This document shows positions 1 to 27,123 of a stretch of DNA of 27,123 bases, piece after piece (within the stretch, counting starts at the first letter, position 1; every line of letters starts with the position of its first letter). The position numbers were made by a program, and so were the translations under genes. The notes under the pieces were generated by a model. The model made no database searches. It saw only the letters and a program-made list of their open reading frames with translations, and was not told the DNA's origin. This DNA is from an uncultured virus (IMG/VR IMGVR_UViG_3300016471_000493) (Duplodnaviria; Heunggongvirae; Uroviricota; Caudoviricetes): the IMG/VR virus record IMGVR_UViG_3300016471_000493. One strand, written 5' to 3'.

Positions 1-2
1 AC

Positions 3-806
3 TTTTTGACATACTCTTTTCCGTGTGTTGATGTTTCAATTTCAGGTAAACAACAAGGAATCAAAGAAGGTACAAGAAGTGGTTTATTATTTGATGTGGA
101 AAGAATTTTATCAGTGAATAGACCGAAATACCTTTTAATGGAAAATGTAAAGAACCTAATATCTAAAAAACATATTAAATCATTTGAAAACCACATTCTT
201 TTTCTGAAACAATTAGGATATAGTTCTTTTTGGAAATTATTAAATGGTGCTGATTTTGGTTGTCCACAAAACAGAGAAAGAATTTTTATGATGTCTGTTC
301 TAAATGGTGATCTAGAAGACGTTAAACAAAAGATGATGAATGTTGATAAGTATAAAAAAACTAGAGTACCAATGTCTTTGTTCGTTGAGGAAACTAATGA
401 CTCATCATTGTTTATCAATTGTCCATTCACATTACACAAAACAAAACAAAACACTGTCTGTAAGTTAGCCGCTAGACGAAATGATATTAATTATGATCAA
501 ACAAAACGGATTTACTCTATAGATGCTTGTTCACCTTGTTTAACCACTAGTGGGTCTCCACAAATTATGACACGGGATGGTAGAGTAAGAACACTTACCG
601 CAAGAGAGGGGTATAGATTTATGGGTGTCCATGATCAAGATATCGATAAACTATTAACAACATCTTTATCAACTAGAGCTCACATTTCATTAGCAGGTAA
701 TTCGATATGTGTTCCAGTTATGGAAGTAATCTTTAAAGAATTTTTCTACGAATACATTCAAGAACCTACAATGTCTGATACTATTACAGAAATCGTTGAA
801 GTTTGA
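3..806 (+). CDS. C5 cytosine DNA methyltransferase, 5'-truncated by the window edge
   Basis: Motif IV SFPC, motif VI ENV, motif VIII QNRERIF and motif X AGNSI are present. The frame is open from the window start and motif I is missing. Confidence 0.93.
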   Translation, partial: FLTYSFPCVDVSISGKQQGIKEGTRSGLLFDVERILSVNRPKYLLMENVKNLISKKHIKSFENHILFLKQLGYSSFWKLLNGADFGCPQNRERIFMMSVLNGDLEDVKQKMMNVDKYKKTRVPMSLFVEETNDSSLFINCPFTLHKTKQNTVCKLAARRNDINYDQTKRIYSIDACSPCLTTSGSPQIMTRDGRVRTLTAREGYRFMGVHDQDIDKLLTTSLSTRAHISLAGNSICVPVMEVIFKEFFYEYIQEPTMSDTITEIVEV

Positions 807-815
807 TTTTTTTAC

Positions 816-851
816 ATGAACTATCAAACCACTAAAGATAGTTTGGTTTCT
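816..851 (-). mobile_element. Isolated IS200/IS605-like right-end hairpin remnant
   Basis: tgaactatcaaaccactaaagatagtttggtttct closely matches tgaactacccaaccactaaagatggttgtgattct at 15793-15827, including the CTAAAGA loop. Confidence 0.65.
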
Positions 852-874
852 TGTGGGTATTAATTAAAATTTAC

Positions 875-2461
875 TTACAAATCAGCTAATCTGTCAGAAA
901 GGTAAGAATTAAACTCACTATCATCACACCATGGACTCCAACGACTATCTATAGAGAATGAAGGTTGTTTAATTATATTTTTGTAGTAGTCAAAAAGATA
1001 GTCTAGAAATAATTCTAACGAAGTTTCATTTGCACTCTCCATAGATTCTGCAATCTCATCCAAATCAGAATTTTCTAAAAATGGTAGTAAATCAAAACCA
1101 TTTATTTTTAATTTAACCCCAGTGTCGTTCATTTCAACCACTTCCCCGTATTGACTCAAAGCACTTTTCAACGTGTCATAATAATGGTCATAAGTTGCGA
1201 CCTCTTCACAATCATTCCTTGCTGAATTCATAGCACTTTTTATATCTACCAAATCATTAAATTCCTCAATAGCCTCTTCTAACTCTTCAGGAATTTCTTC
1301 AATACTATGTTCATTTGCGGTTTTTCTGATTATACCCCAAATAGTTTCTGCATTTTTTTCACTAACATCGTCTATAAGATCACTCAGGGAATAATCATAA
1401 TAGTCATAATGACCCCAAAAGTCTCCACTCAAAAGTGTTTCAAAAAACCCAACTTGGATTATTCTACCACTTGGAGTTGTTCTTCTTCTTTCTGTCCAAT
1501 CCCCATCGACATAATCTTTCACATTTTCTGGGTCGATAGAAATTTCAAATGTAAGATCTTTACCTTCAAATGGACTTTTATCAATCAATCCCATTTTGTT
1601 AAGTTTATATTTTGTAATAAATCCATCGAAAAAGTCAGGTCTTTGGGACATTAAGGTGTTTATTTGGTCTTTGGAAAGATCCCAAATTTGGAAATCTGTT
1701 TCAGGTCTATATTCACTTTTAAATTTATTTATAAAATATTCCGAGTCATTATCAGGAACAGGGTTTTTCAAAGTAAGAAGTGGAAGTATGTATTTGATAT
1801 ATTCTTCATCAGGTTTGGAATTTTTGGGTCCTTTCATTTGAATCACAACACCATCATTATCAATTGCCGCGGTAACGTGACTTCGGTTTATTGTAAATTT
1901 ATCTGATAATTTTTGAAACGATCTTAAAGAATATAGATTAGCTCTAGACCTACCACAATGACCCATTCGTTCACATTCTTCAGGTGAGTTATTAGTTCCC
2001 AAATTTACCCAATAGTAACCCAAACCGTCAGACCCCCTAAAATCTTTGATTATTTCATTTTTCTCGTCATAGTTGATATTTCCACTCCCTATTTGTAAAC
2101 TTTGATGCCATTCATGTTGAAGTGCACTTAGTTGAGACCAACTAAGTTGTTTAATTGAACTTGTGTCTCCATTTAAGTGTACTCGAACATAGTCAATAAT
2201 ACCAACTATACTGCTACGATAGTTTCGAATAAAATTACTTACGTAACCATCTATAGTCCCAGGTTCAATTGACACAGAAGGTCTATTTCTTGACCCAAAG
2301 GCTGATGTATCCAAAATTTTATTTGCAATCCACACAGAAAGATTTCCACATATTTTTTGTAGAGTTTCCGCGGTGGTTTGAGATAAACCAAGTTTTTCTA
2401 CCAAAATTTTGACCTTTGACCCTTCTAAGATCAAATTTGAAAGATTTTTAATTAGTTTCAA
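875..2461 (-). CDS. Leader-bearing phage protein with PcfJ-like central domain and acidic C-terminus
   Basis: 528 aa. Leader MKLIKNLSNLILE. EECERMGHCG...YSLR...HVT...IQMKGPKNSKP follows the PcfJ-like pattern. TATTTATA lies at 2481-2474. Confidence 0.7.
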   Translation of the reverse strand: MKLIKNLSNLILEGSKVKILVEKLGLSQTTAETLQKICGNLSVWIANKILDTSAFGSRNRPSVSIEPGTIDGYVSNFIRNYRSSIVGIIDYVRVHLNGDTSSIKQLSWSQLSALQHEWHQSLQIGSGNINYDEKNEIIKDFRGSDGLGYYWVNLGTNNSPEECERMGHCGRSRANLYSLRSFQKLSDKFTINRSHVTAAIDNDGVVIQMKGPKNSKPDEEYIKYILPLLTLKNPVPDNDSEYFINKFKSEYRPETDFQIWDLSKDQINTLMSQRPDFFDGFITKYKLNKMGLIDKSPFEGKDLTFEISIDPENVKDYVDGDWTERRRTTPSGRIIQVGFFETLLSGDFWGHYDYYDYSLSDLIDDVSEKNAETIWGIIRKTANEHSIEEIPEELEEAIEEFNDLVDIKSAMNSARNDCEEVATYDHYYDTLKSALSQYGEVVEMNDTGVKLKINGFDLLPFLENSDLDEIAESMESANETSLELFLDYLFDYYKNIIKQPSFSIDSRWSPWCDDSEFNSYLSDRLADL

Positions 2462-2473
2462 AACACTTTTTTT

Positions 2474-2481
2474 TATAAATA
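2474..2481 (-). promoter_or_regulatory. TATTTATA motif (putative phage late promoter), representative copy
   Basis: The same sense-strand motif precedes many leader-bearing genes; positions are listed in the findings. Confidence 0.65.
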
Positions 2482-2502
2482 CAAATACACTTAAAAAAAA
2501 AA

Positions 2503-2534
2503 TTTGATTTTCGAGAATTTTTCAATTATCTTTG
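2503..2534 (+). promoter_or_regulatory. Bacteroidota-type primary sigma promoter (-33/-7)
   Basis: TTTG (2503-2506), 20 nt spacer, TATCTTTG (2527-2534). Confidence 0.8.
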
Positions 2535-2545
2535 TAAGAAAAAAT

Positions 2546-2749
2546 ATGATTACTGGATTAATAATTGGATTTTTGATTGGATTTCTAACCACTTTTGTAA
2601 TTGGTTATTTGATTTTTTTAAAATTTGTAAAAAGACCTATGAACAAATTAATTAATGAATCATTCTCAAATTTTTTAAATTTTGGAATCAAAAATGGTAT
2701 AGATGTTGTGGACATTCAGAAAAAAATATACAAAAAAGACAAATTTTAA
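2546..2749 (+). CDS. Small single-pass membrane protein
   Basis: ATG at 2546 lies just after the promoter. Hydrophobic N-terminus MITGLIIGFLIGFLTTFVIGYLIFLK. Confidence 0.7.
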   Translation: MITGLIIGFLIGFLTTFVIGYLIFLKFVKRPMNKLINESFSNFLNFGIKNGIDVVDIQKKIYKKDKF

Positions 2750-2750
2750 A

Positions 2751-2894
2751 AGTCCGGCTTGAGATTGAGTGAGTTCTTTCTGGTAATCAATCTCAGGTAA
2801 CAACCAGTCACTGTAGATCCACAGGATCGGTGTGAACAGAAAGATCGTCAACCGGGAAAACGGTACTGAAGAGGTAACCAGTCTCTTCTTTTTT
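2751..2894 (+). ncRNA. Putative structured non-coding RNA of unknown family ending in an intrinsic terminator
   Basis: GC-rich island in AT-rich DNA. Stems TGAGATTGA/TCAATCTCA, GGT/ACC, GATCC/GGATC and ACCG/CGGT, long-range TCTTTCTG/CAGAAAGA, and a final GAAGAGG/TCTCTTC followed by a T-run. Confidence 0.65.
2868..2894 (+). terminator. Intrinsic terminator
   Basis: GAAGAGG-TAACCAG-TCTCTTC followed by TTTTTT. Confidence 0.65.
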
Positions 2895-3760
2895 CAATAT
2901 TTGTTACCAAACATTTCAAAATCTTCTTTCATTGTTTTCAACATATCTTTTGGATATACCATTGTGAGCAATTGTTTCCATTTATATGCGATTTTGTCAT
3001 CTATAGAATCCCACCAATCATAATCTTCAATATTTTCAGCATCCCTACTTAAATCAAAATGGATTGCCAATTTCTCAAAAGGAGATTTGAGGACTTTAGA
3101 TATTATGTAATATAGTGGACCTTTTTGAGTAATATTTCTAAAATGGGTATCAGAAGTTTCAGTTGTACACCATCTTGTATTTGCTCCGTATTTACACGAG
3201 GCCGCATGATTTAACGGAACTACAACTAAATATTCACCATCATCATATATTTTTTTGGCTTTTGGAGTATCACTCTCTTTTTGTATTAAGATTTTTAAAT
3301 ACTCGTCTTTTACATCCGCAAAATATGGAAATTGATTGATATCCTGATAAGTAAACTTGTGGCTCATTCTATCGAAAATAGAAACCACCTTAACAAAATC
3401 ATTTAGATACTCAATTTTTTCGACCCTAAGTGCCATAGTTCCCAAAATTTCTAACATCGTTCTGAGACTCCATTCTCTATAATCTTCACTCGTGTCTGAT
3501 AGACTTGATTTATTATACTCTACCACACGATCCCATCGAAATGGAGACATACCTGGGGAATACCAATTCTTTAACAAAAAATCTAAATATTTTTGTTTGG
3601 TACGTATCATAAATTCATTATTCAACGATAAGGTATACATGTTGGTATTACCTTCAGCAATGAACATACTTACTTCTATTTCCGCATCAATGTACTCCTT
3701 GTATTTAGATCTAATTTCTCTAATTCGACTTTCTGAAATTAAAAAACTCTTTCTGTGCAT
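2894..3760 (-). CDS. Leader-bearing phage protein with C-terminal ASCxYGxxTxWC domain
   Basis: Likely ATG at 3760 (MHRKSFLISE), just downstream of TATTTATA at 3771-3764. Motif KIYDDGEYLVVVPLNHAASCKYGANTRWCT. Confidence 0.75.
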   Translation of the reverse strand: MHRKSFLISESRIREIRSKYKEYIDAEIEVSMFIAEGNTNMYTLSLNNEFMIRTKQKYLDFLLKNWYSPGMSPFRWDRVVEYNKSSLSDTSEDYREWSLRTMLEILGTMALRVEKIEYLNDFVKVVSIFDRMSHKFTYQDINQFPYFADVKDEYLKILIQKESDTPKAKKIYDDGEYLVVVPLNHAASCKYGANTRWCTTETSDTHFRNITQKGPLYYIISKVLKSPFEKLAIHFDLSRDAENIEDYDWWDSIDDKIAYKWKQLLTMVYPKDMLKTMKEDFEMFGNKY

Positions 3761-3784
3761 TTGTATAAATATACATAAAAAAAA

Positions 3785-3815
3785 TTTGATTAAACTCAAG
3801 TTTGTTGTATCTTTG
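3785..3815 (+). promoter_or_regulatory. Bacteroidota-type promoter of the tRNA cluster
   Basis: TTTG (3785-3788), 19 nt spacer, TATCTTTG (3808-3815). Confidence 0.8.
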
Positions 3816-3820
3816 TAAAT

Positions 3821-3850
3821 GTTCGAGTCAAATTGAACTTGTTCTTTGAA
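3821..3850 (+). promoter_or_regulatory. boxB-like hairpin plus boxA-like antitermination site
   Basis: GTTCGA-GTCAAA-TTGAAC hairpin, then TGTTCTTTGAA, located between the promoter and the first tRNA. Confidence 0.55.
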
Positions 3851-3862
3851 ATCATGAAAATT

Positions 3863-3947
3863 GCCAGAGTGTTGAAACAGGTAGACAAGATTGACTTAAA
3901 ATTAATTGAGCTAAGCGCTCGTGTGGGTTCGAGTCCCATCTCTGGTA
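3863..3947 (+). tRNA. tRNA-Leu (TAA)
   Basis: Acceptor GCCAGAG/CTCTGGT, anticodon arm ATTGA-CTTAAAA-TTAAT, long variable arm, T arm GTGGG-TTCGAGT-CCCAT. Confidence 0.93.
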
Positions 3948-3956
3948 CAATATTTT

Positions 3957-4050
3957 AGTCAGGTGGCGGAATGGTAGACGTTATACATAGATAACAACCA
4001 ATATTTAAAAGAGGTGTGTTATCATACAGGTTCGAATCCTGTCCTGACTT
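3957..4050 (+). ncRNA. tRNA-like RNA with no canonical anticodon arm
   Basis: Perfect acceptor AGTCAGG/CCTGACT, D arm GCG-GAATGGTAGA-CGT, T arm ACAGG-TTCGAAT-CCTGT. The central region is an irregular long hairpin. Confidence 0.8.
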
Positions 4051-4055
4051 CATAT

Positions 4056-4127
4056 CGCGGGGAAGAGCAAAGGCTGCTCACTGGGCTCATAACCCAGGGG
4101 TTGTGGGTTCGAGTCCCACCCCCGCTA
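4056..4127 (+). tRNA. Initiator tRNA-fMet (CAT)
   Basis: C1:T72 mismatch, anticodon arm CTGGG-CTCATAA-CCCAG with three G-C pairs, T arm GTGGG-TTCGAGT-CCCAC. Confidence 0.92.
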
Positions 4128-4140
4128 CAAAATATTACAT

Positions 4141-4227
4141 ATGAATAGTTATTATTTTATAATCCTATTACTTTTATTTATTGTATTGGGTTTTGGAATT
4201 TTGTGGTATGAATCAAAAAAAATATAA
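4141..4227 (+). CDS. 28-aa membrane peptide inside the tRNA cluster (not in the ORF track)
   Basis: MNSYYFIILLLLFIVLGFGILWYESKKI*: one hydrophobic helix with a basic tail, filling the tRNA spacer almost exactly. Confidence 0.5.
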   Translation: MNSYYFIILLLLFIVLGFGILWYESKKI

Positions 4228-4231
4228 ATCT

Positions 4232-4304
4232 GCTCTCGTGGCGCAACGGTTAGCGCAAGATGCTTATACCATCGAGGTTACAGGTTCAAATCCTGTCGGG
4301 AGTA
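4232..4304 (+). tRNA. tRNA-Ile (TAT)
   Basis: Acceptor GCTCTCG/CGGGAGT, loop CT-TAT-AC at 4263-4269, T arm ACAGG-TTCAAAT-CCTGT. Confidence 0.88.
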
Positions 4305-4310
4305 CAAAAC

Positions 4311-4381
4311 GCCTCCATAGTTAAACGGTATAACGATTGATTTGTAATCAATTATTCTTGGTTCGATTCCGAGTGGAGGCT
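4311..4381 (+). tRNA. tRNA-Thr (TGT)
   Basis: Acceptor GCCTCCA/TGGAGGC, anticodon arm ATTGA-TTTGTAA-TCAAT. Confidence 0.93.
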
Positions 4382-4391
4382 CAATTAAATT

Positions 4392-4463
4392 GGGTCCATA
4401 GTTAAAGGGATATAACTTCTGCCTTCTAAGCTGACGTTCCAAGTTCGAATCTTGGTGGACCTA
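4392..4463 (+). tRNA. tRNA-Arg (TCT)
   Basis: Acceptor GGGTCCA/TGGACCT, loop CT-TCT-AA, T arm CCAAG-TTCGAAT-CTTGG. Confidence 0.92.
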
Positions 4464-4467
4464 CTAA

Positions 4468-4511
4468 ATTGGTTGTCTATTGTTCATACCAATCAAAAAT
4501 AATGAACTAGA
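4468..4511 (+). other. Predicted H-type RNA pseudoknot at the 3' end of the tRNA cluster
   Basis: Stem 1 ATTGGT/ACCAAT, stem 2 TCTA-TT-GTTCAT/ATGAAC-TAGA, A-rich connecting loop. Confidence 0.45.
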
Positions 4512-4552
4512 TCAAAATATTTCAATTTTTTTCAAGAATAAAAAGTATAAAG

Positions 4553-4584
4553 TTTGGTAATTTGAAAAAAAATATCTATATTTG
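4553..4584 (+). promoter_or_regulatory. Bacteroidota-type promoter
   Basis: TTTG (4553-4556), 20 nt spacer, TATATTTG (4577-4584). Confidence 0.78.
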
Positions 4585-4601
4585 TCTTCAATTTATTTCA
4601 A

Positions 4602-5105
4602 ATGACACCGCACGAGTTACTTCATATCATAAACCATCAGCCCAACAAATTGTCTTTGTTAATCGATACATTGAATTTGTTGAAAAATTCTAATGGTTTT
4701 GAACAAGATTTATTGACACCAGGGTTCATTAAAGAGTGGTTGGTATCCGATATTTTGGGTCATAAATGTCACAAGACCAAACATGGTGCCGACGCTACTT
4801 CATTGGACGGCACAGAGAAATACGAATACTTGTCTTGTAAAGAAGGTGGTTCATTCCAATTGGACCGTATTCATAGGAACAATCTTCATCGTATCGAAAG
4901 AAACAACGCATTTTTTTTCGCTCTATTCGATCAGAACGATGGGTTGAAATGTTTGAAGATATGGAAGGGAGCTACCTCAGATGTTCTCTCTGAATGTCTT
5001 AAGAAATTTGAAACTATGTCCGCTAGTTCAAATCATATATCTATATCTAAAAAATGGGTAATGAATAATTGTGAATTGGTATTTGAAAAACTTGATTTAC
5101 TTTAA
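4602..5105 (+). CDS. PvuII-like restriction-endonuclease-fold protein
   Basis: 167 aa. HGADATSLDGTEKYEYLS parallels PvuII EGNDAVDNAGQEYELKS, and the C-terminal ISKKWVMNNCELVF parallels IPVKYVMEHGTKIY (comparison recalled from memory). Confidence 0.6.
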   Translation: MTPHELLHIINHQPNKLSLLIDTLNLLKNSNGFEQDLLTPGFIKEWLVSDILGHKCHKTKHGADATSLDGTEKYEYLSCKEGGSFQLDRIHRNNLHRIERNNAFFFALFDQNDGLKCLKIWKGATSDVLSECLKKFETMSASSNHISISKKWVMNNCELVFEKLDLL

Positions 5106-5109
5106 AAGA

Positions 5110-6024
5110 CTAGTCCACTTTTATAATCTTAACTTTTTTTCCATCAAATGTATAATGTAAAACGTCACAATCATTATCATGATATTTGAATATTTTTTTG
5201 TTTTTCAAACTTTTTGATATTTGATAAGGTTTTACCACTCCATCAATAATTACAACACCATCAATTCCCAAATAATCGACATATCCAAAATCTGATGAAA
5301 AATCAATTAATTCATATCCTTTTTTTCTCAAATGATCTTTAATTAAAGTTTCTATTTTATTACCCTCTTCTACTGTTGCCAACATACCTTGAGTCAATCT
5401 AACATCAAATTCCTCGTCATTTCGAATTAAATCGGCAATCTCATTCGCCACCAAAATCTGATTATTAGGATCTTTAAAAAAATCTACCAATTTACCTGTT
5501 ACAATTTTTAAGTTTCCATTACTATCAGTTTCTTTTACAAAATTCAATTTATTTCGAATAAATAATTTAGTTAAAATATAAGCTTTACCACTATAATGAC
5601 CGTCCAATTTGTTTAAGAATGAGTATTCGCCGTTTTCATCTACTACCATACTCAAACCTTTCATATCAAGTTTTTCTATTTCATTTTCAACACTAACTCT
5701 TAATTTAGAACACACATTATATTTGTCTAATATGGTTTTGAGATTTTTTAACTGATCCATTCTTTTTATATGTTCAGGATTATACGAATCGAGTTTCATG
5801 ACTCTAAATGGTCCTCTTCCATGAGGATTTATAGGAGATACACCATTTCTCATAACACCATGAAAAAAATTGATAGATGATTTACCGACATGAGATTGTG
5901 TATTTTTTAGAGCACTCTCAACTGATCTACAAAAATAATTACTTTCAGATCCTACTGAAAATTCAGAACATAAATCCTTATAATTTATTCGTTTTTTTAA
6001 TTTTTCAGATATAATAATTTTCAT
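5110..6024 (-). CDS. Leader-bearing protein with C-terminal PD-(D/E)XK-like nuclease domain
   Basis: Leader MKIIISE. C-terminal EGNKIE...DYLGIDGVV...PYQISK. Confidence 0.6.
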   Translation of the reverse strand: MKIIISEKLKKRINYKDLCSEFSVGSESNYFCRSVESALKNTQSHVGKSSINFFHGVMRNGVSPINPHGRGPFRVMKLDSYNPEHIKRMDQLKNLKTILDKYNVCSKLRVSVENEIEKLDMKGLSMVVDENGEYSFLNKLDGHYSGKAYILTKLFIRNKLNFVKETDSNGNLKIVTGKLVDFFKDPNNQILVANEIADLIRNDEEFDVRLTQGMLATVEEGNKIETLIKDHLRKKGYELIDFSSDFGYVDYLGIDGVVIIDGVVKPYQISKSLKNKKIFKYHDNDCDVLHYTFDGKKVKIIKVD

Positions 6025-6033
6025 TGGTTGAAA

Positions 6034-6789
6034 TTAACATTGTCTCACTGGTGGTTTATCATATTGAATGACATATCTATCACCTTGTCTTAAAATTATT
6101 TCGGAGTTTTGATTTAGAAAAATCAAAATTTTACTGTCATTACTGTAAACCATAAAGTGTAAACGATTACTAGGATATTGTTTCATACCTATTGTGGTAA
6201 TTTCCCATTTTCCGTTTTTTTGGGTTGCATCGACTAATGGTTTTACTTGAAATCCTTTTCCATCCACCATAAAATCAATGCCTTCTTTTTCATCTTCTGG
6301 AGAACCTTTACAAAAAACCTTGATTCTATCATCAGTCAGTGTATTGTAAGCTTTTTTTAATCTTTGCAAGGTTGATTTTTCCAATTCAAATCCTCGAGTA
6401 CTAGTTGACCAAACAACATCTCTCAATTGTTTTGCAATATCTCCCACCCCTCCAAATAAAATTTCTTTATTTTCTTTTATCCATTCCATAAAGTTATCAA
6501 CTGTTTGCTCTCGTGGAGGTAAACTCCGTAAGATCGAATTTACGAAAAACCTATACATTTTTATTCTCATTTTTCTATTGGAATAAAAGAAATTCAAAAT
6601 AGACCAATTGGTATTTTCATCGACAGGAAATATGTCTAAAAACCCTTCACGAGTTTTACAAGGCGGTTCATCAATTTGTCCGATATAATCTCGATACATT
6701 TCTTCAAGTATTGATTGAATTAAATCAGAGACTTTCTTTGATAAAAAATCTTTTGGGATTTCTTGTGAATAATCAAGTAATAGGTTCAT
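6034..6789 (-). CDS. Phage protein with PD-QxK nuclease domain
   Basis: RGFELE...EDEKEGIDFMVDGKGFQVKP. TATTTAT lies at 6842-6836. Confidence 0.68.
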   Translation of the reverse strand: MNLLLDYSQEIPKDFLSKKVSDLIQSILEEMYRDYIGQIDEPPCKTREGFLDIFPVDENTNWSILNFFYSNRKMRIKMYRFFVNSILRSLPPREQTVDNFMEWIKENKEILFGGVGDIAKQLRDVVWSTSTRGFELEKSTLQRLKKAYNTLTDDRIKVFCKGSPEDEKEGIDFMVDGKGFQVKPLVDATQKNGKWEITTIGMKQYPSNRLHFMVYSNDSKILIFLNQNSEIILRQGDRYVIQYDKPPVRQC

Positions 6790-6861
6790 TCTATTTTTTT
6801 ATGTTTTGAAAAATTTGATAAACTCGAAATATTTAATAAATATACGAAATTATAGTTAATT

Positions 6862-7905
6862 GTGGTTAAAAATTTAATTACTGAGAAAATTGGAGTTGCA
6901 GAACCAACTTTACCATATATCACCATAGTGTACGAAGAGCTCAAAGGTAAGACAATAGAGTTTTATAATTCAAATTTAACGAAATATGAAGAACAGATTG
7001 TAATAAATCTCAAAGATATGTCTTTTATTTACAAAGAATATTTTTCATTATTTGTTCAATTTCCTGTTGAAAAATTGATAATAAATTATACCGCAGTAAA
7101 AAAACCACAAAAAAATAAAGATTTGGTGAATTTGGGTGTAACATACTCAACTATGGGAGCGGCGTATAATATTGGTAGACGTGAAGATAATGTCTCATAC
7201 ATTAAAAAAACTAGTTCAACACTACCTAAATATGTTTTAGAGGATATTCAAAATAGTTTAGTTCTCAAGTCAAACTTCAATATAGAAATGAGTCCAACGT
7301 CATCTGAAGAAGAATTAAATGATCTTTTGAAAGATTTGGAAGACACAGTCTACCACGAATTCACACATTTTTATGAATATTATAAACGTTTAGAATCTGG
7401 TTCTAAAGCTCTAGATTTTACTTTAGCTTATGCTGGATCTAAAAACTATAATGTTCCAAAATCTATTTTCAAACTTTGGAGTAAGTTTCTTTACCTCGTT
7501 TATTTTTCAGAACCATATGAAGTTAGAGCGGTTACTCAAGAAATTTTCAATAAACTGAAAAGAATGTCTTTGAGTGAATTCAGACAAACAACATATGGGA
7601 CAGTTATAAAAAAAATGATTAATTTCAACGCAGAAGAAGAATATAACAATTTATTAGAGGAAATAGCAAATTACAATCCAAATTTGGAAACAAGTATTTT
7701 AACTCGACTGTATAATTGGTATATGAAAGATTATGTTTCTAGTGGTAGCCCACCTCTAGAAAAAATTGTAATGAAAACTTCAGATATTAAGTCATTAATG
7801 AAAAAATTTCAAGAACGAATTAATAGAGCCGGAAGAGATCTTAATAAAAAAGCGCTCACTTTTTCGGCTATGAATTCAAAAGACCAGTTTGGAATTCCTT
7901 TATGA
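6862..7905 (+). CDS. Leader-bearing zincin-like metalloprotease
   Basis: Leader MVKNLITE. VYHEFTH with downstream EPYEVRA. Resembles 9448-10968. Confidence 0.7.
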   Translation: MVKNLITEKIGVAEPTLPYITIVYEELKGKTIEFYNSNLTKYEEQIVINLKDMSFIYKEYFSLFVQFPVEKLIINYTAVKKPQKNKDLVNLGVTYSTMGAAYNIGRREDNVSYIKKTSSTLPKYVLEDIQNSLVLKSNFNIEMSPTSSEEELNDLLKDLEDTVYHEFTHFYEYYKRLESGSKALDFTLAYAGSKNYNVPKSIFKLWSKFLYLVYFSEPYEVRAVTQEIFNKLKRMSLSEFRQTTYGTVIKKMINFNAEEEYNNLLEEIANYNPNLETSILTRLYNWYMKDYVSSGSPPLEKIVMKTSDIKSLMKKFQERINRAGRDLNKKALTFSAMNSKDQFGIPL

Positions 7906-7908
7906 ATT

Positions 7909-8628
7909 TCAAACTTTGAATATTTTTTCTATTTTAGGAACTGAAGAGGCTATTACAGTATCACGTCTATCTTGCATCGATAATTTAAAAAGTTCGTTGG
8001 GATTCAAGATATTTTGATTTTCAATTCTATTATTCAATTTATCTGCAAATTTTTTAAAAAACCCAGGTCCATTCCAAGTAGCATATATGAAATGGAATTC
8101 TAATTTCGGATCGGAATTAACAATCTTAATACTTTCAGGGTTAAGATATTTTTTCGATAAATTATCATAAGACTTTTCTAGTATTCTACTCAATAAATTT
8201 CTTAACCTTTCACCAAGACTTCCTGTTGGTTTGTAATTATATTTCCAAACATCCTTATTTTTATTTTGATCCACTAGTTTCCAAAATTCTAATCCTTCAG
8301 GTGTAGTGTTTAAATGACCACCATTTTTTCGATCTAAACCAAACAAGGTTTCTCCTGACTTACCCATTTTACTATTGTAATGCCATGAAGGGTTATAATA
8401 TCCGCCCTCTAAATTTTCAATAATTTTGTCAGTTGCTTGTCTAAAATTTTTGAATTGTAAATTTGGTTGTGAATTAAGATTCAAATCATCATAATTTAAA
8501 CTACTTTGGTTAATAAGTTCATTTTTTAATTCTTTATCTAAGATATATTTTAACATATTACCATATAAATCATCTTGTTCATACATCAATTGATGTTGTC
8601 TCAGAATTTCTTCATTTAATTTTTTCAT
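7909..8628 (-). CDS. Leader-bearing GH108-like lysozyme
   Basis: Leader MKKLNEEILRQHQLMYE. LEGGYYN...GETLFGLDR matches the GH108 EGGY/GETxxG signature. Confidence 0.75.
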   Translation of the reverse strand: MKKLNEEILRQHQLMYEQDDLYGNMLKYILDKELKNELINQSSLNYDDLNLNSQPNLQFKNFRQATDKIIENLEGGYYNPSWHYNSKMGKSGETLFGLDRKNGGHLNTTPEGLEFWKLVDQNKNKDVWKYNYKPTGSLGERLRNLLSRILEKSYDNLSKKYLNPESIKIVNSDPKLEFHFIYATWNGPGFFKKFADKLNNRIENQNILNPNELFKLSMQDRRDTVIASSVPKIEKIFKV

Positions 8629-8704
8629 TTTTTTAAATTAATGTATTTATAATAAATCAGCAACCCTAAGGACTAGGCCAACAATATTAGATTTAAATCC
8701 GAAA

Positions 8705-9145
8705 TCATTTTGATTTTGAATTGACAACAGCATTAAGTATCAACTCTCCCAAATCGTTCAATTCTTGTGTGGAGAATATATTTCGATCTAAATAACTTTT
8801 GAACTTATCAATTATTTTTTCAGTATTTGCTGGTCTTCCTCTTGATCCAAGTGGAGATGGTATTTTTGGTTCTGAGCCCAAATCCATTCTTGGTCTTCCA
8901 CGTCTTTTTATTTCACCAGAAATAGGTTCTGTAGTTGGGGTATCTAAAGGATTTTTACGAGGTCGGCCTCTTTTTTTCATAGCAGGAATTCCTGGTTCAA
9001 TTTCACTAGACATAGTTGATTTAGGTGATCTTGGTGGATCTATTTCGTAATAAGGTTTAAAACCCTCTTCCAAAATTGATTTACTATCGACCTTCAACCA
9101 TTCGGCCAATTTCTGTAATTGCTGTTCATTTAATTTAACTTTCAT
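8705..9145 (-). CDS. Leader-bearing AT-hook DNA-binding protein
   Basis: Leader MKVKLNEQQL...ILEE. KKRGRPRK, KRRGRPR and SRGRP lie in a Pro-rich linker. TATTTATA lies at 9166-9159. Confidence 0.8.
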   Translation of the reverse strand: MKVKLNEQQLQKLAEWLKVDSKSILEEGFKPYYEIDPPRSPKSTMSSEIEPGIPAMKKRGRPRKNPLDTPTTEPISGEIKRRGRPRMDLGSEPKIPSPLGSRGRPANTEKIIDKFKSYLDRNIFSTQELNDLGELILNAVVNSKSK

Positions 9146-9177
9146 CTTAAATTTTATTTATAAATACTCTTAAAATG

Positions 9178-9205
9178 AAAAACCCCTCACATTGGAGGGG
9201 TTTTC
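9178..9205 (-). terminator. Intrinsic terminator (probably bidirectional)
   Basis: AAAACCCCTC-ACATTG-GAGGGGTTTT downstream of the holin-like gene. Confidence 0.8.
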
Positions 9206-9221
9206 TTCTTATTGGTGTGTA

Positions 9222-9392
9222 TTACTTTTTTTTATCGAATACTGACCAAATAGTTCCGATGAATGTAATTACAGCACCTGTAACTTCTTGAACCATCGTT
9301 TCATCAACAAGTCCTTTCATAAGTAAAAGACCTCCAACGAATGTGAGACCATGTCTTACGATCCCCATTAATTGTTCTTTTGATAATTTCAT
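9222..9392 (-). CDS. Small two-helix membrane protein, putative holin (Pam3-gp28-like)
   Basis: MKLSKEQLMGIVRHGLTFVGGLLLMKG...IGTIWSVFDKKK. TATTTATA lies at 9447-9440. Confidence 0.7.
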   Translation of the reverse strand: MKLSKEQLMGIVRHGLTFVGGLLLMKGLVDETMVQEVTGAVITFIGTIWSVFDKKK

Positions 9393-9447
9393 ATTTTTTT
9401 GGTTTAAAGGATTATGATTTGTAAGCGCTAACAATCATTTATAAATA

Positions 9448-10968
9448 TCACACAATTGGAAAGAACTCCCAACCTTTGAATCCGTAAATTACACCATACT
9501 CATCAACCATAATTTTCATTTTTTCGGCTAATCTTTTAGCTTCAAAATCATTTTTTAGTTTACCAGCCACCGCTTCTCCTTCTTTAGGTTCGTCAATACG
9601 TTCAACTACATAGTAATAACCTTCGACGGGTTTGTCATTGATAAGTCTTATACTAAAATATTTTTCATTAGGCTCTGAAGAGTCTGACTCGTAAATATCC
9701 CAACCTTGTCTTCGAGCTTCTTCACCATGAGTCTCTTGAAACCACTCCACAAAATCTCTTACATTATCAAAATCATAGAAAATTTTTTCAAAATCGGATA
9801 AATTCCCTTGTTTATTAACAAAACTATCTTCAAAAATATTTTTGTTTTTTAACTGAGCATACAATTCAAAATTTACAATAGATTCATTCATTTTTGTGTG
9901 ACCGATATAGTCATATAATTTGGATAATTTTTTAATCATTTTCATTGATACAAACTTAAACAATTTTTCCGTTTTGTCCAAAAATTTATTTGGATCTGAC
10001 ATAAGTTTATCCACTTTATTCTTAACAAATTTTTCGTAAATTTCACGTTTTTCTCCTTTAAAAACACCAAACATTCGTTCAATAAAATCATCGGCTAAAT
10101 AATGTGTGAAACTTTCTATATTACGGTCTCTAAAAGTTTTAACCCATAATTCAATCATGGCGTTAACCAATTCATCATCATTTTGATAATCATCGAGGTT
10201 TTTGCCGACACCTTCCAAAATTTCTTTTATTTCATCAATATAATTGTACAAACTTTTTTTAAACTTTTCTTTGGAAAACTGTGATATTTTTTGTAGTTTT
10301 AGATAGGTTTCATTGGATAAAAGGAAATCCAAAAATTTACTCTTATCAATGTCTTGTAAAATCATTTGTGTGGCGATTTCAGAAGGTCTCACCAATGATT
10401 CAATATTTGAGGTATAATACAGATTAAACGCCAACCTCTGAAGAGGTTTTATCGAACCCATCATTTTTTTAGCCGCGTGATAGGATATTAATTTTCTAGA
10501 ATTAATTCCTTTCGACTTATAGTCATCATATAAATGTTTTAATTCATGAGCTATTGATGAAATTGACGATTTATAATTTTCGGATAAAAATATTTTGAGG
10601 TCTGTCACGTCCCAATTTTCAGGAACCGCTATCTCTACTCCTAAATTGACTGATCCTACTTCTAACTTATTGTTAATTTTTAGTTTTTTATCTTCGATTT
10701 TAGTTCTAATTTTACCTTTTTGAGACCATTCTAAAAATTTTGGCGAATCAACTTTATCTGTTACAAATAATTCTACATCAAAATTTATATTATCTAAATT
10801 CATATCACCAATTTGTGCTGGTGGGTTCAATTTAAAGTTTAAAGTATAATCAGTTTGTGATTCGTTGAGTTCATCCTCCAAATGTCTTATAAACCCTTCA
10901 TATATTATAACAGACGCTTGGTATAATCCATCCAGTACACCTAATCTTTCATTAAGTATTTTTTTCAT
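9448..10968 (-). CDS. Leader-bearing zincin-like protein with extra C-terminal domain
   Basis: Likely ATG at 10968 (MKKILNE-RLGV). IAHELKH with downstream IESLVRPSE. Confidence 0.72.
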   Translation of the reverse strand: MKKILNERLGVLDGLYQASVIIYEGFIRHLEDELNESQTDYTLNFKLNPPAQIGDMNLDNINFDVELFVTDKVDSPKFLEWSQKGKIRTKIEDKKLKINNKLEVGSVNLGVEIAVPENWDVTDLKIFLSENYKSSISSIAHELKHLYDDYKSKGINSRKLISYHAAKKMMGSIKPLQRLAFNLYYTSNIESLVRPSEIATQMILQDIDKSKFLDFLLSNETYLKLQKISQFSKEKFKKSLYNYIDEIKEILEGVGKNLDDYQNDDELVNAMIELWVKTFRDRNIESFTHYLADDFIERMFGVFKGEKREIYEKFVKNKVDKLMSDPNKFLDKTEKLFKFVSMKMIKKLSKLYDYIGHTKMNESIVNFELYAQLKNKNIFEDSFVNKQGNLSDFEKIFYDFDNVRDFVEWFQETHGEEARRQGWDIYESDSSEPNEKYFSIRLINDKPVEGYYYVVERIDEPKEGEAVAGKLKNDFEAKRLAEKMKIMVDEYGVIYGFKGWEFFPIV

Positions 10969-10969
10969 A

Positions 10970-11689
10970 TCAATTTTTTCTTTTAACCCAAGCAATTCTT
11001 AATAAATGAGCTGGTGTTGCTTGAACATTACCTCCAACATTATGTAACACAATTGGTACATTGTCCACAATGACCATTACTCTACCAACATGCGTGTTCA
11101 TCGCCCATAAATTATTTTGACTCCTATTTTTATCACTCAAAAAACCTTCGTAAAATGCCTCCTCATGATGTGAAGATGGTGGATAAAATATACCAACTAA
11201 ATCTCCATTTTGTAGCGGAATATTTGGTCTAGATGGTACAATACCATTTACAAACTGTGCAATATCGTCTTTATACGGACCATTCTCAACACCACCTCCC
11301 TTTTGATTTATTGTATTCCACATTTGTTGAGCGTATTTAATTTTTTCAGGGGGAATGTTGTTGAATGCGGAATAGACTATCTTACCAGGACCTTGTTTAT
11401 AGGTTGTCCAAGCTTTACCAATATAATTCAAATCGTCGGAAATATCATTAATGAATTGTGCACAATTTTCATCGTTTGGTTTACAAATTCTGTTGGTAGA
11501 ACTATCGGTACTAATCTCTGAAAAATCAATTTGTTTTTTGAATTCAGGGCTCATTTGAGGATGAACAGCAATTTTTGGTTTTTCAATACCCAAAGTCCTT
11601 TTTATTTTTTTAAATAAGTTTTGTTCATTAACGACCTTGTTGATTATATCAACCAATTCAGATTCAGTTAACTTGATTATTTTTTTCAT
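10970..11689 (-). CDS. Leader-bearing CHAP/NlpC-P60-like cysteine hydrolase
   Basis: Leader MKKIIKLTESELVDIINKVVNE. ENCAQFIN...GKAW...GDLVGI...THVGRV...HNVGG. TATTTAT lies at 11728-11722. Confidence 0.72.
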   Translation of the reverse strand: MKKIIKLTESELVDIINKVVNEQNLFKKIKRTLGIEKPKIAVHPQMSPEFKKQIDFSEISTDSSTNRICKPNDENCAQFINDISDDLNYIGKAWTTYKQGPGKIVYSAFNNIPPEKIKYAQQMWNTINQKGGGVENGPYKDDIAQFVNGIVPSRPNIPLQNGDLVGIFYPPSSHHEEAFYEGFLSDKNRSQNNLWAMNTHVGRVMVIVDNVPIVLHNVGGNVQATPAHLLRIAWVKRKN

Positions 11690-11771
11690 AAGTCAAAAAA
11701 AAACCATTTTTCGGTTTTTTAATAAATAGTAATCGATTAAAAAAAAAATTGTTTAAACGAACTTTTTCTAT

Positions 11772-11779
11772 TATCTTTG
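11772..11779 (+). promoter_or_regulatory. Bacteroidota-type -7 promoter element
   Basis: TATCTTTG just before ATG 11785, with ATTG 20 nt upstream. Confidence 0.6.
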
Positions 11780-11784
11780 GGATT

Positions 11785-12363
11785 ATGATGAAAAAAACCT
11801 TATTAATTTTGATTTTTATTTTGATGACATCATTAATCCCATTTTTGAGTAAAAACCAAAAAATTTATATTCAACCTATGGGATATGTGTCTCAAGACAA
11901 ATTGAAAATAATCGAAGAAAATTTAACTAAAACATACAACACCGAAGTCATTGTATTAGAAAAAGTCAAGATACCAAATGAAGTGAGAATAAAAAATACT
12001 GACAGACTCAGTGCTAATAAAATACTCAAGATCTATAACTCTATCTCATCATTCAAGAATAAAAAAATTTTAATTATTACTTCAAAAGACATCTGTACCA
12101 CTAGATTTTTGAACGGAAAAAATTTTAAAAATTGGGGTATTTTTGGTTTGGGTACTATAAATGGTTCTGCTTGTGTAGTTTCAACTTTTAGAATTAAATC
12201 GACTAGTAGACTTATAAAAGTCGCTATTCATGAAATAGGCCATACTAAAGGTTTATCGCATTGTGAAAATTTTAAGTGTGTGATGACAGACGCTAAGGGG
12301 TATGGTAAAAATGTAGACCAAGCACGGTTTAATTTTTGTCAAAAATGTTCTAAAAAAATTTAA
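11785..12363 (+). CDS. Archaemetzincin (peptidase M54-like) with signal/anchor helix
   Basis: HEIGHTKGLSHC...CVM...FCQKC. Hydrophobic N-terminus. Confidence 0.88.
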   Translation: MMKKTLLILIFILMTSLIPFLSKNQKIYIQPMGYVSQDKLKIIEENLTKTYNTEVIVLEKVKIPNEVRIKNTDRLSANKILKIYNSISSFKNKKILIITSKDICTTRFLNGKNFKNWGIFGLGTINGSACVVSTFRIKSTSRLIKVAIHEIGHTKGLSHCENFKCVMTDAKGYGKNVDQARFNFCQKCSKKI

Positions 12364-12370
12364 CTTTTTT

Positions 12371-13609
12371 CTAATTGAAAAAATCCCAAATACTTTTACC
12401 AATTTCTTTTCCTTTTGACTCAATATAATCCAAGGTTTTTTGAAACATAGACGCTTGTACTATTTTAATATCACCGTCTCTACCATTATCTGGTAATACT
12501 ATAATCCAAGAAGGTTTATATGTGCCCACCTTTTCTAAAAATTGTCTATCTACGTTGATACATCCCGCTCCAACTCTTGTGGAATCTCCACTAGTTCCTG
12601 ATATATCAAAAGGTACAAATTTTTTTTGAGCTTCACTGGCCACTGATTCTCTGTTCTTATTTGCATACCCATGTAATGCTGCAGGTCCAGCATAACTGTA
12701 TGTATTTCCTCCAGGTATTTTTCCTTTTGGATCACCAGATCCTCCAACTAGATAATTAGAAGTAAATCCAGAGCCTAATTTAAAAAGTCCCGAAGGAGTA
12801 AAATCTTTGTTTACGGCTTTTCTGGCGGTATAAGAATATGGAAATTCGATTTTGGGGTTTATTTTTTTTGCAGACAATAAAGAATCGAAAGTTGGATATT
12901 TTTTCACAAAATTGATTATATTTTTTGCCTCTTGGTTATTAGGATTTTTTTGAGCCCAATCAACCGAAATATTCCACCAATCTTTATGAGACCCGAATTG
13001 CCCCACCCCTGGATCTTTTAATCTACCAGTAGCTATAAATGAATTAGTAATAAATTTATAATTTGGGCCGAATAAAGCTGCTATTGCTTTATCTTTATTA
13101 ACTATGATCCAAGAATCTGATTTAAATTTACCTTCTTTTTTTAATTTGGAAAAAAAATACCAAGATCTAGGCGATATTTCACCTGCTACTTTTTGAAAAT
13201 TTTGCTGTGACAAAAAAGAAGTGTCTCTACTAGAGGTATCTACTCCTGTAGATTCTGAAGGAGGATTATAATATTTTGATTGGGTTTTATTAAAAATATT
13301 TTGTGAAGCTAAAGAAGTTACACCTAATTTGGCTAAGGTGGGCGAATTTAAAATCCCATCTGGTTTTAAACTATTTTTTCTTTGAAAGTCTTTTACCGCA
13401 GTTTTAGTTAGTGGCCCGTACTTACCATCAATACCATCTTTGTCTGGACCAAAATTACCCAAATTATAACCCAAACTCTTAAGTTTTGTTTGAATAGTTG
13501 TTATTGTGTCTAAAGTATACGGTATTGGGTTTCCCGTACCTTGTTCCGATAATACTTTATTAATTATTTTTAGTAAATCAGATTCGTATAATTTAATTAT
13601 TTTTTTCAT
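12371..13609 (-). CDS. Leader-bearing peptidoglycan-binding plus L,D-transpeptidase (YkuD)-like protein
   Basis: Leader MKKIIKLYESDLLKIINKVLSE. IQTKLKSLGY...DGKYGPLTKTAVKDFQ (PG_binding_1). IATGR...TPSG...ALHG...GAGCINV. An alternative start is at 13666. Confidence 0.8.
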   Translation of the reverse strand: MKKIIKLYESDLLKIINKVLSEQGTGNPIPYTLDTITTIQTKLKSLGYNLGNFGPDKDGIDGKYGPLTKTAVKDFQRKNSLKPDGILNSPTLAKLGVTSLASQNIFNKTQSKYYNPPSESTGVDTSSRDTSFLSQQNFQKVAGEISPRSWYFFSKLKKEGKFKSDSWIIVNKDKAIAALFGPNYKFITNSFIATGRLKDPGVGQFGSHKDWWNISVDWAQKNPNNQEAKNIINFVKKYPTFDSLLSAKKINPKIEFPYSYTARKAVNKDFTPSGLFKLGSGFTSNYLVGGSGDPKGKIPGGNTYSYAGPAALHGYANKNRESVASEAQKKFVPFDISGTSGDSTRVGAGCINVDRQFLEKVGTYKPSWIIVLPDNGRDGDIKIVQASMFQKTLDYIESKGKEIGKSIWDFFN

Positions 13610-13680
13610 GCGTGTTTTTTTTGTATAAAATCTTTTAATTGTATTTTCATTAATTTGGAAGACCATATTGGTAAATATTA

Positions 13681-14607
13681 TCAATTTGTTCTATGTAACA
13701 CATTTCTCATTACACTTTCTGGTCTCATTACCCTAGACTTTATACCTAATAAATCTACAAATTGTATTCCTTTTTGTGGATCATAAATAAAATTACTTCT
13801 TTTAGGGTCAAGTTGTATTTTTTTACTATAAAGTTCTTGTAAATCGTTTTCAAAATTTTTTATATGATTCGAAGGAATCATGTGTATTTCTTCTTTTGTC
13901 ATTTTTTCCATAGACTTACCAATAGCTTTTTGTTGTACTAAATAAACGGTTTCATTACCTTTTGAATCGAGAAAAGATTTTACTTGTACAGTTTTCATGA
14001 CTCTTGGTGATTTAACTGTATTCATAAATTTTAAATTTTGAATACCTGGATCAGTCCAACCTGTTCCAGCTTTAGCTACATATCCATTTCCTAAGTCAAA
14101 TACACCTTTATTGTTTAACCCTTCACCACCAGATATGTTTATTTTATTTTTTAATTGAGTAGGAAAGCGTAAAATATCTTTTTGTGGACTGTTTTGTACT
14201 AATGTTTTGTTTTTATTTTGTAAAATTTTGTTTCTTAAAGCAATTTCAGCGTCTATTAAGTTTTTTGAATTATTAACATCCATTGCATATTTCAAATTTA
14301 ATTTTTCTATTTCTTTGGCATATTGTTCACGACTGATTTCTTTTTTTTTCAGTTTTTCTATAAAAAAATTTTGTTCTGATTGGTATTGTTGTCGTAAAGT
14401 TCTTATTTTATGTAATTTTTGTGTATTTTTTGGCTGAAAAATTTTTTTTACAAACTGAGATCCTCCTTTGTAAATAGGTTGAATAAGTCTAGGATTTTCA
14501 TTTAAAAATTTTTCTAGAATATATTGTTTTAAATTTTCTTTAATTTCATTTTCAAAATGAATTTTATAAAGATTCATAGTTTTTTTATTTTTCGGTTGAA
14601 AGACCAT
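13681..14607 (-). CDS. Phage protein with C-terminal protein-kinase-like domain
   Basis: GGEGLNNKGVF, YVAK, LDPKRSNF and FVDL correspond to kinase subdomains I, II, VIb and VII. An alternative start is at 14577. Confidence 0.68.
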   Translation of the reverse strand: MVFQPKNKKTMNLYKIHFENEIKENLKQYILEKFLNENPRLIQPIYKGGSQFVKKIFQPKNTQKLHKIRTLRQQYQSEQNFFIEKLKKKEISREQYAKEIEKLNLKYAMDVNNSKNLIDAEIALRNKILQNKNKTLVQNSPQKDILRFPTQLKNKINISGGEGLNNKGVFDLGNGYVAKAGTGWTDPGIQNLKFMNTVKSPRVMKTVQVKSFLDSKGNETVYLVQQKAIGKSMEKMTKEEIHMIPSNHIKNFENDLQELYSKKIQLDPKRSNFIYDPQKGIQFVDLLGIKSRVMRPESVMRNVLHRTN

Positions 14608-14663
14608 ATCAGTAAATATTCAAACTATTTAGTTTTGACGGGTGCATATTAAATATCTTGTCG

Positions 14664-14671
14664 TATATTTG
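14664..14671 (+). promoter_or_regulatory. Bacteroidota-type -7 promoter element
   Basis: TATATTTG 20 nt before ATG 14691, with GGTG 19 nt upstream. Confidence 0.55.
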
Positions 14672-14690
14672 TCGTACAAAAAAATAAACT

Positions 14691-15149
14691 ATGGACATAC
14701 GACAAGCTAATCTGACGGCAATCGAATTGATGGATAAATATGGGTTGTTGGATAAAGGTTGGTGCTTCAAATTTGATAATGCAAAAGTCAGATTTGGATG
14801 TTGTAATTATACACACAAAGTAATTACACTCTCACGACATCTGTGTAAGTTGAATTCAAAAGAAAAGGTTGTTGACACTATTTTACACGAAATAGCCCAT
14901 GCTCTTTGTCCTGGACAACATCACAACCATGTTTGGCAAAGGAAAGCTATCGAGATTGGTTGCTCCGGAAATCGTTGCTATAGTACGGCCGAGGTGGTTC
15001 AACCAAAACTTAAATACACCGCGGTTTGTAAAGGTTGTAATACCGAGTTTAACAGAACCCGTGTTGTTCGAAAGAATTCTTCTTGTGGAAAGTGTTCAAA
15101 TGGTGCTTACAATGAGAATTTCAAGTTGTTTTTCAAACAAAATTACTGA
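14691..15149 (+). CDS. SprT-like zinc metalloprotease with C-terminal zinc ribbon
   Basis: RFGCC...ITLS...DTILHEIAHAL...HNHVW, followed by CKGC...CGKC. Confidence 0.92.
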   Translation: MDIRQANLTAIELMDKYGLLDKGWCFKFDNAKVRFGCCNYTHKVITLSRHLCKLNSKEKVVDTILHEIAHALCPGQHHNHVWQRKAIEIGCSGNRCYSTAEVVQPKLKYTAVCKGCNTEFNRTRVVRKNSSCGKCSNGAYNENFKLFFKQNY

Positions 15150-15165
15150 TACAAATCAAATATGA

Positions 15166-15483
15166 TTACAGTTCTTCGAAATCGGTATACTCTTTGTAGT
15201 CTGTTATATTATCATCATTATTTGTATACTCTTTGAAGTAATCAAGTTCTATATTATAGGGTAGACCCATCATATCCTCGAGATAATTTTGGAATACCTT
15301 CTGATAATTTTTTTCGGGTATACCCAATGATGCCATATGTTTTCTGATCCTTGATGGTATTTCTAGTGTGATTTGATAAGATAATGAATTATTTTGTATT
15401 TCTGGTTGCTCTTTTACAACTCGTCTCTCCAAAATTTGATTTGATTTTTTAATATGTTCAATTTTCCTGAAATTAGTTTTCAT
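15166..15483 (-). CDS. Leader-bearing hypothetical protein
   Basis: Leader MKTNFRKIEHIKKSNQILERRVVKE, then an acidic 80-aa domain. Confidence 0.7.
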   Translation of the reverse strand: MKTNFRKIEHIKKSNQILERRVVKEQPEIQNNSLSYQITLEIPSRIRKHMASLGIPEKNYQKVFQNYLEDMMGLPYNIELDYFKEYTNNDDNITDYKEYTDFEEL

Positions 15484-15493
15484 TTTTTAATTT

Positions 15494-15748
15494 TTAATAA
15501 CGTCCTGTAATATAAATATACAGGACTTCTGGAATTTGAGTACAAACTGTTTCATTACCATCAAAATCGGTACAAGGGATCTCAGGAAGATTATTGACAT
15601 AGGATCTAATTTCACGTGGAGCGATAAATTTACCACGTTTATCTTTACGTAACAATTTCTCGATTAATGGTTCACGTAAATACAATTTATTCCTATCGTA
15701 GTACTCTTTAAGAATAATGTTCAGATAATTTTTTGAACTCGTAGTCAA
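15494..15748 (-). CDS. Hypothetical protein whose 5' end abuts the IS remnant
   Basis: 84-aa ORF. The frame stays open up to the IS right end at 15792. Confidence 0.65.
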   Translation of the reverse strand: MTTSSKNYLNIILKEYYDRNKLYLREPLIEKLLRKDKRGKFIAPREIRSYVNNLPEIPCTDFDGNETVCTQIPEVLYIYITGRY

Positions 15749-15791
15749 GGATTCATTTTTATTTTTCTTGGTTTGATCTAAACTAGGTCTA

Positions 15792-16032
15792 TTGAACTAC
15801 CCAACCACTAAAGATGGTTGTGATTCTGAAACCAAGTTCAGAATTTTGGACGCCTCAGCGATTGTGCCAACAATAGTTGGTCTTATTTCATCTCCACGTC
15901 TGTAATCGTCAGTTCCTGACGATGTTTGTTTATATCCTTTAATTTGGATGTTTTTCATTTGGTTTTTTTTTAGTCAATTCACACCTTCAATTCCATCGGC
16001 TAAAGACCGATGGGTTTTTCGGTGGATTTATT
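15792..16032 (-). mobile_element. Non-autonomous IS200/IS605-family element (left end, tnpB tail/omega-RNA region, right end)
   Basis: Terminal hairpins CCATCGG-CTAAAGA-CCGATGG (15993-16013) and CAACCA-CTAAAGA-TGGTTG (15802-15820). The end reads GGGTAGTTCAA. Residual ORF 15958-15797 resembles a TnpB C-terminal tail. Confidence 0.8.
15797..15958 (-). pseudogene. tnpB: tnpB C-terminal remnant (53 aa)
   Basis: MKNIQIKGYKQTSSGTDDYRRGDEIRPTIVGTIAEASKILNLVSESQPSLVVG*. No RuvC or zinc-finger motifs remain. Confidence 0.6.
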
Positions 16033-16066
16033 ATAAATATCATTGATTGAAAGAATATTTGATGAT

Positions 16067-16750
16067 TTAACTTATATCTTTCATAGCGTTTTCGAGGGCA
16101 AGTTTGTAAATAGTTTCACATCCATTTTCAACGAGCTTATATGGTGGCCACAAACAGTCAAAGATTATAGTACGTGGATCTTTTTTCCATTTATTTAATG
16201 TTTCGGTTGTAACACCGAGTCCTCTGCCGTGACGTTTAGTTCCAAGACTTAGATCTTGAACTTCAGGAGGAAAAATATAAATAGAAGGCATTAATGCGGG
16301 CTTATCACTTTTATTTACAAAAACTTCAAAGTACCATGTGAAATATTTTGGGTTATAATTTGCTAGATATTTGTCTTGTACTAGTTGATTAGTATCCCAT
16401 ATCAACGTAAGGTTAGAACTTCCCCCATCCTTAGCAAAAGGTACTCTTGTCCCTTCTATCAGTTTAATTTCTGCACATTTGATCGAAATACTAGTATTAT
16501 AAATAAAAATGTCTTTAGCGTTTTCCCCAAAAATTGTTTGAACATTATCATAACCTAGTTCTTCTTTAAAAAACTGACCTATAACTCCTTCTTTATGGTT
16601 GTTTGCGTCAGGAGTTAATTTTTTGTTTTTAGTACACATGTTTCGAATAGTGTACATCAAGGACGGAAATTTTTTAATGAACAATTTGAAATAATTAGCG
16701 TTGATTATTTCTTCCATTACTGGATAACTAGGGATTTTTAAAGGATTCAT
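16067..16750 (-). CDS. ThaI-like type II restriction-endonuclease-fold protein
   Basis: HKEGVI...AKDIFI...ISIK...LTLIW...YIFPPEVQ...GRGLGVT follows the pattern I recall for the ThaI family. Confidence 0.55.
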   Translation of the reverse strand: MNPLKIPSYPVMEEIINANYFKLFIKKFPSLMYTIRNMCTKNKKLTPDANNHKEGVIGQFFKEELGYDNVQTIFGENAKDIFIYNTSISIKCAEIKLIEGTRVPFAKDGGSSNLTLIWDTNQLVQDKYLANYNPKYFTWYFEVFVNKSDKPALMPSIYIFPPEVQDLSLGTKRHGRGLGVTTETLNKWKKDPRTIIFDCLWPPYKLVENGCETIYKLALENAMKDIS

Positions 16751-16863
16751 AATAGTTTTTTTTGTGTGTGTAAATATACAAAAGAAATTTCATAAATAAA
16801 AATTAGTAAATTTATTTTTTTCTTTTTTCAACTATAATTGTATTGAACAAGTTTTAAAAAAAT

Positions 16864-17082
16864 ATGGATTCAAGAAATTTCAACTCAAATCACTTACATT
16901 TCATTTCCCAAGAATTGGAAAGTCGTAAATCTGAATTAATTTATCAAGGAGATATATCTGATTGTGGTAATGAGATCGGAATTGTTGTAGGTAACTTATA
17001 TCCCAATTTAACAGAGGATGAGATATCTGATTTTATACATGGTATCAGACATGGTATTTCCTTGACAAATGGGCCACATTAA
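16864..17082 (+). CDS. Small acidic hypothetical protein
   Basis: 72-aa ORF with ATG after an A-rich leader, filling an intergenic gap. Confidence 0.7.
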   Translation: MDSRNFNSNHLHFISQELESRKSELIYQGDISDCGNEIGIVVGNLYPNLTEDEISDFIHGIRHGISLTNGPH

Positions 17083-17107
17083 TCCAATACTATATTTTTT
17101 TTACAAT

Positions 17108-17704
17108 TCAATTTGAATTCAACTTGAACAATTGAACATTTCCAACTTTAACGTAGTAATAAAAAAGATCTTTGATTTGTGAATGATCTGTAATTCCTTT
17201 TTCTTGGACTATTTTTCTGAATGTTTCTATAAATTTGATAAAATAAGCGAGAGGTACGTTTTTGTACCTTGGTATAATAGATTGTACCTCATTTTGAGAT
17301 AACAACCCAACTTTCTGAAATTCTCGTAATTTTCTAATTGCAAACTCGTCGGCAATATCCTCAATATATTTCATAAAATTTGCTGATTCTACTACCGATT
17401 GTTCATTGAAATACATCAACCATTTTTTTGTTTGACCATATTTTTTAAATTGATATGCATGTGCAAGTTCATGAAAAACGACGTATAAAAAGTTAACAAA
17501 GGGATATTTCAACACAGAAGAATCTACAATTACTCTATCGTCCAAAGCAATTCCCAATGCGTGTTTAATCGGCATAAACTCAATTTCATCGACTCCTGAA
17601 TTATTAAGATACCTTTGGATGTCTTCTCTGTATTGTTGAGCCTGAGGGTTTTTTTCTATAATTATGTTGAGTAAATTTTCCATGTACGATTCAATTAAAA
17701 TCAA
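17108..17704 (-). CDS. Zincin metalloprotease (ImmA/IrrE-like HExxH...ExxAxxFA)
   Basis: FHELAHAYQ...EDIADEFA. The start is either TTG 17704 (overlapping the upstream stop) or ATG 17683. Confidence 0.75.
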   Translation of the reverse strand: MILIESYMENLLNIIIEKNPQAQQYREDIQRYLNNSGVDEIEFMPIKHALGIALDDRVIVDSSVLKYPFVNFLYVVFHELAHAYQFKKYGQTKKWLMYFNEQSVVESANFMKYIEDIADEFAIRKLREFQKVGLLSQNEVQSIIPRYKNVPLAYFIKFIETFRKIVQEKGITDHSQIKDLFYYYVKVGNVQLFKLNSN

Positions 17705-18783
17705 GCAAACACATCAAAAAAAACATATTCACCATTTTTTATACCAACATTTCCATCGTGTAAGTCAAATTTTTTGTATCCTACACCAAATTTTTCAATA
17801 GAATTTAATAATTTATACAAAGTTTGTTTAAAAGTTTCAAATTCAGGAATATTGACACTAGTTTTTGTTTTTTCTCTTATTTTTTTCAACCAAAAATCTT
17901 TCAATCGTCTATCATTTAAATAAATAGATTTTATTACTGAAATATTTTTTTTAGACCAATCTGACTCCCAGAGATATTGAAAACAAAACCACACATTATT
18001 TTTTTCTTCCTTAGAAAGTTTTTGAACTTTATCCAAACAGATTACGTAAACTTTATCTCTTTTTGACGAGTTTGATTTTTGAAATCTTTTTATAGAGTTT
18101 TGAAAGTCTCTTTCGTATTTTTGTCTATCTTTTTTATTCAAATTAAAATCTTTTCTCTGATCCTCTGGTGTATTCCAATAATCTGGACTGCGCATTTTTA
18201 AAAATAGTTCTTTTTTTTGCTCACGATTTAAAGGTTCATTACTTGGAACACCTATTACAGAACTAAATGACAAATTGTTCGGTAAATCTATTTCTTTAAC
18301 CCAATAATAATTAACAATTCCTGGATGAATTCCATTTTGTTTTTGGATTATTTCTTTTATTTTATCAGCTTCACGTTTATTTGTAGTAAATTTTAATATT
18401 ACCGTTGAATTTTCAGGTTGTAGTATACCGAAAAAATTATCTTGTGTGAAATTTGATGGTAAATTCAAATGTCCTTTTGGTGACATTGCAAAACCAAAAG
18501 CTCCCGCTCCAATAAAATTCAAATTTGAATTTGGAAAAATTTTTTGAATAAACTCTTTAATTGATAGTACATCATTTCCAAATGTACCTGCAAACTGATT
18601 ATTATACTCTTTATTTGGTTTAAAATAAGGTTCTTTTTCTTTTTCTATTTTAATTGGTGGTCCACCAATAATTGTTTTATATTGTGTTTCGCCTGATGTT
18701 TTCGAATCTGTTGGGATATTGACATATTCCATCAAAAAATTTATTATTTGTTTGATTCTTGTAGTTTCTTCTAATAAATTCAT
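17701..18783 (-). CDS. Leader-bearing Ser/Thr-type protein kinase
   Basis: Leader MNLLEETTRIKQIINFLME. IGAGAFG, VILK, HPGIV, DLHDGNV, FFD. TATTTATA lies at 18795-18788. Confidence 0.82.
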   Translation of the reverse strand: MNLLEETTRIKQIINFLMEYVNIPTDSKTSGETQYKTIIGGPPIKIEKEKEPYFKPNKEYNNQFAGTFGNDVLSIKEFIQKIFPNSNLNFIGAGAFGFAMSPKGHLNLPSNFTQDNFFGILQPENSTVILKFTTNKREADKIKEIIQKQNGIHPGIVNYYWVKEIDLPNNLSFSSVIGVPSNEPLNREQKKELFLKMRSPDYWNTPEDQRKDFNLNKKDRQKYERDFQNSIKRFQKSNSSKRDKVYVICLDKVQKLSKEEKNNVWFCFQYLWESDWSKKNISVIKSIYLNDRRLKDFWLKKIREKTKTSVNIPEFETFKQTLYKLLNSIEKFGVGYKKFDLHDGNVGIKNGEYVFFDVFA

Positions 18784-18851
18784 AAAATATAAATATCATT
18801 TATAAACAATTATTAATATGTATTTCCAAAAAGTTATTTAATATCAAACTT

Positions 18852-18882
18852 GTTGAAATTTTCTAATTCATTGCTATCTTTG
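18852..18882 (+). promoter_or_regulatory. Bacteroidota-type promoter
   Basis: GTTG (18852-18855), 19 nt spacer, TATCTTTG (18875-18882). Confidence 0.7.
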
Positions 18883-18904
18883 ACCCATAAAAAAAATTTA
18901 AATT

Positions 18905-19075
18905 ATGAATGGTAGATTGTATCGAGGTGATGGATATATTGGAGGAGTTTGTGCTGGTCTTGGGACCTGGTCAGGTTTACCTCCGATTTTGTGGAGGATT
19001 GCATTTCTTTTCATTTTTCCCTATGCCTTTTGGATTTACATCATTCTGTGGATTTTTCTCGAAAGAAATTATTGA
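18905..19075 (+). CDS. pspC: PspC-domain membrane protein (56 aa, missed by the ORF track)
   Basis: MNGRLYRGDGYIGGVCAGLGTWSGLPPILWRIAFLFIFPYAFWIYIILWIFLERNY*. RLYR...IGGVCAGL...YIILWI is the PspC signature. Confidence 0.88.
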   Translation: MNGRLYRGDGYIGGVCAGLGTWSGLPPILWRIAFLFIFPYAFWIYIILWIFLERNY

Positions 19076-19105
19076 TTATAATTACTATTAATTAAAAATT
19101 ATCAT

Positions 19106-19312
19106 ATGGGTAAGTATGTTCAAAAATCTGATTTAGAAAACAAAGAGTTAGAAAAACTTCCGATTCGTAGGGGATGTTATACTCGTTCATGTATGTGTTC
19201 AGGTGCATGTAAAAATATTGTAGGGTACGTTGATAGAGAGGAATATGACACTTTTATAAAAAATTTCAAAAGTTTTGAAGATTTTTTGAATGAAAAATGT
19301 GATGAAAATTAA
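19106..19312 (+). CDS. Small Cys-rich hypothetical protein
   Basis: GCYTRSCMCSGACK cluster, in an operon with pspC and the SLOG gene. Confidence 0.72.
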   Translation: MGKYVQKSDLENKELEKLPIRRGCYTRSCMCSGACKNIVGYVDREEYDTFIKNFKSFEDFLNEKCDEN

Positions 19313-19326
19313 AAAGAATATTTTTT

Positions 19327-19680
19327 ATGCGGGTCATTATTGCTGGGAGTCGTGGTTTCAATGATTATGATTTATTGAAACAGAAATGTGATTATTTTTT
19401 TCAAAATTACAAGGACATCGAAATAATCAGTGGTACAGCAAATGGTGCGGACAAACTTGGTGAGAGGTACGCTATTGAAAATGGATACCAACTTAAGTTA
19501 TTTCCTGCGGATTGGAACAGATATGGTAAATCAGCTGGTTTTAGAAGAAATGTTAAAATGTCAAATCATGCGGATGCTTTGGTTGTTTTTTGGGATGGTA
19601 AAAGTAGAGGGACTCAACATATGATAAGAGAAGCCAAAAACAAAAAATTATTGTTGAGGGTAGTTGAATACACAAAGTGA
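19327..19680 (+). CDS. SLOG-superfamily (YspA/DUF2493-like) nucleotide-binding protein
   Basis: IIAGSR...IISGTANGAD...FPADW...AGFRRN...FWDGKSRGT. Confidence 0.9.
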   Translation: MRVIIAGSRGFNDYDLLKQKCDYFFQNYKDIEIISGTANGADKLGERYAIENGYQLKLFPADWNRYGKSAGFRRNVKMSNHADALVVFWDGKSRGTQHMIREAKNKKLLLRVVEYTK

Positions 19681-19713
19681 AAAAAAATTAATTTTTTCAA
19701 TTCAAAAACCAAG

Positions 19714-20310
19714 TCATTTATTAGCCATTAGTTCATCATATCCAATATCATAACCAGTTGAAAGTCCAGTATATTTACCCAATGATTTAGCTGTATTAAC
19801 ATATGGTTTTCTTTTCAATTGTGATTTCACATTTTGTTTTGCCGCATTCAATGATATTGCCTTTTTTTTCATCTCGGTTTCGATGAGGTTTCTGTATTGT
19901 GTAATTTTTTTTGCAACTTCTACTTCAGTTGGTGTTAACTTTTGACCTAACCCTATTTTTTTTCCAATTTCACCCAATGTTTTTGCGGTCCATTTAGTTA
20001 ATCCCAATTTTCCTAAAAGACCCAAACCTGGAAGAGATGAAAACATAACCATAAGTCCTGCTGTTTTTTTATCACCTTCATCATAATACTTTTTAGCGTC
20101 AATTAGACCTATACCTGCAGAAATAAATGGTCCTACAACAGGTATGAAGGATGTTAAAATGGCCAATATCAGATTAGTTGTATGAGAATCCAAAGCATCT
20201 ACTGAGTATTGAGCAAAATTTTGAGGAGATGTCATTCCGCCCATACTTTGTTCTCGAATAACTTTTTCTATTATTGATCTTAATTCAGATTCCGATAGTT
20301 TAATAATCAT
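19714..20310 (-). CDS. Leader-bearing protein with Gly-rich hydrophobic hairpin (pre-toxin-TG-like) and basic tail
   Basis: Leader MIIKLSESELRSIIEKVIRE. SFIPVVGPFISAGIGLIDA...GD...AGL...SLPGLG. Confidence 0.68.
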   Translation of the reverse strand: MIIKLSESELRSIIEKVIREQSMGGMTSPQNFAQYSVDALDSHTTNLILAILTSFIPVVGPFISAGIGLIDAKKYYDEGDKKTAGLMVMFSSLPGLGLLGKLGLTKWTAKTLGEIGKKIGLGQKLTPTEVEVAKKITQYRNLIETEMKKKAISLNAAKQNVKSQLKRKPYVNTAKSLGKYTGLSTGYDIGYDELMANK

Positions 20311-20400
20311 AGAAATATAAATTAACGTCCAGCTTGAGATATTATTTCAGTTACAGCGGTTTCAAACTCTGAAATAGATTTTTTAAGTGAACCCGACAAA

Positions 20401-20835
20401 TTATCTCATTATGTGTATTTCATAGTTAGACTTGAAAGTATCTTTACCTTCAGGGTGTACTGATGTGTTATATGTTATTTTAAATTTTCCATTAATAGTA
20501 TTCCCAAATAGACTTAATAAGTCAGATTCTGGTCCAATCACATTGTCACTAAAAACTTCAGTACCATTAACATAAAAATCCAATACAACAGTTTGATTAA
20601 TTAATCTCGATTTCCATTCACCACCAAGAATATTTTTCTCTACTAAATTTACTACTTTAGTAAAGTATTTTCCAACTTCCATGTCATCTTCTTCAAGTAT
20701 CCATATAGTTTTACCATTACCACCTCTACCTTCACTAATTAAGCTTGTTGAACGTTCTGTGAAAATAGCGTTTTTATGCATTTCTAGAATTCTATTTTTC
20801 TCCTCAGAAGAGATATCATTAAATAAATGTTTCAT
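20401..20835 (-). CDS. Leader-bearing hypothetical protein
   Basis: Leader MKHLFNDISSEEKNRILEMH...LISE. TATTTAT lies at 20861-20855. Confidence 0.72.
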   Translation of the reverse strand: MKHLFNDISSEEKNRILEMHKNAIFTERSTSLISEGRGGNGKTIWILEEDDMEVGKYFTKVVNLVEKNILGGEWKSRLINQTVVLDFYVNGTEVFSDNVIGPESDLLSLFGNTINGKFKITYNTSVHPEGKDTFKSNYEIHIMR

Positions 20836-20863
20836 AATAAATTATTTTTAAAAAATAAATATC

Positions 20864-20913
20864 ACAGATTCAAAAAAAAGGGGGGGGGATTGAATCACGA
20901 AGTGAAAAAAAAA
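20864..20913 (+). repeat. Intergenic repeat copy 1 (A-run, G-run, ATTGAATCACGAAGTGA, A-run)
   Basis: Identical core at 23245-23296 and 25402-25448. Confidence 0.9.
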
Positions 20914-20961
20914 GATTTTTATTAATCATAATATTTATGATAATGGATTTACGAAAAATCA

Positions 20962-22098
20962 ATGATAGAAATGACTGTCGAATCTAAAAAAAAAATTAAA
21001 TGTAATGAATGTGGATGGTCATGGAAGCTATCTGAAGGTGGTGATGACCCATATACTTGTCATAAATGCGGATATCTCAACAAACCAAACAATATGAAAA
21101 AAATAATTAAATTAACAGAATCAGAATTATTATCATTGATTGAACGTCTTATTTATGAAAATAATACAAAATTAAGAACAGGGAAAAAACCAAAAAAAGA
21201 AACTCAGGAAATGAAAGAAGGTGAATTAACTGAGAAATGTTGGCCTGGTTATACTCAAAAGGGTATGAAGACAATGTTTGGTAAAAGATATCCCAACTGT
21301 GTAAAAAAAACAGTAAAAGATTTAGATGAAGGTGAAATAAATTGGAAAAAAGAAAAATCATGGAAAATACAAGATCAATTTCCAATTGAAGTGTTTGTTG
21401 AAAAAAGTTGGACTGGTAAATATTATGTTGTAAAAGTTCCAATTATGAGTATGAGTTATGAAACATTTATGGATCTAGATAATTTTGGTAAAGTTGATAT
21501 TTCAACCTATGACTATGAAAATGGTGAAGCAAAATTCACATCATATTCCTTAGATAATATAAAAAAATGGGGTGAGAATAACAAAGACAAAATTCATATT
21601 AATTATTCAAGATTAATGAATGAACAAATATCTAGAATACAATCAATGATGGGGTTGAATGAACAGGGTGAGTTGGATACTTTACCCAAAAAATATAATC
21701 CAGAATCAACTTTAGATTTTTCGAATAGTAAAGTCAAAGATATTGTATGGAGGGCTGGTAATATGGAATTGAATCCCTTAAATGGTGGTATATGGTTTGG
21801 AGAAACCAAAAAAGGTGTCGAAAATTTTGCAATATCTGTCATAGGTAAAGTAATAGAAGGAAAACCATATCATATAAATTTAGAAAATCCATTTTACTTT
21901 GATTCTTTTTGGCATGGTTATCTTGAAGAAGTAAAGAATAGCCCCGATGGAAGAAAAACATTAATGTATCAACTAAAACTTGAAGGTTACGATGGAATAA
22001 TTATAGATACAGATACTTGGAATGATACTGGAGATGAATATGCGGTAACCTCAAAACAATACATCGTATTTTATCCCGAAAATATAAAGCCAGCATAA
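20962..22098 (+). CDS. Multi-module protein: zinc ribbon, internal leader, CWxGY...NCV module, second internal leader, ART-PolyVal-like domain
   Basis: CNECGWSW...CHKCG; MKKIIKLTESEL; CWPGY...PNCVK; MNEQISRIQSMMGLNE; SKVKDIVWRAG...GIWF...NLENP...GYDGII...YIVFYPENIK. Confidence 0.78.
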   Translation: MIEMTVESKKKIKCNECGWSWKLSEGGDDPYTCHKCGYLNKPNNMKKIIKLTESELLSLIERLIYENNTKLRTGKKPKKETQEMKEGELTEKCWPGYTQKGMKTMFGKRYPNCVKKTVKDLDEGEINWKKEKSWKIQDQFPIEVFVEKSWTGKYYVVKVPIMSMSYETFMDLDNFGKVDISTYDYENGEAKFTSYSLDNIKKWGENNKDKIHINYSRLMNEQISRIQSMMGLNEQGELDTLPKKYNPESTLDFSNSKVKDIVWRAGNMELNPLNGGIWFGETKKGVENFAISVIGKVIEGKPYHINLENPFYFDSFWHGYLEEVKNSPDGRKTLMYQLKLEGYDGIIIDTDTWNDTGDEYAVTSKQYIVFYPENIKPA

Positions 22099-22160
22099 TG
22101 AACCTACAAGAACAAATACATAGAATACAATCAATGATGGGGGTTGTTCATGTATTGTGA
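22098..22160 (+). pseudogene. Leader-only 20-aa stub
   Basis: MNLQEQIHRIQSMMGVVHVL*, coupled to the upstream gene by a TAATG overlap. 22110-22142 nearly duplicates 21622-21654. Confidence 0.6.
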
Positions 22161-22173
22161 TTTTGTGAATAAG

Positions 22174-22202
22174 TTGACAAATTGATAATAAAATACTATT
22201 AT
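22174..22202 (+). promoter_or_regulatory. Canonical sigma70-type promoter
   Basis: TTGACA (22174-22179), 17 nt spacer, TATTAT (22197-22202). Confidence 0.65.
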
Positions 22203-22221
22203 TATTCATAAATTAAAACTT

Positions 22222-23238
22222 ATGAATGTATTAAGTCTATTTGATGGAATGAGTTGTGGCCAAATTGCCTTAAACAAATTAGGTATAAAATATGAAAACT
22301 ATTTTGCTTCTGAAATTGATCCACATGCCATTAAGGTAACAAAAGCAAATTATCCCAATACCAAACATGTTGGTGATGTAGTAAAATTAAAAGGAGAGAA
22401 TTTTCCTAAAATTGATTTACTCATAGGTGGAAGTCCTTGTCAGGGATTTAGTTTTGCTGGAAAACAATTAAATTTTGAAGATCCGCGAAGCAAATTGTTT
22501 TTTGAATATGCAAGATTGCTCAATGAATTGAATCCAAAATATTTCTTGCTTGAAAATGTGAAAATGAAAAAAGACAGTCAAGATATAATTTCAAAATATT
22601 TGGGAGTTGAGCCGATTGAGATTAATTCAAGCCTTGTATCTGCGCAAAATAGACGAAGGCTTTATTGGACCAATATTCCAAATATTGAACAACCAGATGA
22701 TCAAGGAATTTTATTGAAGGATATTATTGTTGACGGAGCGGTTGATTGTAGAATGACAACCGAAGATAAGGCATATGCTTTAACCGCGTCATATAACGGA
22801 GCGGTGGCTTGGAACAGCATAGAAAAAAGGCAAAGAACAATGATATTGGATGCGGTCAATGGTAAAAAAATTCATATTGATTTATTTAAAGACACTCCAT
22901 ATACATTTTACGAAACAAGAACAGAAGAAGGAAAAGAAATGAGACGAAAAATTAGAATAGAAACAGGTAGAGATTCAACTCCTAGGAGCAAAGAATTTAA
23001 AATGTATTTACCATTGAATCAACAAAAGGCGAATTGTCTTGTAACCGTAGAAAGTCCTTTGGATTTTATAGTGGATAAAAGTTGGAAGTATAGAAAATTA
23101 TATCCAATTGAAATGGAGAGATTGCAAACCGTACCGGATGGATATACCAAAATGGTAAGTGATACACAAGCAAGACGAATGTTAGGTAATGGTTGGACGG
23201 TTGATGTAATTTGTCATATATTTAAAAACCTGGTATAA
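22222..23238 (+). CDS. C5 cytosine DNA methyltransferase
   Basis: LSLFDGMSCG, GGSPCQGFS, LLENV, AQNRRRLYW, ERLQ, LGNGW. Confidence 0.96.
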   Translation: MNVLSLFDGMSCGQIALNKLGIKYENYFASEIDPHAIKVTKANYPNTKHVGDVVKLKGENFPKIDLLIGGSPCQGFSFAGKQLNFEDPRSKLFFEYARLLNELNPKYFLLENVKMKKDSQDIISKYLGVEPIEINSSLVSAQNRRRLYWTNIPNIEQPDDQGILLKDIIVDGAVDCRMTTEDKAYALTASYNGAVAWNSIEKRQRTMILDAVNGKKIHIDLFKDTPYTFYETRTEEGKEMRRKIRIETGRDSTPRSKEFKMYLPLNQQKANCLVTVESPLDFIVDKSWKYRKLYPIEMERLQTVPDGYTKMVSDTQARRMLGNGWTVDVICHIFKNLV

Positions 23239-23244
23239 CCATAA

Positions 23245-23296
23245 ACAGATTCGAAAAAAAGGGGCGGGGGGATTGAATCACGAAGTGAAAAAAAAA
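23245..23296 (+). repeat. Intergenic repeat copy 2
   Basis: acagattcgaaaaaaaggggcggggggattgaatcacgaagtgaaaaaaaaa. Confidence 0.9.
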
Positions 23297-23417
23297 TTCT
23301 TATTTATTCGTATATTTGTAAAAATATTACATATACACCTTGTTATGTGTAGTAATTTTGTGGATGGGATTTGGACTAAAATTTAATTTCTGAGTATTTA
23401 TCTATAAAGATAAAACT

Positions 23418-23777
23418 ATGAGTAAAGAAATGAGAGAACAAATAGACAGAGTAAAGAAATGGAAACAGTTTGTGAATGAAAATGTTAATGAAAGTGAATT
23501 TGGATTCGGTGATTTTCCTAAACCAAAAGAAGAAATATACCTTCAATTTCTGAATAGAGCAAGAAAAGATGGTCTATTATCTGATTTACATTATGATAAT
23601 AAAAAAATTAGAAACATTGCTATTGAATTGGCCACTGAGTTTGAAAAAATGGAAGCACCTAATAAACAATCAAATAAAGATTTATTTTTAGGTATGTTTT
23701 ATAACAGAATACCAAAATGGGCTTGGGATGAACCAACAAACTCTATTTTAATGAAGTATGGTTTGAGAAAATCTTAA
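23418..23777 (+). CDS. Leader-bearing hypothetical protein
   Basis: Leader MSKEMREQIDRVKKWKQFVNENVNE. TATTTAT lies at 23395-23401. Confidence 0.78.
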   Translation: MSKEMREQIDRVKKWKQFVNENVNESEFGFGDFPKPKEEIYLQFLNRARKDGLLSDLHYDNKKIRNIAIELATEFEKMEAPNKQSNKDLFLGMFYNRIPKWAWDEPTNSILMKYGLRKS

Positions 23778-23849
23778 TCATGGGTGGGTAAAAAATTATA
23801 TGGGGACGAGTACAAAGGCGTGAAAAAGAAAATAACTGAATAAAAAACT

Positions 23850-24410
23850 ATGGAAAAAAATATAAATGAAGAGATTTCAAGAATAAAATCAATAATCAAT
23901 TTTATGAATGAAAATGAATTACCCAAAAATTCTGGAGATTTAATAAGGATGTTACCTGAAAAGTTAAAGGAATTATTTTTCAATCAATGGAAAGCAAAAC
24001 AAAACCCAAAATGGCACCCCGAAGGTAACACATTGAAACATATTCTTGTTGTAATTAAAAGGGCTTATCATTATTATCCTGATGACCCCAATATGATTAT
24101 GGCCGCGTTGTTTCATGATTTGGGAAAAATTGATACATACAACATAAACCCAAAAACGGGAGAACCAACTGCGTATGGTCATGAGAACAAGTCAGTGCAA
24201 TATGTGGAAGAATTCAAAGATTGGATTCAGAGTTTTGAGGGAACGAACGTGGAAGAAATTAAATATTTGGTTAAAAACCATATGAAGGTAAAACCATCCA
24301 CATGGGACTCAATGAGGGATATTAAGAAAGAACCGATACAATCACACCCCGCATTTGATAAATTAATGGGTTTTACAAGTAAATTGGATGGTGGGGGGGT
24401 TAATTTGTAA
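23850..24410 (+). CDS. Leader-bearing HD-domain phosphohydrolase (CCA-enzyme-type HD)
   Basis: Leader MEKNINEEISRIKSIINFMNE. QNPKWHPEG...H...AALFHDLGK...GHE...NHM. Confidence 0.88.
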   Translation: MEKNINEEISRIKSIINFMNENELPKNSGDLIRMLPEKLKELFFNQWKAKQNPKWHPEGNTLKHILVVIKRAYHYYPDDPNMIMAALFHDLGKIDTYNINPKTGEPTAYGHENKSVQYVEEFKDWIQSFEGTNVEEIKYLVKNHMKVKPSTWDSMRDIKKEPIQSHPAFDKLMGFTSKLDGGGVNL

Positions 24411-24421
24411 AAAAGTAAATT

Positions 24422-24607
24422 ATGAAAAGATTACACGTAAAATTTATTAAATGGTTATCCAATAGATTTGGATATAAAATCGTAATGTTAAAAGGTAAAA
24501 ATGGTACAACAACTATTGAAGGTAATAAAGAGGTATTACCGTATGTTGACATATCGGGATACTTCTTTAAAAAAGAACCACTTAGACGTAATGTTGGAAA
24601 AAATTGA
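24422..24607 (+). CDS. Small basic hypothetical protein
   Basis: 61-aa ORF starting 11 nt after the HD gene. Confidence 0.62.
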   Translation: MKRLHVKFIKWLSNRFGYKIVMLKGKNGTTTIEGNKEVLPYVDISGYFFKKEPLRRNVGKN

Positions 24608-24786
24608 ATATAACTCGTTTATTTGTGAAGTTTACACCCACTTATGCCCCACCAGTATGTTGTATTTGTGTAGATTTAAGTTAACCTGATAAAAAAACAG
24701 GCACGGTAACTTGAGGGGCTAGTGTAATAAGAAAAAAAAATAGTGGTTTTCATCATTTTAATCTATTTATAGATATAAGAAAACAA

Positions 24787-25314
24787 ATGAAAGATTTGAA
24801 ACAATTTATTAAAACCACGATACGAGAGTATTTGAATGAACAAGAGTTTTTATTAAAAGAGGGTAAACAAATAGGTGTGTTGTATCATAATACTAATATC
24901 GAGAACGCCAAAAGTATATTAAAAACAAATACTCTTAGAATTCACAACAATGATTTAAATTCATTAATCGATTATAGAACTCTCAGAGACAATAATGTTA
25001 TATTTTCTCCGTTTGGACCTTTTTTAAACGATAGAAAAAAAATTAAACCATACATCTCGTTCACCAGAAATAAAATGTATAAAAGAACCGATGATAATGT
25101 ACAATTTATTTTAGATGGTGACAAACTTTCACAAAACTATAAAATATACCCTTATTCTCAATTTGGGGGTAGAGAATATGATGAAATGGAAGAAAGAGTT
25201 TATAGAAATATAATTAATTTAGATAAATATATTATTAAAATAATACTTCCTTCTAATGAATTAGAACTGGAATCGTTTCTTAAAGAAAAAAATATAATTT
25301 ATCAAATAAAGTGA
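24787..25314 (+). CDS. Leader-bearing ADP-ribosyltransferase-fold protein
   Basis: Leader MKDLKQFIKTTIREYLNE...LLKE. LYHNT...ISFTR...DEMEERV gives an H-S-E-type arrangement. TATTTATA lies at 24764-24771. Confidence 0.62.
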   Translation: MKDLKQFIKTTIREYLNEQEFLLKEGKQIGVLYHNTNIENAKSILKTNTLRIHNNDLNSLIDYRTLRDNNVIFSPFGPFLNDRKKIKPYISFTRNKMYKRTDDNVQFILDGDKLSQNYKIYPYSQFGGREYDEMEERVYRNIINLDKYIIKIILPSNELELESFLKEKNIIYQIK

Positions 25315-25401
25315 GTGGGATTTTTCTTTTAAAATCTTCAACCGAAATCTTTAATAGAAATTAAAACACCACAGACAAGGTAAAAAATTATTACACCTAA
25401 C

Positions 25402-25448
25402 GATTGTAAAAAAGGGTGGGGGGAATTGAATCACGAAGTGAAAAAAAA
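25402..25448 (+). repeat. Intergenic repeat copy 3
   Basis: gattgtaaaaaagggtggggggaattgaatcacgaagtgaaaaaaaa. Confidence 0.88.
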
Positions 25449-25487
25449 TTCAAAAAATCAATATACTTATATCTAAAGTAAAATACT

Positions 25488-25586
25488 ATGAGTGCAGAAA
25501 TGAGAAAACATATTGATTTATTCAAAAATGCTCTAGTAAAACAAAGTCCAAGTCAACACCGGGAGGCGTACGGTGATGAGGAGTAA
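25488..25586 (+). pseudogene. Leader-only 32-aa stub
   Basis: MSAEMRKHIDLFKNALVKQSPSQHREAYGDEE*. The start and upstream DNA resemble those of 23418, with TACTTATA at 25464-25471. Confidence 0.5.
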
Positions 25587-25622
25587 GGCTCAACTTAACC
25601 TGATAAACATCTAATCCTAGGA

Positions 25623-26131
25623 TTATTTCTGATCCTTTTGTTTAGCCAATTGTATTACCCTTTGGATTGGGTTTTGGATTAATTTAATTGTCCGACCATT
25701 TTTTTCAACCGCCACAAACTGAACCTTCTCTGATGGATTTTGGATGTATTGGATTGAATAGGGATTCTTTTTAACCGCTGCTAACTGTACCCTTTCTGAT
25801 GGATTTTCAATGTGTTTGATTGAATTTCCAAACTTTTCAACCGCTGCTAACTGAATTCTTTCTGATGGATTTTCGATGTGTTTGATTGCCCATGGATATT
25901 GTTCAACCGCCACCAACTGAACCTTCTCTGATGGATTTTGGATGAATCGAATTGAATATGGATTCTCGTTAACCGCCATTAACTGAACCTTTTCTGATGG
26001 ATTTTGGATGTGTTTGATTGAACTAGGATTTTTATGAACCATAGCGGCCTGTTTCATTTCTTCTGATGGATTATCAATAANNNNNNNNNNNNNNNNNNNN
26101 NNNNNNNNNNNNNNNNNNNNNNNTTTTCCAT
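25623..26131 (-). CDS. 22-aa tandem-repeat (DUF4116-like) protein spanning an assembly gap
   Basis: Repeats of IQNPSEKVQLxAVxxxxxSIxx. The frame is open up to the N-run, and an ATG lies at 26131 on the far side. Confidence 0.75.
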
Positions 26132-26135
26132 AATA

Positions 26136-26558
26136 TTAATATCCTTTTGATTGTGCCAATTGTTTTACCTTTTCGGTTGGATTTTGGATGTATTTGATTG
26201 AAAATGGATTCTTTTCAACTGCCGCTAGTTGAACCTCTTCGGATGGATTTTCGATGAATCGGATTGAACTACCAAGCTTTTTAACCGCGGCCAACTGAAC
26301 CCTTTCCGATGGATTTTGTATGTGTCTGATTGAAAAACCCCACTCTTCAACCGCAACTAGTTGAACCCTTTCTGATGGATTTTGTATGTATTTGATTGAT
26401 AAACCATTCTGTTTAACCGCTGCTAACTGAACTTCTTCGGATGGATTATCAATAAACTGAATTAAATCACCAACATTATACACCTGTTTATCCAAATCAT
26501 ATTTTGGATTCACTTCACCTATTTTGGTGAGAATGTTTTTCAGAATCGAGTCATCCAT
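26136..26558 (-). CDS. 22-aa tandem-repeat (DUF4116-like) protein
   Basis: Likely ATG at 26558 (MDDSILKNILTKIGE), four repeats. TATTTATA lies at 26586-26579. Confidence 0.8.
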   Translation of the reverse strand: MDDSILKNILTKIGEVNPKYDLDKQVYNVGDLIQFIDNPSEEVQLAAVKQNGLSIKYIQNPSERVQLVAVEEWGFSIRHIQNPSERVQLAAVKKLGSSIRFIENPSEEVQLAAVEKNPFSIKYIQNPTEKVKQLAQSKGY

Positions 26559-26590
26559 TTGTAATAATAAAGATACTTTATAAATACCAA

Positions 26591-26764
26591 TTTTTCCCAA
26601 AAATTTTTCCAAAAATTTTTTTCAGAAAATTTTATTGATGGGATTAACCCCCCATTTTTGTGTTATAACACCCCCTATGGAAGGGGATACGGGGAGACCC
26701 CCCCCTATAACAGGGGTAGCCGGCCCCTCTTTGTTATAGTACGCCCCCCTCTTTGTTATAACAT
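26591..26764. repeat. Non-coding block of phased A/T tracts, C/G runs, palindromes and direct repeats
   Basis: TTTTTCC(C)AAAAA tandem, TGTTATAACA twice, CCCCTCTTTGTTATA twice, CCCCT-N5-AGGGG twice. Confidence 0.7.
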
Positions 26765-26864
26765 NNNNNNNNNNNNNNNNNNNNNNNNNNNNNNNNNNNN
26801 NNNNNNNNNNNNNNNNNNNNNNNNNNNNNNNNNNNNNNNNNNNACTCCTTGTCGGGTGAGATGT

Positions 26865-27056
26865 TTAATAGTCATAATCATCCTCATCATGCGGAGATGT
26901 CTTGGTCGGTGGGAATGTATCGTTATGAATTAGACTGATGGTATAATTGCAAAGACCTACCAGCTCTTCTTTATCTTCGGGGTGATAGTTAGCGGATTCT
27001 ATTTCATTGCGGAAAGATCTTATTTCTTCGATATCATTCATGATGGATATTCCCAT
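26865..27056 (-). CDS. Small acidic hypothetical protein
   Basis: 63-aa ORF with ATG start, no recognisable motif. Confidence 0.55.
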   Translation of the reverse strand: MGISIMNDIEEIRSFRNEIESANYHPEDKEELVGLCNYTISLIHNDTFPPTKTSPHDEDDYDY

Positions 27057-27123
27057 CTGAACGATATGTTGTTTGGTGGTGTAGATATGTTGTTTTCTTT
27101 CCTTTCTTTGGTCGGGGGTTTCT

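Follow-up and report, generated by a model that had tools for sequence, protein, structure and literature searches.

A Compact Structured RNA Family Encoded near tRNA-Like Genes in Three Lineages of Lake Jumbo Phages

Genomic Location and Composition of the Element

The whole stretch of DNA analyzed in this study (27,123 nucleotides; IMG/VR record IMGVR_UViG_3300016471_000493), referred to below as the window, is an A+T-rich jumbo-phage contig. It harbors a conserved gene for a structured RNA of approximately 137 nt, located between a small membrane-protein open reading frame (ORF) and a convergent ORF (Table 1). The G+C content of positions 2750–2893 is 0.444, compared to 0.304 for the whole window, and just 0.76% of the 144-nt segments are equally G+C-rich, the most G+C-rich segment sampled being part of the tRNA cluster. 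The G+C-rich island between these two ORFs, pointed out in a preliminary description of this DNA, is thus present as claimed.

Homologues of the element were found in only three phage lineages, namely the window clade, L039/G006, and L125/G050. In the window, 8 nt separate the stop codon of the small ORF from the element, compared to approximately 17 nt in L039, and a homologue of this ORF (59% identity over 66 aa) precedes the element at the matching position in L039/G006. G050 has no such homologue within 18 kb of the element; there, approximately 190 nt of non-coding sequence separate the element from an unrelated ORF of 135 aa upstream. No conserved ORF runs through the element: in the plus direction, the frame crossing the core meets an early stop in L039 and L125, and the minus frame is broken where the length of the P2b loop changes. 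Neither a 5′ end nor a promoter was identified, promoter-like matches being at the level of shuffled sequences.

Table 1. Positions of the RNA element, its structural parts, and the neighboring genes in the window.
Feature	Position	Strand	Description
Small membrane-protein ORF	2546–2749	+	67 aa from ATG 2546, stop codon 2747–2749; from the ORF list; context, outside the RNA
RNA element	2758–2894	+	Conserved structured RNA gene
P1 hairpin	2758–2768 with 2787–2797	+	11 bp; closes the 18-nt loop L1
L1	2769–2786	+	Conserved motif GAG(U/A)UCUUU(C/U)UGGUA
Pseudoknot 5′ strand UCUUUCUG	2775–2782 (in L1)	+	Pairs with 2837–2844
J1/2 linker UAACAACCAG	2798–2807	+	9 of 10 positions (AACAACCAG) invariant in the three lineages (alignment A9)
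P2a	2808–2811 with 2832–2835	+	UCAC with GUGA; invariant
P2 internal loop	within 2808–2835	+	UGUA/GGU, between P2a and P2b
P2b	2816–2820 with 2824–2828	+	GAUCC with GGAUC, loop ACA; covariation
J2/3 (AACAGAAAGAUCGUCA region)	2836–2850	+	Invariant except for A2844G in the window clade; holds the pseudoknot 3′ strand
P3 hairpin	2851–2864	+	ACCG/CGGU, loop GGAAAA; predicted when the window and L039 are each folded alone
P4 hairpin	2868–2874 with 2882–2888	+	Loop UAACCAG; followed by a U6 tail (2889–2894)
Convergent ORF	2894–3799	−	288/301 aa; its stop bounds the island downstream
Anticodon-less tRNA-like gene	3957–4051	+	37.5 bits with the Rfam tRNA model; missed by ARAGORN

Occurrence and Conservation in Related Phages

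The element is 99–100% conserved within the window clade. The match in L039 reached 165.8 bits with 84.6% identity over 123 nt, the flanking protein being just 53% identical, and the match in L125/G050 reached 123.1 bits with model R1 and 149.5 bits with model R2. Within 18 kb around the element of L125/G050, no neighboring protein is common with the window except for one match of 28 residues. Conservation is bimodal: a core of approximately 95 positions (87–91 of 96–97 identical, i.e., 90–94%) contrasts with variable helix arms, only 8–9 of the 22 positions in the P1 arms and 4 of the 10 in the P2b arms being identical between lineages. L1 belongs to the conserved part, with 14–15 of its 18–19 positions identical between lineages, as does a run of 39 consecutive columns (columns 91–129 of alignment A9), identical when the window, L039, and L125 are compared in pairs, into which J2/3 falls.

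With three lineages among approximately 100 related records searched, the family is rare. Application of R1 to 48 whole IMG/VR records recovered only G006, the remaining matches having E-values of 0.015–0.6 per record, and R2 found in 50 further records only a 24-nt terminator-like piece (E = 0.048). A blastn search of named phages with the element returned nine records, with E = 6 throughout and a coverage not exceeding 28%, corresponding to chance. Scanning with a pattern derived from a motif resembling CR-I of RNase P RNA (see below) yielded 21 stretches, four from the window clade and 17 unrelated. A pattern on the pseudoknot strands gave at least 116 stretches and one on the 3′ motif of the tRNA-like gene at least 139; R1 had no match in 76 of the former loci, lying outside the known homologue contigs, nor in 80 of the latter. 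The pattern scan of a genome collection produced two stretches (metagenome-assembled genomes of Planctomycetota and Terriglobales), neither of which was matched by the model. Protein-anchored scans with the 301-aa ORF retrieved the window clade only; the relatives P0002 (80% identity) and P0008–P0013 (51–78%) are present as proteins, L039 being the DNA examined in this range.

No Rfam family matches the element of the window or the loci of both homologues. Among the weak Rfam matches rejected were PVT1_3, an unstructured model of a human lncRNA (E = 0.0049, minus strand), STnc290, covering the terminator only, snoR127, and WT1-AS_5. Furthermore, no title or abstract describing this RNA or anticodon-less tRNA-like arrays was found among the publications listed in the literature searches. 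The preliminary description had proposed an unannotated structured RNA of approximately 140 nt at this place; the homologues in three lineages and the covariation reported below bear this out, and its novelty stands after the Rfam search, RNase P and T-box families included.

Covariation and Predicted Fold

Folding of the whole element gave a minimum free energy (MFE) of −40.1 kcal/mol with a z-score of −1.61, and 11 of 200 shuffled sequences folded at least as well; thermodynamics alone is thus weak support for the fold. The comparison of the three lineages was more informative, as covariation backs P1, P2b, and P4. In alignment A9, which comprises five sequences (three of them from one lineage) and was fitted to the model and hence biased toward structure, 99% of the cells are paired and 10 pairs are altered on both sides, compared to a mean of 4.6 for shuffled alignments, none of 500 shuffles being as high. 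Slid controls were paired in 38–48% of the cells. The same outcome for the window and L039, with nine pairs altered on both sides, was obtained from the independent MAFFT alignment A6.

In P1, 6 of the 11 pairs are altered on both sides and 98% of the cells are paired; the hairpin folds separately in each homologue, and its core pairing TGAGATTGA/TCAATCTCA lies where the preliminary description had placed it. This also applies to the other complementarities quoted there, namely those of the pseudoknot, GATCC/GGATC (P2b), ACCG/CGGT (P3), and the terminator. P2b has changed three of its five pairs on both sides, resulting in three different helices (GAUCC, UUACC, and AUGCC) with a loop varying from 2–3 to 10 nt. 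A competing hairpin of the MFE structure, CUGU/ACAG, was rejected, being lost in L039. P4 has a single two-sided change, from A-U to G-C in L125. The P3 stem shows no variation in any lineage, so covariation speaks neither for nor against this helix; position 2859 of the hairpin is A or C in the window clade. P2a, P3, and most of P4, which never vary, are accordingly predicted by folding alone.

A pseudoknot between L1 and J2/3 is suggested by the sequence TCTTTCTG of the loop, an exact 8-nt complement of CAGAAAGA. The pairing is kept in all five aligned sequences, and two one-sided changes both lead to G-U wobble pairs, namely C to U in L039 and A2844 to G in L001 and the RNA contigs X15 and X18. 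No double change was seen, and the data are consistent with the pseudoknot but do not prove it. Alternatively, ACCAG in J1/2 could pair with CUGGU (2780–2784) of L1, which is paired in 100% of the cells and essentially invariant.

These results also bear on the reading that no RNA gene exists at all and that a terminator follows a spacer that is G+C-rich by chance or the remnant of a decayed gene. The weak z-score and the restriction to three lineages among the related records would fit it; against it stand the 10 compensatory pairs, a core that is 90–94% identical across phages with few or no common neighboring genes, and a G+C island that ranks with the tRNAs. We give this reading next to no credence, and it is already contradicted by the covariation.

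RNase P-Like Motifs and the Proposed Two-Fold Switch

The preliminary description interpreted the element as an RNA resembling the specificity domain of RNase P, which would bind the tRNA elbow by T-loops like those of CR-II and CR-III, alternate between two mutually exclusive folds, and serve as a decoy or switch. The motifs cited for this purpose, AAAGTCCGG, CAGGTAAC, ACAGAAAG, and TGAAG, which we take to include the counterparts of CR-I, CR-II, and CR-III, do occur in that order in the window, and ACAGAAAG is invariant in all lineages; the tRNA-like gene to which the RNA is physically linked in two lineages (see below) would also suit the proposal. However, the motif order is not kept in the homologues, three of the four motifs being unconserved or part of covarying helices. 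The CR-I-like 9-mer AAAGTCCGG reads ATTCTAGCC in L039 and GACCCGGCC in L125, CAGGTAAC represents the covarying 3′ arm of P1 and differs in both, and TGAAG lies inside helix P4 and reads TTAAG in L125. A search with a CR-I 15-mer gave matches at control level only.

Model searches agreed with this result. No RNase P or T-box match was obtained at E ≤ 10 on positions 2600–3050 or 2745–2900, and no RNase P family matched the whole window at E ≤ 1. RF00010 had no match in G001, G006, G050 (88% complete), or G051–G053, and RF00011 none in G001, while the controls were found.

Regarding the two folds, the pseudoknot and several helices of the first (Fold A) hold in the homologues, whereas its closure GGCT/AGTC is partly broken. 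The closing helices of the second (Fold B) are not kept: three of the six pairs of GAGATT/AGTCTC (2761–2766/2880–2885) and two of the five pairs of AGTGA/TCACT are broken in both L039 and L125, which speaks against a two-fold switch. Taken as homology, the likeness to the specificity domain is thus largely refuted, and we regard the entire model as highly unlikely.

The 3′ End, the tRNA-Like Gene, and Presence in RNA Libraries

P4 (GAAGAGG...TCTCTTC) together with its T6 tract is the sole terminator-like site called between positions 2300 and 4700 and forms an intrinsic terminator in the window clade. In L039 and L125, P4 is followed by 4 nt (AUUU) and then by a tRNA-like gene; the AUUU tail in L039 does not conform to an intrinsic terminator, and no terminator-like site was called at L039 or L125. 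The homologue of this tRNA-like gene in the window is the anticodon-less gene at 3957–4051, located inside the tRNA cluster 1 kb downstream of the element, with the window array on the same strand. In L122 (identical to L039) and L125, the tRNA-like homologues scored 38.6 and 38.8 bits, respectively, and start 4 nt past P4, so RNase P would free the RNA there. The link to tRNAs suggested in the preliminary description is therefore supported insofar as the element directly adjoins a tRNA-like gene in two of the three lineages; the RNase P likeness invoked for it fails. A duplex prediction of the element with the tRNA-like RNA was uninformative and set aside.

The element is present in RNA libraries, with contigs from four runs of four studies covering positions 2555–3007, 2630–2982, 2714–2857, and 2555–2854; these contigs are unstranded, have a depth of 2–5×, show no ends, and may include DNA carry-over or convergent mRNA. 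Within the rest of 2300–3400, a single other piece has RNA-contig cover, and the gaps at 2485–2554 and 3008–3400 in the RNA runs were not counted as evidence. RNA contigs join the small ORF with the element, and those of X15 and X16 extend across the terminator.

This arrangement invites the explanation that the element is a cis-acting leader which heads the transcription unit of the downstream RNA array and sets the extent of read-through by RNA polymerase, either with P4 as a leaky attenuator modulated by the fold upstream of it in the manner of a riboswitch or as a signal for processive antitermination. In the latter form, L1 would be boxA-like or the whole RNA would resemble the put RNA of phage HK022. 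In either case, transcription of the long untranslated array would pass through terminators or Rho. The position of the element directly 5′ of the tRNA-like gene in two of the three lineages and on the same strand as the window array favors this explanation, as do the U-rich tails past P4 in all lineages (U6, UUUAG, and UUUGG), the aptamer-like pattern of a conserved core with variable helices, and the contigs that extend across the terminator, although contigs cannot prove read-through on a single transcript. Moreover, L1 contains GUUCUUU. In the window, tRNA-Leu is preceded at a distance of 12 nt by an exact copy of TGTTCTTTGAAA, a 12-mer which we take to be the rRNA-operon boxA of Gram-positive bacteria; in G050, a copy with one mismatch precedes the element by approximately 80 nt. 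The word TGTTCTTTGAAA also occurs in three publications on Mycoplasma or bacterial detection, the sole support found for its boxA identity.

On the other hand, boxA-like matches with at most two mismatches are weak (24 in the window, compared to 14.1 expected, with 3 of 100 shuffles as high), they are at chance level in L390, and no copy lies close to the element in G006. The element and the array of the window clade are kept apart by a strong terminator and the convergent 288/301-aa gene, yet the element is almost perfectly conserved there; in L039, protein ORFs and no array follow the tRNA-like gene, and no terminator-like site was called. No alternative antiterminator pairing is conserved. 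Altogether, a cis-acting leader is considered rather unlikely.

The small hydrophobic ORF is conserved, and the short distance from its stop codon to the element (8 nt in the window, approximately 17 nt in L039) as well as the RNA contigs are also in line with a structured 3′ UTR of the membrane-protein mRNA, and in the window and L039 the element could simply be one. It would then protect the mRNA from 3′ exonucleases or control its translation, similar to type I toxin mRNAs, which are controlled by folding back; L1, rich in pyrimidines, and J2/3, rich in purines, may resemble an anti-Shine–Dalgarno/Shine–Dalgarno pair. Contrary to this, no counterpart of the small ORF occurs within 18 kb of the G050 element, approximately 95 near-invariant positions would be needless for a simple stabilizer, and inspection by eye found neither an antisense RNA nor conserved pairing to the ribosome-binding site of the ORF. 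A 3′ UTR is hence considered improbable.

Proposed Function and Significance

As best explanation, held with moderate confidence, we propose that positions 2758–2894 encode a compact, pseudoknotted RNA with four helices (P1–P4) that is stable, acts autonomously in trans, and possesses a partner-binding core; the element represents a new RNA family in a few freshwater jumbo-phage lineages. The RNA would be transcribed together with upstream sequence, and its 3′ end would be set directly past P4. In the ancestral-looking arrangement of L039 and L125, this end would result from RNase P cutting where the tRNA-like gene begins, 4 nt past P4, and in the window clade, where the convergent gene now lies between the RNA and the tRNA array, P4 and U6 would terminate transcription. 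The freed RNA may then act alone as a stable RNA, its near-invariant core (L1, J1/2, J2/3, and P3–P4) probably binding a conserved partner, i.e., a protein, an RNA, or a ligand. Autonomy is suggested because the core is intact in three different settings, with and without the small ORF upstream and with and without an adjoining tRNA-like gene. Furthermore, a frozen core of approximately 95 nt combined with fully turned-over helices is a mark of specific binders such as riboswitches, ribozymes, and protein-binding RNAs.

A more specific version, in which the free-standing RNA would be a reader of tRNA shape, docking on the elbow of the tRNA-like scaffold or of tRNAs and thereby gating RNase P processing or supplying substrate recognition in trans, appears very doubtful at present. 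If true, the RNA would be analogous in function, without being homologous, to the RNase P specificity domain or to T-box Stem I.

The tRNA arrays of phages are commonly regarded as lists of tRNAs. The element adds a covariation-backed RNA family beside tRNA-shaped scaffolds and joins a growing set of unexplained structured RNAs in lake jumbo phages. If the proposed processing is correct, the two routes to one 3′ end, a cut by way of the tRNA-like gene and a terminator, would represent a natural experiment on the mobility and independence of an RNA module. The identity of the partner would tell about roles of phage tRNA islands beyond the supply of tRNAs.

Comparison with Known RNA Systems

Riboswitch aptamers and cis-acting leaders share with the element freely covarying helices around a near-invariant core, a pseudoknot, and a U-rich tail behind the 3′ hairpin. 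In contrast to them, the element offers no conserved platform for alternative pairing, the tested pairing that would compete with the terminator (2761–2766/2880–2885) not being conserved, belongs to no Rfam class, and lacks a coding gene downstream in the window clade. This lack also separates it from T-box leaders (RF00230), which gave no match at E ≤ 10 and would be expected upstream of an aminoacyl-tRNA-related gene, the window having no same-strand coding gene downstream of the element.

The specificity domain of RNase P, in which the helices are arranged as P7 to P14, resembles the element in having a purine-rich junction of the ACAGAAAG type by a short hairpin and in its association with tRNA substrates. 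The topology of the element, P1–P4 with a pseudoknot between loop and junction, is different, and no gene for a catalytic-domain partner was found in the related records.

The large RNAs GOLLD and ROOL were described as often located near tRNAs and in prophages and as possibly co-transcribed with tRNAs (PMC5737381), and are thus comparable to the element in their proximity to tRNAs and their phage setting. With approximately 580 nt or more they are far larger and show no match to the element, whose family, with three lineages, is much rarer.

Closest in context are the RNAs rnaC (species 1, 139 nt) and rnaD (species 2, 119 nt), annotated in the T4 record directly beside tRNA-Arg. As with the element, these are phage non-coding RNAs of approximately 120–140 nt placed against a gene of a tRNA cluster. 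In the tRNA region of T4, model R2 had no match at E ≤ 10, corresponding to no detectable similarity to rnaC/rnaD in sequence or structure. Moreover, rnaC and rnaD follow the last tRNA, whereas the element precedes a tRNA-like gene, and in the window clade, unlike in T4, it is detached and has its own terminator. In L122 and L125, only 4 nt separate P4 from the tRNA hit, and this adjacency would allow tRNA-processing enzymes to define one end of the RNA, in T4 as well as here. By its context only, the element may therefore be regarded as a stable RNA of a tRNA cluster like rnaC and rnaD of phage T4.

Conserved RNA Structure in Three Phage Lineages

Comparison of three lineages indicates that the element (window 2758-2894, + strand) is very probably a real structured RNA gene. 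Four contigs from IMG/VR and one from JGI are so close to the window (99-100% identity over the element) that they were uninformative. An alignment-based scan of the family of the neighboring 528-aa protein returned 73 loci, among them L039 (protein identity 53%), which carries a diverged element (84.6% over 123 nt), again with a small-ORF homologue immediately before it. Apart from this, the L039 record shows synteny with the window, with identities of 59% for the small ORF, 53% for the 528-aa ORF, and 84% for the methylase; the convergent ORF has a 37% relative elsewhere in this record. A pattern derived from what the elements of the window and L039 have in common led to the third lineage, L125, residing in the 219-kb record G050 (88% complete) and scoring 123.1 and 149.5 bits with the covariance models R1 and R2, respectively. 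Within 18 kb of the element, G050 has one 28-residue match to window proteins and otherwise nothing in common with the window. Searches of 48 plus 50 whole IMG/VR records, of 76, 76, and 80 loci, and of a genome collection yielded no further copy. The family, with three lineages, is thus real, and rare as judged by the matches listed in exact-pattern scans.

Features of the element and its neighborhood (window coordinates unless another locus is named)
Feature	Position	Strand	Remarks
528-aa protein	875-2461	-	Neighbor of the element; large family
Small hydrophobic ORF	2546-2749	+	Stop is the upstream border of the flagged stretch
P1	2758-2768 with 2787-2797	+	Closes L1
L1	2769-2786	+	18-nt loop
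J1/2	2798-2807	+	Linker
P2a	2808-2811 with 2832-2835	+	Invariant
P2b	2816-2820 with 2824-2828	+	Internal loop UGUA/GGU between P2b and P2a
J2/3	2836-2850	+	Contains the 3' strand of the candidate pseudoknot
P3	2851-2854 with 2861-2864	+	Loop GGAAAA
P4	2868-2874 with 2882-2888	+	Loop UAACCAG
Convergent ORF	2894-3799	-	Probably 288 aa, from second Met; stop is the downstream border
tRNA-like gene	3957-4051	+	Rfam tRNA model 37.5 bits; between tRNA-Leu and tRNA-Met
tRNA-like gene	L122 (same locus as L039) 965-873	-	tRNA-model match; homologue of window gene
tRNA-like gene	L125 1455-1360	-	tRNA-model match; homologue of window gene

In the model-fitted alignment (five distinct sequences, three lineages), 99% of cells were paired and ten pairs had changed on both sides (P1 6/11, P2b 3/5, P4 1/7), bearing out the structured RNA proposed in the preliminary description. 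Of 500 shuffles, none equalled the real alignment in paired cells, in the number of pairs or cells altered on both sides, or in covariation score; for further pair types, four did. After the partners had been slid by one to three columns, pairing was retained in only 38-48% of cells. When the window clade and L039 were aligned independently with MAFFT, the outcome agreed (nine pairs changed on both sides), and P1 and P4 were predicted in every lineage folded alone. The fold energy was unremarkable (-40.1 kcal/mol on the + strand, z -1.61, 11 of 200 shuffles as good; z -0.65 on the - strand).

Conservation is sharply bimodal: between lineages, 8-9 of 22 positions are identical in the P1 arms and 4 of 10 in the P2b arms, versus 87-91 of 96-97 in L1, the junctions, P3, and P4, and 39 consecutive columns are identical across all three lineages. 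Hidden coding was not found, the + frame through the core ending after approximately 20 codons in L039 and 12 in L125, and the - frame being broken by a loop-length change in P2b. Beside this covariation and near-invariant core, an element without function is scarcely credible.

All complementary segments from which the two mutually exclusive folds had been proposed were found in place, and they fared differently in the homologues. In both L039 and L125, three of the six pairs that close Fold B (2761-2766/2880-2885) are broken, as are two of the five in its AGTGA/TCACT helix; Fold A keeps its GGCT/AGTC closure only in part. The loop-junction pairing of Fold A (2775-2782/2837-2844) is an exact 8-bp complement consistent with a pseudoknot; its two independent one-sided changes, a C-to-U substitution in L039 and A2844G in L001 (a window-clade sequence) and in RNA contigs, both yield G-U and fit the pairing without proving it. 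CUGGU of L1 has candidate alternative partners in ACCAG of J1/2 and in ACCAG of the P4 loop (AUCAG for L039), segments that hardly vary. Every lineage has two copies of AA(C/U)CAGUC, corresponding to window 2802-2809 and 2876-2883.

The likeness to the RNase P specificity domain did not withstand the comparison. AAAGTCCGG is not conserved, CAGGTAAC represents the covarying 3' arm of P1, and TGAAG lies within P4 and reads TTAAG in L125; ACAGAAAG is the sole invariant motif of the four and forms the candidate pseudoknot strand. At E<=10, Rfam returned weak unrelated matches on the element and neither RNase P nor T-box families. RF00010 had no match in G001 (the nearest relative of the window), G006 (the L039 record), G050, or G051-G053, nor RF00011 in G001, the control genomes being detected; a CR-I consensus matched at control level only. 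A mimic of the specificity domain is thus very improbable, a purely functional analogy likewise being a long shot; genes for mini RNase P RNAs lacking that domain did not turn up in the records carrying the element.

Genomic Setting and Expression

The window is A+T-rich (G+C 0.304) and encodes DNA methylases, an endolysin-like protein, a tRNA cluster, and many ORFs without known families. As initially noted, a G+C-rich island separates the small membrane gene from the convergent gene (0.444 at 2750-2893), a level that only 0.76% of windows of 144 nt attain; of the sampled windows, the highest-ranking one falls in the tRNA cluster. G001, an IMG/VR contig, measures 62 kb at a completeness rating of 19%, and the source is therefore a jumbo phage. 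Sequencing runs containing window DNA were freshwater or lake metagenomes.

The window encodes two C5 cytosine DNA methylases plus a domain resembling the MjaI restriction endonuclease (3-806, 6034-6789, and 22222-23238), along with an ART-PolyVal-like domain at 20962-22098, and an HD-domain protein at 23850-24410. The 528-aa protein has 729 relatives at E<=0.001, many from phage contigs of 100-325 kb, and its family features an invariant EECxRMGHCGR block. No PHROG match and a single weak Pfam match under the cut-off were obtained; it seems to be a core protein of jumbo phages with a wide distribution.

Parts of 2300-3400 were found in six RNA runs, and contigs were mapped for four of these, originating from four studies. 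The contigs cover 2555-3007, 2630-2982, 2714-2857, and 2555-2854, plus one other piece (2311-2461). This shows that the element stretch is present in RNA libraries; the contigs give no strand, ends, or level, and DNA carry-over is possible.

The 3' End and the tRNA-Like Gene

In L039 and L125, a match to the tRNA model of Rfam (38.6 and 38.8 bits, respectively) begins four nucleotides (AUUU) after P4. The corresponding anticodon-less gene has a normal acceptor stem (AGTCAGG) and T-arm and a presumably Leu-like D-arm, whereas a long stem-loop replaces its anticodon arm; it was missed by ARAGORN and by the Rfam gathering run. More than 139 stretches of IMG/VR contain its 3' motif, and among the matches listed a contig often has several; for 22 of these loci, ARAGORN gave inconsistent or odd calls (2- or 4-nt anticodons) or none. 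In the window clade, the convergent gene and tRNA-Leu lie between element and tRNA-like gene, and P4 is followed by U6; P4 plus T6 (2868-2894) is the sole terminator-like site in 2300-4700.

Several observations concern the surrounding arrays. G001 carries seven copies of the 3' motif at ~19.2-22.4 kb versus one in window 3863-4464, with just 39% of sampled 31-mers in common, and the tRNA array is therefore hypervariable between near-identical phages. In G050, ~52.9-54.3 kb (L125 1360-100, - strand; ~1.3 kb) holds only short overlapping ORFs, is dense in T-arm-like GGTTCGAxTCC motifs with only two tRNA-model matches called, and looks like an array of tRNA-like scaffolds with embedded small RNAs. 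In G006 (L039/L391 582-836, - strand, and neighbors), element and tRNA-like gene are followed by same-strand small membrane-protein ORFs, not tRNAs.

RNase P specificity is governed by the shape of acceptor and T-arm, and for this reason we infer that RNase P cutting at the tRNA-like gene would release the element in L039 and L125, ending in P4 plus AUUU. In the window clade, intrinsic termination would produce a nearly identical end, because P4 carries a U6 tail. The core is intact in three settings, namely with small ORF and tRNA-like gene (L039), with the tRNA-like gene and without the small ORF (L125), and with small ORF and terminator without an adjoining tRNA-like gene (window), and the predicted 3' end directly follows P4 in each. 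That the element belongs to the 3' UTR of the small ORF, its neighbor in two of these settings, is improbable. As core and predicted 3' end are kept throughout, the simplest account is an autonomous stable RNA whose near-invariant core would bind a conserved putative partner; for such a trans-acting role, we see an even chance.

Rather unlikely is a cis-acting leader of the RNA array, functioning as attenuator or antitermination signal. Bearing on it is TGTTCTTTGAAA, presumably the boxA signal for antitermination in rRNA operons of Gram-positive bacteria, whose sole exact window copy lies 12 nt before tRNA-Leu (3840-3851, + strand), as well as a one-mismatch copy ~80 nt upstream of the G050 element (L390 8667-8678, - strand) and GUUCUUU inside L1. 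The TGTTCTTTGAAA counts are barely above those of shuffles, which is weak statistically, and no copy lies near the element in G006.

Comparison with Known Phage RNAs

The element matches no Rfam family and was unannotated, as originally claimed, the gathering run returning tRNAs only; no published description was found among titles and abstract openings. The closest described RNAs are T4 rnaC and rnaD, annotated in the T4 record as small stable RNAs directly beside tRNA-Arg; model R2 does not match them. By context, the element is also comparable to GOLLD and ROOL, which passages of PMC5737381 place close to tRNAs and prophages. The element constitutes a new RNA family and falls into a group that is known but little understood, the small structured RNAs of phage tRNA clusters.
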